IMG/VR virus record: IMGVR_UViG_3300049038_000008
Span: 1-57,935 of that record
Source: a virus
Lineage: Duplodnaviria > Caudoviricetes
Length of the DNA stretch: 57,935 bases
Strand: one strand, 5' to 3'
Shown here: one piece after another, positions 1-57,935 of the stretch
Layout: every line of letters starts with the position of its first letter
Position numbering within the stretch: position 1 is the stretch's first letter
Made by a program: the position numbers and the translations under genes
The notes under the pieces: model-generated
Databases searched by the model: none
Seen by the model: the letters and a program-made list of their open reading frames with translations, nothing else
Told to the model about the DNA's origin: nothing

Positions 1-443
1 AAATACGGATTAGCTTGAAACAATTTCTGGGCAGCTACTTCACCCAACCCAAGCAGCACCTTGCCTAGAATCCACGCTGGCGTGTCGCCTGAGCCGAACA
101 ATTCCTTGCATACCTCTTCAAACGCATTACTGCGAGAATTAAAATAAGGCCACAGGTTGTCGGGTATATGCTCGCCCCCTGTTAGCACTAATAATTCTGC
201 GTGCGTGAACCCGTTAACCAGCACAACCTGACCGGCAATACAGCAATTCGTTTTACAAACCCCGTTTATCTCCAACTCGCCAAACGTCGCTTGGTCGTAT
301 CCTGCCAGCACCTCAGTTTCAATTGCCTTCGCAGTCTCACGAAGCAACGGACGGTTTAACCCCTTCCGTGGGTTCCTAACAATCTCCGTCGCTTTCTCAA
401 ATGCGCTCTTTATCACTGCCTTCGTAATCTTTGGATTCTTCAC
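1..443 (-). CDS. Hypothetical phage protein, N-terminal part (continues across the circular junction at 57935)
   Basis: GTG at 443 with AGGAG RBS; frame open to position 1 (MKNPKITKAV...CCIAGQVVL...AQKLFQANPY); absent from the ORF track because it runs off the end. Confidence 0.75.
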   Translation of the reverse strand, partial: MKNPKITKAVIKSAFEKATEIVRNPRKGLNRPLLRETAKAIETEVLAGYDQATFGELEINGVCKTNCCIAGQVVLVNGFTHAELLVLTGGEHIPDNLWPYFNSRSNAFEEVCKELFGSGDTPAWILGKVLLGLGEVAAQKLFQANPY

Positions 444-497
444 AATATTTTCTCCTTTTTTTTGCCTGCAACGGAGGCAGGGGGGGGACGCCAGTTT

Positions 498-668
498 TTA
501 CTTGGCATTCATCAATTCAGCCTCTTGACACCCCGCACACAACCCCGTTTCGTTTTGAACGATGACCAGCATACAACCGTCACACCATCGCTTCGTGAAT
601 CCGGGGAATAACGGATAGTCTGGATAATCAGTTTCGCCAAAAGGTTCGTCTTTGTAGTCATTGTTCAT
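498..668 (-). CDS. Small Cys-rich (2x CxxC) hypothetical protein, 56 aa
   Basis: Manual translation MNNDYKDEPF...WCDGC...LCAGCQE; AGGAG RBS. Confidence 0.6.
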   Translation of the reverse strand: MNNDYKDEPFGETDYPDYPLFPGFTKRWCDGCMLVIVQNETGLCAGCQEAELMNAK

Positions 669-703
669 AGTCTCCTACCTCGCCTCCCGCGCCTGCAAAA
701 GCG

Positions 704-976
704 TTAGCGCCAATCTTCCGGCCCGTATTGCCGCCTGCACTTCGGACATTCCCAATAGGGTTCGTCAATCCAAGACCATTCAGCGGGGCAATGGTTCTTT
801 TCATCCCACGCGAGAATTTGGTCACGTACTTTTGTGAACCCGGCTGGTGGCCCGTCAACCTTCTGCGGCCAACCGTCCTCATCCTCACAATCCATATTCG
901 TGCATTCGAGCGTTGGCTCATCCGCATCATCGTCGTAATAATCCGACATATAAATTCCCGCTTCGTATAAGCTCAT
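704..976 (-). CDS. Acidic Cys-rich hypothetical protein (putative Zn ribbon)
   Basis: ORF track; CTNMDC and CPKC motifs; ATGA coupling with the upstream ORF. Confidence 0.65.
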   Translation of the reverse strand: MSLYEAGIYMSDYYDDDADEPTLECTNMDCEDEDGWPQKVDGPPAGFTKVRDQILAWDEKNHCPAEWSWIDEPYWECPKCRRQYGPEDWR

Positions 977-1104
977 AATTCCTCTTCATATCCGCAGTAA
1001 TAACAAACCACATACTCGTAAATCGTTTCTTCGTCGTGGTCGGCACAGGTGCGCTCGTAACTGAGCTCATCTAACCCGCATTCGGGGCAGGTTCTACTTC
1101 TCAT
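973..1104 (-). CDS. Small Zn-ribbon protein, 43 aa
   Basis: Manual translation MRSRTCPECG...VCYYCGYEEEL; overlaps neighbours at both ends. Confidence 0.6.
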   Translation of the reverse strand: MRSRTCPECGLDELSYERTCADHDEETIYEYVVCYYCGYEEEL

Positions 1105-1465
1105 TTCGCCCTTCCTCTAAATCTTTGAACTCTTCACAAAGCGCATCAAGCGCCTCGCCATAGTTCGGATTTGTCGCCCTGGTTTTTGCCAACACCAAAT
1201 ACTTGTCTATAAATTCTTGCTGTCTAGGCGTTCGTGCTGGCCGTGGAGTAGCGGCTTCCATCGCTTCCGTAATCGTGTGGCACTTATGCCAGGGCGTCAG
1301 GTTTCCATAAGCACCCATATTCGACTTGTAAACCAGACCGCCCTGAAAGCAGAACACATCAACAGCAAAGTATTTCCCATTGCGATTTTGAACAAACGTG
1401 ATTTGCGCTTTGCATTTATTGCAGGTTCTCAATTGAGATTTTTTAACAGGATTAAGATTTGCCAT
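1094..1465 (-). CDS. Hypothetical protein with CxxC...HxC metal-binding motif
   Basis: ORF track; AGGAG RBS; CNKC...WHKC. Confidence 0.7.
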   Translation of the reverse strand: MANLNPVKKSQLRTCNKCKAQITFVQNRNGKYFAVDVFCFQGGLVYKSNMGAYGNLTPWHKCHTITEAMEAATPRPARTPRQQEFIDKYLVLAKTRATNPNYGEALDALCEEFKDLEEGRNEK

Positions 1466-1477
1466 TAGTTTGCTCCT

Positions 1478-1633
1478 TCACCTCGCTTCAAAATTCTGCT
1501 GCGCTATAACAGCCTGCAGAGTGTCCGTCCGCCTACTACATCCCCACCGATTGCTAATCACCCCAGTACAACTCGGACAACCACAGGCGGGTTGCTCAAT
1601 CACTTCAACTTTTTCATCTCTTCTCTCGCTCAT
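1478..1633 (-). CDS. First gene of the leftward operon, 51 aa Cys-rich peptide
   Basis: Manual translation MSERRDEKVEVIEQPACGCPSC...; AGGAG upstream; directly downstream of the leftward promoter. Confidence 0.5.
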   Translation of the reverse strand: MSERRDEKVEVIEQPACGCPSCTGVISNRWGCSRRTDTLQAVIAQQNFEAR

Positions 1634-1677
1634 TGCCGGGGTGGCTCCTTTGGGGTTGTATCTTTCAGTACGCAGTT

Positions 1678-1736
1678 AGAGTACCACAGTATTCAGGCAA
1701 ATGCAACTATAGTTTTCAATAAAAATACTAAAAGAT
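1678..1736 (-). promoter_or_regulatory. Leftward early promoter (PL-like) with putative operator
   Basis: TTGCAT(1706-1701)-N17-TACTCT(1683-1678) with TG extension; block 1709-1736 matches 4226-4253 at 22 of 28 positions. Confidence 0.7.
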
Positions 1737-1764
1737 GTAAAAAGTTGAGTTTTCTTGGAAGGAA

Positions 1765-2092
1765 TGAGAACTAAATGAGAACCGGCTGCCTTCACTCCCT
1801 GTAAAGTATAGAGAGAAAACGCAGCCGGTTTGTTGCGCGTGTTAGACCGATACGCTGGCGTGGTTTTTTCTCGTTATTGAATCCTTCGGTATCTAGTTTG
1901 AATACTTTAGTTTGTAGACGGTGTTGATTGAAACCGCATCGTTTCAGTCAACGGTGAAAGGTAAGTATTTTGAATCCTTTGGTATGCAAGTCAAATCTTT
2001 CACGACTTTACAGGTTTATTTTGAAAATGAGAACCGCTTGAGAACCGAGACGGCAAAAACTCAGCAACAATCCGGCAAAAACTCGGCAAAAA
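1765..2092. other. attP phage attachment region
   Basis: Non-coding, immediately 3' of the integrase. TGAGAAC pairs 11 bp apart at 1765/1776 and 2028/2039; inverted repeat GTTGATTGAAAC-N6-GTTTCAGTCAAC at 1923-1952; 16-bp direct repeat at 1877/1970; CGGCAAAAA-like units with 11-bp period at 2051-2092. Confidence 0.7.
1780..1830. terminator. Hairpin beyond attP (possible integrase terminator or sib-like element)
   Basis: Perfect 10-bp stem AACCGGCTGC/GCAGCCGGTT with 31-nt loop. Confidence 0.4.
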
Positions 2093-3268
2093 TTATCCGT
2101 TTGAAGCTTTGTCCTTTTCATCCTCTCCGAAGTCCATTGTTAGTAGTTCGGTTGCCTCTTCCATCGTGTCGGCAGTCGGATGCGCGTAAATTAACAAGGT
2201 CGTTTTCTTACTGTGTCCGGTTATCGCCATCACCTGAGATAAGGGGAGCTTCTTATTCACAAGGTATGTTGTCGTGCTATGCCTGATGGTGTGAAAGACC
2301 GCGCCGCCTGTCTTTAACCCGTAATGGATGCCCACACGCTTGCAAGCGTTCCTGTAAGCGCGTCGAATCATTCTGCCAAAATCATTCACAACCTGAGACT
2401 CTGGCTTAAAGACATAGCGGCCCGGATTCTCTACGATTCGTCGTTTCAAAATCTCTGCCACATTGGAGGTGATCGGAATAACCTTTGGTCTATTCGTCTT
2501 GGCGTTCTTGATTGCGAGGTATCCATGTTTATAGCCGATGCCACGTTGAAAATGCACCTGCGATTTTTCGAGCAAGGCAAGCTCCGATATTCGCATCGTG
2601 GTTTCGATACCGACGATCACCACATCACGCGCTAAGGCTCTCCGCTGGCGTTCAGGGAGGTTTGAATCAGGCACGGGGTCTTCTAATGCCTTCACGACCT
2701 TCAATAAATCTTCACGGCTCAATACGACCTCACGACCTTGATGTTGTAGTGGCAATCTCTCATAGTCGGGTGGTTGCCAGTTGAAACCGGGGAAGAGTTT
2801 CGGCGCGGCTCTCAGGCAAGTCCGTATCATATCTAATTCTTTATTGATGGTGTGCGGATGAATGTCGGATTGCAGCCGGGTTGCCTGGTACTCAATAAAA
2901 TGGTTTTCGTTTAGTTTGCGGAGTTCCTTAGAATGAGAAACAGTCTTTAGCCGATTGATGTAGGTTTCAACCTCATTGATGCGCTTCTGGCTTAGTCCTC
3001 TTATGGTTGCTTTTCGCTTCCACGCAGACAACAGGGCATCTAAGGTGATGGCTTCATTCTCATAACCGAGTCGATTCGGGTTGCGCATCAACAATTTGAA
3101 TTTGGCTAGTTCATCTTCGGCTTTTTCTTTATTCTCCCACGTGGCCTTTTGATACTTCTTGCCTTCATATGTCCAACGATAGCCATAGCGAATCAGGCCG
3201 GTTTTCGTCTTGACCTTAATAATATTTGTGCCTTTGTAAACCTTGATGATTTTGACCGCCATAATCAA
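2093..3268 (-). CDS. int: Tyrosine recombinase (phage integrase)
   Basis: Catalytic set TTMRISEL (R), KNAKT (K), HTIRH, TGH, IYAH (Y); 391 aa with arm-binding-like N-terminus. Confidence 0.93.
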   Translation of the reverse strand: MIMAVKIIKVYKGTNIIKVKTKTGLIRYGYRWTYEGKKYQKATWENKEKAEDELAKFKLLMRNPNRLGYENEAITLDALLSAWKRKATIRGLSQKRINEVETYINRLKTVSHSKELRKLNENHFIEYQATRLQSDIHPHTINKELDMIRTCLRAAPKLFPGFNWQPPDYERLPLQHQGREVVLSREDLLKVVKALEDPVPDSNLPERQRRALARDVVIVGIETTMRISELALLEKSQVHFQRGIGYKHGYLAIKNAKTNRPKVIPITSNVAEILKRRIVENPGRYVFKPESQVVNDFGRMIRRAYRNACKRVGIHYGLKTGGAVFHTIRHSTTTYLVNKKLPLSQVMAITGHSKKTTLLIYAHPTADTMEEATELLTMDFGEDEKDKASNG

Positions 3269-3756
3269 ACCCTGTAGTTACGATAAATTTGCAGTCTGAA
3301 ATCTACGATCTGTTTATTAGGGTAAGATTCGAGCAATTCAACGACAGATAGATTTTCAATTAATATCGTAGGAATCAGAATACAGGCAGAGACTAATGAT
3401 GCTTGGTGTTCTGCCTTGCTTATGAATACCTGCGGTTTGTTGAAAAATTGCATTTCGGTTATTTCCGGTTGGTGCAACCAGAAATGTGTCAATTCGTGAA
3501 ATTCAACAAAGGTCTTGAAACATCCTGTTAATGAGCTTTTGATATAAATAATATCTTTGTCCTTACGGCGAAAATATACACCGTCCCACTTTCGAGATTC
3601 CCGTATAACGATTATATTTTCTTGGTCACAGACATATTCAAAATCATCACTGCCCATCGGGATTTCGTGGAGATCATAATTGAGCCACTTCAGGCGACTC
3701 TTGACCGCTGTTAAATAGTAAGGTTCATTTCTTTTTTCTCCTGCGTTCAATCTCAT
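3265..3756 (-). CDS. ImmA/IrrE-family metallo-endopeptidase (antirepressor protease)
   Basis: HELTH (HExxH) plus AEHQAS...ACILIP; located between repressor and integrase. Confidence 0.85.
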   Translation of the reverse strand: MRLNAGEKRNEPYYLTAVKSRLKWLNYDLHEIPMGSDDFEYVCDQENIIVIRESRKWDGVYFRRKDKDIIYIKSSLTGCFKTFVEFHELTHFWLHQPEITEMQFFNKPQVFISKAEHQASLVSACILIPTILIENLSVVELLESYPNKQIVDFRLQIYRNYRV

Positions 3757-4099
3757 TATCCACGACCTCCAGCAGCAATTTTAATTCCGACTTGTCCTCC
3801 TCTGACAACTCATTGTAGTTGTAGAATAACGCCCCCATCTCGGAATCGTTCATTTTCGGTGAGCTTCCTATAATCAATCGAAATATGCTCTCTGGATTCT
3901 CCCCTAGTCCTTTGGCTAACGCCTCTATTGTTTTTGCTGTTAGGTTTTCGAGTCCATAATTCACAATCTTATTTATCATCCCGGCAGCCACCTCGCCATC
4001 GCTTAGACGTTCCACTTCTCTAAAGGTTAGCCCTTTTTCTTTTAGAATCCTTCTTACGTAATCAGCTAATGACTCACGGGTTTCTTTTTTCGGTGCCAT
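3725..4099 (-). CDS. XRE-family HTH immunity repressor (ImmR/CI-like)
   Basis: LADYVRRILKEKGLTFREVE...TIEALAKGLG HTH; divergent from the Cro-like gene; start moved to ATG 4099 because the upstream region holds operator repeats. Confidence 0.85.
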   Translation of the reverse strand: MAPKKETRESLADYVRRILKEKGLTFREVERLSDGEVAAGMINKIVNYGLENLTAKTIEALAKGLGENPESIFRLIIGSSPKMNDSEMGALFYNYNELSEEDKSELKLLLEVVDNEIERRRKKK

Positions 4100-4188
4100 A
4101 ACCGCGCTTTTCCCCTCATATCTTAAAGTATCCACTTCAGATACCAACCTACTAAACGGGCTGAAACCCATGCTACTTATCTCAAATC

Positions 4189-4290
4189 CTAAAGTATTCA
4201 AACTCTCTTCCTCCATGCGCTTAAAATCTTTTAGTACGCAACTTGAAAACTATTCTTGACACGAGCCTGCATCCTATGGTATTCAATAAA
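4189..4290 (+). promoter_or_regulatory. Immunity control region: rightward promoter (PR-like) and operators
   Basis: TTGACA(4256-4261)-N18-TATTCA(4280-4285); repeated AGTATTCA-like motifs; blocks shared with 1709-1736 and 1895-1910. Confidence 0.7.
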
Positions 4291-4296
4291 TATCTT

Positions 4297-4635
4297 ATGA
4301 GACACAAAACTAAGAAACCTAAAAAGCCTCAAATCGCGCCTCTGTTCAGGGCTGACCTTCTTGACGCAATTCGTGATGTTCGCGGATTCACAAGAGAGCA
4401 ACTGGCAGAACGCGCAGGTATTTCAAGATTCGGGCTTTTCAAGATCGAAAGAGGCGGGGATGTGAGAGCCTCTACATTAAAGAAGATTGCGGATGCTTTG
4501 AATGTTGATATGAAAATCTTTTTTGATTTCAACCTGCAACTGGATGTGCAGGCGATTAAAGACGGACTGACTACCGAGAGCGAAATATTTGTTACCAGTG
4601 CAATTGAAAAGCAAGTTGATGCGCAAGCCGCATAG
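4297..4635 (+). CDS. Cro-like XRE HTH regulator
   Basis: IRDVRGFTREQLAERAGISRFGLFKIERG...TLKKIADALNV; start at ATG 4297, just after the promoter. Confidence 0.85.
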   Translation: MRHKTKKPKKPQIAPLFRADLLDAIRDVRGFTREQLAERAGISRFGLFKIERGGDVRASTLKKIADALNVDMKIFFDFNLQLDVQAIKDGLTTESEIFVTSAIEKQVDAQAA

Positions 4636-4729
4636 TCGGCCATTTGTCTGCCTAGAGGTGGCCCCAAAGATCGCATAAGGGGCATAGGGCGACGATAGGG
4701 AAACTTTCTGACGGGCTTGAAAGATTTTT

Positions 4730-5524
4730 ATGAAAAAAGTTTGCGGGAAAAATTGGGAGATGTGGTTGGCGGATTGTACGGATGTTTTGCCGATGCTTGA
4801 GAACGTAGATGCTGTTGTCTCTGATGTGCCTTATGGAATGAAGGCAGACTTTGAGCGCAAGGGCTTACGAACGAGCCGATTACTTGGCGGTTACGACTTT
4901 AAGCAAGAATACCGATTCACAACCATTGCTGGTGATGACGAGACATTCAAACCCGCACACCTTTTAGGTTTCGACTACGTGGCCTTGTTTGGGGCTAATC
5001 ATTTCTCACATCTCTTACCTGCAGAAGTTCCCGGCAAGCAATATAAGTGGCTATTTTGGGATAAGCGATGCGGTACGCCATCAGATGACAATTCGGACGG
5101 TGAATTAATTTGGACAAATCAGTACGGCGCTCTTAGAACCCACAGGCAGAAATGGCGTGGCATTGTTCGTGAAGGCGAAGAAAACCTTTCAATTCAAGGC
5201 GCGAAACTTCATCCAGCACAAAAGCCTGTGGCGCTGATGAAATGGATTCTCGAGCAAATCAAAGTGCCATTAGATTCAACTGTGCTTGACCCCTACTGCG
5301 GCGTAGCCTCCACAGGCGTTGCCTGCCTCAGAACAGGCCGAAAGTTCATCGGCATAGAAAAGGATGAAAATTACTTTGCGATTGCTGTAGAGCGATTACA
5401 GCGCGAAGAAGAGAAACAAGAATCATCACTCTTTGCCAGCATTGAAACGGTCAAATATTCGCACTATGCCGAAAGCAACCTGAATTTATTTACTCAGGAG
5501 TTTGGCTTGGAGGTCGTTGAATGA
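4730..5524 (+). CDS. DNA N6-adenine/N4-cytosine methyltransferase (beta class)
   Basis: Motif IV SDVPY before HPAQKP and motif I VLDPYCGVASTG; FIGIEKD. Confidence 0.88.
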   Translation: MKKVCGKNWEMWLADCTDVLPMLENVDAVVSDVPYGMKADFERKGLRTSRLLGGYDFKQEYRFTTIAGDDETFKPAHLLGFDYVALFGANHFSHLLPAEVPGKQYKWLFWDKRCGTPSDDNSDGELIWTNQYGALRTHRQKWRGIVREGEENLSIQGAKLHPAQKPVALMKWILEQIKVPLDSTVLDPYCGVASTGVACLRTGRKFIGIEKDENYFAIAVERLQREEEKQESSLFASIETVKYSHYAESNLNLFTQEFGLEVVE

Positions 5525-5730
5525 CCGACACTCCCCGCACCCGACAACTCATCAAAGGCGGCGAGAAAGAAAAGCTGATGAGTCAGAGAAAGGCACACCT
5601 GTTGAATTTGTTGCGATTGGATGCGCCGGATTTTCTCATTGCTACACACTGTTACCTGTTGTTGCGTGGGTATTGCGATGAGGACAGCGGGAAGGTGAAG
5701 AGATTGATTGAGGAGAAGATGGGTCAATGA
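5521..5730 (+). CDS. Hypothetical protein
   Basis: GGAGG RBS; ATGA-coupled on both sides. Confidence 0.6.
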   Translation: MTDTPRTRQLIKGGEKEKLMSQRKAHLLNLLRLDAPDFLIATHCYLLLRGYCDEDSGKVKRLIEEKMGQ

Positions 5731-5900
5731 ACCGAGCCAAGAGCCAACGCAAGAAAGCCTACAACGCCGCGCATCGTGAAGAGGTGAAGGCGTGGACCAA
5801 GAAGGCGACACAGGCGGCTCAGAAGCTCCCCACAGAGACACGCAGCATTGCCGGTCTGAGAGCGTGGAAAACCAGACGAGCGAAAGAGGAAACATTATGA
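5727..5900 (+). CDS. Small basic hypothetical protein, 57 aa
   Basis: Manual translation MNRAKSQRKKAYNAAHREEVKAW...; ATGA overlaps at both ends. Confidence 0.55.
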   Translation: MNRAKSQRKKAYNAAHREEVKAWTKKATQAAQKLPTETRSIAGLRAWKTRRAKEETL

Positions 5901-6070
5901 GTACCCTGCTCCACCGCCTTCCCCAAGACGACGACCAGCCACCTTATTGGCAAGAGCGGGAATTGAACATCGAACCCCTCGACCCGACCCTTTGGCTAGG
6001 GTCCACGGTGACAACGGGGAAGATCGTCGCGGGGTTGGCGCTAGCGGCATTTCTCTGGGCTTCCCTATGA
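5897..6070 (+). CDS. Small protein with C-terminal TM segment
   Basis: MSTLLHRLP...KIVAGLALAAFLWASL; GAGG RBS. Confidence 0.5.
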   Translation: MSTLLHRLPQDDDQPPYWQERELNIEPLDPTLWLGSTVTTGKIVAGLALAAFLWASL

Positions 6071-6159
6071 ACCACTACTCCCGCCCCCTGTGGACGCTCA
6101 TATTGGCATATGGCGCGATTGTGGGTGGGTTGGTGATAACGCACTGGATAATGAGATGA
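6067..6159 (+). CDS. 30 aa membrane peptide
   Basis: MNHYSRPLWTLILAYGAIVGGLVITHWIMR; ATGA-coupled. Confidence 0.45.
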   Translation: MNHYSRPLWTLILAYGAIVGGLVITHWIMR

Positions 6160-6341
6160 GCATCTTTAGACCCACAGAGGAACAGCGGCAGAAATGGGAA
6201 CGGGTATTGAAGCTGCAAGAAAGCGGATTCAGCCGAAAGAAAATCGCCGTCATCTTAAATTTGAAGATGCACTCTGTTGACAAGTTTATTGCCAGAGCCA
6301 AACGGCAACGCGAGATTGATACGTCTTGGAAAAGGCGATGA
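6156..6341 (+). CDS. Small HTH protein (sigma70 region 4/LuxR-like)
   Basis: VLKLQESGFSRKKIAVILNLKMHSVDKFIARA pattern. Confidence 0.6.
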   Translation: MSIFRPTEEQRQKWERVLKLQESGFSRKKIAVILNLKMHSVDKFIARAKRQREIDTSWKRR

Positions 6342-6683
6342 TGTTTGAAAAAGCAAAGCGTGAGATTCCCGCACCGATGGCATGAACACCCGTCAGTCCT
6401 TACGCTTTGCAGATTTTTGTGAAGGCATTTCAGGCGGCGTTGGTATATCGGCTAAAACCTGAGCCTGGTGCCTTCACAGACGATAGATATTTGAAATGTG
6501 CTGGCGTGGCGAAACGGTAAACGCATTTTGGCTGCTACATAAAGATGATTGAATCCGTCCCGCGCTCTGATAGTCCTTTAATGGAACATCGCGGTGTAGC
6601 TTACAGGTTCAAATCCTGTCGCCAGCATTTTGCCACTCAACCGTACCCAAAGCAGGGGCCGAGTGTTAGGGGTGGGTGGCGAA
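6340..6683 (+). ncRNA. Structured RNA array 1a: four stem-closed modules
   Basis: Closing stems 6353/6410 GCAAAGCGT:ACGCTTTGC; 6418/6478 TGTGAAGGCA:TGCCTTCACA; 6500/6626 GCTGGCG:CGCCAGC; 6631/6681 TGCCACTCA:TGGGTGGCG; boxA-like TTTGAAA motifs at 6340 and 6486. Confidence 0.65.
6500..6627 (+). ncRNA. tRNA-like RNA (Leu-type body, no canonical anticodon arm, very large variable arm)
   Basis: 7-bp acceptor stem; UG linker; D arm GCG-AAACGGTAAA-CGC; T arm ACAGG-TTCAAAT-CCTGT; discriminator A; 128 nt; no encoded CCA. Confidence 0.75.
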
Positions 6684-6700
6684 CGATAAAGCGGAAGCGA

Positions 6701-6904
6701 ATGAAGAAATTTCAAGTCAGTTACAAAAACCTAAATAGCGAAGTCTTCACGGGCTATTACGACGTGCAGGCAAGAACCGACAGCTTGGCAATTGGCAGGG
6801 CTAAAAACCGCTGGATTGAAGATTGGAATTTATCATTCCCGTATAACCCGAATGGTGAAAGCGAAGTATCAAAGGTCGTTTTCGTCATCACGAATAAAGG
6901 TTAA
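6701..6904 (+). CDS. Hypothetical protein embedded in the RNA array
   Basis: MKKFQVSYKNL...; the longer 6545 start runs through the structured RNAs and is unlikely. Confidence 0.55.
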   Translation: MKKFQVSYKNLNSEVFTGYYDVQARTDSLAIGRAKNRWIEDWNLSFPYNPNGESEVSKVVFVITNKG

Positions 6905-6905
6905 T

Positions 6906-7121
6906 GCTATTTGAAAAAGTTTGGCTGCCGCATTGAGGGCACGGGATAAGACGGTCAATTGACTGGCTTCTGCGCCGGATTTGTAATCTGGGTCACGCCG
7001 ATACCGTGAGCGACCTGAACGGCAGCCAATACCCCTTGCGCTCTTCACCCGTTTGCGAGTCTGAAAGTCCAAAGCGAAAGGTGAAATTTCCCGCATAAAT
7101 CTCCAGGGGGTGGAGGCGCAG
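6906..7121 (+). ncRNA. Structured RNA array 1b: two multibranched modules
   Basis: boxA-like GCTATTTGAAAA at 6906; TTGGCTGCCG(6921):CGGCAGCCAA(7029) enclosing CACGG:CCGTG and an anticodon-like hairpin; TTGCGC(7036):GCGCAG(7121) enclosing TTCACC:GGTGAA and CTCCA:TGGAG. Confidence 0.6.
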
Positions 7122-7135
7122 AGATTAGAGAAAAG

Positions 7136-7756
7136 GTGAATATGGAATATCACAAAATTGAAACGCTTTATGAGCGTGATGAAAAATTCAAGGTTCAACC
7201 AGGGGTGTTTAAGAATCGCACCTACACGCTACTTAAAGAGTGGTGGTTTACCGAAAAGATTGACGGCACCAACATTCGCTGTAACTGGAATGCCGCCGAT
7301 AAGAAAGTGGCATTTGGTGGGCGAACCGACAACGCACAAATCCACGCTGACCTAATTAGATGGCTCTATGAAAACATCACAGTGGAGAAAATGACAGCCC
7401 TTTTCCCTGAAACAAATATTGTCCTCTACGGTGAAGGCTACGGCGCAGGGATTCAAAAAGGTGGACTCTATAGCCCTGTTAAAAAGTTCATTCTCTTTGA
7501 TGTGCTGGCAGATTCAAGATGGTGGCTCAATTGGGAGAACACTGTTGACGTTGCGAATAAATTGGACATTGAAGCCGTTCCATTTATCGACGTGATGACG
7601 CTTGAGGATGCCACGGAGTTTGTACGGCGTGGGTTCTATTCAAAATTAGGTGACGGCACAATGAAGGCTGAAGGTGTGGTTGGTAGACCAGCAGAAACGC
7701 TATTCGATAAGAAAGGTAGTCGGTTAATTCTCAAACTGAAGACAAAGGATTTTTAG
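7136..7756 (+). CDS. RNA ligase, Rnl2-family adenylyltransferase domain
   Basis: YHKI, motif I TEKIDGTN, LYGEGYG, FILFDV, AEGVVGRP, ILKLK. Confidence 0.85.
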   Translation: MNMEYHKIETLYERDEKFKVQPGVFKNRTYTLLKEWWFTEKIDGTNIRCNWNAADKKVAFGGRTDNAQIHADLIRWLYENITVEKMTALFPETNIVLYGEGYGAGIQKGGLYSPVKKFILFDVLADSRWWLNWENTVDVANKLDIEAVPFIDVMTLEDATEFVRRGFYSKLGDGTMKAEGVVGRPAETLFDKKGSRLILKLKTKDF

Positions 7757-7808
7757 CCTATGCCCGACCCTTTATCCCTCATCCCCTCGGTCCGCCGCTG
7801 GAGAAGGC

Positions 7809-7826
7809 AAACCCTACGTAGGGTTT
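7809..7826. repeat. Perfect 18-bp palindrome (possible operator)
   Basis: AAACCCTACGTAGGGTTT, intergenic, 13 bp before ATG 7840. Confidence 0.5.
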
Positions 7827-7839
7827 TAGAGAAAAGCTT

Positions 7840-8034
7840 ATGACAGAAACTACTCAAACTGAAAAAGGCCGCTGGTGGGGTAAGGACTTCTGCCCGCATC
7901 CCGGTCAGCCCTGCATAGATGGCTGCTATTACTGTGGGAGAAGTGTCGGCTCGATTTCGGGCGACCATAACCACACGAAAACATCGTTGCAGAATGAGCC
8001 GGGTGAATACAGTTGCGTTTGTGAGGGGTGCTAA
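7840..8034 (+). CDS. Small Cys-rich hypothetical protein
   Basis: CYYCG and CVCEGC motifs. Confidence 0.55.
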   Translation: MTETTQTEKGRWWGKDFCPHPGQPCIDGCYYCGRSVGSISGDHNHTKTSLQNEPGEYSCVCEGC

Positions 8035-8240
8035 TGGACGTTATCGACAGAGGCATTGCCGCCATACGAAGGCAGAGGCAAAAGAGGTTTAGGTTGGTGT
8101 TGGCGATGCTGTTGGAAGAGGAAACTCCACAGACCTGTACTTGTTCGTTCGCCCCGTTGCATTTGGCGGTTTGCAAAGTTAGACCGAAGTTTGGAATGAA
8201 GAAATGATACAATCGCGCAAAACTTTTGGAGATGAAATAA

Positions 8241-8468
8241 ATGAAAACCTATAAATTGCGCGTTGTTGAACTGGCGAAAGAGCACGGTCTTGAAAACGCT
8301 AATCAGTTAATGAAAGCTGCCGATCTGAATAAAAAACCGGCATACGAAATATGGAACGGAGTATCAAAAAGCCTAACTCTGGAAACTATCGGAAAACTTT
8401 GCACCGTGTTCGATTGTGAGCCCGGAGATTTGTATATTGAAGTGAAAAACAAGAGAAAAAAGGGTTGA
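8241..8468 (+). CDS. Cro/C1-type HTH regulator (HTH_26-like)
   Basis: SLTLETIGKLCTVFDCEPGDL signature; GGAG RBS. Confidence 0.85.
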   Translation: MKTYKLRVVELAKEHGLENANQLMKAADLNKKPAYEIWNGVSKSLTLETIGKLCTVFDCEPGDLYIEVKNKRKKG

Positions 8469-8663
8469 AATACTGGGTCAACTACGGTAGACTTTCAATT
8501 GACAATTTGATGTAGATTTTGCCCCGCGCCATCTAGCGTGGAAACTTTCTGGCACGGGGTTGCTTTGAACAAGAAACCTTTGTTGGTTTTTGTTATCGGC
8601 AAGGCGAAGATTACCCACCTTTCCTGACAAAAATCAACGTAAACCGAAAACTTTTTAACCCAA

Positions 8664-9113
8664 ATGAAAGGAAATGACATGAACCTTAAACAAATGTTCC
8701 CTGGAAAATATCTTGGTGCCATCGACCTCGACAGCGATATTGATGTGACCATTATCAACATCAGCGAAACCGAAGTAACGAATGAAGGACAAAAAGAAAT
8801 CAAACCGATAATCATGTTCAAAGAGCTGGACAAGCCACTGATCTTGAACAAAACCAACGCAAATAAAATTGCTGAACTTTTACGATCTGATGAAACCGAC
8901 GACTGGATTGGTAAAAGAGTTACGCTCGGAGTTTCGACAGTGGAATCGTTTGGGAAATCAACCGATGCGGTAAGAGTCAGGCCGAAACTTCCACAACAAC
9001 GGCAAGCACAAGGTGCAGCGGCTAGACCAAGTACAGGTCAAGCTTATGGCAATCCCAGACCCCAGCAACGCCAGGACGTTGAAGAAGTTTATGAAGATGA
9101 GCCGCCGTTTTAA
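8664..9113 (+). CDS. Phage ssDNA-binding-like protein
   Basis: KYLGAIDL...ILNKTNA...DWIGKRVTL pattern; Q-rich linker; acidic SSB-like tail EDEPPF. Confidence 0.6.
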   Translation: MKGNDMNLKQMFPGKYLGAIDLDSDIDVTIINISETEVTNEGQKEIKPIIMFKELDKPLILNKTNANKIAELLRSDETDDWIGKRVTLGVSTVESFGKSTDAVRVRPKLPQQRQAQGAAARPSTGQAYGNPRPQQRQDVEEVYEDEPPF

Positions 9114-9125
9114 GGAGCGATTAAT

Positions 9126-9509
9126 TTGGCTTTAACGGGTAACAACATCGGGGGACGGCTGGTTATAAATTCTGGCCGTCACTCTTATAACAAATACGGA
9201 GCGGTTAAAACTACCGTTGACGGCATCCGCTTCGACTCACGCCGCGAAGCTGAAAGATACATAGACCTAAAGTATTTAGTTGGTCTGGGTGAAATTACCG
9301 ATCTGAAACTCCAGGTGGAGTTTGAGGTTATCCCGGCAATGGAAATCTGTGGACGGAAATATAGGCCAACGATCTACAGAGCGGATTTTACTTACTACGA
9401 CAACGGGAAATACATCGTGGAAGATTGTAAAGGAATGCGCACTAAGGAATATGCAATCAAACGCAAACTGATGAAACAAGTGCATGGAATCGAAGTGAAG
9501 GAATCATAA
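9126..9509 (+). CDS. DUF1064-family PD-(D/E)XK nuclease/resolvase
   Basis: NKYGAVKTTVDGIRFDSRREA...YRADFTY...VEDCKG...YAIKRKLM. Confidence 0.88.
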   Translation: MALTGNNIGGRLVINSGRHSYNKYGAVKTTVDGIRFDSRREAERYIDLKYLVGLGEITDLKLQVEFEVIPAMEICGRKYRPTIYRADFTYYDNGKYIVEDCKGMRTKEYAIKRKLMKQVHGIEVKES

Positions 9510-9510
9510 A

Positions 9511-9894
9511 ATGAAAACAAACGAGCTGTTTAATCAAAACCTGCCATTTGATCTAAAAAATGAACTACACCGATTATCTGCAAAACTTGAATTCGCTAAT
9601 GATGACCTGGAAGAAAAAGCTAACACCTGGGCTAATGCTGAGCATACTTATCGAAAAGCTAAATCTGCGGCCTTCATCCGTCATCAATCAGATGCCAGCG
9701 GAAACAAAATGACCATTCCGATGACACAGGCAATGGTTGATCGAGATTGCGAGGACCAAAGATTCAAAGCTTACCTAGCCAGAGCGCAAAAAGAGGCTGC
9801 ATTGGAAAAAGTGCGCAGTCTAAGAGCGCAACTCTCAGCATTACAAAGCGTGACAGCCAGTGTCAGGGCTGAACTTGAACTGACGAAGTATTAA
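9511..9894 (+). CDS. Coiled-coil protein, possibly a UvsY-like recombination mediator
   Basis: All-helical composition; lies in the recombination/replication cluster; family resemblance is weak. Confidence 0.45.
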   Translation: MKTNELFNQNLPFDLKNELHRLSAKLEFANDDLEEKANTWANAEHTYRKAKSAAFIRHQSDASGNKMTIPMTQAMVDRDCEDQRFKAYLARAQKEAALEKVRSLRAQLSALQSVTASVRAELELTKY

Positions 9895-9934
9895 AAGGGA
9901 GAAGAAACATTTTACTGATAAAGGGGCAAGCAAA

Positions 9935-10798
9935 GTGGCAAATGTAAGAAGGAAATCAGGGAAGTTTTTTTCTATCAGTCGAGCATTGGGGCAGGATGAA
10001 ACCTTATCGGCTGAAGCTGTGGGCGTAATGGCATATTTACTCAGCAAACCGGATGATTGGGAAGCGCAATTGACCGACATTGAAAGACGGTTCAAGATCG
10101 GCAGAGAAAAAAGGCAAAGGATAGTCCGAGAGCTTGAAGATGCGGGGTACATGGAGCGCATTGAAACCCGCGAAAACGGCAAATTCGATTATACGATTAT
10201 CGTACACGAAACCCCTTTGCCGTCACATAAACGCACCAAGGAAACGACTAGAGCCACAACTGAAAAACCGCAAAACCAAGAAGAAAATGAGCCGTCTGCG
10301 GATGAACCGTCAACGGCAAACCCGTCAACGGTTAAACCGTCAACGGTAAACCCGTCTACTTATATATATACAGATAAACAAGAAACAGATATACAGAAGA
10401 CTTTATCTGAAGATAAAGGGAGCGATTCGCTCCACGCCAAAAAAGAATCTGCCAAAACCTCACATAAAGACGTGAGGGCGAATCATGCCGCAATTACCGC
10501 TGTTAGAAAATTTTTACCCGATAACAAATACCCCAACAAATTAACCTGGGATGGGATTATTGAGAGTCTTGGCGAGAATCCCGACATCGGCAAACTAGAA
10601 TATTGCGCTAAAGCCTGGGCAACGATTTCAAAAAATATGTACAACCTGACCTGGGTTTTGGAATGGTATCAAAACGGTGTACCTGATCGAGTGAAGGCGA
10701 ATCTTAAACCACCCCCACAAGCCAATAATTCAAGTTTTGGTGTTATCCCCGGCACGAATGTTTATTACCGTCGCAGAGCAACGGAGGTTAATCAGTGA
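9935..10798 (+). CDS. Replication initiator protein (N-terminal winged HTH, O-like)
   Basis: LSAEAVGVMAYLLSKPDDW...ELEDAGY pattern; internal iterons. Confidence 0.8.
   Translation: MANVRRKSGKFFSISRALGQDETLSAEAVGVMAYLLSKPDDWEAQLTDIERRFKIGREKRQRIVRELEDAGYMERIETRENGKFDYTIIVHETPLPSHKRTKETTRATTEKPQNQEENEPSADEPSTANPSTVKPSTVNPSTYIYTDKQETDIQKTLSEDKGSDSLHAKKESAKTSHKDVRANHAAITAVRKFLPDNKYPNKLTWDGIIESLGENPDIGKLEYCAKAWATISKNMYNLTWVLEWYQNGVPDRVKANLKPPPQANNSSFGVIPGTNVYYRRRATEVNQ
10292..10370 (+). repeat. Putative replication origin: five 15-bp iterons plus AT tract
   Basis: CCGTC(A/T)... units at 10292, 10307, 10322, 10337, 10352 (core CCGTCAACGG), followed by TATATATATA at 10361-10370. Confidence 0.7.
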
Positions 10799-11649
10799 AA
10801 ACCGACTTGGTTAATATTTATCTTGCTGGCAAAGTCAACGGCAAGAAAGTCGAACTCTCCCAAAAGGTAACTGAGAGTGTTGGCCGGAAATCAATCAAAT
10901 GGTTGCGGTCTGACGGGAAAAATCACTCTGAGCATAGTTGGGGGTTTGCTTCATACGCCTATAACAGTTCCTCGCTTCGAGACTGGTTAGAAGAGAGTTT
11001 TATTAGCCGGTTAGCGGTGTCTGATTTTTTGTTGGGCTATGTCGAAACCCCTGATTCGTTCGGTACGATTGCAGAAATCGCTTATGCTTCATCACGCGGC
11101 AAGCATTCATACCTTTTGATTCAAGATTGTAACTCACCGGAATCGAGTTGTAGTTGCGGTCACGGTTGCGGCGACTGTGGTTTTCCTAATCCCCTTTATG
11201 ATGCGTATTGGTTTGTTTCTCATTTCCCGAATGTGACCGCGATTCAGGTCAGTTCTTTTGATCGTGCGGTTGAGAAGGCTATCCAGATTTGCCGGATGGA
11301 TTCCCCGATTGAGCATAAGCTTTTCCAGTCTCTTTGTTGCCGTCACTATGACAATTTTCAGACTCAATTCAAAATTGGTCAGTATCGGGTAGATTTCGCT
11401 TACGAATATCCCAAGATTGCCATTGAAGTTGACGGCCACGAATACCACTCAACCAAAGAACAACGCGGCAGGGATGCCCAAAGGGATAGGTTTATTCAAG
11501 CCGAGGGTTGGCGTGTACTTCGCTACACCGGCACTGAGGTTTTTAATAATCCTGATAAGTGTGCCAGTGAAATAAATTCTATTGTGCAGAATTTTTACAG
11601 GTCTAAACCTGAAACTCCGTTAGTAAATTTCTTTGGAGCAAGTCAATGA
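10795..11649 (+). CDS. Fusion of nucleoside 2-deoxyribosyltransferase-like domain and DUF559 (Vsr-like) endonuclease
   Basis: N-terminal IYLAG...SDFLL...GTIAEIAYA; C-terminal SPIE...YRVDF...IAIEVDGHEYH...DAQRDRF...GWRVLRYTG. Confidence 0.75.
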   Translation: MKTDLVNIYLAGKVNGKKVELSQKVTESVGRKSIKWLRSDGKNHSEHSWGFASYAYNSSSLRDWLEESFISRLAVSDFLLGYVETPDSFGTIAEIAYASSRGKHSYLLIQDCNSPESSCSCGHGCGDCGFPNPLYDAYWFVSHFPNVTAIQVSSFDRAVEKAIQICRMDSPIEHKLFQSLCCRHYDNFQTQFKIGQYRVDFAYEYPKIAIEVDGHEYHSTKEQRGRDAQRDRFIQAEGWRVLRYTGTEVFNNPDKCASEINSIVQNFYRSKPETPLVNFFGASQ

Positions 11650-13514
11650 ACATTGGTGAAGTCTCGGAAAAACTCAGCCATCGCGCCGATGAAATAGCCA
11701 TTTACCTTTTACCGCGTGGCCGGAAATCCGGTGGGTATTGGAAGGTCGGCAATATTGACGGCGATGCGGGTGATTCTCTGGCTATCCACCTTGACGGAGT
11801 GAAGGCGGGTCACTGGACCGATTTTGCCACCGGGGAATATGGCGACCTCATAGACCTCTGGAAAGCCGTCAAGGGTACGACCATGACGGAAGCTTTCAGA
11901 CAGGCTAAAGCCTATCTCGGAATAAATGAGCCTCAGTTCCAACCGAAGAAAAGTAAAACATATCGAGAAGCTAAAGCCGAGAAGGGGGTTAAGAAAGTTA
12001 GTGTCGGTTCACCAGTTTATGAATATTTGACCACGGAGCGAGGTTTAACTGCGGAAATAATTTCACTGTACTGTCTTGGCGAGAAAGAAGAAGGCGACAG
12101 GTGGTTAATCGTCTTTCCACTAAAACGAGATAATAAAATTATAAATATAAAATATCTCTATCTCGATAGACCTGACGGGAAAAAGGATACCCGACTAACT
12201 ACAGGATGCGAATTATGTTTATTCGGTTGGCAGACTATTAGCGACAATGACCGCGAAGTGATTATTTGTGAAGGCGAGATTGATGCGATGAGCTGGCGTC
12301 AGCAAGGCTATGCGGCTTTGTCGGTTCCGAACGGTTGCAAGTCCCTGGCCTGGATTGAAAACGACTATGAACGCTTGGAGCGGTTTCAAACTATATCGCT
12401 TTCTTTCGATATGGATGAGGAAGGCAGGAATGCTATACCGAAAATTATTAGTCGTTTAGGCCAAGACCGAATACGTGACATAAAACTACCTGTTAAAGAT
12501 GCTAACGAGTTATTGCTTGGTGGGGGTGATTTTTCAAAATGTTTTGATCTGGCTGCATATCAAGACCCAACAGAGCTAAAGAACGCCGCGCATTTTACAG
12601 AGTTGGTTATAGAAACCTTTTATCCATCCGGAGGTGAAGACCCCGGTTTTGTCTTACCGTTTTCCTATCTGAAAAAACGATTCCGGTTTCGCCCCGGTGA
12701 ATTAACCGTTTGGTCAGGCACTAACGGCCACGGCAAAAGCTTAATTCTGTCTTATGCGACTATTGCTTCTGCGTTTCAGAGTGAGCGGCTTTGTATAGCT
12801 TCGACTGAGGTTTCTCCGCAACAGTGGTTGAATCGAGCGGTTAAGCAGGTGACGGCACAGGAAAGACCAAGCGTGGAATTTATCAAGTTTGCAATGCGAT
12901 GGTTCGGGCAATGGATGTGGGTTTTTAATGTCGTCGGGAAATCCAAGGCTGAAAGAGTTGTCGAGGTTTTTGAATACGCTCGAAAGCGATATGGTATCCG
13001 GCAGTTTGCTATAGACAGCCTGATGAAGCTTGGTTTTGCTGATGACGATTATAACGGGCAGAAAAACTTTGTTGAGATATTGGCGGATTACGCCTTGCAT
13101 AATGGGGTTCACGTTCACCTCGTAGCGCATTCCCGTAAAGGTGAAAACGAATCCAAGGCCAGTCGGAAAATGGATGTGAAAGGTTCAGGCGCGATAACCG
13201 ATCTTGCCAGCAATGTCATAACCATTTGGAAAAACAAACCGAAATTTGAAGAGTTGCGCAATGTCGAGTTGCAGGGGACGCCGCCAAGTATGGACACCCT
13301 TGAGCAGCCGGACTTTGTTTTGCATTTTGAAAAGCAACGTAACGGTGAATGGGAAGGCAAAGTCCCTCTGTGGTTCCGCTCAAACTGTTTGCAGTTTGTC
13401 GAAGATATTGACGATGTACCGCGCACCTGGATTATGGAGCCAACCGGGGATTATGAACCATCGCCGGATGATGATGAATTTAATGTTGATATTTCTTCGT
13501 GGGTGACGCAATGA
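11646..13514 (+). CDS. Bifunctional primase-helicase (TOPRIM + SF4, Twinkle/T7 gp4-like)
   Basis: ICEGEIDAMS, FDMDEEG, KDANE; Walker A GTNGHGKS; IDSL; LVAHSRK; KGSGAITD; KQRNG. Confidence 0.92.
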   Translation: MNIGEVSEKLSHRADEIAIYLLPRGRKSGGYWKVGNIDGDAGDSLAIHLDGVKAGHWTDFATGEYGDLIDLWKAVKGTTMTEAFRQAKAYLGINEPQFQPKKSKTYREAKAEKGVKKVSVGSPVYEYLTTERGLTAEIISLYCLGEKEEGDRWLIVFPLKRDNKIINIKYLYLDRPDGKKDTRLTTGCELCLFGWQTISDNDREVIICEGEIDAMSWRQQGYAALSVPNGCKSLAWIENDYERLERFQTISLSFDMDEEGRNAIPKIISRLGQDRIRDIKLPVKDANELLLGGGDFSKCFDLAAYQDPTELKNAAHFTELVIETFYPSGGEDPGFVLPFSYLKKRFRFRPGELTVWSGTNGHGKSLILSYATIASAFQSERLCIASTEVSPQQWLNRAVKQVTAQERPSVEFIKFAMRWFGQWMWVFNVVGKSKAERVVEVFEYARKRYGIRQFAIDSLMKLGFADDDYNGQKNFVEILADYALHNGVHVHLVAHSRKGENESKASRKMDVKGSGAITDLASNVITIWKNKPKFEELRNVELQGTPPSMDTLEQPDFVLHFEKQRNGEWEGKVPLWFRSNCLQFVEDIDDVPRTWIMEPTGDYEPSPDDDEFNVDISSWVTQ

Positions 13515-13924
13515 AAGAAGACCGGCTAAATAAAATTTATAACCTTTTGGATGTTGCTATAGTCGAAGCAAAGAAAACCTCTTTTCTCGATTTGCATAGT
13601 GTTACTAGCGAGGCCAAGGTTGCTCATCTTCGACTGGTTGAGGCTGTGGAGGCTTGTGCGGAAAAGCAATGCTCCCTTGATGAAGTGAAGGCAAAATTTC
13701 AACTATGGATTGCTGAGATTCAAGCGGAAGAAGGGATTTGTATAAACTGCAATGGTTCTATTGCCTTCGTTAAAGGTAAGGCCATGTGCGGTTCTTGCGG
13801 GGTATTTATATGCGTATTGAACAACTCTTCAGAAGAGAAAAAGTCAGCGCCGATCAAGCCAAAGGCGAATTTGTTGGAGTTCCCAAAGAACGAGCCGAAT
13901 TTGTTCTCAAACTTGAAAGCCTGA
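13511..13924 (+). CDS. Hypothetical protein with C-terminal Zn ribbon
   Basis: CINC...CGSC; ATGA overlap with the helicase stop. Confidence 0.6.
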   Translation: MKEDRLNKIYNLLDVAIVEAKKTSFLDLHSVTSEAKVAHLRLVEAVEACAEKQCSLDEVKAKFQLWIAEIQAEEGICINCNGSIAFVKGKAMCGSCGVFICVLNNSSEEKKSAPIKPKANLLEFPKNEPNLFSNLKA

Positions 13925-14175
13925 TTCCCTTAAATGAGGGTTATTATGTCGGCATTTACAAGTTTGTTGATGATAAAGGTAATCAGGTGGTTCATTTTGC
14001 AAGTAAAGATGCGCCTTATTCGGTTGGGATGAAATACAAGATTCGTGCAACAGTAAAAAGGCATAGTGTTTATGCTGGAGCAAAACAAACTTCAATACTT
14101 CGATTGAAAAAACTTGAGGTTATAGATGAGTCGGTGTTGGCTGATAATGCAGATGATTCGTGGATGGATATTTAA
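13810..14175 (+). CDS. Hypothetical protein, OB-fold-like
   Basis: KFVDDKGNQVVHF...IRATVKRH...KQT pattern; acidic tail; start uncertain. Confidence 0.55.
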   Translation: MRIEQLFRREKVSADQAKGEFVGVPKERAEFVLKLESLIPLNEGYYVGIYKFVDDKGNQVVHFASKDAPYSVGMKYKIRATVKRHSVYAGAKQTSILRLKKLEVIDESVLADNADDSWMDI

Positions 14176-14186
14176 CAGGTGAACAA

Positions 14187-14384
14187 ATGGCTATAAAACG
14201 CAATGCGCAAGTTTATAAAGTGAAGGCAAAAATTCAACGTGATGGAATTGAGGATTACTGGCTTAGAGTCGGAACAGCCGCAGAGTGTGAAGGCGGGAAA
14301 ATAATTATTACGCTTGATGCGCTTCCATTGCATTCAAAAGGCGTATTGATGCTTTTCCCTAAAGATGCAGAAGGGGAAGTTTAG
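14187..14384 (+). CDS. Conserved small phage protein
   Basis: YWLRVGTA...ITLDALP pattern; AGGTG RBS. Confidence 0.6.
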   Translation: MAIKRNAQVYKVKAKIQRDGIEDYWLRVGTAAECEGGKIIITLDALPLHSKGVLMLFPKDAEGEV

Positions 14385-14436
14385 TACTGAAGTAGCCACC
14401 CACCCCGGCAGCGGGCGGCGAGAGAGAGGGAGAAAG

Positions 14437-15510
14437 TTGATAAACTTTGACTTAGTACAAAAAGAAATAGAAACCGGCTACATCGCGGTACAACGCCACC
14501 CGACTGAGAATCTGCGAATCCTGAACTACACGGCAAAGGCGCAGTATGACCAACGATGGACTGATGAGGTGAAAATATGTCGTGGTCTTATCGTTGACGG
14601 TGATAATCAAATCGTGGCGCGACCCTTTGCAAAGTTTTTCAACGCTGACCAACACCAACGCTCTGACCTCGTTTGGTCAAAGCCCTTCACTGTGACCGAA
14701 AAGCTAGACGGCTCATTAGGGATACTCTACAAGACGGCGAACGGGTTGTTCATTGCGACGCGGGGTAGTTTTACGTCCGAGCAAGCAAACAGAGCAACCG
14801 AAATTCTGCACGACAGATACCTTGATATTGTGGTGCCTGATGGACTCACGCCGCTATTTGAAATCATCTATCCATCTAATCGAGTCGTGGTTGACTACGG
14901 CGACCTGAGCGATTTGATTTTACTGACGGTGATTGATAATCAGACCGGCGCTGATGCAGCCTGTAGCCCACAGGAAGCGGCGAAGCTCATCAATTGGTCT
15001 GGCAGGGTGGCGCAATCGTATCCGATTGAATGCAAGCCAACTGATGTCATTGCGGCGCTCGGTTTGCCGCAGGATGGAAGCGTGGAAGGAATCGTTTTGC
15101 GGTTCGATTACCCCAAAGGTCAACACACGCGCATTAAGGTTAAGACCGACGAATACAAGCGCCTTCACAAACTAATCACGGGCGTCAATGCGCGGCATAT
15201 CTGGGAAGCGTTGCGCGATGGCTTACCGCTGGAGCCGCTTATTGAGCGTGTGCCGGATGAGTATTATCAATGGGTGAAGGCGACAGAGAAAGAATTGCGG
15301 ACGGCCTATGCCGAAATCGAAATGCTTTGCCAGTCTGATTACAAAGGACTGAGAAAAGCGATTGCGCAATACTTTCAAACCTGTGCTCATCCAGGCGTTT
15401 TGTTTTCTATGCTTGATGGCAAGGATTACAGCAACCATATTTGGAAGCAAATCAGACCACAGGCTGCACGGGCTTTTAGGTGTGATGGCGAAAGCGAGTC
15501 CACCCCATGA
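14437..15510 (+). CDS. T4 RnlA (Rnl1)-family RNA ligase
   Basis: ILNY, CRGLI, ARPFAKFFN, motif I EKLDGSL, ATRGSF, FEII, EGIV, IKVK; TTG start after GGGAG. Confidence 0.9.
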   Translation: MINFDLVQKEIETGYIAVQRHPTENLRILNYTAKAQYDQRWTDEVKICRGLIVDGDNQIVARPFAKFFNADQHQRSDLVWSKPFTVTEKLDGSLGILYKTANGLFIATRGSFTSEQANRATEILHDRYLDIVVPDGLTPLFEIIYPSNRVVVDYGDLSDLILLTVIDNQTGADAACSPQEAAKLINWSGRVAQSYPIECKPTDVIAALGLPQDGSVEGIVLRFDYPKGQHTRIKVKTDEYKRLHKLITGVNARHIWEALRDGLPLEPLIERVPDEYYQWVKATEKELRTAYAEIEMLCQSDYKGLRKAIAQYFQTCAHPGVLFSMLDGKDYSNHIWKQIRPQAARAFRCDGESESTP

Positions 15511-15747
15511 CCTACGAACAATTCATTCTTGCCAACCCCACACCCGGACGCGCCCACCCAGACGCTCATTGCGCGGGCGCTGCACGGCGGTTGAAGGGGT
15601 GGAATTGAGGATTGAGGTGAGAGAAGATACCAAAAACGCAATAGCAGCAATCTCTGTACTCGCAGGCTATTTCCTATGCGTCATCGTCTTGCCGCTGCTC
15701 TTAGCGGTGTTGGCAATTCTGGCGCTGGTTAAATATTTGGGGGAGTG

Positions 15748-15936
15748 ATGGCAGACATATCAATTAGTGAAGTCAAACGCAAAGCCGAAGAAATGGATGA
15801 TGCTATTAGCGGTTTAATCAAGGCATTCAATCAAGAGACTGGTTGCCGGGTTAAATCTATTTATTTAGATTCAGACATGACCGTTGGCGGCGAGATGATT
15901 TATATCACCGTAAAATCTGAAATTGAATTGAGGTGA
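15748..15936 (+). CDS. Hypothetical protein
   Basis: ORF track; GGGGAG RBS. Confidence 0.55.
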   Translation: MADISISEVKRKAEEMDDAISGLIKAFNQETGCRVKSIYLDSDMTVGGEMIYITVKSEIELR

Positions 15937-15940
15937 ACCA

Positions 15941-16165
15941 ATGGACAAAGAAAAACTACAACAGGCAGTTGAAACCGCAGGCCGTCTTGTTGACGCAATC
16001 AAACAAGCGGCTGACGCCATAAGAAGCATTGCCGATTTCAAACCGATAAGTGAAAGAGCACTAAACCGCTTTCACGGGATTCTGGCCTATGAAGGCGCGG
16101 GGTGTCCGTATGGTAAAAGTGTCAGAGGGTTTAAGAAGTGGAGGAAACAGCAATGTACTACTTAG
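15941..16165 (+). CDS. Hypothetical protein
   Basis: ORF track; GAGGTG RBS. Confidence 0.6.
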   Translation: MDKEKLQQAVETAGRLVDAIKQAADAIRSIADFKPISERALNRFHGILAYEGAGCPYGKSVRGFKKWRKQQCTT

Positions 16166-16315
16166 GTTTCACAATCGGGAAACTCGCCAAACTCTTTCGA
16201 CAGATGAAGGCGGATTTTATAGATGGCTACGTGGAGGCGGTGAAAGAAAAAGAGGCTGAATTGCCGCCCGAATTCTTGTTGATTTTAGAACGCTTGAAAG
16301 CTAAAAGGTGAACCA

Positions 16316-16504
16316 ATGGATAAAACAGCACTGGTAGTCTCAATCATCGCCTTAATCACTTCGATCTCATCACTCATCGGCTGCATCTGGTTTGAGATTC
16401 GTATGAGCAATCGGGATATGAGAGAGAGGCGGGAAAGATTCAATGAGCAGCGCAAGCGTGGGGCAAGTCGGATTGACAGGGAAAAATCTTTGGAGGTGAA
16501 GTGA
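16316..16504 (+). CDS. Small membrane protein
   Basis: N-terminal TM segment, basic tail; AGGTG RBS. Confidence 0.55.
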   Translation: MDKTALVVSIIALITSISSLIGCIWFEIRMSNRDMRERRERFNEQRKRGASRIDREKSLEVK

Positions 16505-16546
16505 TGGCGAGGGGGAAGGAGGATGTTTTTAATAACATAAAATAAT

Positions 16547-16828
16547 ATGCCATTTCAAAAAGGAAACAAATTAGGCGGTGGCGTAAAAGGTAAAGCAGGC
16601 CGCAAGTCTAAAGCCGAAGAATTAGGCTTGGAAAAACTCTTGGCTGATTGCTGGACCGACAAGGACCGGCGCGTCTGCATTAAGAACTTAGCAATCCAGG
16701 CAAATCGTGGTGAGATGGAAGCGGTGAAGCTCTTAATGAGTTATGCCTATGGTAAGCCAACCGAGAAACATCAACACAGCGGTGATGAGAAATCACCGAT
16801 AGAGATACGTGTTATCTATGACAGCTAG
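16547..16828 (+). CDS. terS: Terminase small subunit (putative)
   Basis: MPFQKGNK..G..GRK N-terminus and YAYGKP motif; overlaps the large terminase. Confidence 0.7.
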   Translation: MPFQKGNKLGGGVKGKAGRKSKAEELGLEKLLADCWTDKDRRVCIKNLAIQANRGEMEAVKLLMSYAYGKPTEKHQHSGDEKSPIEIRVIYDS

Positions 16829-18107
16829 GGAATACAATGTCAGGCTTCGCACGCCGCACGCCAAGCAGGAGTTGTTTATTGAATCGTCTGCAAAGCGCAA
16901 GGTAATACGTGCAGGTCGGCGCGGCGGCAAGACCGTGGGAATAGCTATCTATGCCGTGAAGAGATTTTTGGAGGGTAAGCGGATTCTCTATGCGACCCCA
17001 ACGCAAGATCAGATTGACCGTTTCTGGTTTGAGGTGAAAAGGGCATTGGAGCAACCGTTGGAGGCTGGCGTGTATGCGAAGAACGAAACGCGCCACATCA
17101 TCGAACGTGCAGGCACAGAGAACCGCATACGAGCAAAGACCGCGTGGAATGCCGACACGCTACGCGGCGACTATGCAGACGAATTGATCTTAGACGAATG
17201 GCAGTTGATGAATGAGGATGCGTGGGAATTGGTTGGTGCGCCGATGATGCTGGATACCAACGGCAACGCGACGTTCATCTACACGCCACCGAGTCTAAGA
17301 AGTGCAGGCGTAACCAAGGCAAAAGACCCGATGCACGCAGCAAAGCTATTTAAGAAGGCTGAGAGCGATACCACGGGGCGTTGGGCAACGTTTCACTTTT
17401 CAAGCTTGGAGAATCCGAGACTAAGCCGTGAGGCGTTGGACGAAATAGCCAATGACATGACGCAATTTGCCTATGAGCAGGAAATATTAGCCTTGGACAA
17501 AGATGATAACCCACGGGCTTTATGGAAGCGTGAGCAGATTGAAAAACTAAGAGTTGCTGGCTATCCCGAATTGGAGCGTGTTGCTGTGGCTATAGACCCG
17601 ACAGGAACCAAGAAAGGTGATGAGGTGGGAATAGTTGGGGCTGGCATTGGCTTATGCAATTGCAAAGGCTCGTCTGAATTGCACGGGTTTATTCTGGATG
17701 ATTCAAGCCTGCACGGTTCGCCACACGAATGGGCGATGGCAAGCGTAGCAAGTTATAACCGATTAAAAGCCGATTGTCTTATTGCTGAGTCTAATTTTGG
17801 CGGTGAAATGGTTGAACACACCATTGGAACGATTCATGGAGCGCCACCTGTAAAACTCATTCACGCCAGCCGGGGCAAGGTAATCAGAGCTGAACCAATT
17901 TCAGCACTTTATGAAAAAGGCAAGGTTCATCACGTTGGCTACTTCGGCAAATTAGAGACTGAATTATGTATGTGGGATACCTCGCATAAGGAAAGCCCGA
18001 ATAGGTTGGATTCGCTCGTCTGGGTTATGACTGAATTGATGCTTGGTGACTTCTTTCAACCTCAAGACGAAGACAGCGACCTCGGCAAAGCACTATTAGA
18101 CAGATGA
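16809..18107 (+). CDS. terL: Terminase large subunit
   Basis: Walker A AGRRGGKT; LRG...LILDEW Walker B; nuclease motifs VAIDP, AESNFGG, SPNRLDS. Confidence 0.95.
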   Translation: MLSMTAREYNVRLRTPHAKQELFIESSAKRKVIRAGRRGGKTVGIAIYAVKRFLEGKRILYATPTQDQIDRFWFEVKRALEQPLEAGVYAKNETRHIIERAGTENRIRAKTAWNADTLRGDYADELILDEWQLMNEDAWELVGAPMMLDTNGNATFIYTPPSLRSAGVTKAKDPMHAAKLFKKAESDTTGRWATFHFSSLENPRLSREALDEIANDMTQFAYEQEILALDKDDNPRALWKREQIEKLRVAGYPELERVAVAIDPTGTKKGDEVGIVGAGIGLCNCKGSSELHGFILDDSSLHGSPHEWAMASVASYNRLKADCLIAESNFGGEMVEHTIGTIHGAPPVKLIHASRGKVIRAEPISALYEKGKVHHVGYFGKLETELCMWDTSHKESPNRLDSLVWVMTELMLGDFFQPQDEDSDLGKALLDR

Positions 18108-18313
18108 CACATACTCACCTAATCCGCGAACGCAACGGACGCCAGGAAATTGGCTGTGATGCCTGCGTGTTGCCCGTGGCAAGGGTGAATCGAAATTGTA
18201 AGGGGTTGGTGCTCGTTGTAGAATCGAAACACGGGGGTAGGGTGCATACGAAGGTTTTCACAGCGGCGGATTTGCGACGATTGGCGGATGAGTTGGAAGG
18301 TGATGAAAAATAG
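18104..18313 (+). CDS. Small CxxC/His protein (possible Com-like regulator)
   Basis: CDAC...KHGGRVH; ATGA-coupled to terL; immediately upstream of a promoter. Confidence 0.55.
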   Translation: MTHTHLIRERNGRQEIGCDACVLPVARVNRNCKGLVLVVESKHGGRVHTKVFTAADLRRLADELEGDEK

Positions 18314-18316
18314 TAT

Positions 18317-18350
18317 TTGCCAAAACACTACATCTTGTGCTATCAAAGAT
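18317..18350 (+). promoter_or_regulatory. Putative late promoter with NrdR-box-like site in the spacer
   Basis: TTGCCA(18317)-N18-TATCAA(18341) with TG extension; ACACTACATCTTGTGC at 18325-18340. Confidence 0.5.
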
Positions 18351-18433
18351 ACTGAGATACAAGAATATGAAAACTTAAAGCGATTGACCGAAAAATAAAT
18401 TGACGCGCAATGCGTCTACCTAGTGGTTCAAGT

Positions 18434-18476
18434 AACCCGATAGATTGGAGAGATAATCTCCGCTGTCGGGTTTTTT
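18434..18476 (+). terminator. Intrinsic terminator-like hairpin in the portal leader
   Basis: AACCCGATAG:CTGTCGGGTT stem with inner GGAGA:TCTCC, followed by a T run. Confidence 0.65.
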
Positions 18477-18526
18477 GCATTTTAGGAGTAGCAAAATGCA
18501 GATAACGGTTCCGGCAAATTAACAAT

Positions 18527-20059
18527 GTGGCTTCGATACTCAACCGAATGTGGACAGCAACAGTAGCAGCGACAAATACCTGGCGCGACGTTTTCGCTAA
18601 CCCGCAAGAGCCGCTGAGCGACAGCCAATCGGCGCGGCTCAGTCGCTATGCCTTGCTTTGGTCTTACTACACAAATTCGGCGTTTGAGAATCTACGCAAT
18701 TGGTCACTGTATCGGGAGAATTACAACCTCTATCGCTACACGCGAAGTATCTACAACCCGACTCAGCGGTTAGTTGATTTCTATGTTGACCACATTTATC
18801 CAGGGGTATTGAGTGAAGACGGAAGCCGGTTGCCAAGCGGGGTACAACTTGCGATTCCGCTGGCAGACGATACCTCAGACAAACTCAAGATTGCTATATC
18901 TCAACTCTGGCAATGGTCGAACTGGCAAGACGGTTGCGGGTTGATGGTGCGTTATGGCGGGGCGATTGGCAGCGTACTTGTCGAGGTGATGGATGAGGTC
19001 GAGAGAAGCAAGGTCACGGCGAATGTTGTCTATGCAGGCCACGTCAGCGAGATTGAGACAGATTCCACGGGCAATGTCCAATTCTATGCTTTGGAATATC
19101 AGGCGATTGATGACGATGAGCAAGCCTACACCTACAGGAAGGAAGTAGATCAAGAGAGTTTCAGGACGTTCAAGAATGACGCACCTTTCGGCTTCAATGG
19201 TCAGCCAGCAGAGTACGAAAACCCTTATGGATTCGTGCCAGCCGTTTGGATTAAGCATATCAATCAAGGTGGGGATTACGGGGTGCCAGCCCTTCGCGGT
19301 TCGATTGGCAAGATTGATGAGTTGAATAGTTTGGCAGCGCATTTGAATGACCATATTCATAACTTGATTAAGAATCCGATTCTCATTGGCTCATCCGGTG
19401 CGATCTCATCCCTGTTCAAAGGCAAGGCGGGGCAGGCTACCGAGGTGCAGGAATCAGACACCAACGGGCGGCAAAGTCAGATATTCCTCAAAGGTCCGGC
19501 TGATGTTGGCGTGCATAAGCTATCGGGCAATATAGATTTGGATAAGGCGCTGCCTTACCTCAAGGAACTTTTAACCGAGATTGAGCACGACTTTCCAGAA
19601 TTGACCTTTTATCAAGAACTCCGCGAGATGAGCCAGGTCACAGGACCAGCCGCCGCAAGGCTCACAGGTGATGTGGGCAATCGGGTAGTCAAAGCCGCCG
19701 CACAGTATGACCTACAGAGCATTAAGCTTTTTCAGATGATGACGGCGATTGCGGGTTGGCGGCTGAGTACAGGCGCGTGGGCAATGGTGAGCCGTCAGCA
19801 AGAGAAGTTCAGACCGTTTGACCTGACTTCGTATGCAAAGGGCGACTTGGATTTTGCCATAGTGCCGAGGCAACTCATCACCCTAACTGAGACTGAGGCC
19901 ATTGCCAATGATAAGGCGCGGGCTGAAGCTGTGAATTTGAAGGCGGATAAGATTTCAGATAACCAGTGGTTCAGAGAGATGGGCTACAGCGAAGAGGATA
20001 TGCAGTTGATTCAATCTGAGAAGGCAAGTTTGGATGTTGTGCCGTTGGAGGTTCAATGA
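18527..20059 (+). CDS. Portal protein
   Basis: 510 aa, directly after terminase; YENPYGFVP motif typical of SPP1-like portals. Confidence 0.85.
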   Translation: MASILNRMWTATVAATNTWRDVFANPQEPLSDSQSARLSRYALLWSYYTNSAFENLRNWSLYRENYNLYRYTRSIYNPTQRLVDFYVDHIYPGVLSEDGSRLPSGVQLAIPLADDTSDKLKIAISQLWQWSNWQDGCGLMVRYGGAIGSVLVEVMDEVERSKVTANVVYAGHVSEIETDSTGNVQFYALEYQAIDDDEQAYTYRKEVDQESFRTFKNDAPFGFNGQPAEYENPYGFVPAVWIKHINQGGDYGVPALRGSIGKIDELNSLAAHLNDHIHNLIKNPILIGSSGAISSLFKGKAGQATEVQESDTNGRQSQIFLKGPADVGVHKLSGNIDLDKALPYLKELLTEIEHDFPELTFYQELREMSQVTGPAAARLTGDVGNRVVKAAAQYDLQSIKLFQMMTAIAGWRLSTGAWAMVSRQQEKFRPFDLTSYAKGDLDFAIVPRQLITLTETEAIANDKARAEAVNLKADKISDNQWFREMGYSEEDMQLIQSEKASLDVVPLEVQ

Positions 20060-20205
20060 AGAGAGGCAAGGCGATTGTTCTACCCGACGCTGAATCCGAC
20101 GAAGCCGCCTCACCACAGGCAAGCGACATTGAACGCGGCAAAGAGATTGTGGGTACAGCATCACCGCTGCTTAGTGCGATTTTAGACAGCGACCCGGAAG
20201 ATTAA
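20056..20205 (+). CDS. Small hypothetical protein, 49 aa
   Basis: Manual translation MKRGKAIVLPDAESDEAA...; GGAGG RBS; ATGA overlap. Confidence 0.55.
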   Translation: MKRGKAIVLPDAESDEAASPQASDIERGKEIVGTASPLLSAILDSDPED

Positions 20206-20209
20206 GACT

Positions 20210-20830
20210 ATGGCAACCGCAAAACCTGCAATTCAGAAGTTTGTTTTTGATGAACGCACCCTGCGCTATAAGACCACGGGTGGCAGGCTGATTGATGAAT
20301 CCGTTATCCGTGCAGAGTTTGAAAAGGTTCGACAAGAGGGGATTAGGCGAGCCTTAGAACTTGGTAAGCGTTTGCAATCAGGCAGCATTAACACGGCGCA
20401 ATTTCAAATAGAGATGCGTGACCTGATTAAGAGTCTACATTCTGTTGCGGGTGCTACAGCACGGGGTGGATGGAATCAAATGAGCCTAAGCGATTGGGGC
20501 AAGGTTGGCAGTCTAACGCGAGAACAGTATGAGTTCTTAAATCGCCTTGGTTTGCAGATTGAGCAAGGACTTCCCCTTGACGGCAGATTCTTAGATCGGG
20601 TGGTGCGATATGCAAAGGCGTCACGCGGCACTTTCGAGAATTTCAAAGCCTTGATGCAGAAGCGAATCGGCAAAACCCGTGCGGTTCGCGTCACTCACGC
20701 AAAGGAAAGTTGCGCAGGCTGTTTAAGTATTGCGGGTGTCGAGATGGATATTGACGAGTTGTTGAAAGAGCACCCGATAGGCAGTAAGGAATGTCAGGTT
20801 AACTGCCTTTGCACCATAAACATTTTATAG
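20210..20830 (+). CDS. Minor head/head morphogenesis protein (Mu gpF/SPP1 gp7-like)
   Basis: C-terminal ESCAGC...PIG..ECQVNCLC; position after the portal. Confidence 0.7.
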   Translation: MATAKPAIQKFVFDERTLRYKTTGGRLIDESVIRAEFEKVRQEGIRRALELGKRLQSGSINTAQFQIEMRDLIKSLHSVAGATARGGWNQMSLSDWGKVGSLTREQYEFLNRLGLQIEQGLPLDGRFLDRVVRYAKASRGTFENFKALMQKRIGKTRAVRVTHAKESCAGCLSIAGVEMDIDELLKEHPIGSKECQVNCLCTINIL

Positions 20831-20861
20831 GCGGAATTATTTTTATATTTTAGGAGAATTT

Positions 20862-21440
20862 ATGGCAGACGAAACCAAACCAAACCCAGAAAAAACATCG
20901 GACGGCGATGGGAAAAACACGGCTGGTGGTGGTGAGGGTGCGGCTACTCAGACCGCGAAAACTGAGGAAGCAAAGACACTCACTCAAGAGGAAGTAAATA
21001 AACTCATAGCCAAAACCAAACGCGAAGCGGAAGAAAAGCACAAGCGCGAATCGGAAGAGGCTAAGAGAAAGCAGGATGAGGAAGAGGCCAAAAAGAAAGG
21101 TGAGTTTGAGACACTTGCCAAGACTTATGAAGGCGAAAGAGATGCGGCAAAGGCCGAACGCGATGAATACAAAAGCAAGTATGAGAAACTTGCTGAAAGT
21201 GTTAGAGCGTCGGCCAAAGCGGAGATTGATGCTTTACCAGAGCACATACGCACTCTAGCGCCATCTTCTGATGACCTAGACCTTCTCCTTGAGTGGCTAC
21301 CAAAGGCAAAACAAGCGGTAGGCAAGCAAAGTCCACCTCCACCCGGCAACCAGATAAACCCAAAGCCCGTAGCATCAGGCAGCGGCAAAGAGGAAGCCGA
21401 CGCGAGAAAAGGCCAAGCTCGAATCTACCAAAGTTTATAA
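20862..21440 (+). CDS. Capsid scaffolding protein
   Basis: KTLTQEEVNKLI motif; charged coiled coil; KKGEFETL; Pro-rich C-terminus. Confidence 0.85.
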   Translation: MADETKPNPEKTSDGDGKNTAGGGEGAATQTAKTEEAKTLTQEEVNKLIAKTKREAEEKHKRESEEAKRKQDEEEAKKKGEFETLAKTYEGERDAAKAERDEYKSKYEKLAESVRASAKAEIDALPEHIRTLAPSSDDLDLLLEWLPKAKQAVGKQSPPPPGNQINPKPVASGSGKEEADARKGQARIYQSL

Positions 21441-21449
21441 GGAGATGAG

Positions 21450-21860
21450 ATGGCAGACATAGCATTGTTGACAGCCGATAGAGTTGAGGTTGTCGAAATG
21501 TTCGAACAGTTTCCCGGTGTCGCTGCTGAGGCGATTGAAGCGGGTGCTCCTGTTCGTTTCGACACGTCTAGCGGCAAAGTAACAAATGCCAACGGAACGA
21601 CAGCGCCAGAGGCCCGTATATACGGCATTTCTCTGAAAAGCGTCCCCGCTGGCATGGCTGTTACGGTAATGGTTCGCGGCATCCTTGATGGTTTTGCGCT
21701 GTCAGGAATGGCTTATGATGCGCCGGTTTATCTGTCTGATACAGATGGCAGATTAGCAGATGCAGCGGGTACGGTTTCAACCGTTGTTGGTCGTGTTGTA
21801 CCTGGACACGCAACCACGCTCGGCACAGCAGCCGACAAACTCTTAAAGGTTAATTTATAA
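21450..21860 (+). CDS. Capsid decoration/cement protein
   Basis: AAEAIEAGAPV...YGI...VYLSDTDG pattern; between scaffold and major capsid protein. Confidence 0.75.
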   Translation: MADIALLTADRVEVVEMFEQFPGVAAEAIEAGAPVRFDTSSGKVTNANGTTAPEARIYGISLKSVPAGMAVTVMVRGILDGFALSGMAYDAPVYLSDTDGRLADAAGTVSTVVGRVVPGHATTLGTAADKLLKVNL

Positions 21861-21880
21861 GGAAGGAGGTCAAATAGAAA

Positions 21881-22951
21881 ATGGCAAACCAAGTATTGTA
21901 TGGATTCTACAATCTCCGTGACCTTCTTTCACAGCGGGTCACTGACAGTTTAATTCCGCAGGTCAACGCCGCGATTGACGCAACATTGGCAGAACATAAT
22001 CGGCAGATGGCAACACTGCTTAGTCTGTTTGTTCAAAACACCACAGAGTACAAAATCCGTTATCGTTCAGCAGCGGCAAAGCGGTTGCAGCCCTTGGATG
22101 AGACAGGGCGTGCGCGTCCGACAAAACGGGCTGGCTACTATGAAGTTGCGTTCCCGATTCAAGATGCCGGTGATGCGTTCGGGCAGGATTATGTCACTCG
22201 AACCAAGATGACCGTTCAAGAGGTCAATGATTGGCTGAGTGAAACCCTTATTGCTGATCGGCGCTGGATGCGTGACCACATCCTGTCTGCCCTCTTCACC
22301 AATGTCACATGGACATTTCCCGACCAACAGTATGGTGACTTGACCATTCAGCCATTGGCGAACAATGACGGGGTTACTTATCTGGTGCAGGCGGGTGCTG
22401 ACGCTGGCGCACAGGCCACTCATCACATCGGGCAGGCAGCGGCTATCGCAGACGCAACTAATCCCTACCCGACACTCAAGGATTTGTTAATGAACAAACC
22501 TGAGAATGGCGGTCAGGTGATTGCTCTATTGCCCACAGGATTACGAGCCACAACCGAAGCCCTGGCGACATTCAAAGAGGCGCTTGACCCGAACATTCAA
22601 CCCGCAAGCACGGCAAGTACGCTTGTCGGTTCGCTGAATGTGCCGGTCCCTGGAACGGTGATTGGCTATGAAACTTCAGGTGTTTGGTTGGTTGAATGGC
22701 CGTCAATGCCTGCGAATTACATCATCGCTGTAGCGACAGAAGGACCGCGACCCTTAGCAATGCGTGAGCATCCAGAGGCCGAATTGCAAGGGTTCAGGCG
22801 AGTTGCCGAGCGTAATGATTACCCCTGGTACGAGGCTCAATATGTGCGTCGTGCAGGCTTCGGCGCGTGGAATCGCGTTGGTGCGGCTGTCATTGAAATC
22901 TCCGATGCTTCTTATGACATCCCGACCAACTACGCGGCACCGATGCCCTAA
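21881..22951 (+). CDS. Major capsid protein
   Basis: 356 aa; strong GGAGG RBS; position in the head module. Confidence 0.85.
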   Translation: MANQVLYGFYNLRDLLSQRVTDSLIPQVNAAIDATLAEHNRQMATLLSLFVQNTTEYKIRYRSAAAKRLQPLDETGRARPTKRAGYYEVAFPIQDAGDAFGQDYVTRTKMTVQEVNDWLSETLIADRRWMRDHILSALFTNVTWTFPDQQYGDLTIQPLANNDGVTYLVQAGADAGAQATHHIGQAAAIADATNPYPTLKDLLMNKPENGGQVIALLPTGLRATTEALATFKEALDPNIQPASTASTLVGSLNVPVPGTVIGYETSGVWLVEWPSMPANYIIAVATEGPRPLAMREHPEAELQGFRRVAERNDYPWYEAQYVRRAGFGAWNRVGAAVIEISDASYDIPTNYAAPMP

Positions 22952-22961
22952 TTGAAAGGAG

Positions 22962-23243
22962 ATGGGGAGGCTAATAACTTCCCCGTCAATCTCTATGGCA
23001 AGTGTAAGAGCAATCGCAATACGCAAACAGAACGCAATCGAGAGGCTGAAACAAGCCAGTGAAGAATTGGCCTTGCGTGTCGGTATTGACCCGCCCACGG
23101 TGGGTAAGCGACAGCAAGACCCTGAGTTGGCCCGTGTGCAAGACCTTGAAGCGGTTGCGGATTTCCTGGAAGCGTATGCAAGGCAATCGAAACCGAAAAA
23201 AGCCAAGAAGGAGGCAGTAACCGATGGCGAAAAAGAAAGTTGA
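22962..23243 (+). CDS. Hypothetical virion-associated protein
   Basis: AAGGAG RBS; position after the major capsid gene. Confidence 0.6.
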   Translation: MGRLITSPSISMASVRAIAIRKQNAIERLKQASEELALRVGIDPPTVGKRQQDPELARVQDLEAVADFLEAYARQSKPKKAKKEAVTDGEKES

Positions 23244-23370
23244 TAAGGGTGAAGAGGTCGTGATTGATGACCATAACCGCAACACGGAAGCCGATACCGA
23301 ACAAGCCGAGCCACTTGTTGATGGTGCAGGTAATCCTGTCATTGGTGGCGTATCAGTAGAGAAGGAGTAA
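23224..23370 (+). CDS. Small acidic protein, 48 aa
   Basis: Manual translation MAKKKVDKGEEVVIDD...; GGAGG RBS. Confidence 0.5.
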   Translation: MAKKKVDKGEEVVIDDHNRNTEADTEQAEPLVDGAGNPVIGGVSVEKE

Positions 23371-23376
23371 CCCTCT

Positions 23377-23808
23377 ATGACCCGCTCCGACGCAATAGCC
23401 GAACTACAGAAGTTTACGAAGCTTGCTACGGTTGCCCAATGCGACACGGGCGATTCTCGCGCTGGTTTTGGTTCGGCTATTGATTCGGCACTAAGGGAGA
23501 TGGGAACGGATGAAGGGGATTTGGCAACCGCAGAGGTTGCGGCGTCAGATGTGCCAGCATTCTTAGCTCTTTGTGATTACTACGCATTGAAGATGCTCAA
23601 GGTTTATCTAGCTTCTGACGCCGTGGATTATTCGGTAACGGCGAATGATGGTACGGTGAACGAGAAGCGTAGTCAGACCATAACAGCGGTTAATGCCCTG
23701 TTAGCCGACGCCAAAGAAGAGGTCAGGCGATTGGGCTACCTTGATTCTGATTTTGAGATTGTTTCATTCAACACTAATTGGATTGAACCAACGAGTGCGG
23801 AAATATGA
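23377..23808 (+). CDS. Head-tail adaptor (putative)
   Basis: Size, helical composition and position after the capsid genes. Confidence 0.6.
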   Translation: MTRSDAIAELQKFTKLATVAQCDTGDSRAGFGSAIDSALREMGTDEGDLATAEVAASDVPAFLALCDYYALKMLKVYLASDAVDYSVTANDGTVNEKRSQTITAVNALLADAKEEVRRLGYLDSDFEIVSFNTNWIEPTSAEI

Positions 23809-24182
23809 ATCTATCGGCTGACAGGCTAGCTAGGGCGCGTGAGGTGTTTGCTGCAAATGTCTTTGTGGACACGCTTGATATTATTCAGCCAGCAGGCCGA
23901 ACGATTGCCGATAGAGGCAATGCGCCGACTACATCAACAACCTTTGCCGCTGATGTTCCTTGTCGTGTTGGTACGACTCAGCAAGCAGCGAGTGAGGGCG
24001 AAGTCGCAGGTCAGATAAAGTCAAGGGTTAGGGGTTCTGTTTATATCCCGTATGATTCGGCACTTCCCAACGCGGGAATGTGGGTAGTGATTACAAGCCA
24101 GAATAACCGACGTGGGGAGATAGTAGGCGTAAGGCCGGTTTCAAATATGTTGGGATTATTACTTGAGGTGCTGTTTTTATAA
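23805..24182 (+). CDS. Head closure/stopper protein (putative)
   Basis: DVPCRV...VYIPYD pattern; beta-rich; position. Confidence 0.65.
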   Translation: MNLSADRLARAREVFAANVFVDTLDIIQPAGRTIADRGNAPTTSTTFAADVPCRVGTTQQAASEGEVAGQIKSRVRGSVYIPYDSALPNAGMWVVITSQNNRRGEIVGVRPVSNMLGLLLEVLFL

Positions 24183-24592
24183 TGAAGGTAAAGCTTAAAA
24201 ATATCATTGAAGGCATACAGGCATTAAGCGACCTTTCAGCGCAAAAATTCCCCATTAAGGTCAGCTATAAAATCGGTCGTATCCTGAACGATTGTCAGCG
24301 AGAATTGAAACACTATGAAGCCTCAAGAATTGCTCTAGTGAATTCGCTCGGTGAAGTAGTGGGTAAAGATGCGATGGGCGAACCGCAATACGCGGTGATG
24401 AAACCGGAAGCTTTGAAAGAGTTTCAGAAGCAATACTCTGAACTGGTTGAAATCGAGACTACCCTTTGGGGTGATAAGTTGAAACTTGATGACCTTGGCG
24501 ACAAGGAGATTGAACCGGCAATTATAGCAGCCTTGGATTGGCTCTTTGTGGATTTTGAAGAGGAAGACAAGGCGGCAACAGCGACGGCATAA
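24182..24592 (+). CDS. DUF1617-like phage protein
   Basis: ALSDLS..KFPIKVSYKIGRIL...YEASRIALV pattern. Confidence 0.6.
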   Translation: MKVKLKNIIEGIQALSDLSAQKFPIKVSYKIGRILNDCQRELKHYEASRIALVNSLGEVVGKDAMGEPQYAVMKPEALKEFQKQYSELVEIETTLWGDKLKLDDLGDKEIEPAIIAALDWLFVDFEEEDKAATATA

Positions 24593-24598
24593 AAGACT

Positions 24599-26977
24599 AT
24601 GGACTACTGCGAAATCACAGGCACGGTCAATGCAATCTTATCGGGCGGCTCGGTAAGTGGCGGATATTTGAATGTCCATCGCGTGAGCAAGGCTGGTGAG
24701 TTGATACCTGTGATTATGGCACCCGTGAGAGTTGTAGGTAGCACGATTACTTTTTCCGTGCCGCGTGATTCCGTGATTTATACATCGGGCAATATTGAGG
24801 GGTTCTGGAAGGATTCAAACGGCAAGCTGTACAACGCCAGCAACCCCAAAGCCTTGACGGTTCCCAATACTGCTAATGCCAACCTTGCCGACCTTGTTTC
24901 AATCTCCGTGGTGCCTGATGAAGGCGTGACGGTCAGAGATAACAACACGGCTCACGGCTTACCAATTGGCGATTTTGATTTTGTCGGGTTCACCGTTACC
25001 TATCCATCGGCTGGCAGGGTAAGAATTACTGATACTGGTGGTGTTGGCGCAAGCGCATTGGCAGACCTCACAGACGTTTCTTTAACCTCTCTTGCGGCAA
25101 ACGACTTCTTGAAATGGAATGGCACAGACTGGATTAACCGGACAATTGCACAGGTCAAATCTGACCTCTCTTTGAACCTTGTCGAGAATGCCGCAGCAAG
25201 TGGCCTATATCAGACATTAGCCAATAAAGCCACGGACTTTTCAACCGTCAACAATACGCTTTACCCGACTGTGGCAGCCGTGAAAACCTACGCAGACACG
25301 GCTATAGCGAATCTGGTTGATTCGTCGCCTTCCACACTTGATACGTTGAATGAGTTAGCGGCGGCTCTTGGTAATGACCCGAATTTTGCAACCACAGTAA
25401 CAACATCTATCGCAACCAAACTTGCCAAAGCCAGTAACCTCTCTGACCTGACGGATGCAGCGACGGCAAGAACAAACTTAGGATTGGCGATTGGCTCCAA
25501 CGTCCAAGCTTATAGTGCTGACCTGACCGCCATTGCTGGCCTTTCCTTGACCAATGACGACATTTTACAGCGTAAGGCAGGTGCTTGGACTAATCGAACC
25601 TTAGCGCAGCTTAAAAGCGATTTGAGCCTAAACTTGGTTGAGAATACCGCACTCTCCACATGGGCAGGGAGTGCGAATCTGACCACGCTTGGAACGATTG
25701 CCACGGGCTCCTGGAATGCTACAGCGATTGCGTGGGCGAAAGTTGACAAGACAGGTTCAAGTTTGGCTGATCTTGCAACGCGGAGTGCAGGGGATTTGAA
25801 CAGCGGCACGCTTCCGTTGGCTCGTCTGTCAGGCATCACGAACACGGAGATTTCAAATAGTGCTGCCATTGCATACTCAAAGTTGAATCTGACGGGCGCG
25901 ATCTTAAATGCCGATCTCGCAGGTAGCATCGCCTTGTCGAAACTCTCCATCACCGGCACGCCGGATGGAACGAAGTTTCTTCGTGATGATGGGGTGTGGG
26001 CGGCGGCTGGTGGGGGTGGTGGTACGCCGGGCGGTTCTGATACGCAAATTCAATTCAATGATGGTGGGAGTTTCGGTGGAGATTCGGGGTTGGTCTTTAA
26101 CAAGACGACAAATGCGCTTATTCACACGAGCAATAGTGCAACGGCGTTTGAGAGTGGACCAAATGGAAGCACAAACCCCGTTTTCCGATTGGTCAACAAT
26201 ACGGCAAGCCAGGCCACGGGACTTAGCATCACGGGCGGCACAGCAACCACGGTTCTTGGCGCCATTAGTTCGGGCAGCGATGCAAATATTCAATTAACCC
26301 CGAAAGGCAATGGTTTTGTGCAGGTCAATCGTGGAGGTTCGGCTGGTAGCCCTACGTTCTATCCGGCAAACGTAGGTAGTGGGTTCTTTTCTCCTGGTGG
26401 CTCAACTATCGGCTTTTCTTTCGGTGGTACGGAGTCTTGGCGCTGGCAAGATGCGGATACGATGTTGGTGCTGTCGAATAGTGGGAAAATTAGTTACGGC
26501 TCAAGTTTAGACATCACCCTTGCGCGTGCCGCCGCTGCATCGTTCAAAGCCTATGGTACGGATGCCGTCACCAACGCAATAACTAATAGTCTGATTCTTG
26601 GTCACAACAGTAGCGGCACACCAGCGGCGGGGTTTGGCTCTGGATTGAAGTTTCAACTTGAGAGTAGCACCACGGAAGACCAAGATGCAGGGCAGATTGC
26701 CGCAGAATGGGAAGTGTCAACTCATGCGTCAAGAACGTCTAATCTTGTATTTAAGACGGTAAACAATGCCGCTGCCTTAGCCGAAGCGTTTAGACTCAAG
26801 GGCGACCTCTCAGCGGTCTTTGCGGGTATCCCCAGATTCAACGGAACGAACAGCACGGGTGCAGGGTCAGCCCTGCTTGGGAGCAACTCGCCAGCTAGTA
26901 CGTTATCCGCGCCATATACGTGGATTTCCGTAGTGACGAGTGATGGTTCCAGCGGTTTTGTGCCAGTCTGGAAATGA
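24599..26977 (+). CDS. Fibre protein (mosaic, tail-fibre-like)
   Basis: LVDSSPSTLDTLNELAAALGNDPNFATT, NLSDLTDAATARTNLGL and PGGSDTQIQFNDGG fibre motifs; internal duplication. Confidence 0.8.
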   Translation: MDYCEITGTVNAILSGGSVSGGYLNVHRVSKAGELIPVIMAPVRVVGSTITFSVPRDSVIYTSGNIEGFWKDSNGKLYNASNPKALTVPNTANANLADLVSISVVPDEGVTVRDNNTAHGLPIGDFDFVGFTVTYPSAGRVRITDTGGVGASALADLTDVSLTSLAANDFLKWNGTDWINRTIAQVKSDLSLNLVENAAASGLYQTLANKATDFSTVNNTLYPTVAAVKTYADTAIANLVDSSPSTLDTLNELAAALGNDPNFATTVTTSIATKLAKASNLSDLTDAATARTNLGLAIGSNVQAYSADLTAIAGLSLTNDDILQRKAGAWTNRTLAQLKSDLSLNLVENTALSTWAGSANLTTLGTIATGSWNATAIAWAKVDKTGSSLADLATRSAGDLNSGTLPLARLSGITNTEISNSAAIAYSKLNLTGAILNADLAGSIALSKLSITGTPDGTKFLRDDGVWAAAGGGGGTPGGSDTQIQFNDGGSFGGDSGLVFNKTTNALIHTSNSATAFESGPNGSTNPVFRLVNNTASQATGLSITGGTATTVLGAISSGSDANIQLTPKGNGFVQVNRGGSAGSPTFYPANVGSGFFSPGGSTIGFSFGGTESWRWQDADTMLVLSNSGKISYGSSLDITLARAAAASFKAYGTDAVTNAITNSLILGHNSSGTPAAGFGSGLKFQLESSTTEDQDAGQIAAEWEVSTHASRTSNLVFKTVNNAAALAEAFRLKGDLSAVFAGIPRFNGTNSTGAGSALLGSNSPASTLSAPYTWISVVTSDGSSGFVPVWK

Positions 26978-26983
26978 TGTTCT

Positions 26984-27916
26984 ATGTCAACAGCAATCAT
27001 CAGGTTTAGGTCCACACCGGGCGCGTCGTTTGCGGCAAGGTTGATTGATACGAGTGGGCAGCAAGTCGGCAATGACATCACCGATGATTTTATCGAGAAT
27101 GCGCCGGGGTGGTATTCGTGGCAGGCAAACGGCGCAGTGCCAACGACCTTTGAAGGCGAGGTGAGGATAGTACGGGTATCGGATGGCGTGATTATTCGCA
27201 GGGTTCCTATTGGCGGAAATGCTGTAGCCTACGCGCCTCCTGCACACGCTCATAGCACGGCAGAGGTGAGCGGTTTGATGGCTGCACTGGCTGAGAAGGT
27301 TGATAGCGGGGATGAAAGGTTGAGTGACGCGAGGACGCCCACGGCCCACACGCACAGCATTGCGAATGTGACGAATCTTCAGAGTTCTTTGAATGCCAAA
27401 TCGGATGCGAGCCACACGCACGAAGCAAGCGGCATCACGTTGGCTCAGGTTTATCCGGTTGGTTCTATCTACATTTCGGTTGTGAACACCAACCCTGCAA
27501 CGGTCTTTGGGTTTGGAACGTGGGTAAGTTTTGGAGCAGGGAGATGCTTGGTTGGTGTGGATGTTGGGCAATCCGAGTTTGACGCGGTTGAGAAGACAGG
27601 CGGAAGCAAGACGCACACGCTCATAACATCTGAGATGCCCTCGCACACGCACACGCAGGATTCTCACAACCACACCCAAAACGCGCACGGGCATACAGAG
27701 CAGGCGCAGGGTGGCACTACAGCAAACACGGGCGGCACGCATCTGATGACGAGCACGGCGACAGGGGGGAGTTTGAGAAGTTCAGGGCAAAGTACGGTGA
27801 ATGCGACAGCTACGAATCAGGCAGCGACGGCGGTGAACCAATCCACGGGTGGAGGGGCAGCTCATAATAATTTGGCTCCCTTCATAACGGCTTATTTTTT
27901 CAAACGCACGGCTTAA
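26984..27916 (+). CDS. Fibre/collar-domain protein with HxH repeats
   Basis: RLSDARTPTAHTH; YPVGSIYISV..NP...FGFGTW...GRCLVG; EMPSHTH; AHNNL. Confidence 0.8.
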   Translation: MSTAIIRFRSTPGASFAARLIDTSGQQVGNDITDDFIENAPGWYSWQANGAVPTTFEGEVRIVRVSDGVIIRRVPIGGNAVAYAPPAHAHSTAEVSGLMAALAEKVDSGDERLSDARTPTAHTHSIANVTNLQSSLNAKSDASHTHEASGITLAQVYPVGSIYISVVNTNPATVFGFGTWVSFGAGRCLVGVDVGQSEFDAVEKTGGSKTHTLITSEMPSHTHTQDSHNHTQNAHGHTEQAQGGTTANTGGTHLMTSTATGGSLRSSGQSTVNATATNQAATAVNQSTGGGAAHNNLAPFITAYFFKRTA

Positions 27917-27925
27917 TGGAGGCTT

Positions 27926-28207
27926 ATGGAAACGGTACATCAGAATTTTGTTTCAGATACCAGCAAAGTAGCAAAGACCCTCTTGGATGAACTCTATAGC
28001 AAGATGGTTCAACTCGATGCTCTGTGGGCAGGCGCACCGAATTATGATGCTCTGATTACTCAGGGAGAGATTGATGAGGTGCCGAGTTTTCTTGGTGCAG
28101 GCTTGACGACCACGCACTTGGCAGATGCCGAGTTTGCTCTTGCGACAATCAAGAACACCATCACCAATGCGCTCCCGGCTCTCACGGTGTTGGCGAATTT
28201 GCCCTAG
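27926..28207 (+). CDS. Hypothetical protein (possible fibre chaperone)
   Basis: GGAGG RBS; follows the fibre genes. Confidence 0.6.
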   Translation: METVHQNFVSDTSKVAKTLLDELYSKMVQLDALWAGAPNYDALITQGEIDEVPSFLGAGLTTTHLADAEFALATIKNTITNALPALTVLANLP

Positions 28208-28258
28208 AAGGTGACGGCTTATGGCAGAAGGGTATGAGTTACAGACGGGGTATGCGGG

Positions 28259-28618
28259 ATGATTACGACCAAGTGGAAAAGGTGGAATAAGTTTGCTGAG
28301 ATGGAACGGCGTGCGCCTGATGTTGCTGGTGACGTTTCAAAGCGAACCGCTGAAACCGTTGTAACCATTGGAAGCCAGATAGCACCTGTCAGTAATAACA
28401 GCGAACCCGGCCACGTTCACTTGAAGGATACAGGGTTTGTGGAGCAAAAGAGCAAGACGCGATATATGGCGGGATTTTCAGCCCCTTATGCCAAATTTGT
28501 GAACGATGGCACCGTGTTTATGGACGCGGACCCGTTTTTCAATACGGCTGTTGAATTTGCCCGAAAAGATGTTTACGAGCCGGGGCAAAGAGAATTTTTC
28601 AAGAGAGTGTCGGTGTAA
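28259..28618 (+). CDS. HK97 gp10-like tail component
   Basis: APV...HLKD...APYAKFVNDGT..M.ADPFF motif. Confidence 0.8.
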   Translation: MITTKWKRWNKFAEMERRAPDVAGDVSKRTAETVVTIGSQIAPVSNNSEPGHVHLKDTGFVEQKSKTRYMAGFSAPYAKFVNDGTVFMDADPFFNTAVEFARKDVYEPGQREFFKRVSV

Positions 28619-29055
28619 TGAATGAAATGGAATGCGCCCGTCAATTTATCTATGACAAGCTTGCAGCCGATGGCACGCTTACGGCACTTATCGGCTCGTC
28701 TTTGCCGCGAATTTATCCAGGGATGGCGGAGCAAGGGGAGGCGTTCCCGATGATTCAAATCCGCTGGCAAGGTCAAGTTGGTGGTGGGGACACTCGAACA
28801 CTGAATTATGAGCGAGTGTGGACAAGGATGCGCTTTTTGGTGGTTGGCATTGTGGATATTCGTAGCTACCTTGACCCGCTAGCGACCATTGCAGACAAGA
28901 TTGATGATTTATTAGAGAGGCAGACCGGCAGCAATTCATTAGGCACGGTCAAGCATTGTGTGAGAGAAGCGCCCTATGCAAAGCAGTACCCTGAAGATGG
29001 GATTATCTATACCGAACAGGGCGCATATTTTGAACTGGCAGTGATAGGGACGTGA
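28618..29055 (+). CDS. Tail terminator/completion protein (DUF3168-like)
   Basis: IYDKLAADGTLTALIG..RIYP..A....FP pattern. Confidence 0.75.
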   Translation: MNEMECARQFIYDKLAADGTLTALIGSSLPRIYPGMAEQGEAFPMIQIRWQGQVGGGDTRTLNYERVWTRMRFLVVGIVDIRSYLDPLATIADKIDDLLERQTGSNSLGTVKHCVREAPYAKQYPEDGIIYTEQGAYFELAVIGT

Positions 29056-29168
29056 TGACAGACGATAAATTCATTCGATTATTAAAATTCATCCGAATGA
29101 CCTTGCGCTTCGCATTGAATCGTCTTGAGCAACTATTTCCTGAATTAAAAGGGGCGAACGAGGAATAA
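29055..29168 (+). CDS. 37 aa amphipathic peptide
   Basis: Manual translation MTDDKFIRLLKFIRMTLRFALNRLEQLFPELKGANEE; TGATG coupling. Confidence 0.45.
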   Translation: MTDDKFIRLLKFIRMTLRFALNRLEQLFPELKGANEE

Positions 29169-29285
29169 CATGAGCAACCAACACCGCAATAGCCGCGTTG
29201 ATTTTGCTTCAACATTTGATTTTCTGCTTTCCGCAAAAGGCTTAACAGCCGTCGCCGCAAGCAGCCAGCTTGTGGAGAAAATCAA

Positions 29286-30314
29286 ATGGCAGTCAACTCA
29301 GTGGTCAACAAACGCGCGAAATTTGGCGCACAGGCAGCATTCGGCACGGGCGGCACACTAGATACCATCCTAAATGGTTTTGGCTTTTCACGCATCAAGC
29401 CGCTCGTTCGGGGTGGTGAGATGTACACCAATATGGGGGAACAGTTTGCCTCCATTGCGGTCCCTCCGGGTAAGCAGGCATCAGAGTTAACCTGTGCCGG
29501 TAAACTTACCTACAACACCATCGTTTATCCGTTCATCACGATGTTCGGCAATGTCAGCGTTGCGGCTGACGGCACGAATGGCAAAGAACGCGACTTCTAC
29601 CTTGCTAATGGCGTGACCATCACGAAGCAAGCGGCAACTATTGAGATTGGTGATGCGAATAGGGCGCAAAAGGTGATTGATGCTTTTGGCCGTGCACTCA
29701 CCATCAACCTCTCGGATGCTGCCCAAGGTTTCGAGATGCCGTTTTTTGCTGGCAAGCGGCAAGATGACACCACGCCAACCACGGCAGGGCTAACCAGCAT
29801 CACCGGCAAGATCGTCAACCCGGCAGACTTCGATGTCTATGTTGCATCTACGCAGGCAGGGCTAGACACGGCTGAAACCACGGGCGCGGCTGCACGGTTC
29901 GCATTGCCCCTGGCAGCGGATATAACCATTCCTGACATTTCGAGCTTGCTCTATCGGATGAACTCGTCTGATACCAGCTACCACGCACGCCCTGACATTG
30001 CGGCACAGGCACAACTCAAATTTAAGTGCGGTGATGATGATGCGGACTTTGCGAACTTCCTCACCTACCTTGACAACGGCACATCGGTGTTTTTCCGCTT
30101 CGTTGCCCTTGGTGATGTGATTGCCGGAATGACGCCAAGCCAGGAACGGTTCGCCATTGATTGCGCCTGTAAATTGGTGACGCCTGAAGAGCCGGATGAG
30201 CAGGATGGCGCGGCAACTAATTCATTTACTTTCGATTTATTCCACGATCCGACATGGGGCAAGGTCATCAATTTCAACATCATCAATGATGTGGCTGCGA
30301 TTACATGGTCGTAA
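29286..30314 (+). CDS. Major tail tube protein
   Basis: 342 aa, beta-rich; position between tail terminator and chaperone; GGAG RBS. Confidence 0.75.
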   Translation: MAVNSVVNKRAKFGAQAAFGTGGTLDTILNGFGFSRIKPLVRGGEMYTNMGEQFASIAVPPGKQASELTCAGKLTYNTIVYPFITMFGNVSVAADGTNGKERDFYLANGVTITKQAATIEIGDANRAQKVIDAFGRALTINLSDAAQGFEMPFFAGKRQDDTTPTTAGLTSITGKIVNPADFDVYVASTQAGLDTAETTGAAARFALPLAADITIPDISSLLYRMNSSDTSYHARPDIAAQAQLKFKCGDDDADFANFLTYLDNGTSVFFRFVALGDVIAGMTPSQERFAIDCACKLVTPEEPDEQDGAATNSFTFDLFHDPTWGKVINFNIINDVAAITWS

Positions 30315-30346
30315 ATTGTTAACCAACCAAAGGGAGAAGAAAACCG

Positions 30347-31147
30347 ATGTTTCTAAATCAAAAGGTGGAGGGGGAACGGGTTGAAATCCAGATTCCTCTA
30401 AAACCTCCATTCGTTGTTTATGTCCACCCAGACGGGGCGATGACGTTTCTGGAAACAGAAACCCGCAGCCGCTTGGACGATGTTACCTTAGCTGAAAAAC
30501 GCCTTGCCAAAGTTAACCGCAAGCTTACTGCCGGTTCGATTGATGATGATGAGTACGAGGAAGCCAAGGCAGAGGCCGACAAGGACAAAGCGAAGGCGTT
30601 GGAACTAATCAAAAAATCATTTGAATCGGGCGAGTTAACCCAAAGTCAGCGTGATACCCAGCTAAAACAAATCGAATCTGCCTACAAATCCCGTTGCTCT
30701 GACCTGTTGAATCAGCGTGACGGCACTCCGCCAAGTCCACAGGAAGCAATCCAGTTGACCGAGGATAAGCGCCTGTGGGAAGCGCAAGCCAACTTCAAAC
30801 CCTTCGCCGTGCCATACCTCAAAAATGTGCTTACCTCTTGGGAGTATTGGAAGGACGAGGAAGCTAAGGCGCACGCTGAACCGTGTTTGGAGGTTTCAGA
30901 AGCCTTGCTTGATGCAATGAGTGATACATCAATCAAACTCATCACTATTGCTGTGATGAACCACTATCAAAAGAAGGTGGTGGCAGAGGGAAAGTCCTTG
31001 CCGACTGGCAGCGGTTCAATGACCCAGAATGGGATGGCGGATGTCAGCCACAATGGGGACTTGTCTACCAAATCTCAAGAGAATGGAAACTTGACCCCGA
31101 TAGAGTTGCCAGATGGAGAAGTGGAAAACTTCGCCGTTGCGTTATGA
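30347..31147 (+). CDS. Tail assembly chaperone (gpG-like)
   Basis: Between tail tube and tape measure; contains the slippery heptamer. Confidence 0.75.
   Translation: MFLNQKVEGERVEIQIPLKPPFVVYVHPDGAMTFLETETRSRLDDVTLAEKRLAKVNRKLTAGSIDDDEYEEAKAEADKDKAKALELIKKSFESGELTQSQRDTQLKQIESAYKSRCSDLLNQRDGTPPSPQEAIQLTEDKRLWEAQANFKPFAVPYLKNVLTSWEYWKDEEAKAHAEPCLEVSEALLDAMSDTSIKLITIAVMNHYQKKVVAEGKSLPTGSGSMTQNGMADVSHNGDLSTKSQENGNLTPIELPDGEVENFAVAL
30988..30994 (+). promoter_or_regulatory. -1 programmed ribosomal frameshift site G GGA AAG
   Basis: In-frame heptamer identical to that of lambda G/GT; -1 frame open through to 31512. Confidence 0.85.
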
Positions 31148-31512
31148 CGGTAAACAGCGAGGCTAAATACAAACTCAGCACTTTGGAGGTTGAAATGGAT
31201 AACAAAGAAGTTCAGCGAAAGGGCACGCTCTTGAATTTGCCAGCCGATTATTGGGAGCAGTTTATAAACAAGTCAGGCAAGGACGTGGATGAGAAAAAGT
31301 TGCTCGAAAACGGCTATGACGGGCCGGGGCAAGTCCAATACATCAGAGAGCAGATGACCGAATTCGGTTGGCTTGGTGGTAAGCCTGCGGCTGAAAAGGC
31401 AGGCACGGTTGAGGCTGCTGTAGCAAAGGCCAAGAGCAAGACTAGGGTTAAGGATGTTGAAGAGGATAAGTTGCCGGACCCTCCTGAGCAAGAGGCTTTT
31501 AATCAGAAGTGA
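30992..31512 (+). CDS. gpT-like C-terminal extension of the chaperone (expressed as a gpGT fusion)
   Basis: -1 frame reads KVLADWQRFNDPEW...RRCV directly into the ORF-track 31144..31512 sequence. Confidence 0.75.
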
Positions 31513-31969
31513 TTTTGCATTTCGTTAGGAGCGAACCGCTTTTGCAAATGCCAGTGATTTTTGCTTGTTGCCCCTTGCTGAGTCTAGTTAGTTCGCCCTT
31601 ATCGGCATTATCGAAAAAACAGGACACCGAATTGAATGATTTGTTATCAGGTGAAAGGCTTATGGAAAGTTGCCCAAGTGAATCGCTGATATCTGTCACC
31701 ACGCCTGAAAGGGTGAGGACGTTATCAATGTATTTCCCGTCAGCCGTGAGTTTGTTTGCGTCGTATTCAGACAAGAATTTTGAAACGTCTAACCTGATAG
31801 CAGATTTTGAGGTAATGGCATCAGCGACTTGTTGGCGTTCGTTGTCTTCAATCTCCCCGGCTTTCTTTATTCCCAAGGTGAACAGGCCACCAGTGATGGC
31901 GACACATCCGCCGATTAACAGAACGAAGCCGATGATGACAGCTAAAAGAATTTTCACACCCGTATTCAT
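31499..31969 (-). CDS. Membrane-anchored/lipoprotein OB-fold protein (tRNA_anti-like family), moron
   Basis: N-terminal TM with LIGGC; EYDANKLTADGKY...LSGVVTDI...VSCFF...LSKGQ..KITGIC. Confidence 0.75.
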   Translation of the reverse strand: MNTGVKILLAVIIGFVLLIGGCVAITGGLFTLGIKKAGEIEDNERQQVADAITSKSAIRLDVSKFLSEYDANKLTADGKYIDNVLTLSGVVTDISDSLGQLSISLSPDNKSFNSVSCFFDNADKGELTRLSKGQQAKITGICKSGSLLTKCKITSD

Positions 31970-32002
31970 AGGCTTTGCGCAGTCTAAATAGGAGTTGGTT
32001 GA

Positions 32003-35000
32003 ATGTCAACCGTTGCAGACTTAACAGGCGAAGTAGCTTTAGACCCTAACCCTTTCATCGGTGGGGCGCTAAAAGCTGGCGATGCCTGGCAAAAGTTAAT
32101 AGACAAACTCGGCAAGGGTAATAATGTTCTCGACCCGCTAGAAAAGACCCTTAAAGAATTTGGGCTAAAAGCTAAGGGCATGGTTGACCCTGTTATCCAA
32201 GCCTTTGAAACTCTGGGCGTAAAATCACAAGCATCTCTTAATAAATCGGCGTCAGATGCGGTACAGGCATTTGAGCGCATCCGTACATCGGGTGTAGCGA
32301 CAGCCAAAGATATCGACAACGCTTACAAGGCGATGGAGAAAGCGGTTGCGAGTGCAAATCAGGAAATCGCCAAGCCTCAGACGGGTGGCTTTCTCGCTGA
32401 ATTGGGGCCGAAGATCAAGGCGGCTGCAGGCGAGATGCAGATATTTGGTGGCGTGGTTGCCGGTGTTTTCGGTGGCGCTATTGCCTACGCCACAAAAGCC
32501 TCATCAGACCTATCTGAATCGGTGAACGCAGCCGAGGCGGTATTCAAAGAAGCGGCTGGCACGGTTAAAGAATTCGCCAGCACATCAGCAACTTCGTTTG
32601 GTATCTCAAGACAAGCCGCATTAGAGGCAACCGCAAGTTTTGGCGGAATGTTCACCGCAATGGGATTAGGCAGGCAGGCCAGCGCAGATTTAAGCGTGGG
32701 AGTAATCGCGCTTGCCGCTGACCTTACATCATTGCGGAACATTCAAGGCGGCGTAGCGGAAGGAATCGAGAAAGTTAGGAGCGGCTTAATTGGTGAGTCC
32801 GAACCCCTCCGACGCATCGGTATTCTTGTTGATGATGCGACTGTAAAACACAAGTCTTTCGAGGTTGGGTTAAAGAATGCTGGTGGTGAACTCTCACAAC
32901 AGCAAAAAGTCTTACTCCGCTATTTAGAAATATTAGACCAATCCGAAGATGCAATGGGCGATTTTCAGCGCACATCCACGGGGATGGCAAATTCATCGCG
33001 CATTTTAACCGCACAATTTCAAGACCTCGCAGCGGCATTAGGTGACAAGTTTGCCACCGCAGGCAATACCGCTTTTGGTGTCGGTGTGCAATTGATGGGT
33101 GTGCTGAACAATCTGCCGGGGTCGGTGCTTGCAGCCGCAGCCGCTTTTATTACCGCAGGCGCAGCCATTGGCGGAATCGTATTGGCAGCCGGAACAGTTG
33201 TGGCAATCCTGGGCGGCCCTGTCACATTGGCGCTAGTGGGTGTGACTGCGATTGTCGGCACTATGGCGGTTGCTGTCGTGCAGAACTGGGAAAGAATCGC
33301 AGAAGCCACGGGGGGCTTAGAAATCAACTGGCGTAGCGTGTTCAAGGCGATGGCGATGGCAGCCGGTTATCTGGTTGACGTGATATCAGCCGTTGGGCGT
33401 CAAGTGATTATGGTTTTTGATGCCATTGTGAGCGGCGCGAAAATCATGGCCAACGGCGTAGTTCTCGCTTTCAACTTCCTAAAACAAACTTTGGGCGGCG
33501 TATTAACCGCCATCGCAACCGGCGATATGGTTGGCTTTTCTGTAGCTCTCTCGGCGGGTTTTTCAGGTGCGCTACTTGATGCCGGTGCAAAGATGTCGGG
33601 CGATATGAAGGCACTTGGGGAACGTCTGAAAGGCGATATGCGTGCCACGATGGGCTTCTTGGGTGGGCAAACAGCAAAGGCGTTTGGTGATGCGTTCGAC
33701 AAGGGCGTAGAGGCCGCAAAGAAATTCGATTATTCCAAACTCCGTGCACAAATCCTTGATGAGTTAAAGAAACTCACGGGCGATCTTGATAAAGAAGGAA
33801 AGAAGGCACGCAAGGGCGGCCATGACATGGGCAAAGCCATCCTTGACGGCTTCAAAGAAGGTATAGGCGGGTTTGGTGCTGCGGTAACAGAATTGCTCTT
33901 GAACGCCGATAAGCTTGCCGGTCTTTTCGACCCGATGAAGAAGAAACAAAGGGAAGCCAGTCAGGAATTGGTGTCGGCATTAAAGGTAGTAACCGAGGGC
34001 GTCAATCAATATCTTCAATCGTTAGGTCTAACCGCCAAATTCACACAAGAAGAGTTAGCCAAGATGGTGACAAGTGGGCAGGATGGCTTGCTTGGTTATG
34101 TGATGGCATGGAAAAGAGCCGAAGAAGAGACACGGAAAGCTGGTGTTGATTTATCTAAACATATCACGGTGCCCCTGAAAGAGATAAACGAGGCATTGAA
34201 GGCGGCGGGTTACGACATTGAAATCAATGAAAAAATGTGGGCGAAGTTGACGGATGAAGAGAAGAAAAATGTAGTCGCCATCAATGATGTACTTGCCGCA
34301 CAGAAAGAATTTAACCGCAATGTTGATGCTACGGGCGATTCATTAAAACATGCCGCTACCGAGATGTTAGACCATTCGCATAAGGTGAATGAGCTTACCC
34401 GCTCGTTGCTGACCGGCTCAACTACGTTCAAAGAATTCATCAACACTCTCGGCAAGGGCACCATCCCCGTGGTGAAGTTGACCGCTAATGAAATTGAGAC
34501 TCTGAGCGAGAAATTCAAAACCACGGGCATCATCGTTGCCAACACTGCCGATAAGATCAAAGAGGCTCTGGATAAAGATATACGGTTGTCTGTAGCACGG
34601 CTTGAACTCGACACCAAGAGCGCCATTGATTCAATGATAAGCGACTATGAGCAATTCGCTGAACACCTGGGCAAGACCGGCAAAGAGTTTGAAAGGTTCG
34701 TTGAGCAGAACATGCGGGAATCCCTAGCCAAATTGCCGGGAATGAATCAGGAAGCGATAGACAAGATTGTTGAGAAGTGGAAGCAGGGGCTAGTGCAGTT
34801 ACCAGGTATTTGGGAGAAGGCTTTCGGTAAACTGCCGTCATCTCTCAAGGGCATTATGGGGGATGTGTTCGGAATCATAGACACCATGCCTGGCAAGTGG
34901 GGTGATGCGACAAGGAAAATCACCGACACGATTTCGCAATGGATAAGTTTCGCGGACAAAATCTTAGGATTACTTTCAAAAATCTCTGATTCAATTCCAT

Positions 35001-37291
35001 CGAATATCGGAGGCGTAGTCGATGCCATAATTGGAATATTCAAAAACGATAAATCTACAGGTGCGGTGGGTGACGCGGTAGGCGGTCTAGTGAAATCTGC
35101 AACGCAATCCGCAGCCGGTGCAGCCACCGCCGCAGGTCAAGCCGCAGGGGGTGCTGTAACGGGGGGCATTGCATCAGGCATAGCCGCAGGGACTTCTTCT
35201 GCTGTTAGCGCGATAGCCGGGGTGTATAGCGCGATGGCGCAAGCGGTAGGCGTATTCGCATCCACTTTCCATGATGATTCAAAGGCTGTGCGCTTTGCCG
35301 GGGGCTTTCTAGTAGGTGGCCCCATTGGCGGCATCCTCTCAGCCATCTTTGGCGGTCCAAGTGAGTTTGAAAAAGAGAAGCGCAAGCTAACGCTGGATAA
35401 GATGAAAGCTGATATTGCCAGCGTTTACGAAGATATCAAGGGCACGATGGTGGATGTGATGCAGAAGGGGTTAACGCTTCTTGAAGGCATCGCAGATTCC
35501 AACGTGATCGACATGCCCCGCAAGGCAATTAAGCGGTTCATTAATAAGTTGGGTGACATCCTGACTCTATTCGTTGACCTGTCGAAAACCTTTAAGGGCG
35601 AAGCCCTGGCACAAGCAAAGCTAGTTACTGACAACCTGGGCGGCGCAATTGATCTGATGTTAGGTGGCGCACAACTTATCGAGGCGATTCGCAACCTCAA
35701 GAGCGTCAGTGACGGGAAGATCGCCGAGTTTATTCAAACCACCTTTTCGATAATCGATAAGTGGATTGCGGCTGTCGGTGAAATAGAGATAAAGAGCGCC
35801 AAGCTTGCCAATAAGGTTAGTACGAAGTTGACCAGTTCCGTTGAATTGATTTCCAAATTCCCCGAACTCATCAACTCGATTGTTACCGCCGCTAAGATCA
35901 CGGTCACTGACGCGCAGTTAGACCAGTCCTTCGGCACAACCAGACGCATCATAGATCGCTTCTTTGCGCTTGCCGAAGATTTTGCCGGTTACGCCTTAAA
36001 CAAAGTCGCTAAAACAGGTGACCGATTCAAGCAGGTATTTGATGCGGTGGGCAGCATCTTCACCGGGCTTGCGGGAATCTCGGAATATAAACCCATTGGT
36101 GAAACAATATTCGATGCTCTTGCCGCTGATGTCGCTTACATCCTGAAAAAGATGGTTGAGATTTCTCAGGCCATCGAGCAAGAGATGTTAGGCAGGGCGG
36201 CTGAGATGAGCGCTGATTTAACAACCGTTTTTGGCTTGATAAAGACTGCTTTTGAAAGTTTAGCCTCTCTTGATACCTACAAATCTATTGCCTCCGATTC
36301 CTTCGATGCTTTAGGTGTTGATATACGTTTAGCAGTAAGCAAAATGGGTGAGATTGCCGACGCAATAGGATTGGAGGCGGCGGAGAAAGCCGGTAAGTTT
36401 GCCGACTCCGCAGGCAGGGTCATTGCCATCATTAAGAATGCCGTCGAGTCATTCAACGCCCTTGATAGTTTACAGAATGTGGAAGAGGGGCCGTTTAACG
36501 CGCTGGAAATCTACATCCGCAGAAGCATTGAACTAATGGCGCGAATCTCAGGCTCGATGACCGACGCGCTGATGCAAGAGGTGGAAACATTTTCCAATAA
36601 AACCAAGGCAGTATTTGACGCACTGAGAAGCGCGGTAGGTGTATTCGTTGAACTTTCCAATCTGTCAGGTGGGCGCGACCAGGCCGGAGCGAATTTCCCT
36701 GGTATCGGAGCGGCGTTTGAGGGCTTGGTGCAGTTTACGGAAACCGCCGTTTTAAGACTGGGTGAACTTGCCCACGGCGCGGCATCCGAGATGGTTGATG
36801 ACGCCCTACTATTTGCCACGAAAGCCAAAGTCATATTCGAGTCCGTTACCGCTGGCGCAAATTCCATCAAGGCGATTGGGGAGTTAAAAGACGCGCCATT
36901 TAATGCGCTCGTAGCTTTTACCACGGGCTTTGCTGATGCCATAAGCAAGATGGCTGAACTCGTCGGTGCGTCAGTGAACTTTGGGAATCTAGCAGGCACC
37001 TTTAGAGATAATATCGAGGCGGCTGTACGTGATTTAAGAGAAGGTGTTTTGTCACTGGCAACCGTGCTGACGGGAACTCAAGGTTTTGGTGGGGGTCAGA
37101 ACCTTACCTTAGAGCAAAGCGTATTGGCTGGCAATAACAACAGCCTTGGCCTATCTGCGGCGGGTAGTAGTACAAGCAGTCAAGGTACAAACGCTATACA
37201 TCTCCACTTTCACGGCCCTGTTATTCACGACCAACAATTCAAGACATTGGTTAGGCAGGCGAATGAAGAGTCAAGCCGGAGGTGGTTATGA
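32003..37291 (+). CDS. Tail tape measure protein
   Basis: 1762 aa, Ala/Gly-rich and helical; SGLIGESEPLRRIGI and GDFQRTS..MANS motifs; hydrophobic segments. Confidence 0.92.
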   Translation: MSTVADLTGEVALDPNPFIGGALKAGDAWQKLIDKLGKGNNVLDPLEKTLKEFGLKAKGMVDPVIQAFETLGVKSQASLNKSASDAVQAFERIRTSGVATAKDIDNAYKAMEKAVASANQEIAKPQTGGFLAELGPKIKAAAGEMQIFGGVVAGVFGGAIAYATKASSDLSESVNAAEAVFKEAAGTVKEFASTSATSFGISRQAALEATASFGGMFTAMGLGRQASADLSVGVIALAADLTSLRNIQGGVAEGIEKVRSGLIGESEPLRRIGILVDDATVKHKSFEVGLKNAGGELSQQQKVLLRYLEILDQSEDAMGDFQRTSTGMANSSRILTAQFQDLAAALGDKFATAGNTAFGVGVQLMGVLNNLPGSVLAAAAAFITAGAAIGGIVLAAGTVVAILGGPVTLALVGVTAIVGTMAVAVVQNWERIAEATGGLEINWRSVFKAMAMAAGYLVDVISAVGRQVIMVFDAIVSGAKIMANGVVLAFNFLKQTLGGVLTAIATGDMVGFSVALSAGFSGALLDAGAKMSGDMKALGERLKGDMRATMGFLGGQTAKAFGDAFDKGVEAAKKFDYSKLRAQILDELKKLTGDLDKEGKKARKGGHDMGKAILDGFKEGIGGFGAAVTELLLNADKLAGLFDPMKKKQREASQELVSALKVVTEGVNQYLQSLGLTAKFTQEELAKMVTSGQDGLLGYVMAWKRAEEETRKAGVDLSKHITVPLKEINEALKAAGYDIEINEKMWAKLTDEEKKNVVAINDVLAAQKEFNRNVDATGDSLKHAATEMLDHSHKVNELTRSLLTGSTTFKEFINTLGKGTIPVVKLTANEIETLSEKFKTTGIIVANTADKIKEALDKDIRLSVARLELDTKSAIDSMISDYEQFAEHLGKTGKEFERFVEQNMRESLAKLPGMNQEAIDKIVEKWKQGLVQLPGIWEKAFGKLPSSLKGIMGDVFGIIDTMPGKWGDATRKITDTISQWISFADKILGLLSKISDSIPSNIGGVVDAIIGIFKNDKSTGAVGDAVGGLVKSATQSAAGAATAAGQAAGGAVTGGIASGIAAGTSSAVSAIAGVYSAMAQAVGVFASTFHDDSKAVRFAGGFLVGGPIGGILSAIFGGPSEFEKEKRKLTLDKMKADIASVYEDIKGTMVDVMQKGLTLLEGIADSNVIDMPRKAIKRFINKLGDILTLFVDLSKTFKGEALAQAKLVTDNLGGAIDLMLGGAQLIEAIRNLKSVSDGKIAEFIQTTFSIIDKWIAAVGEIEIKSAKLANKVSTKLTSSVELISKFPELINSIVTAAKITVTDAQLDQSFGTTRRIIDRFFALAEDFAGYALNKVAKTGDRFKQVFDAVGSIFTGLAGISEYKPIGETIFDALAADVAYILKKMVEISQAIEQEMLGRAAEMSADLTTVFGLIKTAFESLASLDTYKSIASDSFDALGVDIRLAVSKMGEIADAIGLEAAEKAGKFADSAGRVIAIIKNAVESFNALDSLQNVEEGPFNALEIYIRRSIELMARISGSMTDALMQEVETFSNKTKAVFDALRSAVGVFVELSNLSGGRDQAGANFPGIGAAFEGLVQFTETAVLRLGELAHGAASEMVDDALLFATKAKVIFESVTAGANSIKAIGELKDAPFNALVAFTTGFADAISKMAELVGASVNFGNLAGTFRDNIEAAVRDLREGVLSLATVLTGTQGFGGGQNLTLEQSVLAGNNNSLGLSAAGSSTSSQGTNAIHLHFHGPVIHDQQFKTLVRQANEESSRRWL

Positions 37292-39372
37292 GTAACCCTC
37301 TGGGCGTCCATATAGATTGGAGCAATGATTTCACCTACGCAGGCAGCGGCAGCGATGTCAGCGATGACATCAACATGGATGTCGGCATGGCGTTTTCGAG
37401 AGGTAAAGAAAGCAGCTTGGCCTTTTCTCCCCCGGCTGCTGGCACCTTGAGTCTTGCCTTGTGGAATTTCAATCGTGATTACAGCCCCGGCAATACGGGC
37501 GGTCCTTTATACGGGCAACTGGAACCCGGCAAGCGATTGAGAGTTATATCAGATGGCAGGTCAGGCGGGTTTTTAAGATCGGTTGCAGGTGACAAGATAC
37601 TGAAAGTTGGCAGTTCGGATGCCCTGCTTAGTCTGCCCACGGCTGACCGCGTTGTATGTACGGTGTTAATTGATGACTTCTTACATGACCCGCGCTTTGG
37701 CGTGCGTACCGTAGGCATCTCCTGTTTAGGAATGATGAGCAGACTCAGGGGCAAAACTATCTCTACAGCCTTATACCAAAACATCAGGACTGATGAAGCT
37801 ATTACTATTGTGCTTGATGCGGCGGGGTGGCCCGTGGGCGACAGGGTATTGCAAGTTGGTAACAACACGATTGATATTTTTGTCGCTGATAACGAAGATG
37901 CGGCGAGTGTGATGATTCGCATACTCCTAACGGAAGGACTAGGCGCAAGCCTCTATGAAGATGCCGAGGGCAACATTGTATTTGAAAATAGCACTAGCCG
38001 AGAGACACAGACCCGTTCGGTGGTTTCCCAGGCGACCTATGATTCAACTGCGAGTATCAATGTCGGATTGGACTATCACCCGAATTTTAAGAACGTCATA
38101 TTAGCTTGTCGGATTGTTCAGCAGGAACGCGAAGCGCAGCCACTTGAAACCATTTGGACTTATAGCGGGGATTTAGTGCTGGCGGCGGGGCAAGTTAAGA
38201 AGTTGATTGTCCGTGGCTCTGACCCGTTCCTTAATGCCCAGATTCCCACACCCTTTGGCACTAATGATGTCCAGTTACTCACACCGATTGTCACCTTAAC
38301 CTCTGGCACTTTCGCACTCGGATGGAAAGGGACAGGCACAGCGCCGATAGCATGGAACGCGACGGCAGCAGATGTACAAACAGCATTAGAGACGGCATTC
38401 GGCGCGGGTAATTTTGCTTGTGGTGGCGGTCCTGTAAATCTTAACCCCGTCAGCGTCATGTTCATCGGTGATTTTGCCGAGGCTGAACAAGAATTGATGA
38501 CTGTGGTAAGCCAGTTAAATTCTGTCTCTTCACTGACAACCTTAGACCCGATTCGCACGGATGATGGAGCAGGCACCTATACAGACACCTTGATCCCAAG
38601 AAACACCCCCATCACATCTGGTAGTTTCAAACTCCGCCAGGGTTCAACAACGACCCCCTTGATTCTCTACACGGCAACCGGGGCGAATGTACAGACCGCG
38701 TGGGAAAATACCTCGCAATATGACCCCGGCGATGTTTCAGCATCCGGCGACCTGACAAGCACCATAGTTGTCAATTACACCGATGGGTTGACCTTCCCTC
38801 CTAGCACAACACTTGTAGTCGATTCCACGCTCATGGCAAGCCGGTATAAGGATGCGTTGAAAGTTACAAAGTCTGTTAAAGGCTCTGGTCCCGATTACTT
38901 TGTTGTTAGTGGTGGTGTGAGCATGGCGATTGATCGGGATAATGGCGGAAGCTTAACGCTGACCATCACAGACGATGGTGCAGGTTCAACTCTTACTGGC
39001 CTCCAACTTCGCGCACAACCTGTCTCTGTGGTTCGGTCAAACGAAGTTACCTACCCTGAAACGGCGGCGGATTCAGAAGGTCAATTGTACAAGCCCGATG
39101 TGATTGCCGAGATTCCCTTAGCGCAGGCACAAGCGATTGCACAAGCCTATTATGACCGATACAGCTTGCCCCGCCCTGCGGTGTCCATCCGCATCGCCAC
39201 GGGGCTATATAGTGCCAACTTAGAGCAGGTATTAGAGCGGGAAATCTCTGACCTTGTGACGGTGATTGAACCGCACACGGGGATAAACGAGACATATTTT
39301 ATCGAGAGCATCAGTCAGGCAATGAGCAATTATCAGGTTATCACCCAACTCAATTGTGAAAAGGCGATGTAG
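37288..39372 (+). CDS. Tail tip/baseplate hub-like structural protein
   Basis: Directly after the tape measure; IDW...AGTLSL.L.N...YSP and LYEDAEGNIVF patterns; repeated T..I...AT.A.VQTA.E modules. Confidence 0.7.
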   Translation: MSNPLGVHIDWSNDFTYAGSGSDVSDDINMDVGMAFSRGKESSLAFSPPAAGTLSLALWNFNRDYSPGNTGGPLYGQLEPGKRLRVISDGRSGGFLRSVAGDKILKVGSSDALLSLPTADRVVCTVLIDDFLHDPRFGVRTVGISCLGMMSRLRGKTISTALYQNIRTDEAITIVLDAAGWPVGDRVLQVGNNTIDIFVADNEDAASVMIRILLTEGLGASLYEDAEGNIVFENSTSRETQTRSVVSQATYDSTASINVGLDYHPNFKNVILACRIVQQEREAQPLETIWTYSGDLVLAAGQVKKLIVRGSDPFLNAQIPTPFGTNDVQLLTPIVTLTSGTFALGWKGTGTAPIAWNATAADVQTALETAFGAGNFACGGGPVNLNPVSVMFIGDFAEAEQELMTVVSQLNSVSSLTTLDPIRTDDGAGTYTDTLIPRNTPITSGSFKLRQGSTTTPLILYTATGANVQTAWENTSQYDPGDVSASGDLTSTIVVNYTDGLTFPPSTTLVVDSTLMASRYKDALKVTKSVKGSGPDYFVVSGGVSMAIDRDNGGSLTLTITDDGAGSTLTGLQLRAQPVSVVRSNEVTYPETAADSEGQLYKPDVIAEIPLAQAQAIAQAYYDRYSLPRPAVSIRIATGLYSANLEQVLEREISDLVTVIEPHTGINETYFIESISQAMSNYQVITQLNCEKAM

Positions 39373-39375
39373 AAC

Positions 39376-41928
39376 ATGGCAGATGATGACATCTTAGGAT
39401 TTACACAGACAACCAATCCGGGCAGCGGCGCGGGGCTTTACGTTGTTCCCAATGCCCTCACCTCACCTGTTGACCGATTTTGTCTATTGGATGATTTATT
39501 CAAGAGCAGAACGGGCAACCATAGCGTATTGGCCTACGCTTCCCTTTCCGCTGCCGTTACAGCCATTGGCGCAACCCCTGCCGTCTTAGAGATTCCCGCA
39601 AGTATGGCGGTGACTGCTGATTTAACCATTCCTGAAACTCTCACCTTAATCGTTATGGGTGTAGGTGAATTCAATGTCTCTTCTACGAAGACCCTCACCA
39701 TCAACGGCCCTTTGATTGCACCCTTCAGACAGATTTTTACCGGCTCCGGCTCTGTGATCTTAGGCAAGCGCATCGCCGGGGTGAATCCGTTTTGGTTCGG
39801 TGGCGCAGGGAATGCGAGACAAGTTACAGACGGCGCAATGACAAGCGGCACCCAGACACTCACCTCGGCAACCGCCGCATTCACCGCCGCTGATATTGGC
39901 AAGGTTGTTGACATTCAGGGTGCAGGCGCATCAGCAGCCGACCTACAAGGCGTCACAAGCCGTCATAATTTAGTAGGAACAATAACGGGCTACACCAATA
40001 GCACAACTGTTACGGTGTCGGTCACGGCCTCAGCTACCATATCTGGCAAAACTGTCACCATTGGCACCGACGATACTTCTGCCGTCACCAAAGCAAAAGC
40101 CGCCATGTCATCAAATGCAGCACTCTACTTCCCACGCGGCAAGTATCTGGTCAATTCGGCAGCTTTAGCCATTGCCAGCAATACCAAAATCAATGGTGAC
40201 GGCAAAGGGGCAACGGTTCTTTATTATGTCGGACCCACCCGCAACGGGGGTTCACAAGCAAGCCTAATCTCAGTCGGAGATGGGGTAGATAAATTTACCC
40301 TGTCCGACCTGAGCATACTTGGAACCAATGTGGGTGGAATTGGCAACACGTCTGTTAATGGCCTCACCTTTGGCGTGAGGATTGGCACAGGGGCAACCGG
40401 GGCAATATCTAACATTACTATTCGCAACTGCGAAATCGCGTATATCTGGGGGATGGGAATAAGGACAGATGGCGACGTTGGCGACCAAGCAGCCGACCCG
40501 CCAACCAACATCAACTTCAAAATCCTCGACTGCGACGTTCATCATTGCAGCGATAACGGAATCAATCCCAACACGGGCGGTGGGTTGTTGGTTCGTGGCT
40601 GTCACCTCACAGACAACGGCGGCGGTGGGTTGGAGTTTGCCGGGTCGAGGTTCCAGATGGCCGATTGCTACGTTGCAAGGAATAGGAATGTGGGGGTGGC
40701 GCTAGGGGGACTAGGCAATCCAAGCCTCGGCAAAGATGTCTTGTTGCGGGGAAATCTTATCGAACGCAACGGGAATGCCGGTAGCGGGGCGGGCGTGCAA
40801 ATCGGCGGCAACGTGGTTCACGCGATAATCAGCAATAACATCATCAGGGAAAATGAATTGCAGGGGATTGGTTGTACTGACGGCACGCCTGATTTTGCAA
40901 GTCTCAGTCGTGACATCCGCATCACCGGCAACCAAATCGTCAGCAACGGCAATGGAGTTACTTCATTCGGCATTAGCGTCAATATGAATGATGTTGTTAT
41001 TTCGGATAATGATATTTTTAATGACCCGTCATCATCTTATGTACAGACTTTCGGCATTGGCGCATCCGGCGACGGGGTGAAACTGCTGAGAAATAGGGTA
41101 CGTGGTCATACGACCTATGACTACACGCTGATTCAGGCAACGAACATTTTATTAGATCGGGATGATACCACCTCCACTTTGCAGGAATATGAACCCAATG
41201 GCTTGGCAGGCACGGTAGACACCAGCGGCACGACGGTTACATATAAAACTGGTAATCTGTTCAGCACCCGGTGGGTTGGTACAACTATTAAGATTGACGC
41301 CACCTATTATTCGATTTCAGCCGTGGCAGCGGCACCAACCGGCACTTTTACTGTTTCTGGCTTAACCGTCACTCGTTCCACAGGCACCAACTTCGACTCC
41401 GCTTGGATTGGTCAATATATTCAACTTGGTGATTATTACTTTCCCATTTCTGCGGTTGCGGATGCCTCACATCTGACCATCACCAACCCTATTGGTGTGA
41501 CGGTCCCTGCATCCGGCACTTGGACATTAAAGGGGTCAGTTAGCCTTACCCTCACCACCTCGGCAGGTTCGCTTACTGGTGAGGATTATGTGATTCCGCC
41601 AAACGCCGTCTATCGCCCGAATAATGCGGTCATGCAGACCGTGCCGTTTCAGGCAACTCCCGTGTTCAATGCCGACACCGGGAATACCTTTTTCATCACT
41701 CTCACAGCCAATGTGACAAGCTCACAGATCGTCAATGGCGTGGAGGGGCAGATCGTGACTTTTGTTATCAGGCAAGACCCGGCAAGCGCCAGAACCTTTG
41801 CCTGGCCTTCCAATGTATTCGGAGAGACAACGATTGGCACGACGCTGAGCGGGTTTAACGTGCAGAGTTTTAGGAAGGTGTCAGCGTTTTGGTTTGCAAC
41901 AGGCGCAGGGGTTTTAGACCAAGGATAA
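39376..41928 (+). CDS. Tailspike with right-handed beta-helix (putative depolymerase)
   Basis: GTDDTSAV...LYFPRGKYLV pectate-lyase-3-like start; many G/N/I-rich parallel beta-helix rungs. Confidence 0.85.
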   Translation: MADDDILGFTQTTNPGSGAGLYVVPNALTSPVDRFCLLDDLFKSRTGNHSVLAYASLSAAVTAIGATPAVLEIPASMAVTADLTIPETLTLIVMGVGEFNVSSTKTLTINGPLIAPFRQIFTGSGSVILGKRIAGVNPFWFGGAGNARQVTDGAMTSGTQTLTSATAAFTAADIGKVVDIQGAGASAADLQGVTSRHNLVGTITGYTNSTTVTVSVTASATISGKTVTIGTDDTSAVTKAKAAMSSNAALYFPRGKYLVNSAALAIASNTKINGDGKGATVLYYVGPTRNGGSQASLISVGDGVDKFTLSDLSILGTNVGGIGNTSVNGLTFGVRIGTGATGAISNITIRNCEIAYIWGMGIRTDGDVGDQAADPPTNINFKILDCDVHHCSDNGINPNTGGGLLVRGCHLTDNGGGGLEFAGSRFQMADCYVARNRNVGVALGGLGNPSLGKDVLLRGNLIERNGNAGSGAGVQIGGNVVHAIISNNIIRENELQGIGCTDGTPDFASLSRDIRITGNQIVSNGNGVTSFGISVNMNDVVISDNDIFNDPSSSYVQTFGIGASGDGVKLLRNRVRGHTTYDYTLIQATNILLDRDDTTSTLQEYEPNGLAGTVDTSGTTVTYKTGNLFSTRWVGTTIKIDATYYSISAVAAAPTGTFTVSGLTVTRSTGTNFDSAWIGQYIQLGDYYFPISAVADASHLTITNPIGVTVPASGTWTLKGSVSLTLTTSAGSLTGEDYVIPPNAVYRPNNAVMQTVPFQATPVFNADTGNTFFITLTANVTSSQIVNGVEGQIVTFVIRQDPASARTFAWPSNVFGETTIGTTLSGFNVQSFRKVSAFWFATGAGVLDQG

Positions 41929-41931
41929 TTT

Positions 41932-42222
41932 ATGAAAATCATCTTCATCGCCTCCATCATCCTTTTCCTCATCTCCGCCATAATGGACTATCGCTCAAGT
42001 CTTGGGGATTTTGCCGAAGCAAATAAGTTGGTACGTGGGAAGGATGGCCGCATATCCAAGCCGAAGTTTTTCATTTATGTAGGTGTTGCCTTGGCTTTTG
42101 CTGGCGTGGCGTTTGTCTTCGCAAAGAGTTTGGTGATTGGCACCATCATCATGGTCGTGGGTGCAGGCGCACACCTGTGGGCTGTGGCTCACAATGCCAG
42201 GGTGAAGCGAGGTGAAAAATGA
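41932..42222 (+). CDS. Small three-TM membrane protein (holin candidate)
   Basis: 96 aa; three hydrophobic segments; basic C-terminus. Confidence 0.55.
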   Translation: MKIIFIASIILFLISAIMDYRSSLGDFAEANKLVRGKDGRISKPKFFIYVGVALAFAGVAFVFAKSLVIGTIIMVVGAGAHLWAVAHNARVKRGEK

Positions 42223-42530
42223 GAGTGAATGTGAATTGCCAGCACTCCTATTTCATAGAAGTTTTTCTTGACGGCAAGAAGCTAACTACCTGTATTGAGG
42301 CCGATGATAAAGAGGGCTATGTGTGGGTGTTGGTCGGTGAGAATAACAGGGGACAATGGGCGGCATTGGCTCATCCCGGCGACTTTATTTGGGATGAGTA
42401 TATTGTGAAGCGTGCCACAGGTCGGGTTGAAATCCGCTTCCAACCTGATGCGCCGGTTTCAGAAGAAGAGATGCGCGAGGATGCAGAGAAGTATTGTGTG
42501 CCAATCAGGGTTCACCAGTTGGTGCAATAA
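42219..42530 (+). CDS. Hypothetical protein
   Basis: VFLDG...CIEADDKEGYV...GRVEI pattern; GAGGTG RBS. Confidence 0.65.
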   Translation: MRVNVNCQHSYFIEVFLDGKKLTTCIEADDKEGYVWVLVGENNRGQWAALAHPGDFIWDEYIVKRATGRVEIRFQPDAPVSEEEMREDAEKYCVPIRVHQLVQ

Positions 42531-42533
42531 CCC

Positions 42534-42606
42534 TTTCGCGCCAGCCGTCAAGGGGGCAAAAGAGCCGGGCACAAGTAGCGGCTTTTTTAGCAGGGTTGGC
42601 GCGAAG
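42534..42606 (+). ncRNA. Stem-closed RNA module enclosing a terminator-like hairpin
   Basis: 13-bp stem TTTCGCGCCAGCC:GGTTGGCGCGAAG around GAGCCG..CGGCTT-TTTT. Confidence 0.5.
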
Positions 42607-42640
42607 CATCAATAACAGAGTGGGGAGTGGAGAAAAGTAA

Positions 42641-43222
42641 GTGATGCCAGGAAGCAATATCAGAACAGTGTGTGACGCAGACCACGAGTGCTATTTATTA
42701 GCCGTGGATGATGATGACGCCATTCTTGACATACTCGGTGAAATCTTTACACCGCAAACCGGCATCACGCTGTTAAAGGCCACCTCATTAACTGAGGCGC
42801 TGGAGGTTATCAGCACAACGCCAAAGATCGAAATCATTTTGTTAGATTTGCGCCTGGGCGATTCTGACGGCATCGACACATTGAAAGTCGTGGTGGAGGC
42901 AGTGAACGGGCGCACAGCAATAATAGCGATTTCAGGCTCACACGAATTGGAGGATGAAGCTGGTAAGAATGGCGCAATTGATTTCTGGGGCAAGCCGCTA
43001 CTTCAAATAGATATGATCGGCAGGGTGAAGTTTGCCATTATGAACCAGCGGAAGATTAATCATCAGATTCATCTATCTGAGGACTTAAAGCGGGAGATTG
43101 CCGAGATTCAAGCCAAGTTGGAAGTCAGGCCCACACAGAGGGATTCAGAAGCCATAGAGAGGCTTTCCGTGATGAGTAAGAAGTTGGATAACTATGCCGC
43201 TGTACTAGGAGGAGGTCATTGA
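42641..43222 (+). CDS. Orphan response regulator (REC domain plus coiled coil)
   Basis: LLAVDDD; IILLDLRLGDSDG (phospho-Asp); IIAISG; GAIDFWGKP. Confidence 0.9.
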   Translation: MMPGSNIRTVCDADHECYLLAVDDDDAILDILGEIFTPQTGITLLKATSLTEALEVISTTPKIEIILLDLRLGDSDGIDTLKVVVEAVNGRTAIIAISGSHELEDEAGKNGAIDFWGKPLLQIDMIGRVKFAIMNQRKINHQIHLSEDLKREIAEIQAKLEVRPTQRDSEAIERLSVMSKKLDNYAAVLGGGH

Positions 43223-43570
43223 TTGACTACCGAACAAATATACGTGGGCATACTTATAGCCATCCTCTCACTGATCGGTTCAATCATTGGCTCCAATCTG
43301 ATGGTCGAACGCTACAAGCGGAAAACGAAACTGGAAGATGACCGGAATCTTGCCGACGATGAGATAACCAAAGAAGAGATTGTTGGTCAGAGAGAGTTAG
43401 CCAGGGACATAAGAGAGGACGCTAAGGAAATTCGGCAAATTGAGAGGGTACTGAGAGAAGAGCGGACAGCGGATAAGATTACTATTGCGATTCAGAAGTT
43501 GCAACTTGAGGAAAAGGATAAGCGGATTGCCGCTTTAGAGTCCGAGTTAAAACGTAAGGGGGGTAAGTAA
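43223..43570 (+). CDS. Single-TM coiled-coil protein (holin-like)
   Basis: N-terminal TM then charged coiled coil; GGAGG RBS; TTG start. Confidence 0.6.
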   Translation: MTTEQIYVGILIAILSLIGSIIGSNLMVERYKRKTKLEDDRNLADDEITKEEIVGQRELARDIREDAKEIRQIERVLREERTADKITIAIQKLQLEEKDKRIAALESELKRKGGK

Positions 43571-43588
43571 ATTCTATGAGAGGTCAGA

Positions 43589-43879
43589 ATGAGAAGACAG
43601 TCTTCAAACGATTCGTGGGACATCCCCCTACTCGGTATCGTTCTATTCTTAGCCATCCTCTTTTATCACTGGCGGGAGAACAAGCAGGAAGCCGTCATTA
43701 TTGACATTAAGAAAACGGTTGATGAAAACAAAGAGGATGTAAGAGCGATGAAAGAATCTTTTGTGCAGGCAGAAGTGAAACCCCAACCTCCACCCAAACC
43801 TCGCAGGGTTAAGGTGAAGCCCAAGCCCAAACGTATCAGTCAGGATTTTGCCAATGGAGATTATTCAAAGGACAACTGA
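43589..43879 (+). CDS. Single-TM protein with Pro/Lys-rich tail
   Basis: IPLLGIVLFLAILFY; KPQPPPKPRRVKVKPKPK. Confidence 0.6.
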   Translation: MRRQSSNDSWDIPLLGIVLFLAILFYHWRENKQEAVIIDIKKTVDENKEDVRAMKESFVQAEVKPQPPPKPRRVKVKPKPKRISQDFANGDYSKDN

Positions 43880-43882
43880 GGA

Positions 43883-44413
43883 ATGAAAAAACTAACCATC
43901 ACAATCACCGTCGTCATGCTTTTATTCGTGTTGGCCTTTGCACAGCGTAAGCGCAAGCCAAAACCACGCCCACGGCCAAAGCCTGCACCGACTAAACCGC
44001 TACCAGATTTGCCGACACCCAAAAACTTTGGCAACTGCGCCTCTGCTAATTTCCCCGCAAAGTGCGCCATTGTGGGAACAACCTGTGTGCAGGGTTCAAC
44101 CAATGAAGGCTGTTTGCTCGAAGGTGATAATTGTACCAACTGCTACCGTGGAAGCCCAACCCCACAGCCAAAACTACAAGCCGCCAAGAATGATTGGCAA
44201 GGGGCGATTCTTGGCAAGTTTGTTAAGGGTGCGGGGTTTGTTGTTGATGTGCCAGGGGCTTGGGGTAAGAAGGGGATTAGATCGGGCGATGTGATTACAT
44301 CGGTTGATGGAACGCTCATAGACTCAGCAGAGACTTTGCTCAAACTTTTGCCGGGGTTTTATAAGGCAAGAAAATTCGTTGTGGTGCAAACGAGAGAGGT
44401 AGCGGTGAAGTGA
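43883..44413 (+). CDS. Secreted protein: signal peptide, Pro/Lys linker, 6-Cys module, PDZ-like domain
   Basis: MKK...LAFA|Q; six Cys within about 40 aa; GIRSGDVITSVDG PDZ signature. Confidence 0.7.
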   Translation: MKKLTITITVVMLLFVLAFAQRKRKPKPRPRPKPAPTKPLPDLPTPKNFGNCASANFPAKCAIVGTTCVQGSTNEGCLLEGDNCTNCYRGSPTPQPKLQAAKNDWQGAILGKFVKGAGFVVDVPGAWGKKGIRSGDVITSVDGTLIDSAETLLKLLPGFYKARKFVVVQTREVAVK

Positions 44414-44571
44414 AAATCAAAAAGCTTGATTTGAAAGACCCCAAAGCAAGGGCGGAATATGAGCGCATCTTGAAAGAGGTGAGCAAGGAAACTCAACCGA
44501 TGGCAGATGCTATCCGTGAATCACAGCGCATCACGGCAGAGGATTTAGCCGTCACGATAAATGCTAAATAG
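44410..44571 (+). CDS. Small hypothetical protein, 53 aa
   Basis: Manual translation MKIKKLDLKDP...AIRESQRITAEDLAVTINAK; GTGA overlap. Confidence 0.55.
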   Translation: MKIKKLDLKDPKARAEYERILKEVSKETQPMADAIRESQRITAEDLAVTINAK

Positions 44572-44829
44572 CTCTTTGACAATTTCGGCAACCACCTGTC
44601 CTCCGAAGTAAGAGATTAATGCAGCCTATGGGCTTGGTTGCCGAAACTTTTTCGTGAATGAGCAACCGCTGCTTTGACGGTTATCAAGGCCGCCTCTTAT
44701 TAAGAGGGCTAAGTGAAATTAGACACGAATTGCGCTCATTCACGATTGATGTTGGCCGGGAGTTTGTCACAGGGGCGACGATGCTCTCGGCCTTCACCCC
44801 GCCTGATGCCGGATTAAATTCAATGTCAA
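44571..44829 (+). ncRNA. Structured RNA array 2: boxA plus three stem-closed modules
   Basis: GCTCTTTGACAAT at 44571; stems TTTCGGCAACCA:TGGTTGCCGAAA (44583-44646), TCGTGAATGAGC:GCTCATTCACGA (44652-44745), TTGATGTTG:CAATGTCAA (44746-44829). Confidence 0.7.
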
Positions 44830-44858
44830 GGGAGATGGCGTTGGGCGGGGAGGTTATT

Positions 44859-45200
44859 ATGCGAGTAAGCGAGAGACAACCAGCGAGAAGCCGGGGCAAC
44901 TACTACTGCGTGGACTGTGGCATCCCTGTGACGTTTCAAGCTCAACGGTGTAAGAAGCACTACTTGAAAACCAAGTTGGTGGTGAATACCAGTCTGAATG
45001 CTGTTGAGCGGCGGCTAAAGAGTATGCCAAAGGATTTGCAAGCAATCGTTCTGCGGATCGCATCTCGCTATGAAATGAAATCGGTGTTTACCAAAAGAGC
45101 CATACTCTTGGAGGCAATTGAGGTGGTGCAGGCGGCTGTCAGGTGTCAGGGTCGGTGTTGTGCGGGGAAAAGTCTGAGTGAAAGGTTAGAGGGGCTGTGA
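44859..45200 (+). CDS. Hypothetical protein with CxxC...CxxH Zn finger
   Basis: Start re-set to ATG 44859 after GGAGG; CVDCG...RCKKH. Confidence 0.65.
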   Translation: MRVSERQPARSRGNYYCVDCGIPVTFQAQRCKKHYLKTKLVVNTSLNAVERRLKSMPKDLQAIVLRIASRYEMKSVFTKRAILLEAIEVVQAAVRCQGRCCAGKSLSERLEGL

Positions 45201-45215
45201 AAGGGAGAAGAAGAA

Positions 45216-46217
45216 ATGAATTTTAACAGGGAGGCATTTTTTAAGAGTTATAGGAAAGCGTTTGGCAGACTCACGCAGTCACAAGTTTCAGGCATTGAAG
45301 ATTTGCTTGATTTTATTGAAGCCGATGAGGCGTGGGGCGATTCCGTGATCGATGTTCAACAGGTCAGTTATATGTTGGCAACAATTAAGCATGAATGCGC
45401 TGATAAGTGGAAACCTATAAATGAGTATGCTAGTGGCGCTGCTTATGAAGGACGCAGAGATTTAGGCAATACAAAGAAAGGTGATGGCGTTCGGTTCAAA
45501 GGCCGGGGCTATGTGCAGATCACGGGTCGCACAAATTACACCACGTTCTCAAAGATTACCGGCGCAAACCTTGTGGAATTTCCTGAGACTGCACTATCCC
45601 CGCCAATCAGTTATCACATCGCCAGCGAAGGGATGAGGCGCGGCTTGTTTACTGGTAAATCGCTTGATGATTATATCAACGAAGATAAAACAGATTTCTA
45701 CCAAGCGCGGCGAATCATAAACAAATTAGATAAAGCCAAACTAATTGCCAGCTATGCGGTATTGTTTGAAACCATCTTAGGCGATGCTTTGACTGAAGGG
45801 CAGGAACCATTGGCGGCGGAAGCTAATGGAAACGGTTACTCTTCTTCTCCGCCTGCCCTTCAACCAGAGTCACAGATACCCGCTCCAGTCCAAACAGTAG
45901 AGCAAGGCGCAACAGGCGTTCAACTAAATCAGCCCACTTTGCCTGTGGTGAGCAGCGCCTTCGATGAACCCGTGAAAATCGCAAAAGGCAAATCCACCGA
46001 CCTACTCAACTATCTAATGTCTGCCTCTGGCATCGGCTCCATAGTGGCCTTCTATCAACAGAACCCAATGCTGACCATATTCTTTGCCTGCATCGTCGTG
46101 GTGGCGGTACTAACAGTCGTCATAGTTGTCCATTTGCGGAAGATGAAAGAGGCTGAGACGAAATCCGACCCTACTAAATATTCGATTCAGTTTTCTAATG
46201 AGGTGAAGGCACCATGA
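45216..46217 (+). CDS. Endolysin, glycoside hydrolase family 19, with C-terminal hydrophobic segments
   Basis: YMLATIKHE, YEGRRDLGN..GDG.RFKGRGYVQITGRTNY, ARRIIN; Pro/Gln linker; TM tail. Confidence 0.9.
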   Translation: MNFNREAFFKSYRKAFGRLTQSQVSGIEDLLDFIEADEAWGDSVIDVQQVSYMLATIKHECADKWKPINEYASGAAYEGRRDLGNTKKGDGVRFKGRGYVQITGRTNYTTFSKITGANLVEFPETALSPPISYHIASEGMRRGLFTGKSLDDYINEDKTDFYQARRIINKLDKAKLIASYAVLFETILGDALTEGQEPLAAEANGNGYSSSPPALQPESQIPAPVQTVEQGATGVQLNQPTLPVVSSAFDEPVKIAKGKSTDLLNYLMSASGIGSIVAFYQQNPMLTIFFACIVVVAVLTVVIVVHLRKMKEAETKSDPTKYSIQFSNEVKAP

Positions 46218-46465
46218 AACTTGTTTACATCCGATGGAACGACGCCGGTGGCGAGTACCAGAAATGGATGTATGGTGACGGCCTGGATGTTCGTTTTGAA
46301 CTACAGAGCGCCGGAATATTGGTTTACGAAAACAAGGAAGTCATCACCATTGCGATGGATTTTGACGGCGAGAAGTTCAGGGATGTTGCAAGCGTGCCAA
46401 AGGTGAACGTACTAGAGATTAAATATTTTGAAGTGAAAGGGAGTAAGAGATATGCCAAGCCGTAA
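46214..46465 (+). CDS. Conserved small phage protein
   Basis: LVYIRWNDA...SAGILV pattern; ATGA coupling. Confidence 0.65.
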   Translation: MKLVYIRWNDAGGEYQKWMYGDGLDVRFELQSAGILVYENKEVITIAMDFDGEKFRDVASVPKVNVLEIKYFEVKGSKRYAKP

Positions 46466-46700
46466 AATCTTAATCATATTATCTAGGCCAGGTGGCTACA
46501 AGTATTTGAAGACCCGTGAAGAGTGCGCCGAGAAAACATTGGAAAATGCCAAACGCCTGGGCTATCGCGTAGCCTCTCGTAACGACCCCGGCATAACTGA
46601 GCCATTGACAGAAACATTCTATTTGTCGGTGGAGTCGGCAAAAGCGGCGGCTGAGAGTGCCGGTTATCGCGCCTTCACGGTGCAGAGTTTGCGAGGGTAG
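46452..46700 (+). CDS. Hypothetical protein
   Basis: ORF track; GGGAG RBS. Confidence 0.55.
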   Translation: MPSRKILIILSRPGGYKYLKTREECAEKTLENAKRLGYRVASRNDPGITEPLTETFYLSVESAKAAAESAGYRAFTVQSLRG

Positions 46701-46703
46701 CTT

Positions 46704-46889
46704 ATGACTTGCGGCATCTGTGGTCAAAAGACTAATCGCATTCATAAGAATGTTGCGGAGTGCCTGAAATCCATGTCGGCAGATTTGAACCGCCTGCACG
46801 AAAAACTTGATGCTTTGCCAACTTGCTATTGCGAAGCGCCCAAAGATGAGGCCGGTGTTTGCGAACGAGAAAAGGCGGTGACGGGATGA
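46704..46889 (+). CDS. Small Cys-rich protein
   Basis: CGICG...H....C; GAGG RBS. Confidence 0.5.
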   Translation: MTCGICGQKTNRIHKNVAECLKSMSADLNRLHEKLDALPTCYCEAPKDEAGVCEREKAVTG

Positions 46890-47162
46890 ACGAAAAGGAA
46901 AGCTTCTTTTGGGATAACTTTGAGGCCATCATGATTGTCGTCTTTGTGTTGATCGTAGCGGGGCTGATTACCTGGGCGGTGACGTGGTGAGCAAATACCA
47001 TATCAGTTTCATCTATACGGAAAAGACCAAGGACGGGGAAACCGTGCTGAGGTCTAAGCAAAGAGTCGTAGAGGCGAAAAGTATGAATGATGCGGTAGAC
47101 AGATTGAAGAAAGAATTTGGCGAACCCCTCCGCATCACTTCTTGTCATAAGGAAGGGTAGGG

Positions 47163-47369
47163 GTGATTACTGGACTACGGAAATTCATCATCACCCTTTT
47201 GGTGATTGCCATTGCCAGCACGCTCGTATGGATTGGCAAGATTACCAGTGATAACTATGTCACGCTGATTTCTCTTATCGTGGGGGCTTATTTTACGGCG
47301 AATGTTGGCTCGAAGCTGGCGGATAAGGTTGCCGTCACAACAAAAAGTCAGGAGGTAAAACAACCATGA
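47163..47369 (+). CDS. Holin candidate (2 TM)
   Basis: RKFIITLL...GKI....YV.L...VGAYF.ANV pattern. Confidence 0.65.
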   Translation: MITGLRKFIITLLVIAIASTLVWIGKITSDNYVTLISLIVGAYFTANVGSKLADKVAVTTKSQEVKQP

Positions 47370-47512
47370 TTGCACTAATCATTTGCATACTCGGATTAAT
47401 CGTCTATGCCATTTCCGCGGGAAGAAACGCAACAGCCGCGGAGATCGGTAGAATAGCTTTTGCTATGGGCCTATTGGCGTGGCTGCTGACGGGTGCGAGG
47501 GTGCCGGTATGA
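47366..47512 (+). CDS. 48 aa two-TM membrane protein
   Basis: Manual translation MIALIICILGLIVYAISAG...EIGRIAFAMGLLAWLL; GGAGG RBS. Confidence 0.6.
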   Translation: MIALIICILGLIVYAISAGRNATAAEIGRIAFAMGLLAWLLTGARVPV

Positions 47513-47943
47513 AAAGGCTATGGACTACCTTTCTCACGCTCTCACCCCTTGCGCAAATCGGGCTGGTGCTTGGGCCGTTGGTGGTGATGGCGCTGGTGAG
47601 CGGTGGGGTGGGCGGGTGCGTGAGCAAAATCAAAGACCGCCGCTTTGATGCCGCCATTCAAAAGGAACGTGCCGAGCGTGATAAGTTCAAGCAAAAGGCA
47701 GATGAGGCGGAAGAAAGGGCTAAGGCTGCCGAGGCAGACAAAGCGCGATACCAGGCGGCTTTTGAGATCGCAGGCACTAAGGCCCAAGCCGCAATGGATA
47801 AGGTGCAAGATGCAGAGAATAAATTTAACCAAGAAGTTGCTGACATTTCTAACCCTGTTGACCCTTGCGAACGCCTCAAACGGATTCGCGCAAAGCTCGG
47901 TCTACCCGAAACCGCCTGCACCACAGAAGAAAATCCAGATTGA
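47509..47943 (+). CDS. Inner-membrane spanin-like protein (Rz-like)
   Basis: N-terminal TM, Ala-rich coiled coil, C-terminal Cys residues. Confidence 0.65.
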   Translation: MKRLWTTFLTLSPLAQIGLVLGPLVVMALVSGGVGGCVSKIKDRRFDAAIQKERAERDKFKQKADEAEERAKAAEADKARYQAAFEIAGTKAQAAMDKVQDAENKFNQEVADISNPVDPCERLKRIRAKLGLPETACTTEENPD

Positions 47944-48283
47944 TGAGGCGACTCTAGTTGAAATGGAGAAGGCTTTGGCCGAGAGGGACAAACTCCGTGT
48001 GCAGGTAGATGCTCAAAAGGCTGTTATAATAGCCAAAGATGAGCAGATTTTGGCTTTACAGGGGGTTTTGAAAGTCCAAGAGCAAATCGCCTCAGATTGG
48101 AAGGCCGCCGCGTTAAATCGCAAATCTGCCATCACCGCAGATGAAGCCCTTTTCAAGAGATACGATGATGAGGTTGCCCGATTGCGGCTTGAGCGGGATT
48201 CTGCCCGACGCAATAATCTACTCTATGGCGCTGTGGGTACGGTGTTTGGAATTGCGGTTGGGGTGGTGGCGAGTAGAAAGTGA
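47810..48283 (+). CDS. Overlapping spanin partner-like protein (signal peptide, coiled coil, C-terminal hydrophobic segment)
   Basis: Starts inside the Rz-like gene in another frame (MQRINLTKKLLTFLTLLTLANA...); no lipobox Cys; Gly-rich hydrophobic C-terminus. Confidence 0.6.
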   Translation: MQRINLTKKLLTFLTLLTLANASNGFAQSSVYPKPPAPQKKIQIDEATLVEMEKALAERDKLRVQVDAQKAVIIAKDEQILALQGVLKVQEQIASDWKAAALNRKSAITADEALFKRYDDEVARLRLERDSARRNNLLYGAVGTVFGIAVGVVASRK

Positions 48284-48442
48284 TTAAGCCCACGGTGGGT
48301 CAGTAGTCCACTGTCTCGGCTTTGGCTCTGGATAATCGGGGTTGTAGTTTAACAACCTGCATAGCGCCGCCATCTGCTCACTGCGCTCAACGAAAGCAGC
48401 AATTCGTTCCAACTCTTCATCTGTGAATTTTGTTTCTGCCAT
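48284..48442 (-). CDS. Small hypothetical protein, 52 aa
   Basis: Manual translation MAETKFTDEELERIAAFVE...; GGAG RBS; convergent with the lysis operon. Confidence 0.55.
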   Translation of the reverse strand: MAETKFTDEELERIAAFVERSEQMAALCRLLNYNPDYPEPKPRQWTTDPPWA

Positions 48443-48655
48443 TTAATCTCCGCCCGCCCGTTTTTCCAACCCTCTCAACCAGCCGATTTGCTTGCCGCTG
48501 ATGTATTTGGATTTTTCCGCCCGCCGCTCCATGTTCAGAATAAACCCCGCCTCAACTAAACTGAATCCACCTATTACTGGTTTAAGTCTAGCTATAATTT
48601 CTTTAGTCTCTATTACTCTCTTTTCACTTCTAGCTTTAGAGTTATTTAGTTTCAT
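48443..48655 (-). CDS. Hypothetical protein
   Basis: EAGFI..M....ISGKQIGWLRGL pattern; start probably MKLNNSK. Confidence 0.6.
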   Translation of the reverse strand: MKLNNSKARSEKRVIETKEIIARLKPVIGGFSLVEAGFILNMERRAEKSKYISGKQIGWLRGLEKRAGGD

Positions 48656-48659
48656 AAAA

Positions 48660-49071
48660 ACCTTGAGGGTCACTAGATTCAAGGCAACCACGCGAGAAGA
48701 CGGCTAATTCGGCGCAAAATCAAGGCTATTGCCCTTTTGCATCCTACTAAAGCGTCGTATTCTCACGCGAAGCTAATATGATTAAGGGTACTACTGGTTA
48801 ATTGGGTCACTGAGTTCGCGGCTCTTTTCGCGTAAAGGCAACGCTCTGCAAAGGTCTTGAACCTTCACCCGTGGCGGTTATCTTGTACCACGGGAGTTTC
48901 TGAGCGGGAAGACGACCAGGGTTCAACTTATTAGATTTCCCCCTGCGACAACGCTTATCTCGCTGCACAGCCAGTCTACAGACGAGCATTAGGCGACTCG
49001 GAACCCACGATTCAAATGTGACCGTGGCTCGCCTCATTTTTCCAAACACCTTAACCATATTGTCAATGAAC
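48660..49071 (-). ncRNA. Structured RNA array 3: boxA plus several stem-closed modules
   Basis: GTTCATTGACAAT at 49071-49059; modules 49034-48991, about 48985-48910, 48906-48842 (T-arm mimic) and 48769-48689 (stem closes with G-U pairs on the minus strand only). Confidence 0.6.
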
Positions 49072-49139
49072 TATTCAGTTTTTGTGCTGGCTATTTTCGT
49101 CTTTTGCTGAAACAACGGGGTTGCCTAATGTTTCTCCGG

Positions 49140-49340
49140 CAAATGAAAAAGCCCGCTTCTCTGAACGTGCGATTGTGGAATTACCTCTAAGGCGGATTGC
49201 AAGAAGATGAAACAAGTTGAGGTTGCGCGTTCTTCAAAACGGGCTTCGACTGGGTTTCCCCAGGCTACTCATAAACTGTCAATACATCTTCTTGCCTTTA
49301 GCCCAATAAGTGACATTCCACAGTCACATATCAGAAAGGC
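49140..49340 (-). ncRNA. Leader RNA with C4/CI-like antisense/attenuator architecture
   Basis: 5' hairpin loop TGTGGAAT complementary to downstream ATTCCACA; 97-nt unit closed by GCAAGAAGATG:CATCTTCTTGC; AAGCCCG:CGGGCTT followed by a T run. Confidence 0.6.
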
Positions 49341-49341
49341 T

Positions 49342-49370
49342 ATTGTATCAAAGATGTAGTGCTTTAAACA
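49342..49370 (-). promoter_or_regulatory. Putative leftward promoter (extended -10)
   Basis: TGaTACAAT at 49350-49342; shares CACTACATCTT with the 18.3-kb promoter. Confidence 0.55.
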
Positions 49371-49446
49371 ACACCTAAGTACAAGCTGTGGTGTTTTTTC
49401 TCATCCCCCTCCGGCATCGCGGTTGGCTAAAGCAGAAAATGCACGG

Positions 49447-49692
49447 TTAAAACTTCCGGCGTAAAACCAACTTAGTGTTTTCAACCGTTTCACATTCAAC
49501 ATCCGTTATTAGTGCATCGGGGTATTTGTCCCGATAACCGCGCACCACGATGCCGACTTCAAAAGCTAAACCCCAGACGGTGACATTCTCGAAATCCTTA
49601 CCCCTGCAATAGCAAGCCGTCACCCTTAATCCCGTGGTGTTGTACCATCCCACGTTAACATGAACGCTATTTGCTGTCCCTTCAAGATTCAT
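49447..49692 (-). CDS. Hypothetical protein
   Basis: Probable start MNLEGTANSV with GGAG RBS. Confidence 0.5.
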   Translation of the reverse strand: MNLEGTANSVHVNVGWYNTTGLRVTACYCRGKDFENVTVWGLAFEVGIVVRGYRDKYPDALITDVECETVENTKLVLRRKF

Positions 49693-49840
49693 CTGTGTTC
49701 TCCAAATCCCCCACCGGCACCACCAACCATCTGACCCCTTCACCCTCAAGCGCGATGATGACGTTATCCGGGGTTTGGTCAATGATGACGCCACGGCCAT
49801 ACTCTTCGTCTTCAACGGTTTTGCCGATTAGGGGTTTCAT
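49682..49840 (-). CDS. Small SH3-like hypothetical protein
   Basis: MKPLIGKTVEDEEYGRGVII pattern; start re-set from the ORF track. Confidence 0.5.
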   Translation of the reverse strand: MKPLIGKTVEDEEYGRGVIIDQTPDNVIIALEGEGVRWLVVPVGDLENTDES

Positions 49841-49844
49841 TGTT

Positions 49845-50084
49845 TCAATCCACAAACGGGCATTTGCCTTCATCGCGGCAATCAGGGTTGGTCTTACAAT
49901 TAACCCACAGGCGTTGACGCGGCACGTCCCTTTCTTCTGGATGCCGGGGTGCTCGATTCTCCTTGAGGCGCAAGCAACCGCCATCAGGGTCGGTTGGCGG
50001 GTCGTAGGCTTTACAGGTTCCGGCAACCTCATCCGCGTTGCTTGGTAGGTTATAGAATATGCCGTCTAGTTCTACTAAAACCAT
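49845..50084 (-). CDS. Hypothetical protein
   Basis: ORF track; GGGAG RBS. Confidence 0.55.
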   Translation of the reverse strand: MVLVELDGIFYNLPSNADEVAGTCKAYDPPTDPDGGCLRLKENRAPRHPEERDVPRQRLWVNCKTNPDCRDEGKCPFVD

Positions 50085-50130
50085 AGATTTCTCCCCCGCG
50101 CCTACTCACCGGCAAAAGGTGAGTGGCTTT

Positions 50131-50328
50131 TTAGGCGTTATCCCAAGGAATGCTTAACAACTCCAAAGCTTTTTCTAGCAATATTGCCGGGTGCATTTCA
50201 AATACCTTTTCATCGTTGACATAAAGATATGTCGAATCGTTATCAATGGTCAGGCGGTCATATTCACCGAGTTTTAACTCGCCTGATTTAATTGCGTTTT
50301 GTAAACTTTCTAAAGTTTTATATTTCAT
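50131..50328 (-). CDS. Hypothetical protein
   Basis: ORF track; GGAG RBS. Confidence 0.6.
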   Translation of the reverse strand: MKYKTLESLQNAIKSGELKLGEYDRLTIDNDSTYLYVNDEKVFEMHPAILLEKALELLSIPWDNA

Positions 50329-50369
50329 AATCTCCGATTCTCCTCCCCCACGCGCCCGGCGGCAAAGCG

Positions 50370-50684
50370 TCAGCTTTTTACGGCCTTCAAAAACGCTCGT
50401 TCAATATCTCCTATGTCAGACTCGTATTTTGTACGAATCTGTTCAGCTTTTACTGCATAGTCGGTAAGAATATTATTGCACCCTTTACAGATGCGAGGTG
50501 GATAATCGCCGCTATCTTCACCCGTGAACGGATGCTCAGGCAGCCATTTGCCGCAGTCGTAACACACATCTTTACCACAACCAAAGCAGTTTTTAATCTG
50601 ACCACCATATGTAGACTCCTGACCGCAGAAATCACAGAAGGGAACTTTGTTATTGTAAGTTCGAGTAACGGTTTTTATGCCCAT
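50370..50684 (-). CDS. Multi-CxxC Zn-finger protein
   Basis: CDFC, CFGC, CYDC, CKGC. Confidence 0.7.
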   Translation of the reverse strand: MGIKTVTRTYNNKVPFCDFCGQESTYGGQIKNCFGCGKDVCYDCGKWLPEHPFTGEDSGDYPPRICKGCNNILTDYAVKAEQIRTKYESDIGDIERAFLKAVKS

Positions 50685-50842
50685 GGATTTACCCCTTCAC
50701 CTCCTAAAGAAACCAAACCATCTCAGTATCTTCCATACCGCACTTATCACAACGAGTGTCATAGGCAATGCTGACCCTATGGATTCGTCTTTCACCTGTG
50801 CGGTGGTGGTGTTTGCGGTGGAATATGAGGCACCAAAGGTAT

Positions 50843-51286
50843 TTAAGCATCTGTCTTCACCTCCACCGCTTTCAACGCTGCCAAGCAAATCTGCTCAGGC
50901 GATGCGTGCTTGTACATAAATCGGCCTTTTGCATCATCGTAATTGGTCGCTTCACCGACAATATCCCACAGGGCAGCCATATACTCTTCTTGTAGCCCTA
51001 ATTCAGCGATGCGGGTTTCTACGGTGTAGGCGGCGGCAATGTCGGTGGAATATGGCATTGGCTCCCAATACCGAATACGGTCATCCGAGCCGGGACGCAA
51101 CGCAGCAATACGCTCATGCTCTTCGCTTACCCAGTCAAGGGGCGGGTTTGAGCGCCAACCACGGCATTCAGGCCAGGTGCCTATTGCCGGTCTAATGACT
51201 TCCAAGGGAGGGAAGCCCATTAGTTCAGCAATCCTTGCGTCGATCTCCCGCTCATCAATCGGCGTGGGATGGGTCATGGTTAACAT
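50843..51286 (-). CDS. Phage ABA-sandwich-domain-like protein
   Basis: EIDARIAE.MG...PYSTDIAAAY.V...ASPEQICLAAL. Confidence 0.7.
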   Translation of the reverse strand: MLTMTHPTPIDEREIDARIAELMGFPPLEVIRPAIGTWPECRGWRSNPPLDWVSEEHERIAALRPGSDDRIRYWEPMPYSTDIAAAYTVETRIAELGLQEEYMAALWDIVGEATNYDDAKGRFMYKHASPEQICLAALKAVEVKTDA

Positions 51287-51434
51287 CTCCTATAGGGTCT
51301 ATCGCGTTCTAGTTCGGAATTAAACTTACTAATGCAAGATGAGCACATTAAACCTGCAAGAGTTGCCCATATACGGCGAACCTCTCCGCATTGTGGGCAC
51401 GGACGCTCTTTCGGTGGTGATGGTTTATCTGTTG

Positions 51435-51839
51435 TCATTTGCCTTCACCTCCAAGAATCAATTCCTGAATCTCCATTGCCGCGTGTGCCTTAGCCTGCGC
51501 AATGATGTACTCAACCTCTTGCTCTTTTGTACGTTCACCCACAGGGATTGCGCCGATTTGGTTGAGTTTATTGAGCCATTCTTTACCATACGAGGTTATC
51601 TTGTTGCTGGCATCGGCCTTGCCTCGTTCATAAGCGGCGGTGTCGGCAAGGGGGCGGGTGTTCCAGACTGAAATAGCAACGGCCTTATTGATGTGCGCCT
51701 TGGTTATTAAACCACAGTTCTTGCAGTAAACGTGGTTTGAGTAAATGCCGAATTGGGTCAATTTCAGGTCGTTAGTACCGCACATTGGGCAAGGTAACAA
51801 AGCCGCTTCCTCTGCCTTCACCTTCTCATCATTCGCCAT
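51435..51839 (-). CDS. Lar-family restriction alleviation-like protein
   Basis: LLPCPMCG...VYCKNCG...AISVWNTR; start MANDEK with AGGAG RBS. Confidence 0.75.
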   Translation of the reverse strand: MANDEKVKAEEAALLPCPMCGTNDLKLTQFGIYSNHVYCKNCGLITKAHINKAVAISVWNTRPLADTAAYERGKADASNKITSYGKEWLNKLNQIGAIPVGERTKEQEVEYIIAQAKAHAAMEIQELILGGEGK

Positions 51840-52033
51840 CACCCATTCTCCTTTCGGCAATTTTCGCAAATATCGGCATAAGTACCCCGTGGTGCTGGCT
51901 GTTCCTGCGTACCGCGAAGATAAGCCCATCCGTCATCTATGGCACGAACCCTTACTTCTGATGCGTGCTTGAAGTCAGTGTCATAACTTACACCGCAATA
52001 ATCGCAAACGAGTGCTTTAACAATCCCCATCAC
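51839..52033 (-). CDS. Small Zn-finger protein
   Basis: CDYCG...GW...DICENC. Confidence 0.65.
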   Translation of the reverse strand: MMGIVKALVCDYCGVSYDTDFKHASEVRVRAIDDGWAYLRGTQEQPAPRGTYADICENCRKENG

Positions 52034-52689
52034 CCCTTCTCCTTTCTCGCTTTTTCAGCCTCGGCACGGAAGCGATACCACGGCTTCTCCGCGTGGCGTT
52101 CGAGGATGCCGACTGATTCAAGATAAGTAGCGGCATTTGCGCCAATGTCATTACAAGGTCTGATCCATTCGCCATCTATCTTGTCTGTGAAGGATTCGCG
52201 TAAAAACAAGATTCGCGTAAAGCCAATGGCTTCCAACCCCTCGGCAAGCGCCTGAGACTGAAGGGCGGCAAGGGACTGGCGAAGGCCGTCACATTCGGCA
52301 ATCGTATCGGTGAGGGAAGCGGCTGCTTTAAGCCAAAACCTTTCGGGTTTAAGTGCTGGTATTATCGTAGTGAACGCGGCAAAACATTCATCAAGAGCAT
52401 CAAGACTTTTTCGTGCCTCATTTTGGCTTTCTACTGCCAGTCTTTCAGCCTCTCTCTGTGCTTTAAGCCGCGTGTTGCACTCTGCCGCCAATCGGTCATT
52501 GCGCTGGTCGAGTTCAGCCACTTGCTTTTTCAAAGACTCAATCTCCGCCCTCACTTCATCCAGCTTACCGTCAACATCGGCAACCCGATAAAACTGCCCG
52601 TCGCTGGATTCCACGGCGTCGTATGGCTCACCACAGAAGATGGAATAGCGTTTCAGTCTTGCCTTTTGGTCGGGGGAAGGGGTGGTCAT
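52030..52689 (-). CDS. Coiled-coil hypothetical protein
   Basis: LKRY...DGQFYRVADV pattern; long coiled coil; GGAGG RBS. Confidence 0.7.
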   Translation of the reverse strand: MTTPSPDQKARLKRYSIFCGEPYDAVESSDGQFYRVADVDGKLDEVRAEIESLKKQVAELDQRNDRLAAECNTRLKAQREAERLAVESQNEARKSLDALDECFAAFTTIIPALKPERFWLKAAASLTDTIAECDGLRQSLAALQSQALAEGLEAIGFTRILFLRESFTDKIDGEWIRPCNDIGANAATYLESVGILERHAEKPWYRFRAEAEKARKEKG

Positions 52690-52694
52690 AATGG

Positions 52695-53174
52695 TTAAGC
52701 CTCCAAAGATTCAATACATCGTTTTAATGCATCCCGAACGCGCTGTGACATTTTAGGGTGATACCACCAGGCTACGCTGTCTAACTCTCCGCGCTTTTCC
52801 ATTTCTGCAGTTTGACGCTCAACATCTGCCAGCACACAAAGTAATCGCCCAAAATCGCCACGATGCTCAAGTAGATAATATAAAAAATTGGAAAAACTTT
52901 CGGCTGTTAGTCCGTGCAGGTCTTCGCGTTGTTCCTGTAAGTAAGGGAAGCCAGCGTAAACCAAATCAGGAATCAGGCACCACAAGGGAAGCCGCGAATA
53001 TCCAGCCGTGATAGAACCAGTAACGCGACCATCATGCACGACCATGTTTGGATAGTCTTCGGTTTCCACTCTTGGTTCTCGCAAATGTGGCATACCGCAA
53101 AAGGGTTGCTGCCATTTGGGGAGGTCGTCAAAGTTAAGCGGCTCTCTGATTACCTTTTTCTTTTTTCTCATCAT
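52695..53174 (-). CDS. Hypothetical protein (weak DUF433-like segment)
   Basis: VVHDGRVTGSITAGYSRLPLW; start MMRKKK after AGGAG. Confidence 0.55.
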   Translation of the reverse strand: MMRKKKKVIREPLNFDDLPKWQQPFCGMPHLREPRVETEDYPNMVVHDGRVTGSITAGYSRLPLWCLIPDLVYAGFPYLQEQREDLHGLTAESFSNFLYYLLEHRGDFGRLLCVLADVERQTAEMEKRGELDSVAWWYHPKMSQRVRDALKRCIESLEA

Positions 53175-53533
53175 TCTCCTTCCCTGGCAACCGGAGCCGC
53201 TGGCAAGGGGAGCCAATGGGTAGGGTCATAGGTCCATCGCCCAGGCCAGGAAACAAAATAACCAGCCTTGCAAAAGCAGCCCACAACAATATGGTGCTTT
53301 TTAGCGAAAGGGACTAACGCCAAGAAGTCGCTGCCGTCCCGTGGTGCCGACTCTATATCCATCCAATCCGTCGCTTGCAATGCCTCCACAATCACCCCTG
53401 CATTCTCCAAAATAACCCGAATACTTTTTCTAAACTCCAGGTTGCTCCACACCTCGGCATTCACCTTTTCGAGTTCTGCCAATTGGGTGGCGGCGGCGGT
53501 GAGGGTTGAAACCAAGTTGGTTTGATTGCTCAT
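53171..53533 (-). CDS. DUF551-domain protein
   Basis: WMDIESAPRDGS...PTHWLPLPAAP. Confidence 0.8.
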   Translation of the reverse strand: MSNQTNLVSTLTAAATQLAELEKVNAEVWSNLEFRKSIRVILENAGVIVEALQATDWMDIESAPRDGSDFLALVPFAKKHHIVVGCFCKAGYFVSWPGRWTYDPTHWLPLPAAPVAREGE

Positions 53534-53817
53534 CAGTCCTCCAAAACTTCAATCGTTAAATTGCCTTCACGATCAACCAGCCCGAAACAAGCCTTGCCAG
53601 TCATACGTGACGTTTGCTCAAGGGCTTTTCTGTGTTGGTCATACTCGGCTTGTCTCTGTTCCTTGACTCGCTGATTATGCGCGTCTGCCCACTCGGAAAC
53701 TGCCTCATAAACTTCTCGCATCCGTTCATTAGGAACCCCACAGTCAGAGCAAGCCATCGTGCCGATATCCCAAGTGTGCATTCCGAGCCAACACCAAAAA
53801 GGCTTACGCTTTTTCAT
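53533..53817 (-). CDS. Hypothetical protein
   Basis: CWLGMHTW...CSDCG; GAGGTG RBS. Confidence 0.65.
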   Translation of the reverse strand: MKKRKPFWCWLGMHTWDIGTMACSDCGVPNERMREVYEAVSEWADAHNQRVKEQRQAEYDQHRKALEQTSRMTGKACFGLVDREGNLTIEVLED

Positions 53818-54250
53818 CCTTCACCTCACTTTCTTTCAGGGCAGCACGGGCAAGGGTCATCTCGTGAATAGCATAAGACAGCCGCGACGATAAACAGCCT
53901 GTCTCGCAAGCCTGCCAGATTGCCCTATCCCTACCGCAAGTCTTACAAACACCTTGCTTCACTCCATCCAGTTGACGGAAGCATTCGTGTAGTAATCCTA
54001 AAGCTTTTTTGCTTGCTTCCCTCATCCGTTGTTGCTCTCGCAAGGCCGAGAGGATGGAAGGGAAAGGCAGATTCAGCACATCGGTTAAAATGCTTGCCCA
54101 CTTCAAATTCGTGGTGGCAATGAATTCATCACCTAACTCAACCGTGTAAACATTCGGCGCAATGTCGAGTTTTCTTGCCGTCACCCTTGATTTACGTTTA
54201 CCTTGCCGGTCAGCAATGCGGGTAAGAAGTTCAATCAATTGGTTGTCCAT
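53804..54250 (-). CDS. Hypothetical protein
   Basis: ORF track; AGGTG RBS; CKTCG. Confidence 0.65.
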   Translation of the reverse strand: MDNQLIELLTRIADRQGKRKSRVTARKLDIAPNVYTVELGDEFIATTNLKWASILTDVLNLPFPSILSALREQQRMREASKKALGLLHECFRQLDGVKQGVCKTCGRDRAIWQACETGCLSSRLSYAIHEMTLARAALKESEVKDEKA

Positions 54251-54461
54251 GTATCACCTTGTTATATGTCTTTTTAATCTCGTTGGCATCAGCAACCGAC
54301 TGGTCGGAACCCAATGCCTGCCAGCACAACTCGCGCAACTCCGTATATTTCTTTTCGAGCCTTTCCGTGTGGGCACCGAAAAACAATTCATCTCTGAAAA
54401 ATTCCATACAGAGCGTGAGAGCGTATTTTCGTTTAATGTTTTGACGTTTAACTTTGTTCAT
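54231..54461 (-). CDS. Hypothetical protein
   Basis: Start MNKVKRQ after GGAGG. Confidence 0.55.
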   Translation of the reverse strand: MNKVKRQNIKRKYALTLCMEFFRDELFFGAHTERLEKKYTELRELCWQALGSDQSVADANEIKKTYNKVIHGQPID

Positions 54462-54647
54462 CTCGCCTCCTAATCTCTTCTTCCAACTCCGCAATTCGTT
54501 CCCTCATTCCCTTCTCAATCCGCCGCCTCTCAGCCTCATACCAGCGGATGTAGATGCTTTGGGTTAACCGCATACCGCCGCCATCTAGCAACTCGACGCC
54601 GAGGATTTGCAGAGCGCCACGTAAACGCTCACAGGATGGGCAGTCGG

Positions 54648-54824
54648 TCACGGTTGCACCTCGTCTTTTGGCGTGTAGGCAAAATGCAACGGCAACATCG
54701 GCAGCAAACAAATCCAGCAATGCCCCTTTTGCCAGTAAGCACCAATCCACAGGTCTTGCGGTTTGAACTCCAGAGCCACAGAAAAGCGAGGCGTGACGAT
54801 TACTTTTAAGATGTTTCGGGTCAT
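54648..54824 (-). CDS. Small hydrophobic conserved phage protein, 58 aa
   Basis: Manual translation ...EFKPQDLWIGAYW...WICLLPMLPL; GAGG RBS. Confidence 0.55.
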   Translation of the reverse strand: MTRNILKVIVTPRFSVALEFKPQDLWIGAYWQKGHCWICLLPMLPLHFAYTPKDEVQP

Positions 54825-55039
54825 ACTCGCCTCAACTCCCTTGACTCGATAATATCTCTCGCCTCCACGACCCGTCTGTAATGTGTCAAATTCAAATGCT
54901 TATCTGTAATCGCCGCATCACCTTCTGGTAAGTCGGCTTTGTCATAGGTGATGGTGAGAGGAGAGTAGTCAAAATCATCAGGGCTAAAGCCTGTGGGTAA
55001 CATTTTTCGCTTTGTAAACACCCGGCGTGCGCTCGTCAT
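54821..55039 (-). CDS. Hypothetical protein
   Basis: ORF track; GGAG RBS; coupled at both ends. Confidence 0.6.
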   Translation of the reverse strand: MTSARRVFTKRKMLPTGFSPDDFDYSPLTITYDKADLPEGDAAITDKHLNLTHYRRVVEARDIIESRELRRV

Positions 55040-55353
55040 AATGATTTCTCTCCATTCAGATATTCAAGAAGTATGTCGGCGTGACATCGGCGCGTTAGTG
55101 GGCACCAGCACGCAACGTTGTAGCCGCGCAAAGGCGCAAGGAAATCTCGATCTTCAACTAATTTCACCTTCAAATGAAGCTCGAACATTTTCAACGATTC
55201 ACTAGGGCTTACTTGCGCTGTGAACGGGAAAGGATTGCCATACTGCGTGGGTCTGCCGACATACCGAACAGGCAACCCATTAGGTGATGCCGCCTGCAAA
55301 TCGAATCCTTTTGTACGCTTGCGCTGGATGCGAACGGGTTTGATTCTGCTCAT
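55036..55353 (-). CDS. DUF4326-family protein
   Basis: RIQRKRTKG...YVGRPT.YGNPF...LRGYNVACWCP...CHADIL. Confidence 0.88.
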   Translation of the reverse strand: MSRIKPVRIQRKRTKGFDLQAASPNGLPVRYVGRPTQYGNPFPFTAQVSPSESLKMFELHLKVKLVEDRDFLAPLRGYNVACWCPLTRRCHADILLEYLNGEKSL

Positions 55354-55354
55354 C

Positions 55355-55678
55355 CTACGCCACCTCCCTCAACTCATCCTCATCCCGTGGGGAAGGCCCG
55401 AACACCACCCCCACAGTCTCATCAAACAGCCACCCATAGCCAAGACAGGAATCGTCCTCGCAAGGTCTATCGTGTCGGCAGGATTCGCAAACATAGGCCG
55501 TTTCATCCATCGATTGACGGGCGGCTGCTCTTAATTCCTCATCTCTGATGTTGTAGCCAGCCCAGATTCCGGCCTCATAAATTGCTTCAATAATCTCATC
55601 TTGTTCTAGCCCTGTGGTGTCGATGCCGAGCAAAGAAATCAGGTCAGCATTTAGGGGGGATAGAAATTGAGGTTTCAT
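55355..55678 (-). CDS. Hypothetical protein
   Basis: ORF track; GGAGG RBS. Confidence 0.6.
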   Translation of the reverse strand: MKPQFLSPLNADLISLLGIDTTGLEQDEIIEAIYEAGIWAGYNIRDEELRAAARQSMDETAYVCESCRHDRPCEDDSCLGYGWLFDETVGVVFGPSPRDEDELREVA

Positions 55679-55848
55679 CAGTACACCTCCAACCCATCAA
55701 GAAACGCTTGCGCTTCTGCCTGTGTGTCGAATGGTGCCGACACAAAATCATAGCCGCTGGTTTTGATCGCTGTTTCAACAGGTCGGTCATCAGCGAAAAG
55801 TTCTAGTTTCTTGCGATACCAATCAAAACCTACATAGTATTTGTCCAT
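55678..55848 (-). CDS. Small hypothetical protein, 56 aa
   Basis: Manual translation MDKYYVGFDW...PFDTQAEAQAFLDG; AGGAG RBS. Confidence 0.55.
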   Translation of the reverse strand: MDKYYVGFDWYRKKLELFADDRPVETAIKTSGYDFVSAPFDTQAEAQAFLDGLEVY

Positions 55849-55913
55849 AGTCTTCTCCTTATAGTGAATCTAAATACTTGATAAACACATCCGCCGATTC
55901 AATCGACAAATCT

Positions 55914-56471
55914 TCACTTGACATGCGACCACGTTCTACCAGTTACGGCATCCATCACGGTTGCCCAGTTAAAACCCACCATTGCGCCAAGTTTCCTATA
56001 TGAGATTCCAGATTTTTTCTGTTCCCGGCAATACCTAACCAATTCATCAGTAAGCTTAGCGTTCTTATGGGCTTCACCTTGCACTATTGACTGCCTATTC
56101 CTCTGGACCATATCTCGCGCGTTGTCTTTAGCCGTGCCAGCATAAAGATGTGACGGCCTGACGCACTGCATATTGTCGCAATGATGCAAAATCATTAGGC
56201 CATCAGGTATCGAGCCGTACTCGAATTCGTAAGACACTCTATGAGCACACAGTAGTTTTTTATTCAGGCTGATTCTTCCGTATGGTTGATTTTTTCTAGA
56301 CCTGGCTCCTAGCCATAGCCAGCAAGAATCAACATCATCTATTCGTTGAACGTTCGACCAGTACCGTTTTTCAAAAGAACCCCACTTGCCGCGTTGTGCG
56401 CATCGTATAGAACAAAACCGTCCATAGTTACGGTAAAATTCTTTGCCACAGTGTTCGCATATTATCCTCAT
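55914..56471 (-). CDS. HNH homing endonuclease
   Basis: CWLWLG...YG...AHRVSY...ILHHCDN..CVRPSHL..GT..DN; C-terminal NAKLT HTH; N-terminal CxxC..FCS..C. Confidence 0.92.
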   Translation of the reverse strand: MRIICEHCGKEFYRNYGRFCSIRCAQRGKWGSFEKRYWSNVQRIDDVDSCWLWLGARSRKNQPYGRISLNKKLLCAHRVSYEFEYGSIPDGLMILHHCDNMQCVRPSHLYAGTAKDNARDMVQRNRQSIVQGEAHKNAKLTDELVRYCREQKKSGISYRKLGAMVGFNWATVMDAVTGRTWSHVK

Positions 56472-56872
56472 CGAAAATCTCCATTTTTTAAGTAATCAAT
56501 TAACCGACTCGCGGCCTGTTTAGATAATGATTCCAATTCACACCCCATAACCCTTTCGCACTCATCCCACGGACACACCCGCTTGGCATTTGCCAGCGTC
56601 CTGATTTCGCCCAATTGATATGGCGTGCGAAGAGATTCAAAGTCCATCGCAATGTTGGGGTTGGTGGTTGGCGCTGTGGTGCTCATCCGCCTTCCCCCTT
56701 CCCAAAAAAGTGATTCAAAAATCCTCACGTAATTCTCTTCTACCCTCGTATCAAACCTATTCGACCCCGGCGACGGGCAAGGGTAGTCAGGGTCAATGTA
56801 GGAAGAAAAAGTCCCACAGTCCTTGCACCAGTCGGGGCCGTCATCATTGAATTGGAGTTGGTGGAGGGTCAT
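56468..56872 (-). CDS. Hypothetical protein (possibly two fused small genes)
   Basis: Start MTLHQL after GGAGG; C-terminal TPYQ...LSKQAASRLIDYL motif; internal RBS-like sequence before MSTT. Confidence 0.55.
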   Translation of the reverse strand: MTLHQLQFNDDGPDWCKDCGTFSSYIDPDYPCPSPGSNRFDTRVEENYVRIFESLFWEGGRRMSTTAPTTNPNIAMDFESLRTPYQLGEIRTLANAKRVCPWDECERVMGCELESLSKQAASRLIDYLKNGDFR

Positions 56873-57279
56873 GCTGGCACCTCCAAAGGCAACAGAGCCT
56901 TCATACCTTCTTGAGCAGCTAAAGCAGCAAGGCAAATAGCAATTGCCGCTGTCTCGCCATAGGCTGACCATTGAGTAAATCGAGCCTCCCACATATGCGA
57001 CTGTGGGCTTGAGAACGTGCCGTGGGGCGCTTCTAAGTTGAAAAAGTGCCCCATACGACTGTCAGGCTCACACATCTTGTCAACAATCTCAAAGGCCGAT
57101 TGAATGTCTGTACTGTAGGGAAAAGTGACGTGAGGCTGGCAGCAGTTGTAACAGATGCCGTTTGCTGAACCGTAACCGTGAACACTCCAGCCGTACTTGT
57201 CTTTTTCACACAGGCAAATCGTGCCGGTAATTTCGGTTGCGATTCGCAGGTCTAAGGCTCTCAGTTCTTCGTTTGTCAT
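56869..57279 (-). CDS. Phage ABA-sandwich-domain-like protein (second copy)
   Basis: LDLRIATEI...PYSTDIQSAFEIVDKM...ETAAIAICLAAL. Confidence 0.75.
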   Translation of the reverse strand: MTNEELRALDLRIATEITGTICLCEKDKYGWSVHGYGSANGICYNCCQPHVTFPYSTDIQSAFEIVDKMCEPDSRMGHFFNLEAPHGTFSSPQSHMWEARFTQWSAYGETAAIAICLAALAAQEGMKALLPLEVPA

Positions 57280-57438
57280 TTCTTCCGTCTCCTAATCGGC
57301 TTTCTTGCACCGCATATTGCGCAGCGTGGAATATTCTTATCGCAATGAGCTATTGGGCATTTCCACGGTTTGACCCAGAAATGATTATGCTTTTTCATCT
57401 TTCCCTCTTTCGTCGCCGCGAGGCCAAAGCGTTAGCTT

Positions 57439-57777
57439 TTACACGTAACACTCGCCTTCACATTTCTCACAAATTACAGGCTTGACCATTCCCATCGTGA
57501 CGGCGATATTTGCAGGCGGTTCCAATTCTTCCCAATATTTCCACGGGGATTTCTCGTCATCGTCGGCAAGAAGACCGCAGCCGTCACAACGCTGACACTT
57601 GATGCCCTCCACCTGTTGCTTGCAATCGTGCTGGCCTTTTGCCACCGGCACCAATTGAAGGTGCGTTTGTAGCGCGTCAGTAATCCACTTGAGTTTCATT
57701 GCGTGAGCCGAGCAGACAAATGATTCATCTTTACCCGGCCACGTATATCTGAATGCTGCTTTGTTTTCACAATTCAT
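57439..57777 (-). CDS. Cys-rich hypothetical protein (DnaJ-like CxxCxGxG motifs)
   Basis: CQRCDGCG and CEKCEGE; probable start MNCENK. Confidence 0.6.
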   Translation of the reverse strand: MNCENKAAFRYTWPGKDESFVCSAHAMKLKWITDALQTHLQLVPVAKGQHDCKQQVEGIKCQRCDGCGLLADDDEKSPWKYWEELEPPANIAVTMGMVKPVICEKCEGECYV

Positions 57778-57827
57778 AGTGTTCTCTCTTTCCCGTCGCC
57801 GCTCACGCTTTGCCACGGGGAAGCGAT

Positions 57828-57935
57828 TTATAATTTCACCTTGCCGCTTGCGATGGCGCGTAGGTATTTGGCGGCGGTGGCTTGGGGGGCGGAATTGAAA
57901 TCAAATGCATATGGCGATTGCCAAGAAAAATACGG
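57828..57935 (-). CDS. C-terminal part of the junction-spanning protein that starts at 443
   Basis: With the 8-nt overlap merged, the frame continues PYFSWQ...TAAKYLRAIASGKVKL to TAA at 57830-57828. Confidence 0.7.
   Translation of the reverse strand, partial: PYFSWQSPYAFDFNSAPQATAAKYLRAIASGKVKL

Follow-up and report, generated by a model that had tools for sequence, protein, structure and literature searches.

A probable reshuffled tRNA-gene region beside an RNA ligase gene in an uncultured soil phage

Genes and stem-closed modules upstream of the ligase gene

The window analyzed here is a 57,935-nt stretch of DNA from an uncultured soil phage (IMG/VR record IMGVR_UViG_3300049038_000008), and the completeness of the record is estimated at 54%. 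Positions 6340 to 7121 had been flagged in an earlier note as a boxA-led tandem array of six stem-closed small RNAs (m1 to m6 herein) directly upstream of an RNA ligase gene. The features of this stretch, together with a second ligase gene further downstream, are as follows:

6156-6341, plus strand: gene for a small HTH protein of 61 aa (start ATG at 6156), stopping just ahead of leader 1
6338-6353, plus strand: leader 1, ATGATGTTTGAAAAAG, overlapping the HTH stop codon; its TTTGAAA ends 3 nt before m1
6353-6410, plus strand: m1, an irregular hairpin of 58 nt closed by a 12-bp stem, of which 9 pairs are perfect
6353-6361/6402-6410: closing helix of m1, 9 bp, perfect Watson-Crick
6418-6478, plus strand: m2, a 61-nt near-continuous hairpin (11+5+2+5 bp), the candidate 'B' hairpin after m1
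6418-6427/6469-6478: closing helix of m2, 10 bp, perfect Watson-Crick
6486-6496, plus strand: leader 2, GATATTTGAAA, ending 4 nt upstream of the tRNA-like m3
6500-6627, plus strand: m3, 128 nt, derived from tRNA-Ser(GCU) by Rfam RF00005 and identity to a relative, L155
6631-6681, plus strand: m4, a 51-nt hairpin with an energy no better than shuffles
6701-6904, plus strand: ORF67, 67 aa, a probable small protein gene
6904-6919, plus strand: leader 3, ATGCTATTTGAAAAAG, overlapping the stop codon of ORF67; its TTTGAAA ends 4-5 nt before m5
6921-7029, plus strand: m5, 109 nt, cloverleaf-like
6921-6930/7020-7029: closing helix of m5, 10 bp, perfect Watson-Crick
7036-7121, plus strand: m6, an 86-nt fold with an energy no better than shuffles
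7142-7756, plus strand: RNA ligase gene, 204 aa, adenylyltransferase domain only
14365-15510, plus strand: second RNA ligase gene, T4 Rnl1 type, 381 aa (Pfam PF09511 RNA_lig_T4_1, 60.1 bits)

The stem-closed modules were recovered at the positions first reported for them, with perfect Watson-Crick closing helices in m1, m2 and m5. Across the whole window we counted 32 perfect helices of 9 bp or more whose arms lie 20-120 nt apart, versus 19.6 ± 4.6 in 30 Markov simulations, and three of the 32 fall inside the 677 nt of the array, where about 0.2-0.4 are expected. When the folding energy of each module was compared with that of 200 dinucleotide shuffles, m1 (z -3.66; 1/200 shuffles equally good), m2 (z -4.60; 0/200) and m5 (z -2.88; 1/200) clearly beat chance and m3 (z -1.89; 10/200), m4 (z -1.22; 21/200) and m6 (z -1.90; 11/200) did not clearly do so, values that carry a bias toward low folding energy from borders picked by eye at complementary ends. 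The proposed check against shuffles thus came out in favor of three of the six modules. Minus-strand z-scores are about the same as those of the plus strand, so that folding has no plus-strand preference. The two hairpins m1 and m2 are long and near-coaxial, at about 19-23 bp. Intrinsic terminators were considered for the modules and dropped, as a U-tract directly behind the stem is absent from all of them; the lone terminator-like match in 6340-7140 (6963-6978) lies inside m5.

The product of the HTH gene gives weak Pfam HTH matches below the cut-offs and matches PHROG 3855, an HTH DNA-binding protein (E 4.9e-5); protein searches found no relatives of it. ORF67 is probably protein-coding, judging from a per-codon score of 0.26, which equals the in-frame mean of the long genes of this phage (0.26 ± 0.09). 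Its product has no match in Pfam, NCBIfam or PHROG and no relative in IMG/VR. As this ORF sits between m4 and m5, the array is not consecutive, as it had been taken to be. An attP core was also considered in the stretch and dropped; the integrase gene lies 3 kb off, at 2093-3268.

Homology places the start of the ligase gene at the ATG at 7142, which is 20 nt past m6 and not the 14 nt first reported. The protein matches Pfam PF09414 with 72.4 bits, and an AF2 model (pLDDT 86) finds T4 Rnl2 (2hvr and 1s68) as the top Foldseek matches (TM 0.71-0.73, E 1e-8), followed by NgrRnl of Naegleria as the next structural match; a sequence search against the PDB returned nothing at E<0.8. The KxDG, EG and KxK columns are invariant among 19 homologues, and motifs I, III, IIIa, IV and V are present. 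The label of an Rnl2-type ligase holds for the adenylyltransferase-domain fold but not beyond it, since the protein has no C-terminal domain and scores below the equivalog cut-off of TIGR02307 (Rnl2; 30.6 bits versus 197.15, profile positions 21-220 of 326). The same ribosome-site context, TTAGAGAAAAG, stands ahead of both the ligase gene and the gene that follows it. The Rnl1-type ligase is encoded 7 kb downstream of the 204-aa enzyme. Searches of the record, with its completeness estimate of 54%, found no kinase/phosphatase partner (PF13671, PF08645), no TROVE/Ro gene (PF05731) and no RtcB gene.

tRNA likeness and partial duplications among the modules

With an Rfam RF00005 score of 42.1 bits versus a gathering score of 29, m3 is the only module to reach the tRNA threshold. 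It has intact acceptor, D and T arms, an anticodon loop reading CUGCUAC and an A as discriminator, and CCA is not encoded. An insertion of 40-56 nt separates the anticodon loop from the T arm. At default settings ARAGORN calls no tRNA gene in the window and misses m3, but with the intron option (-i) it reports m3 as tRNA-Ser(gct) with a 39-nt intron. Over 6602-6623, which covers the T arm and the first part of the 3' acceptor strand, m3 and the tRNA-Ser(gct) gene in L155 agree at 22 of 22 positions, and their anticodon loops are the same. Read from the sequence, the anticodon stem of m3 is weak, with at most three A-U pairs, one G.U pair and one mismatch. Given this weak stem and the rejection by ARAGORN without the intron option, the RNA may be non-decoding. 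As a whole it falls outside the description of a canonical decoding tRNA (regular 5-bp anticodon stem, 7-nt loop, standard length, recognition by ARAGORN at default settings).

The insertion itself is placed past anticodon-loop position 38 by ARAGORN and in the variable region by Rfam. In an excision scan, 519 of the 943 ARAGORN-positive deletions gave Ser(gct), and a unique intron of m3 is therefore not definable; the anticodon stem stays weak whatever segment is excised. No insertion-free allele of m3 was found, and a pattern built from its T arm and acceptor had no match in IMG/VR. Other elongated tRNA-like genes called by ARAGORN -i have inconsistent anticodons.

In m5, a 10-bp closing stem and 2+3 more pairs enclose three inner hairpins ordered as in tRNA. 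The middle hairpin, CCGGA-UUUGUAA-UCUGG, is a canonical anticodon arm of the tRNA-Thr(UGU) type, and the loops at the D and T positions are not tRNA-like. The 17-mer of this arm has four matches in IMG/VR, one of them the arm of a real tRNA-Thr(tgt) in the locus L158 and three not called as tRNA. Searches with Rfam covariance models, lax filters included, gave no tRNA match at E≤10 for m1, m2, m4, m5 or m6, and m5 matched no other family at that level either. The suggested Rfam comparison therefore assigned m3 to the tRNA family and left m1, m2, m5 and m6 without a family.

The 3' end and flank of m4 (about 6672-6690) resemble the acceptor/D-arm start of m3 over a 20-nt local alignment whose score is reached by 2/300 shuffles, and m4 looks like a truncated 5' remnant of a tRNA. 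Similarly, about 7059-7096 in m6 is a degenerate copy of the leader and the 5' half of m1 (26-nt alignment, 0/300 shuffles reach the score). The motif TCCCGC, singled out before for its recurrence among the modules, is not enriched in the window (24 occurrences versus 29.3 expected), and its presence in both m1 and m6 is a piece of this 26-nt partial duplication. The view of six equivalent sRNAs also fails, given that m4 and m6 fold no better than shuffles and resemble partial duplicates and that a probable protein gene splits the array. No repeat family spans the modules, in agreement with the statement that they are not sequence repeats and not CRISPR; the sole CRISPR-DR match in Rfam is noise (E 8.9), and no direct-repeat/spacer arrangement was found. 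The claim of a boxA was not borne out: the top match near the array, TGCTATTTGAAAA at 6905, has 3 mismatches in 13 positions to the consensus, and the whole window has 25 boxA-like matches at that level versus 20.2 expected.

Leaders, ligase relatives and exchange among soil contigs

The TTTGAAA motif was seen ahead of m1, m3 and m5, as first reported, with sites at 6344, 6490 and 6910. Leader 1 and leader 3 (6904-6919) form a 16-nt repeat of 88% identity, a score equaled in 1/300 shuffles. The order and spacing are repeated three times in the window, as (m1,m2), (m3,m4) and (m5,m6). The closest ligase found, at 72% identity, is encoded in L155 inside an array of 19 tRNA genes, 10 of them just upstream and 9 downstream. 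On the plus strand of L155, three of the five TTTGAAA sites stand just ahead of a tRNA, at distances of 3, 4 and 5 nt, and each of those three tRNAs is followed by a hairpin-folding spacer of 56-98 nt (z -1.99, -4.72 and -2.30); 13 of the 18 tRNA-tRNA spacers measure just 4-26 nt. This architecture of leader spacing and hairpin spacers is common to the window and the true array of L155, a single relative. Leader peptides from the ATG of leaders 1 and 3 (15 and 10 codons) were considered and dropped; they are too short for a coding test, and the motif precedes L155 tRNAs without an ATG. The analogy with tRNA operons consequently stands in part: m3 is tRNA-derived, the closest ligase relative lies in a true tRNA array and the leader spacing is common to both, which leaves excision of the modules by tRNA-processing enzymes plausible.

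Among ligase loci at large the arrangement is rare. ARAGORN tRNAs occur in only 5 of 76 loci, and in a scan of 74 loci one tRNA lies within about 25 nt of the ligase gene in each of L002, L003, L136 and L153. ORFs abut the ligase gene in most other inspected loci (L002-L014). The DNA upstream of the ligase gene is conserved in 0/76 loci, and no conserved association of the sRNA array with the ligase was seen among them. A gap analysis upstream of ligase genes with naive ORFs is confounded by spurious antisense ORFs, which fill gaps even in the window. Among 401 sampled genomes from the phylum of the MAG that holds L155, one carries the ligase, on none other than the L155 contig; with m3 as query, this MAG yielded nothing beyond that contig and unrelated tRNA arms. 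No homologue of m1, m2, m5 or m6 was found in IMG/VR, in ligase loci or among GenBank phages. By blastn, 6000-8000 had no match among GenBank phages, and 6340-7140 gave only tRNA-arm matches against 13 + 61 + 2 ligase loci and 79 D-arm loci. The motif common to m1 and m6 has one match in IMG/VR, apparently inside a reading frame as judged by eye, which we took as chance.

Soil-metagenome contigs reveal that the region is mosaic. In contigs of another soil run, 6429-6689 and 7036-7956 are near-identical to the window and 6690-7035 is replaced; this block, comprising ORF67 and m5, is swapped for 328 other letters in one metagenome contig. In another contig the block 6138-6402, comprising the HTH gene and most of m1, is swapped for 414 other letters. 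The junctions 6689/6690 and 7035/7036 fall exactly at module borders, and 6402/6403 lies within the 3' strand of the m1 closing stem. Three SNPs were listed in closing stems, namely 6356 A>G and 6402 A>G in m1 (one metagenome contig) and 6422 A>G in m2 (two runs), and each changes an A-U pair to G.U. All three are thus A>G changes compatible with pairing in a plus-strand RNA, in a sample of three sites from low-depth contigs in which four further differences in the same 199-nt contig are unlisted.

Interpretation of the locus and comparison with known systems

Most likely, the flagged stretch is a reshuffled tRNA-gene region of an uncultured soil phage and not a new type of sRNA system, and the best reading is a known arrangement in unusual form, namely a remodeled array of phage tRNAs with an RNA-repair ligase. 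We give slightly more credence than doubt to the proposal that a temperate soil phage has had its tRNA-gene region heavily remodeled here via duplication, decay and cassette exchange. This reading draws on features observed directly, namely the identity of m3, the leader spacing in common with L155, the architecture of that relative, the partially duplicated segments, the mosaic structure and the fold of the ligase; the pairing-compatible stem SNPs and the second ligase also count in its favor. Several points count against it. The window has a single tRNA-scoring module, so that several tandem tRNA genes are not found there (one tRNA-like gene versus 19 at the homologous position in L155), and m1, m2, m5 and m6 resemble neither tRNA nor another Rfam family. 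In addition, m3 may be non-decoding, few of the ligase loci have tRNAs, folding has no plus-strand preference, and simple decay would not be expected to yield the perfect 10-bp stems seen in m2 and m5.

Under the remodeled-array reading, the locus would consist of three units on one plan, each a TTTGAAA leader followed by a structured 'A' RNA and then a 'B' hairpin, a unit model based on one relative, the 5.5-kb contig L155. The A slots would be filled by a plain hairpin (m1), by the tRNA-Ser(GCU)-derived m3 with its large insertion and by m5, a putative cloverleaf that keeps a tRNA-Thr-like anticodon arm. We infer transcription and processing, as well as any role of m1, m2 and m5, as follows. 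The units may be transcribed from the plus strand together with the early genes, and the A RNAs would probably be freed by host tRNA-processing enzymes, RNase P at the 5' end and RNase Z or E at the 3' end, with RNase III perhaps cutting at the B hairpins on the 3' side of the A RNAs. The 204-aa enzyme has the Rnl2/Rnl5 fold and is read as a nick-sealing RNA ligase; together with the Rnl1-type ligase it would most likely mend breaks that host nucleases make in tRNAs or tRNA-like RNAs.

A different explanation, which we regard as unlikely, is that the hairpins are mRNA punctuation and cassette borders, that is, processing or stability elements between early cistrons that double as recombination hot spots, with m3 as another cut site. 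RNase III-type or RNase P-type cuts would then leave 5' and 3' protective stems, and small genes would be swapped in a PeSL-like manner. The HTH gene and ORF67 overlap leaders 1 and 3 at their stop codons, which is consistent with this, as are the joint exchange of a gene and the next module, with breakpoints at or close to module borders, the long near-coaxial hairpins of m1 and m2 and the matching context before the ligase gene and the next gene. PeSLs are also described, in PMC2839356, as mediating modular shuffling. However, 6340-7140 contains no promoter-like site, counts of promoter-like and terminator-like sites over 3500-9500 are at or below shuffle level, the modules lack a U-tract directly behind the stem, and the leader in L155 precedes true tRNAs rather than protein genes. 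Punctuation and the remodeled-array reading overlap and do not exclude one another. It is very improbable that the modules other than m3 are mere debris, recombination leftovers and fortuitous inverted repeats with no RNA role. While the poor folds of m4 and m6, their partial copies of neighbors, the lack of homologues in the searches and the mosaic region would suit debris, the three perfect 9-10-bp helices in 677 nt, z-scores down to -4.6, the pairing-compatible changes at all three listed stem SNPs and the conserved leader spacing argue against it.

The original view of a dedicated phage sRNA array, in which decoys, antisense RNAs or anti-defense RNAs would come from one precursor and be maintained or circularized by the ligase, strikes us as distinctly unlikely. 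It gains from the stability of m1, m2 and m5 far beyond that of shuffles, from stem SNPs that keep pairing, from the position of m1 and m5 in tRNA slots behind a tRNA-type leader, from the canonical anticodon loops of m3 and m5 in non-canonical bodies and from the presence of two RNA ligases in the phage. It is weakened by the searches in IMG/VR, ligase loci and GenBank phages, which gave no homologues of m1, m2, m5 and m6 and hence no covariation, by the lack of a conserved association between array and ligase, by the debris-like appearance of m4 and m6 and by the absence of boxA. Equally hard to credit is a narrower version in which m1, m3 and m5 would be RNase P-released, non-decoding tRNA mimics that have displaced tRNAs from their slots in a phage array and act as decoys or sponges for host tRNA-cutting defense nucleases. 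In that case m3 and m5 would have bodies unusable in translation but keep intact anticodon loops, those of tRNA-Ser(GCU) and tRNA-Thr(UGU), the nick-sealing (Rnl2-like) and loop-sealing (Rnl1-like) ligases would reseal the mimics or host tRNAs, and strains could trade decoy repertoires as swappable cassettes.

Returning to the remodeled-array reading, the locus would be a tRNA cluster caught mid-remodeling, with an inflated serine tRNA and other stable folds in tRNA slots behind a common leader, and its gene-plus-hairpin blocks vary among closely related sequences across soil samples. If the non-tRNA folds are processed RNAs, they would show a route from tRNA arrays to new phage small RNAs, and the locus would add one more case to the few reported insertion-bearing phage tRNA genes. 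If they are mere processing or recombination hairpins, this is an ordinary accessory region.

Several known systems offer points of comparison. The C4 RNA of P1/P7 and the CI RNA of P4 are phage regulatory RNAs processed by RNase P. As in these RNAs, the two ends of each module are brought together by a closing stem, which could mimic a tRNA-acceptor substrate, as the earlier note proposed; unlike in them, a 3' CCA is absent from all modules, no antisense target was identified, and an immunity function is not implied. The bacterial and phage Y RNAs (YrlA) with Ro60 and RtcB likewise mimic tRNAs, have long closing stems and are encoded in arrays next to a gene for an RNA ligase, but the modules have no Rfam YrlA match at E≤10, and TROVE/Ro and RtcB genes were not found in the record.

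In T4, the stable RNAs RNAC and RNAD (species 1 and 2) are encoded with the tRNA cluster. Their function is termed yet unknown in PMC9697503, and the modules resemble them as small stable phage RNAs, with no sequence or Rfam link found. The promoter-early stem-loop (PeSL) cassettes of T4-type phages, as outlined in PMC2839356, are small accessory genes flanked by a motif and a stem-loop and exchanged there. The block exchange between strains at the elements here (6138-6402 and 6690-7035) is like that outline; unlike it, the modules have no sigma-70-like promoter or terminator signature, and the motif in L155 also precedes true tRNAs. Insertion-bearing tRNA genes with an 'enigmatic intron' occur in Lak megaphages, where, according to PMC6784885, they are over-long, missed by bacterial settings and recovered with an intron allowed. 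In common with the genes described there, m3 is found by ARAGORN only once an intron is allowed; unlike them, its insertion site is ambiguous and its anticodon stem is weak after any excision.

The nearest parallel is with phage tRNA arrays that carry repair ligases. T4 has a tRNA cluster with Rnl1 and Pnk, tRNA arrays are found in large phages, and phage tRNA clusters with repair ligases are now viewed as counter-defense against host tRNA-cutting nucleases. The locus departs from T4-type repair sets in its domain-only 204-aa ligase and in that an end-healing kinase/phosphatase was not found in the 54%-complete record, and from phage tRNA arrays in having one tRNA-scoring module, with a large insertion, and two tRNA slots with non-tRNA folds. 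It shares with such arrays the tandem, same-strand, stem-closed RNAs, which would be cut from a precursor, and a ligase gene beside or inside the array, of which L155 is a plain example.

Setting and architecture of the module stretch

The window spans the whole of an IMG/VR virus record (57,935 bases; completeness estimate, 54%). It carries a lysogeny module (integrase at 2093-3268, an ImmA/IrrE-type peptidase and HTH regulators) followed by a long plus-strand early/replication operon encoding a DNA methylase, a DUF1064 protein and a Toprim primase-helicase. The flagged stretch, 6340-7121, lies inside this operon between genes for a 61-aa HTH protein and a 204-aa RNA ligase. The replication module also encodes a DUF559/MTES_1575 endonuclease-like domain protein at 10795-11649 (+).

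Features of the stretch and the two RNA ligases (window positions)
6338-6353, leader 1, bearing TTTGAAA
6353-6410, module m1
6418-6478, module m2
6486-6496, leader 2, bearing TTTGAAA
6500-6627, module m3
6631-6681, module m4
6701-6904, 67-codon ORF
6904-6919, leader 3, bearing TTTGAAA
6921-7029, module m5
7036-7121, module m6
7142-7756 (+), flagged RNA ligase
14365-15510 (+), second RNA ligase, T4 Rnl1 type

The earlier note had described closing stems in all six modules and TTTGAAA ahead of m1, m3 and m5, and both were confirmed. Leaders 1 and 3 have 14 of 16 nt in common, and in both cases the upstream gene's stop codon overlaps the leader. The window contains 32 perfect helices of 9 bp or more whose arms lie 20-120 nt apart, versus 19.6 ± 4.6 in Markov simulations, and three of the 32 crowd into 677 nt of the flagged stretch. 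Against dinucleotide shuffles, m1 (z -3.66), m2 (z -4.60) and m5 (z -2.88) were clearly stable, but m3 (z -1.89), m4 (z -1.22) and m6 (z -1.90) were not; z-scores on the minus strand were about as good as on the plus strand. Other stem-closed elements, with perfect 12-13-bp helices, occur at 44583-44646 (terminator-like in look, with CTTTTT behind it), 44652-44745 (overlapping the start of the ORF at 44658), 29213-29288 and 23393-23482.

m3 and the tRNA array of the closest ligase relative

The only Rfam family in the whole window was tRNA, at 6500-6627 (m3; 42.1 bits versus a gathering score of 29), with approximately 56 nt inserted ahead of the T arm; the remaining modules, put forward earlier as candidate new small RNAs, gave only noise in lax sub-region searches. 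ARAGORN called no tRNA in the window by default and, with introns allowed, read m3 as tRNA-Ser(gct) with a 39-nt intron; no unique insertion could be defined by a deletion scan. The acceptor, D and T arms of m3 are perfect, the loop is CUGCUAC, the anticodon stem is weak under both the Rfam and ARAGORN readings, the discriminator is A and CCA is not encoded. Compared with the tRNA-Ser(gct) of L155, the contig with the closest ligase relative, the anticodon loop is identical and the T arm and start of the 3' acceptor strand match at 22/22 nt. Judged from its sequence, m3 is derived from tRNA-Ser. GCUACA (anticodon and next three bases, 6532-6537) is the perfect complement of UGUAGC at the insertion's 3' end (6596-6601), a stretch that includes the serine codon AGC; this helix is used in the minimum-energy fold and would mask the anticodon, with chance possible (roughly 0.1).

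We collected 76 ligase loci (13 from IMG/VR, 2 from genomes and 61 from metagenomes, several of the latter duplicating IMG/VR contigs), none of which shared the DNA upstream of the window's ligase. In L155, which is 5.5 kb long and listed under an Acidobacteriota MAG, the ligase gene (72% identity) is flanked on both sides by tRNA genes, 19 in all; a single tRNA abuts the ligase in four other loci. Three of five plus-strand TTTGAAA sites in L155 are followed by a tRNA, at distances of 3, 4 and 5 nt, the same spacing as before m1, m3 and m5, and behind each of these three tRNAs lies a 56-98-nt hairpin-folding spacer (z down to -4.72); of the 18 spacers between tRNAs, 13 measure just 4-26 nt. 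Since leader spacing and hairpin spacers are as in L155, the window runs through one plan three times, namely a leader, an A RNA and a B hairpin, in the pairs (m1,m2), (m3,m4) and (m5,m6). The 185-nt tRNA-Arg/tRNA-Leu spacer of L155 holds a degenerate tRNA-like element (~2335-2412) with an acceptor stem, Leu-type D arm and T arm and without an anticodon arm, which ARAGORN misses.

In its middle hairpin, m5 has a canonical anticodon arm of the tRNA-Thr(UGU) type; of four exact matches in IMG/VR, one is the anticodon arm of a real tRNA-Thr. The three inner arms of m5 follow tRNA order, but the loops at the D and T positions do not resemble those of a tRNA, and m5 does not pass the tRNA model. 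Homologues of m1, m2, m5 and m6 were not found among GenBank phages, IMG/VR or the collected ligase and D-arm loci. Among the sequencing runs listed as carrying the sequence, none was an RNA run.

The 19-nt D-arm word of m3 occurs in 79 viral loci, 21 of which (within L015-L093) have elongated tRNA-like genes of 96-143 nt.

Examples of elongated tRNA-like genes (positions in each locus)
L019, 3290-3414
L039, 7214-7350
L067, 12578-12721
L093, 2680-2797
L026, 5846-5946

Their acceptor, D and T arms are normal and the middle is expanded; most are missed by ARAGORN, whose intron mode gave inconsistent calls. Six scored 33-58 bits as Rfam tRNA (seven with the 92-nt gene of L025), and those of L031 and L036 fell below the gathering score. 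Where surroundings were scanned (e.g. L015, L026, L093), they sit among ordinary tRNA genes. Forty IMG/VR loci (13 sequence variants; e.g. L090, L087, L084, L078) hold 85-nt class II tRNAs with a long variable arm, an m3-type D arm and the anticodon loop CUGUUUA, that is GUU (Asn), so that an Asn anticodon is combined, unusually, with a Leu/Ser-type body.

RNA ligases and signs of remodelling in the stretch

The flagged ligase falls in Pfam RNA_ligase (72 bits), starts at 7142 by alignment with homologues and has ligase motifs invariant across 19 of them. Its earlier designation as Rnl2-type suits the fold, as T4 Rnl2 and its isolated adenylyltransferase domain are the structures nearest to the AlphaFold model (pLDDT 86; TM 0.71-0.73), but not the profile, of which only the N-terminal domain is covered, with a score far under the Rnl2 equivalog cut-off. 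The Naegleria nick-sealing ligase is second-closest, and the predicted fold is a nick-sealing one. The second ligase (PF09511, 60 bits) lies 7 kb downstream; polynucleotide kinase/phosphatase, Ro and RtcB genes were not found in the record, 54% complete by estimate.

Within the stretch, m6 carries a degenerate copy of the leader and 5' half of m1 (equal score in 0/300 shuffles), and the m4 3' end resembles the acceptor/D-arm start of m3 (2/300). Contigs from other soil-metagenome runs show the region to be mosaic. One keeps 6429-6689 with 2 differences and 7036-7956 with 0, and 328 other letters stand where the window has 6690-7035 (the 67-codon ORF and m5); another has 414 letters in place of 6138-6402 (the HTH gene and most of m1). 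The 11-nt ribosome-site context TTAGAGAAAAG occurs before the ligase gene (7125-7135) and before the next gene (7826-7836), each time just after a hairpin; being common to both genes, it suggests shared cassette junctions.

Interpretation and known systems

The tRNA-Ser descent of m3, the real array in a relative, the shared leader/hairpin architecture, the duplications and block exchange, and the ligase fold together argue for a remodelled phage tRNA array beside an RNA-repair ligase, the best-supported reading and one we hold to be somewhat probable. In line with tRNA maturation in general, the modules would be co-transcribed and the RNAs cut out by RNase P, Z, E or III; as in T4-type tRNA repair, the ligase may mend broken tRNAs. 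The boldest reading, in which m1, m3 and m5 would be tRNA mimics released by processing and would serve as decoys for tRNA-targeting defences, is quite doubtful.

Three rivals overlap with this reading and with each other. Exchange junctions 6689/6690 and 7035/7036 are exactly module borders and the third, 6402/6403, falls within the closing stem of m1, on its 3' strand; that the hairpins serve mainly to punctuate mRNA and as borders for recombination, in the manner of PeSLs (PMC2839356), is unlikely. The dedicated small-RNA array of the earlier note appears somewhat less likely still: no credible boxA match was found, and an ORF with gene-like codon usage divides m4 from m5. The recurrent TCCCGC is without enrichment. 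Functionless debris, with which the degenerate copies would fit, is the most improbable. Three listed stem SNPs (6356, 6402, 6422), from a contig with four more differences outside those listed, are all A>G and turn A-U into G.U on the plus-strand RNA, a slight yet consistent pointer to constraint at the RNA level.

For the remodelled array, the classic counterpart is the tRNA array with repair ligases, as in T4. Keyword searches of the open-access subset found no description of non-tRNA folds in leader-defined tRNA slots, an absence that is not proven. T4 also makes RNAC and RNAD, stable RNAs whose function is still unknown (PMC9697503), and insertion-bearing phage tRNA genes are reported in Lak megaphages by authors who were aware of no earlier report (PMC6784885).

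Follow-up and report, generated by a model that had tools for sequence, protein, structure and literature searches.

The window analysed here, which is the whole 57,935 bases of an IMG/VR virus record with an estimated completeness of 54%, encodes an integrase, a primase/helicase, a terminase, a portal protein, a capsid protein, a long tail module and two RNA ligases. The lysis region follows the tail genes, with which it shares a strand. Within this region, a gap of 287 nt (44572-44858) separates an ORF of 53 aa from an ORF of 113 aa, just 5′ of the endolysin gene. The relevant genes are as follows.

2093-3268, − strand: integrase
7136-7756: first RNA ligase (PF09414)
14365-15510: second RNA ligase, T4 Rnl1 type
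44410-44571, + strand: 53-aa ORF 5′ of the gap, with a TAG stop at 44569-44571 and a weak match to PHROG 1373 ('transcriptional regulator', E 0.0011)
44859-45200, + strand: 113-aa zinc-ribbon-like ORF, with a start at ATG 44859 and GGAGG at 44849-44853
45216-46217, + strand: endolysin (PHROG 181 endolysin, E 2.6e-33)

No family match was detected for the 113-aa ORF in PHROG or Pfam. The endolysin has a GH19-like domain (weak GH19 signal) and a C-terminal membrane segment, and its best matches among species-representative genomes were on Pyrinomonadaceae/Blastocatellia MAG contigs, with 58-60% identity. Because of this endolysin similarity, and that alone, the phage host is probably a member of the Acidobacteriota, class Blastocatellia. 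Pfam scans of 10, 10, 10 and 52 ORFs detected no N or Q antiterminator, RNase III, reverse transcriptase, Ro/TROVE protein or RtcB.

On the + strand, the gap was found to form four modules that abut one another, closed by stems of 12, 12, 10 and 15 bp and preceded by a short word resembling a boxA.

44571-44582, + strand: boxA-like word GCTCTTTGACAA, single-stranded and directly 5′ of module 1
44583-44646, + strand: module 1, closed by 44583-44594/44635-44646 (perfect 12 bp), with a 40-nt interior containing CCUCC; z −3.03
44652-44745, + strand: module 2, closed by 44652-44663/44734-44745 (perfect 12 bp), with a multi-branch, cloverleaf-like interior; z −4.82
44750-44796, + strand: module 3, a bulged hairpin of 10+5 bp with three G·U pairs; z −4.26
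44797-44850, + strand: module 4, closed by 44797-44811/44836-44850 (15 bp, four G·U pairs); z −3.85

The region from 44560 to 44870 gave a + strand fold of −120.4 kcal/mol compared with −94.1 ± 4.6 kcal/mol for 100 dinucleotide shuffles, none of which was as good (z −5.76). A GC-corrected scan of the whole record in 120-nt segments (about 2,890) placed the most structured + strand segment at 44741. Perfect 12-mer inverted repeats with a spacing of 30-130 nt were present five times in the window compared with 0.47 times per shuffle, and paired bases accounted for 63% of the cassette block. The original prediction of three modules closed by stems of 12, 12 and 9 bp was accurate for the two perfect 12-bp stems, while the third was found to be 10 bp (44754-44763/44783-44792, including two G·U pairs) and to be extended by 44764-44768/44777-44781; the end of the array, previously placed at 44829, cuts through the fourth hairpin. 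Inner hairpins had also been proposed for module 2. The first, CCTCTT:AAGAGG (44693-98/44702-07), is part of the minimum-energy fold of this module, but the second, AACCG:CGGTT (44664-68/44678-82), is present as sequence and loses in the fold to a competing GCTTTGA:TCAAGGC pairing (44671-77/44684-90). A substitution in one relative (G44668T in X5, described below) breaks the AACCG:CGGTT pairing and not its competitor. A pseudoknot combining the two pairings was rejected, as the connecting loops were too short.

Words shared with 44300-45300 were detected in 24 sequencing runs from 22 studies, 23 of these runs being labelled as soil and 1 as rhizosphere; no RNA run was among those listed, and the record itself may derive from one of the 24. 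Four runs from four other soil studies (termed X2, X3, X4 and X5) were compared with the window, the other 20 having small shares of words. The cassette was present in all four, with the block from 44583 to 44853 nearly unchanged and differing flanks. X2 was identical across 44653-44853, X3 had three substitutions and one deletion in 44611-44817, and X5 had one substitution and a 13-nt hairpin deletion in 44516-44861; depths for these three were 2-8. X4 was represented by a 3.4-kb contig with a depth of 20, and its 20 itemised substitutions were distributed as 1 in 44647-44850 versus 19 in 44851-45169 (Fisher p 0.0015), a p value that would become 0.30 if six further differences that were not itemised had all fallen in the RNA part. 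The inner hairpin at 44693-44707 was removed in X4 and X5 by deletions of 8 and 5 nt and was remodelled in X3, and a 6-nt deletion in the module 1 interior of X4 (at 44607) left the closing stem intact. Larger differences were likewise modular: in X4, an insert of 171 letters fell precisely between modules 1 and 2 and a stretch of 530 letters replaced 44368-44582, while in X2 a different upstream flank, still ending in ...GTTCTTTGAC, was joined to module 1 and TCTTTGAC was kept. The best explanation of these sequence comparisons is that related soil phages inherit and exchange the cassette (about 44574-44853) as one unit. X2 also had a form in which CTTTTGAAAAAAGGGAGAAGACAA was present directly after 44853. 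Given the resemblance of this sequence to the endolysin leader (45193-45218), this one natural variant seems to lack the 113-aa ORF, an apparently optional insert, and to have the cassette directly against the endolysin leader. A lack of conserved structure in relatives had been named as a finding that would count against an RNA element; the structure was kept in these close relatives, in four of four runs. No double (compensatory) change was observed among the four and, with relatives as close as these, it may be recent exchange and not selection that keeps divergence low.

The relatives were also informative on coding capacity. A frame beginning at ATG 44658 is open to 45200 (180 aa) and a public gene call (P0001, 156 aa) starts within the gap, as would be expected if this frame were a real gene and the structure incidental. 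Against this interpretation, the one relative that was found for the downstream protein (P0002, 66% identity) has 113 aa, the first of which corresponds to the Met of ATG 44859, and GGAGG is located 5 nt 5′ of this ATG while no Shine-Dalgarno-like sequence precedes ATG 44658. The 67-aa extension from ATG 44658 had no family match in PHROG or Pfam. Moreover, the 8- and 5-nt deletions of X4 and X5 (a net loss of 13 nt in X5) and a 1-nt deletion in X3 fall within the 44658 frame; X4 also has 4 extra nt just before ATG 44859, and its 6-nt deletion in module 1 lies 5′ of ATG 44658. These frame-breaking indels rule out the ATG 44658 ORF, and the chance that this frame is a real gene is regarded as negligible. 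Translation from this ATG, which the original prediction had set against an RNA element, is contradicted by the indels, the lack of a ribosome-binding site and the start of P0002 alike. From these comparisons, 44572-44858 is untranslated and ATG 44859 is the true start of the downstream ORF. The gap is, hence, a real structured non-coding RNA cassette without a known family. The proposed placement of an untranslated, structured element ahead of the endolysin, on the + strand with the late genes, was upheld.

Inverted repeats may act as DNA or as RNA, and the strand on which pairing is better preserved bears on this question. The − strand fold of the cassette was also significant (z −5.2), yet it was 16 kcal/mol worse than that of the + strand. 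Nine G·U pairs are present in the + strand fold, all in modules 2-4 and seven of them in modules 3 and 4, and these pairs would be A-C mismatches on the − strand. All five cassette substitutions in the relatives were structure-neutral: those at 44668, 44692 and 44782 (the last being T44782G, in the module 3 bulge of X4) fall on unpaired bases, while A44702G and C44756T (the latter affecting a C-G pair of module 3 in X3) convert a Watson-Crick pair to U·G on the + strand. Because of the G·U pairs, the wobble-preserving substitutions and the better + strand fold, this modelling favours a + strand RNA, in the same orientation as the flanking genes.

Lacking G·U pairs, both perfect 12-bp stems are equally compatible with a repeat that acts as DNA. 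A palindromic cassette of this type could serve in recombination, module shuffling or protein binding, in the manner of T4-type promoter-stem-loop cassettes or miniature mobile elements, and would be consistent with the variation of the relatives by whole modules or hairpins, the swapped flanks and the indel behaviour of the neighbouring 113-aa gene. Against a role as DNA are the seven G·U pairs needed for modules 3 and 4 and the two substitutions that keep pairing only as + strand RNA. In addition, no sequence was shared by the modules among themselves, with a second array at 6.3-7.1 kb (array A, described below) or with the rest of the record, in which no further copy of the cassette was detected; there are, thus, no repeated ends or copies as in a mobile element. 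A search of 401 genomes of the probable host class likewise detected no copy, and only chance-level matches of 21-36 nt were obtained. A DNA-level function is, on balance, rather improbable.

An RNA cassette in this position could act in cis as a leader governing when, or how strongly, the following gene is translated, that gene being the 113-aa ORF or, where that ORF is missing, the endolysin. Module 4 would mask some of the ribosome-binding site and would open or stay closed under the control of the upstream modules or a bound factor. The 3′ arm of module 4 (44836-44850) does pair with the first four G residues of GGGGAGG, 9 nt before ATG 44859, the cassette is just 5′ of a lysis gene, where timing matters, and the CCUCC of module 1 (CCTCC at 44600-44604) could pair with GGAGG. 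The GGAGG itself (44849-53), however, is mostly outside the stem, and four autonomous modules spanning 270 nt far exceed what occlusion would need. X2 has a different downstream sequence with its own purine-rich site, and in X4 the GGAGG region is altered (A44851G, G44853A and an additional ATAG) while the modules remain constant. These start-site changes indicate that the conserved unit is the modules and not their pairing with this start site. The CCUCC motif, although present as originally reported, was discarded as an anti-Shine-Dalgarno element: it is a 5-mer expected by chance, it would form only 5 bp with GGAGG and the small hairpin involved is not kept in X4. A cis-acting leader is accordingly viewed as unlikely, although it is the best placed of the alternatives.

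More-distant relatives were sought in several collections. A blastn search of phage GenBank records matched 17, all of them at lysin A of Mycobacterium phages over 4-5% of the query and none over the gap. Searches of IMG/VR with the 113-aa ORF, the endolysin, an 850-aa tail protein and an alignment of the 113-aa protein yielded no usable relative, and two DNA patterns derived from the cassette gave 0 matches each. Eight loci obtained from JGI metagenomes with the 113-aa alignment had AT-rich contexts of zinc-ribbon/HNH type and partial identities of 24-44%, and were judged to be unrelated. Neither an array nor a neighbour protein was found around GH19 endolysins at 80 genome loci and 80 IMG/VR loci; the closest of these endolysin loci (L132) has no gap before the endolysin. 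Twenty-three IMG/VR records recovered through the capsid protein (47-60% identity) had no DNA match, and five of these records, compared over their whole length, had the head genes alone in common with the window. The closest relatives, P0002, P0051 and P0057, are encoded on Logan or JGI contigs; the C-terminal part of the endolysin is 72-82% identical in P0051 and P0057.

The cassette was compared with established classes of element. At the gathering score, Rfam detected only a tRNA at 6500-6627 in the whole window, and there were 0 matches in 44300-45100 at E values of up to 10, be it to tRNA or to riboswitches, ribozymes, known sRNAs, put or EAR in so far as these are modelled. ARAGORN found no tRNA in the cassette with default settings or with introns allowed; one match, on the opposite strand, was obtained at a relaxed threshold. 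No sigma-70 type promoter, defined as −35 and −10 hexamers with a spacing of 16-18 nt, was present on the + strand between 42000 and 47500, the TTGACA at 44576-81 having no −10 partner. In the same interval and strand, the search for intrinsic terminators gave one weak match, inside module 2, and no U run follows any of the four modules. The clear intrinsic terminators of this phage are near 18434-18477 and 42556-42590, outside the cassette. A lambda nut-type site, one of the functions first suggested, was not substantiated: there is no boxB-like hairpin, the word at 44571 being followed at once by the 12-bp stem of a 64-nt module rather than by a short boxB hairpin, and no N or Q family member was detected in the ORFs scanned.

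A related proposal is that the cassette works like put of HK022 or like EAR, as an antitermination RNA that needs either no protein or an accessory protein; it would bind the elongating polymerase and cause it to ignore terminators further along the lysis and late region. The cassette resembles such RNAs in being intergenic within an operon, in having several stable stem-loops and in preceding late genes. There is, however, no + strand terminator-like site downstream, in 44900-47500, on which it could act, and there was no Rfam match at E values of up to 10. Indels alter the inner parts of modules 1 and 2, whereas put and EAR RNAs keep their entire structure conserved. An RNA of this type is, hence, very unlikely.

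The original prediction had likened the cassette to the array at 6.3-7.1 kb, and this likeness was confirmed as the same design in unrelated sequence. Array A has the following features.

6340, + strand: word GATGTTTGAAA, an exact host-type boxA adjoining a TGA stop at 6339-41
6353-6410, + strand: stem-closed module directly after GATGTTTGAAA
6418-6478, + strand: stem-closed module with a perfect 10-bp closure; z −4.60
6486, + strand: word GATATTTGAAA, an exact variant of the host-type boxA
6499-6628, + strand: tRNA-like gene with a large insertion (Rfam tRNA, 42.1 bits; ARAGORN with introns)
6906, + strand: word GCTATTTGAAA, just after a TAA stop at 6902-04
6921-7029, + strand: cloverleaf-like stem-closed module of 109 nt; z −2.88

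A layout of a G-N-T-N-TTTGA word followed by a module occurs three times in array A, twice with an exact host-type boxA. A fold of the whole region, ORF included, was not significant (z −0.83). Array A adjoins the tRNA-like gene and an RNA ligase gene, and the second RNA ligase gene is located about 7 kb further on.

The boxA-like word of the lysis-region cassette (array B) was initially recognized by its similarity to the E. coli sequence. The stretch GCTCTTTGACAAT corresponds to 44571-44583, its G doubling as the third base of the TAG that ends the 53-aa ORF, and GCTCTTTGACAA matches GCTCTTTAACAA at 11 of 12 positions, this consensus being that of E. coli and not of the host class. E. coli-type words were found in the window at two sites with no more than one mismatch (26092 and 44571) and at nine sites with no more than two, compared with 5.7 expected. 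As a match to the E. coli consensus was not beyond chance, rrn leaders of the probable host lineage were used instead. These comprised six loci from four genomes, reached through the endolysin loci, and 30 loci (one shared with the six) drawn from a class sample of 121 genomes, 54 of which had a 16S match. One clear element of the form [CT]GAT[CG]TTTGAAAAC or GGTTCTTTGAAA[AG]C was present 50-160 nt before the 16S gene in 33 of the 35 usable leaders. In at least 10 of the 12 loci checked, this host boxA is paired, making up the 5′ base of the long leader-spacer helix around 16S; the boxA-like words of the phage have no complement nearby.

Scores against the host element did not single out the array-B word. 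The top site in the window for a weight matrix built from the host leaders was at 6339 (TGATGTTTGAAAAA), and its 15.5 bits equalled the mean maximum of shuffles; the array-B word was outside the top 20 sites. The host-derived pattern GWTVTTTGAAA had exactly two perfect matches in the window, at 6340 and 6486, both of which directly precede features of array A. The array-B word differs from this pattern by two mismatches, and its core, TCTTTGA, is identical to that of the Blastocatellia-class rrn boxA. A wider pattern, G[AC]T[ACG]TTTGA, occurs at six sites on the + strand, four of which (6340, 6486, 6906 and 44571) are 1-5 nt before a module or the tRNA-like gene, a count that is partly circular because the pattern was widened after the phage words had been seen; the two exact matches and the following test are unaffected by this circularity. 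TTTGAMA was present no more than 15 nt 5′ of 3 of 18 inverted-repeat arms (p 5.5e-5 for random placement), while TTTGAMA alone was not enriched in the window (37 occurrences versus 31.7 expected). Three of the four words preceding modules or the tRNA-like gene follow a stop codon within 0-3 nt. In array B, the word overlaps the stop codon by one base and is followed by 276 untranslated nucleotides, as is appropriate for the placement of a boxA. By sequence, the array-B word matches the E. coli consensus at 11 of 12 positions, differs from the host type at two and scores no higher than chance. Its support is positional: the recurring layout, together with the retention of ...GTTCTTTGAC before module 1 in X2, points weakly to the array-B word as a candidate boxA.

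These observations could be accommodated by an untranslated RNA cassette of the late operon that is processed and perhaps protected by Nus factors, a reading that we put forward tentatively as one with a reasonable, although less than even, prospect of being correct. Polymerase would leave the 53-aa ORF as translation ends at the TAG at 44569-71. The single-stranded G-C-U-C-U-U-U-G-A-C-A-A would emerge first and, as a host-type boxA, would load NusB/NusE (S10) and partners, allowing the ribosome-free polymerase to escape Rho over about 290 nt and to reach the endolysin. Each module would close co-transcriptionally once its 3′ arm had been made. The closing stems might then be cut by a double-strand-specific RNase of the RNase III type, which would free small stable RNAs and separate the late mRNA before the 113-aa ORF and the endolysin. 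We infer the Nus loading, the protection from Rho, the processing and any activity of the released RNAs as steps of this scheme. Recognition of an 8-nt boxA core by NusB-NusE is described in PMC3177189, and PMC7862264 describes boxA elements before long untranslated RNAs, including CRISPR arrays, as keeping the distal parts transcribed. Several points count against this mechanism. The word deviates from the host type and is unpaired, the gap would be a poor loading site for Rho because it is G-rich rather than C-rich (80 G and 65 C in 287 nt), and stems of 12 bp are short for RNase III.

The nearest model for such a cassette would be, by analogy, the rrn design of the host, in which a boxA is at the root of a processing helix. 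A more ambitious proposal, and an unlikely one in our view, is that the phage uses a miniature version of the host rRNA-operon design to carry RNA cargo in mRNA operons, with unrelated cargo at two loci. Nascent or released RNAs tagged with boxA could then soak up NusB/S10 and depress host rRNA synthesis late in infection; in lambda, boxA RNA reportedly competes for NusB. As in an rrn leader, a boxA-type word in the phage loci stands at the 5′ foot of a stem that encloses a structured, untranslated RNA, and the host-class [CT]GAT[CG]TTTGAAAAC at the base of the 16S helix has two exact core copies in array A before modules. Unlike in an rrn leader, the phage modules are 40-110 nt in length and are not rRNA, the words are unpaired and lie outside the stem by 1-5 nt, the array-B word has two deviant positions, and Nus binding and RNase III cutting are here only predicted.

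Other known systems share some of these features. A boxA before CRISPR arrays, which gives these long untranslated arrays Nus-dependent protection from Rho and is described in PMC7862264 with reference to Stringer et al., similarly precedes short structured untranslated units whose distal parts are still transcribed, whereas the phage cassette has no repeats or spacers, is inside an mRNA operon, has no leader and promoter of its own and extends over about 290 nt. With the lambda nut site there is in common a boxA-like word in a phage transcript, which in this case matches 11 of 12 positions of the E. coli consensus, but the phage has no boxB-type hairpin, no N or Q family member in the scanned ORFs and no downstream terminators that were seen. 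The species 1 and 2 RNAs of T4 are small stable RNAs of the phage tRNA region with no known function. They are comparable in being stem-closed untranslated RNAs in a phage operon, and array A has a tRNA-like gene; array B, however, has no tRNA, is in the lysis region and exhibits no sequence or Rfam relation to these RNAs. In phage T7, RNase III processing hairpins are located between genes. Modules 3 and 4 resemble these as intergenic hairpins of about 15 bp (module 3 being bulged) inside a long phage transcript, while modules 1 and 2 are multi-branched with a 12-bp closing helix, and cleavage in the present case is a prediction.

To our knowledge, there has been hardly any work on phages of Acidobacteriota, and Rfam contains no RNA element from them. 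The present analysis identifies a compact non-coding cassette that is conserved across several soils and is located directly before the lysis enzyme region. Nus-factor antitermination has been described for rRNA operons, lambda and CRISPR arrays; should the boxA tag be functional, phages would also use this process to carry untranslated RNA through protein-coding operons, and the combination of the word and a stem-closed module would provide a handle for locating cargo RNAs in metagenomes. Even without a functional tag, the cassette would be a new structured phage RNA for which a role in lysis timing or mRNA processing is testable.

In the Acidobacteriota rrn loci, boxA forms the 5′ base of a long helix joining the 16S leader to the post-16S spacer. 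This arrangement was observed in 10 loci (L093, L099, L101, L104, L097, L110, L112, L116, L090 and L091), and the boxA complement, ...CTATCTAGTTTT[CG]A..ATC, was located ∼75 to 125 nt past the 3′ end of the 16S sequence in these loci. The exact core of the Blastocatellia-type rrn boxA was detected twice in array A, as GATGTTTGAAA at position 6340 and as GATATTTGAAA at 6486, while a third copy at 6906 had one mismatch to this core. All three copies were positioned immediately 5′ of a stem-closed module or of the tRNA-like gene.

Features of array A
6340-7029, + strand: array A, with boxA-type words, stem-closed modules and a tRNA-like gene
6499-6628, + strand: tRNA-like gene (Rfam tRNA, 42.1 bits, full model covered)

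The analysis shows that U-tract terminators are used by host and phage. Two classical intrinsic terminators with a U run were found between genes, one separating the terminase and portal genes and the other lying between the tail genes and the lysis genes, where a 12-bp outer stem encloses it. In contrast, none of the four modules of the untranslated cassette preceding the endolysin is followed by a U run.

Terminators, capsid and lysis features
∼18434-18477, + strand: classical terminator
42535-42605, + strand: classical terminator
21881-22951, + strand: capsid protein with soil-metagenome relatives
44859-45200, + strand: zinc-ribbon-like ORF of 113 aa, downstream of the cassette and upstream of the endolysin gene
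45216-46217, + strand: endolysin with a GH19-like catalytic domain and a C-terminal linker and membrane part

The 113-aa ORF looks like an optional insert, as in one form from X2 (a soil sequencing run from related phages carrying the cassette) position 44853 runs directly into sequence resembling the endolysin leader. Two metagenome proteins, P0051 and P0057, exhibited 72 to 82% identity to the endolysin over its C-terminal linker and membrane part but had a PF00959 lysozyme catalytic domain rather than the GH19-like domain, a catalytic-domain swap between close relatives. Hundreds of relatives of the capsid protein (55 to 87% identity) were present in soil metagenomes. Only head genes (portal, decoration and capsid) were common to this phage and five whole IMG/VR records, indicating that the genome is a strong mosaic.

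The tRNA-like gene has a canonical T arm (GGTTCAAATCC) and an insertion of 39 to 56 nt that either takes the place of the anticodon and variable region or lengthens it. The gene was missed by ARAGORN at default settings; when introns were permitted, it was identified as tRNA-Ser(GCU) with a noncanonical 39-nt intron at position 40/41. About 500 nt downstream lies an RNA ligase gene.

RNA ligase genes of the phage (n = 2)
7136-7756, + strand: RNA ligase (PF09414, E = 6.8e-20)
14365-15510, + strand: T4 Rnl1-type RNA ligase (PF09511, E = 3.7e-16)

The scanned ORFs of the window yielded no polynucleotide kinase/phosphatase. The two RNA ligases suggest a theme of RNA repair or splicing, which may be linked to the RNA arrays and to the unusual tRNA-like gene.

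Follow-up and report, generated by a model that had tools for sequence, protein, structure and literature searches.

A gene-free, structured spacer in a minus-strand phage operon and its T-arm look-alike

The gap and its surroundings

The window analysed here is a DNA stretch of 57,935 nt (positions 1 to 57,935 of the IMG/VR record IMGVR_UViG_3300049038_000008), and it belongs to an uncultured, probably temperate soil phage. Inside an operon of small phage genes, the ORF lists leave 755 nt without a credible gene, and this is the longest such internal region of the window. All flanking genes are encoded by the minus strand; the plus-strand genes stop at 48283. The stretch under study, 48660-49071, corresponds to the downstream ~400 nt of this spacer. 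The features of the region are the following:

49447-49692, minus strand: upstream small ORF of 81 aa, from ATG 49692, bounding the gap
48692-49446, minus strand: the gene-free gap, 755 nt
49374-49403, minus strand: nine-codon mini-ORF, behind GGAGG at 49411-49407
49134-49408, both strands: imperfect palindrome of ~275 bp, nested inverted repeats centred at ~49247, in the same gap and upstream of 48660-49071
49255-49282, minus strand: first copy of TTGACA-N17-GGAAA, whose GGAAA supplies the loop (GAAA) of a hairpin of 5 bp
49039-49066, minus strand: second copy of TTGACA-N17-GGAAA, including two words described as boxA-like in the original prediction
49049-49061, minus strand: 5' strand of a long-range helix of 13 bp (12 Watson-Crick pairs and 1 G-U), in both MFE and centroid structures
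48776-48788, minus strand: 3' strand of the same helix, again in MFE and centroid
48807-49058, minus strand: ORF of 83 aa, the longest of the gap, rejected as a gene
48991-49034, minus strand: module A, AGGCGA (49034-49029) and TCGCCT (48996-48991) enclosing CCACG..CGTGG
48917-48965, minus strand: module B, two 5-bp hairpins, CAGCG (48965-48961) with CGTTG (48953-48949) and CAGGG (48945-48941) with CCCTG (48921-48917)
48842-48906, minus strand: module C, a three-way junction in which a 5-bp stem encloses a hairpin of 7 bp, a single U and a T-arm-like hairpin
48850-48866, minus strand: the T-arm look-alike GAAGG-TTCAAGA-CCTTT, a match to the T-loop motif
48689-48769, minus strand: module D, predicted by folding as an irregular hairpin of 81 nt with a 10-bp basal stem
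48660-48685, minus strand: last hairpin, GCCUUGA..UCAAGGU, then U5, then ATG 48655; in MFE and centroid
48443-48655, minus strand: small ORF downstream of the gap, of 70 aa if it starts at ATG 48655 and of 82 aa if at GTG 48691

The absence of genes from the gap was confirmed in several ways. Searches of its nine stop-to-stop frames against Pfam and PHROG gave no E-value below 0.037. A recoded gene was rejected, as reading through TAG, TGA or TAA singly produced no frame spanning the 755 nt, and so was a decayed duplicate from elsewhere in the phage (best internal blastn E 0.93). A 723-nt 'gap' proposed by a crude gene caller at 56146-56868 is covered by ORFs and is not a longer true gap.

The longest ORF of the gap might encode a real, very basic small protein, and the original prediction had held that its conservation would speak against an RNA at this locus. 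No real homologues were found and the ORF is not conserved. It matched no Pfam or PHROG family, and phmmer against 1.84 billion representatives returned three hits (E 2.5e-5 to 3.7e-4), each to a protein matched in more than one segment (4, 14 and 4 segments); alignments of two of these proteins, 2547 and 293 aa long, showed tandem repeats at 29-36% identity, and the hits are considered repeat-protein artefacts. Back-translated peptide scans of IMG/VR, with an 87-aa frame of 48660-49071, gave three pattern matches and 0 confirmed. The codon score of the ORF, -0.002, lies at the null mean (0.024 +/- 0.124 in 57 wrong-frame ORFs), versus 0.094-0.347 in nine neighbouring small genes, and no Shine-Dalgarno sequence precedes its ATG. 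We therefore consider a protein product here to be barely credible.

The two ORFs bounding the gap have codon scores of 0.161 (upstream) and 0.114 (downstream). The upstream one has an exact copy in the Atlas and overlaps the stop of ORF 49682-49840, in which run X2 has three variants, every one at a third codon position. The downstream ORF found only itself among 5.8 billion proteins, and its look-alikes in the Atlas are viral hypothetical proteins with a borderline 0.90.

Searches for relatives of the region were consistently negative. By blastn, 48400-49600 had no match in 50,697 phage records, and tblastn with the 510-aa ORF 18527-20059 had none either. In IMG/VR, the downstream ORF gave 33 pattern matches and the primase two, with 0 confirmed in both cases, while the 147-aa neighbour and the exact patterns of module C gave 0 matches. 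In the JGI metagenomes none of 547 pattern matches to the downstream ORF was confirmed and the module C pattern was absent; in the GTDB genomes, neither this pattern nor the 3' half of the tRNA-like gene at 6500 of the same phage was found. In summary, no diverged relative of the region was found in the phage records, IMG/VR, JGI metagenomes or GTDB.

Palindrome, mosaic joints and copies in other soils

Four DNA runs were compared, and their contigs, all of them short, were identical to the window across 48630-49350: seven contig pieces from three other soil runs cover this interval with 0 differences, and module D is covered by a contig of run X2 with identical sequence. The sequence is, thus, maintained in several samples and, since the copies are identical to the window, they offer no variants usable for covariation. 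These copies may represent the same young phage lineage.

In run X2, a contig diverges from the window precisely at 49406, and this mosaic joint falls between the GGAGG and the ATG of the mini-ORF, possibly what remains of a gene that was replaced; further mosaic joints are at 48286, 48469, 49710 and 49841. One 151-nt contig with a loose end of 22 nt, together with the contig depths, gives a weak hint of a more abundant X2 variant lacking 48781-49405; the letters of the loose end are absent from the window.

The joint at 49406 lies at the edge of the palindrome, whose inverted repeats pair at 11 of 11 positions (49199-49209 with 49285-49295) and 12 of 14 positions (49168-49181 with 49315-49328). 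With folding z-scores of -3.06 (minus) and -3.98 (plus), it is strand-symmetric and hence a DNA-level feature. It resembles REP/ERIC/MITE-like elements in its nested inverted repeats (~275 bp), for which the two strands are equivalent in folding, and the sequence of a relative ends exactly at the palindrome edge. Unlike these elements, it has no second copy in the window, its 11-bp arms have 0 matches in IMG/VR, and no target-site duplication was seen.

On these grounds the gap could be non-functional DNA, either a recombination scar or what is left of decayed, replaced genes in a highly mosaic region, with hairpins typical of any 750 nt of this phage. The GGAGG and ATG at 49411-49401 open only nine codons and the contig of the relative departs between them, other mosaic joints are nearby, and the region is without relatives in the collections searched. 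Against this, no frame holds a protein remnant and internal paralogy is absent, phages rarely retain 750 nt of useless DNA, and the identical sequence occurs in three other soil runs. The folding data, reported below, bear on this explanation in both directions, and on balance we regard it as rather unlikely.

Folding of the minus strand

All the sequence words and helices quoted in the original prediction were found on the minus strand where it had placed them. As a whole, 48660-49071 (412 nt) folds on this strand at -134.4 kcal/mol (z -2.32), and two of 100 shuffled sequences were as good. On the plus strand the same interval reaches -110.7 kcal/mol (z 0.00), a value reached by 46 of 100 shuffles. 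The folding asymmetry between the two strands is therefore real.

In the predicted structure, the 13-bp helix encloses a domain of 286 nt containing modules A, B and C; folded separately, 48774-49063 scores z -1.87 for the minus strand, where 8 of 200 shuffles were as good, and -0.35 for the plus strand. When the modules were folded singly, only C and D did better than shuffled sequences. Module A is not above chance (z -1.47, 17 of 200 shuffles as good), and neither is the 'branched unit' 48907-48990 that contains module B (z +0.35, 125 of 200). Module C, composed of the closing stem CGCTC/GAGCG, the hairpin CCCGTGG:CCACGGG, a single T and GAAGG-TTCAAGA-CCTTT, folds at -25.0 kcal/mol with z -3.41 on the minus strand (1 of 200 shuffles as good) and -1.38 on the plus strand; four of the 21 pairs in its MFE structure are G-U. 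For module D, -33.2 kcal/mol and z -4.02 were calculated on the minus strand, with none of 200 shuffles as good, versus -21.6 kcal/mol and z -1.83 on the plus strand. This unit proved to be as first described, with stem mismatches that resolve as G-U only on the minus strand, and G-U accounts for four of the 29 pairs of its MFE structure.

To place these values in the context of the genome, they were calibrated on the whole window by a composition-corrected regression scan and by a set of local structures based on Lfold. At least 35 local structures in the window reach z <= -4.0, many of them within coding DNA. Among the 130 densest non-overlapping local structures, that of module D takes rank 36 by z, and module C does not appear. 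The composition-corrected scan (2892 windows of 120 nt) gave, for the seven windows inside 48660-49071, an average of -0.33 on the minus strand and +0.49 on the plus strand. Compared with the rest of the genome, the thermodynamic stability of modules C and D is thus ordinary. This ordinary stability and the chance-level folding of modules A and B are what would be seen if the gap were useless sequence; the strand asymmetry, by contrast, is not expected for junk.

The same interval was also inspected for transcription signals. The two words considered boxA-like, GTTCATTGACAAT (49071-49059) and GTGTTTGGAAAA (49049-49038), are indeed present, but they do not appear to exceed chance: a matrix built from three TRTTTGAAA sites (6344, 6490 and 6910) places the site at 49046 no higher than 44th among those of the window, and TRTTTGRAAA has four matches versus 1.36 +/- 1.17 expected. 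A boxA antitermination signal would match the boxA word of the host, in a boxB/boxC context and downstream of a promoter; the likeness of these two words to boxA is presumed. The 21 nt at 49057-49037 have two imperfect repeats, one at 48481-48461 (17 of 21 positions) and one at 48234-48254 (16 of 21).

The gap might also encode small regulatory RNAs as independent genes, one or several, each starting and stopping at signals of its own; such a unit could run, for instance, from near the TTGACA at 49066 to the hairpin with U5 at 48660. When both strands were searched, the window had just two exact matches to TTGACA-N17-GGAAA, each within the gap and on the minus strand; five U come directly after the last hairpin, and a long hairpin at 49139-49250, with a GC-rich base and a U-tract, could end a transcript from upstream. 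However, the two TTGACA-N17-GGAAA sites have little in common beyond the two words, and a sigma-70 promoter was rejected at either TTGACA, with no recognisable -10 and a negative promoter scan. An intrinsic terminator is a GC-rich hairpin with a loop of 3-8 nt, followed by a run of U. The U5 hairpin has only four G-C pairs, a loop of 12 nt, and abuts the ATG, and the terminator scan of 48660-49446 found no terminator-like site on either strand. Small RNA genes of this type are, in our opinion, quite unlikely.

Resemblance of module C to a tRNA

The original prediction also proposed that the modules form an array of RNAs cut from the operon transcript, in which module C would be a D-arm-less tRNA mimic recognised by RNase P and/or RNase Z. 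The T-loop motif is present at 48866-48850, where a 5-bp stem carries a TTCRANN loop (here TTCAAGA) closed by a G-C pair. Five such motifs occur in the window, versus 1.3 +/- 1.2 due by chance from 200 simulated sequences (maximum 6), and three of the five fall in coding sequence.

The folding model does not leave this loop open. It closes the look-alike into a 9-bp hairpin with a 3-nt loop, in which the proposed T-loop bases pair as U46-A52 (P 0.98) and U47-G51 (P 0.80); the open-loop structure of module C is at -19.8 kcal/mol versus -25.0 for the MFE, the tertiary contacts of a T-loop being outside the model. In tRNAs the last base of the T-loop is usually a pyrimidine and hence does not pair with U54. 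In module C the seventh loop base is an A, and because of this the loop is predicted to be closable.

The tRNA-specific searches were negative. ARAGORN found 0 tRNA genes in the window, the tRNA-clan models of Rfam (RF00005, clan CL00001) had no match at E<=10 in 48200-49600, and in a 91-nt search of 48830-48920 at the same threshold no tRNA or tRNA-like Rfam family scored.

The minihelix type of RNase P substrate has ~12 coaxially stacked pairs, in which a 7-bp acceptor stem lies on a 5-bp T-stem, and a 3' RCCA after the acceptor stem helps the bacterial enzyme. In module C the closing stem and the T-stem would total ~12 stacked pairs. However, the acceptor-like stem has five uninterrupted pairs, or seven if an A-A mismatch is counted, one unpaired G forms a 1-nt bulge between the T-stem and the 3' strand, and the 3' flank reads TTGCC, with no CCA.

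The same phage has a genuine, insert-bearing tRNA-like gene at 6500-6627 (Rfam tRNA, 42.1 bits) and two RNA ligase genes. The T-arm core of module C is identical to that of this gene at 11 of 13 positions, and in both elements a hairpin is joined by a linker to a T-arm, with a 3' strand of 7 nt after it, the hairpin-linker-T-arm order being that of the 3' half of the tRNA-like gene. Unlike tRNA (RF00005) and the 6500 element, module C has neither a D-arm nor a 7-nt anticodon loop, and its linker is 1 nt instead of 8.

Known systems offer two points of comparison. The review PMC4919922 reports that bacterial RNase P also cuts RNAs other than tRNA precursors, operon mRNAs and an antisense RNA precursor of a phage among them; the non-tRNA substrates of RNase P include the C4 antisense RNA precursor of phages P1/P7, operon mRNAs, the MALAT1 mascRNA and the t-elements of plant mitochondria. 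Module C resembles them in having a helix stack that ends in a T-arm-like hairpin within a longer sequence, but the known substrates either are close enough to tRNA to be modelled as such or have shown cleavage, whereas module C has no tRNA-type score, no CCA and a closable loop. In PMC4201824, bacterial and phage Y RNAs are reported to carry T-arm modules, in YrlB only 'a possible T-arm'. With YrlA/YrlB Y RNAs, some of which are phage-encoded, module C shares a T-arm-like module in a non-coding stretch; Y RNAs, however, are encoded beside a Ro60 (TROVE) gene, and module C is without an Rfam match. A Y RNA was rejected on the basis of 0 matches to PF05731 (TROVE) in the window, with positive controls, in a record estimated to be 54% complete.

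Taken together, the motif fit, the ~12 stacked pairs, the genuine tRNA-like gene and ligases of the same phage, and the precedents in the two papers are outweighed by the closed loop, the silent tRNA models, the short and bulged stem, the chance frequency of the motif, the poor rank of the supposed common leader motif at 49046 and the missing Ro60/TROVE gene. The array of processed modules with a tRNA mimic is, thus, very unlikely, and the T-arm look-alike is best explained as a relic or an incidental hairpin, not as a working mimic. The suggestion that T-arm/acceptor minihelices signal to RNase P or RNase Z is unsupported speculation. Highly improbable, in particular, is the full version in which module C would be a working D-arm-less tRNA derivative, with an acceptor-like stem, one long hairpin and a T-arm, inside the 286-nt domain and one of a phage-wide set of tRNA-shaped RNAs, with the 6500 tRNA-like gene and nearby structured units, handled by host RNase P/Z, modification enzymes or phage RNA ligases and cutting or protecting the operon transcript. 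What survives of the original interpretation is a non-coding region in a minus-strand operon with a folding bias on the minus strand only; the T-arm tRNA mimic is unsupported, and the tRNA models, the closure of the loop, the short acceptor-like stem and the 3' flank other than CCA count against it.

A possible leader of the downstream gene and its meaning

The last hairpin has a calculated energy of -8.5 kcal/mol and nine pairs. Its 3' arm contains AAGG, located 5 nt before ATG 48655, and this is the only Shine-Dalgarno-like word of ORF 48443-48655; translation from this codon would therefore need the opening of the hairpin. The start codon is uncertain, as a start at GTG 48691 would make the 3' arm of module D and the last hairpin coding.

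On this basis, our preferred reading, held tentatively, is that 48660-49071 is part of a structured, untranslated 5' leader of ORF 48443-48655 whose last hairpin occludes the ribosome site. We infer that the minus-strand operon of small accessory genes transcribes the 755-nt spacer, and that its RNA would display, in order, the 286-nt domain with its 13-bp closing helix and modules A-C, module D and the last hairpin. Translation of ORF 48443-48655 would depend on the opening of hairpin 48660-48685, while the larger hairpins could, by analogy with the intercistronic hairpins of other phage operons, be nuclease barriers or endonuclease sites. The lack of a gene in the gap, the minus-strand setting, the folding bias of this strand, the presence of the 13-bp helix in both MFE and centroid, the AAGG inside a last hairpin that adjoins the ATG and the identical copies in three other soil runs argue for the leader; the unexceptional stability for this genome, the negative promoter and terminator scans, the uncertain start codon, the negative searches for diverged relatives and the chance that the copies are of one young lineage argue against it.

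Hairpins in phage operons are well known, and include the RNase III processing hairpins between the T7 early genes, the lambda sib retroregulator and leader hairpins that occlude a Shine-Dalgarno sequence. Like intercistronic and leader hairpins of this kind, those described here are irregular, 60-90 nt long, and placed on the operon strand between small genes; like the occluding leaders, the last one overlaps the predicted ribosome-binding site of the next gene. In contrast to known phage intercistronic hairpins, the spacer is unusually long (755 nt) and has no sequence relative in the collections searched.

If the idea of a tRNA mimic were true, the few tRNA-shaped cutting signals known within messenger RNAs would be joined by one from a phage, and this signal would be linked to a phage with its own tRNA-like gene and RNA ligases. 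As it stands, 48660-49071 is an orphan, ordinary-looking structured spacer, and it serves chiefly as a calibration: a hairpin with a shuffle z of -4 is a one-in-3-kb event in this 58-kb phage, and a perfect-looking T-arm motif is expected by chance about once per genome. Since hairpins of z -4 and chance T-arms are so common, it is covariation or transcript ends that should come before the naming of tRNA mimics.

Setting and coding potential of the gap

The window is an entire IMG/VR virus record (57,935 bp), classed as linear and estimated to be 54% complete, and DNA of the phage is present in soil metagenome runs. The plus-strand genes, which include those for a primase/helicase, the terminase large subunit, the major head protein and the tail, end at 48283; from the record's right end down to 48284 every credible gene is small and lies on the minus strand. 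A phage-borne response-regulator receiver domain was observed among the late genes (42641-43222, plus strand, PF00072, E 1.8e-12), and a small cysteine-rich protein (50370-50684, minus strand) matched the FYVE zinc finger with 26.2 bits, just under the cut-off of 27.8. Further genes are:

2093-3268, minus strand: integrase
7136-7756: RNA ligase (PF09414)
14365-15510: second RNA ligase (phrog_562)
51435-51929, minus strand: Lar-like restriction-alleviation protein

The stretch under study (48660-49071, minus strand), in which the original prediction saw an RNA array with a T-arm-only tRNA mimic, lies in a gap at 48692-49446, which becomes 48656-49446 when the downstream ORF is taken to begin with ATG 48655, its most likely start. 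At 755 nt, this is the longest true gap listed by a crude gene caller. It is bounded upstream by an 81-aa ORF (49447-49692) with a codon score of 0.161 and gene-like usage, which overlaps the stop of ORF 49682-49840; in the latter, 3/3 variants (49736, 49751, 49772) of run X2, one of four soil DNA sequencing runs compared with the window, fall at third codon positions. The downstream ORF matched only itself among 5.8 billion proteins.

A small protein encoded in the gap is hardly credible. The nine stop-to-stop frames of the gap gave no Pfam match and no PHROG match better than E 0.037. The 83-aa ORF, whose conservation had been named as an outcome that would speak against an RNA array, is not a conserved protein: it matched no family, and its codon score (-0.002) is what wrong-frame ORFs give on average (0.024 +/- 0.124, 57 ORFs), all nine neighbouring small genes scoring higher (0.094-0.347). 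A phmmer search of 1.84 billion representatives returned three hits (E 2.5e-5 to 3.7e-4), all of them proteins in which more than one stretch matches the query; two were aligned and are tandem repeats, their score adding up from match after match at 29-36%. A recoded gene across the gap was also considered and rejected, as no single stop reassignment opens a spanning frame.

Folding of the minus strand

Read on the minus strand from upstream to downstream, the gap contains:

49403-49374, minus strand: 9-codon ORF, preceded by a GGAGG that follows the stop of ORF 49447-49692
49134-49408: imperfect palindrome of about 275 bp with nested inverted repeats, centred near 49247
between the palindrome and the 13-bp helix, minus strand: A-rich linker
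49061-49049 with 48788-48776, minus strand: 13-bp helix of 12 Watson-Crick pairs and one G-U
48689-48769, minus strand: module D, next after the 286-nt domain
48685-48660, minus strand: 9-pair hairpin, whose 3' arm holds the only Shine-Dalgarno-like AAGG

The last hairpin is followed by five U and then by ATG 48655. The inverted repeats of the palindrome are matched at 11/11 and 12/14 positions, and its z, the folding energy relative to shuffles of the same sequence, is -3.98 on the plus and -3.06 on the minus strand; since it folds as well on both strands, it is a DNA-level feature and no strand-specific RNA. A second copy of it was not found.

The words and helices quoted in the original prediction are all in place, and its remark on G-U pairs was right, the minimum free energy (MFE) structures of modules D and C using four such pairs each. 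We observed that the structure beats shuffles of its own sequence in part. The 412 nt as a whole gave a z of -2.32 on the minus vs 0.00 on the plus strand, and the strongest units were module D (minus -4.02, 0/200 shuffles as good; plus -1.83) and module C at 48842-48906 (minus -3.41, 1/200; plus -1.38), while module A was weaker (minus -1.47, 17/200; plus -1.23) and the proposed branched unit was no better than chance (+0.35, 125/200). The 13-bp helix, present in both MFE and centroid structures, closes a 286-nt domain with modules A-C (minus -1.87, 8/200 shuffles; plus -0.35).

These values were calibrated on the genome by collecting locally stable structures of up to 100 nt on both strands (12,620 Lfold windows) and shuffling the 130 densest non-overlapping ones of at least 50 nt. 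Among these 130, the structure holding module D ranked 36 by z (-4.01) and module C was absent; many of the better-scoring local structures are in coding sequence. In a composition-corrected scan (2892 windows of 120 nt), the stretch averaged -0.33 on the minus strand (7 windows) and +0.49 on the plus, its best windows, 48681-48800 and 48841-48960, being 44th and 133rd. The strand bias is thus real, yet by the standard of this genome the stability is unremarkable.

The T-arm look-alike and a putative RNA cluster at 6.3-6.9 kb

The original prediction proposed that T-arm/acceptor-like minihelices serve as RNase P/RNase Z processing signals. Such a mechanism would be biologically possible, because RNase P cuts non-tRNA substrates, among which PMC4919922 mentions the precursor of a phage antisense RNA, mRNAs of operons and, within long RNAs, modules that resemble tRNA, and because T-arm-bearing Y RNAs exist, described for bacteria and phages in PMC4201824. 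At this locus, however, no test gave support, several features count against it, and we consider it quite improbable. The motif GAAGG-TTCAAGA-CCTTT does fit a 5-bp stem with a G-C-closed TTCRANN loop, and five such motifs occur in the window vs 1.3 +/- 1.2 by simulation (200 sequences, never more than 6): one is the T-arm of the tRNA-like gene, at 6603, one is in module C and three are in coding sequence. The final loop base is A, so that U-A and U-G pairs are able to close the loop; in the MFE structure (-25.0 kcal/mol vs -19.8 as originally drawn) the stem reaches 9 bp and the loop shrinks to 3 nt, and the U46-A52 pair has a probability of 0.98 in an energy model that omits T-loop tertiary contacts. 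For this reason the closable loop is an argument against a working tRNA mimic and no disproof. The acceptor-like stem has only five uninterrupted pairs, or seven with an A-A mismatch, is separated from the T-stem by one unpaired G and is flanked 3' by TTGCC; by our own rough arithmetic, a closing stem of five Watson-Crick pairs would turn up by chance close to about 20% of hairpins. Module C was scored by no Rfam family of the tRNA clan or of another tRNA-like kind: at E<=10, the sole Rfam match in 48200-49600 was ctRNA_p42d (14.9 bits vs a threshold of 50), and that in 48830-48920 a vertebrate lncRNA model on the plus strand (6.3 bits). ARAGORN found no tRNA in the window.

That the stretch encodes one or more independent small RNA genes is improbable. 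Only two sites in the window match TTGACA-N17-GGAAA perfectly, both on the minus strand of the gap (49039-49066, 49255-49282), with about 0.03 expected by our own arithmetic; the two sites share little besides these words, and a promoter scan recognised no -10 element at either.

A boxA-like word, TGTTTGGAAA (49048-49039), had also been pointed out. It does resemble TRTTTGAAA, which occurs on the plus strand three times within 600 nt (6342-6351, 6488-6497, 6908-6917), the 5' strand of a stable helix following each copy after 6-8 nt (helix 6353-6410, that of the tRNA-like gene and helix 6921-7031, respectively). This cluster near 6.3-6.9 kb looks real, and the word may signal the start or the processing of a group of structured RNAs there. 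Membership of the array in this set is unsupported, because a weight matrix from the three independent sites gives TGTTTGGAAA no better than rank 44 among about 116,000 positions, and a count as high as the four copies of TRTTTGRAAA in the window (1.36 +/- 1.17 expected) came up in 6/100 shuffles.

The tRNA-like gene itself (6500-6627, plus strand) scored 42.1 bits over the full Rfam tRNA model and is missed by ARAGORN; about 56 additional nt separate its anticodon arm from its T-arm. On our reading its anticodon loop shows GCU, and it may be serine-type with a giant variable arm or insert. The RNA ligase gene at 7136-7756 (PF09414) lies 500 nt downstream, and the 3' half of the tRNA-like gene had no exact match in GTDB genomes. 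Just upstream, hairpin 6416-6481 (z -6.3 on both strands) is among the window's most significant.

Recurrence in soils and a possible structured leader

For the region and its flanking genes no relative was found in GenBank phages, IMG/VR, JGI metagenomes or GTDB genomes. Words in common with 47500-51000 were found in 22 soil or rhizosphere runs, one of which may be the source; in the four runs compared, 48630-49350 showed zero differences in 7 contig pieces from 3 runs. The sequence thus recurs unchanged in several soils, and identical copies give no covariation information.

Loose contig ends mark mosaic joints at 47610, 48286, 48469, 49406, 49710, 49841 and 50338, several coinciding with gene borders. 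One 151-nt run X2 contig matches 49406-49534 and then departs at 49406, the palindrome's outer edge, between GGAGG and the mini-ORF ATG; this single short contig hints at a replaceable cassette on the downstream side of 49406. A 21-nt word (49057-49037, minus) recurs at 48481-48461 (minus, 17/21) and 48234-48254 (plus, 16/21), with 0 copies expected at up to 4 mismatches; one copy spans the joint at 48469, and the word may be a recombination boundary sequence.

With such joints on one side and the strand-biased folding on the other, inert recombination debris is a possible but rather unlikely explanation. Tentatively, we prefer to read the stretch as untranslated but structured RNA, a leader or spacer in a minus-strand operon. 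Its last hairpin (48685-48660) would control access to the ribosome-binding site of the small gene that follows, and the larger hairpins may be stability or processing elements. The contig departures indicate modular reshuffling of the small genes of this part between related soil phages.
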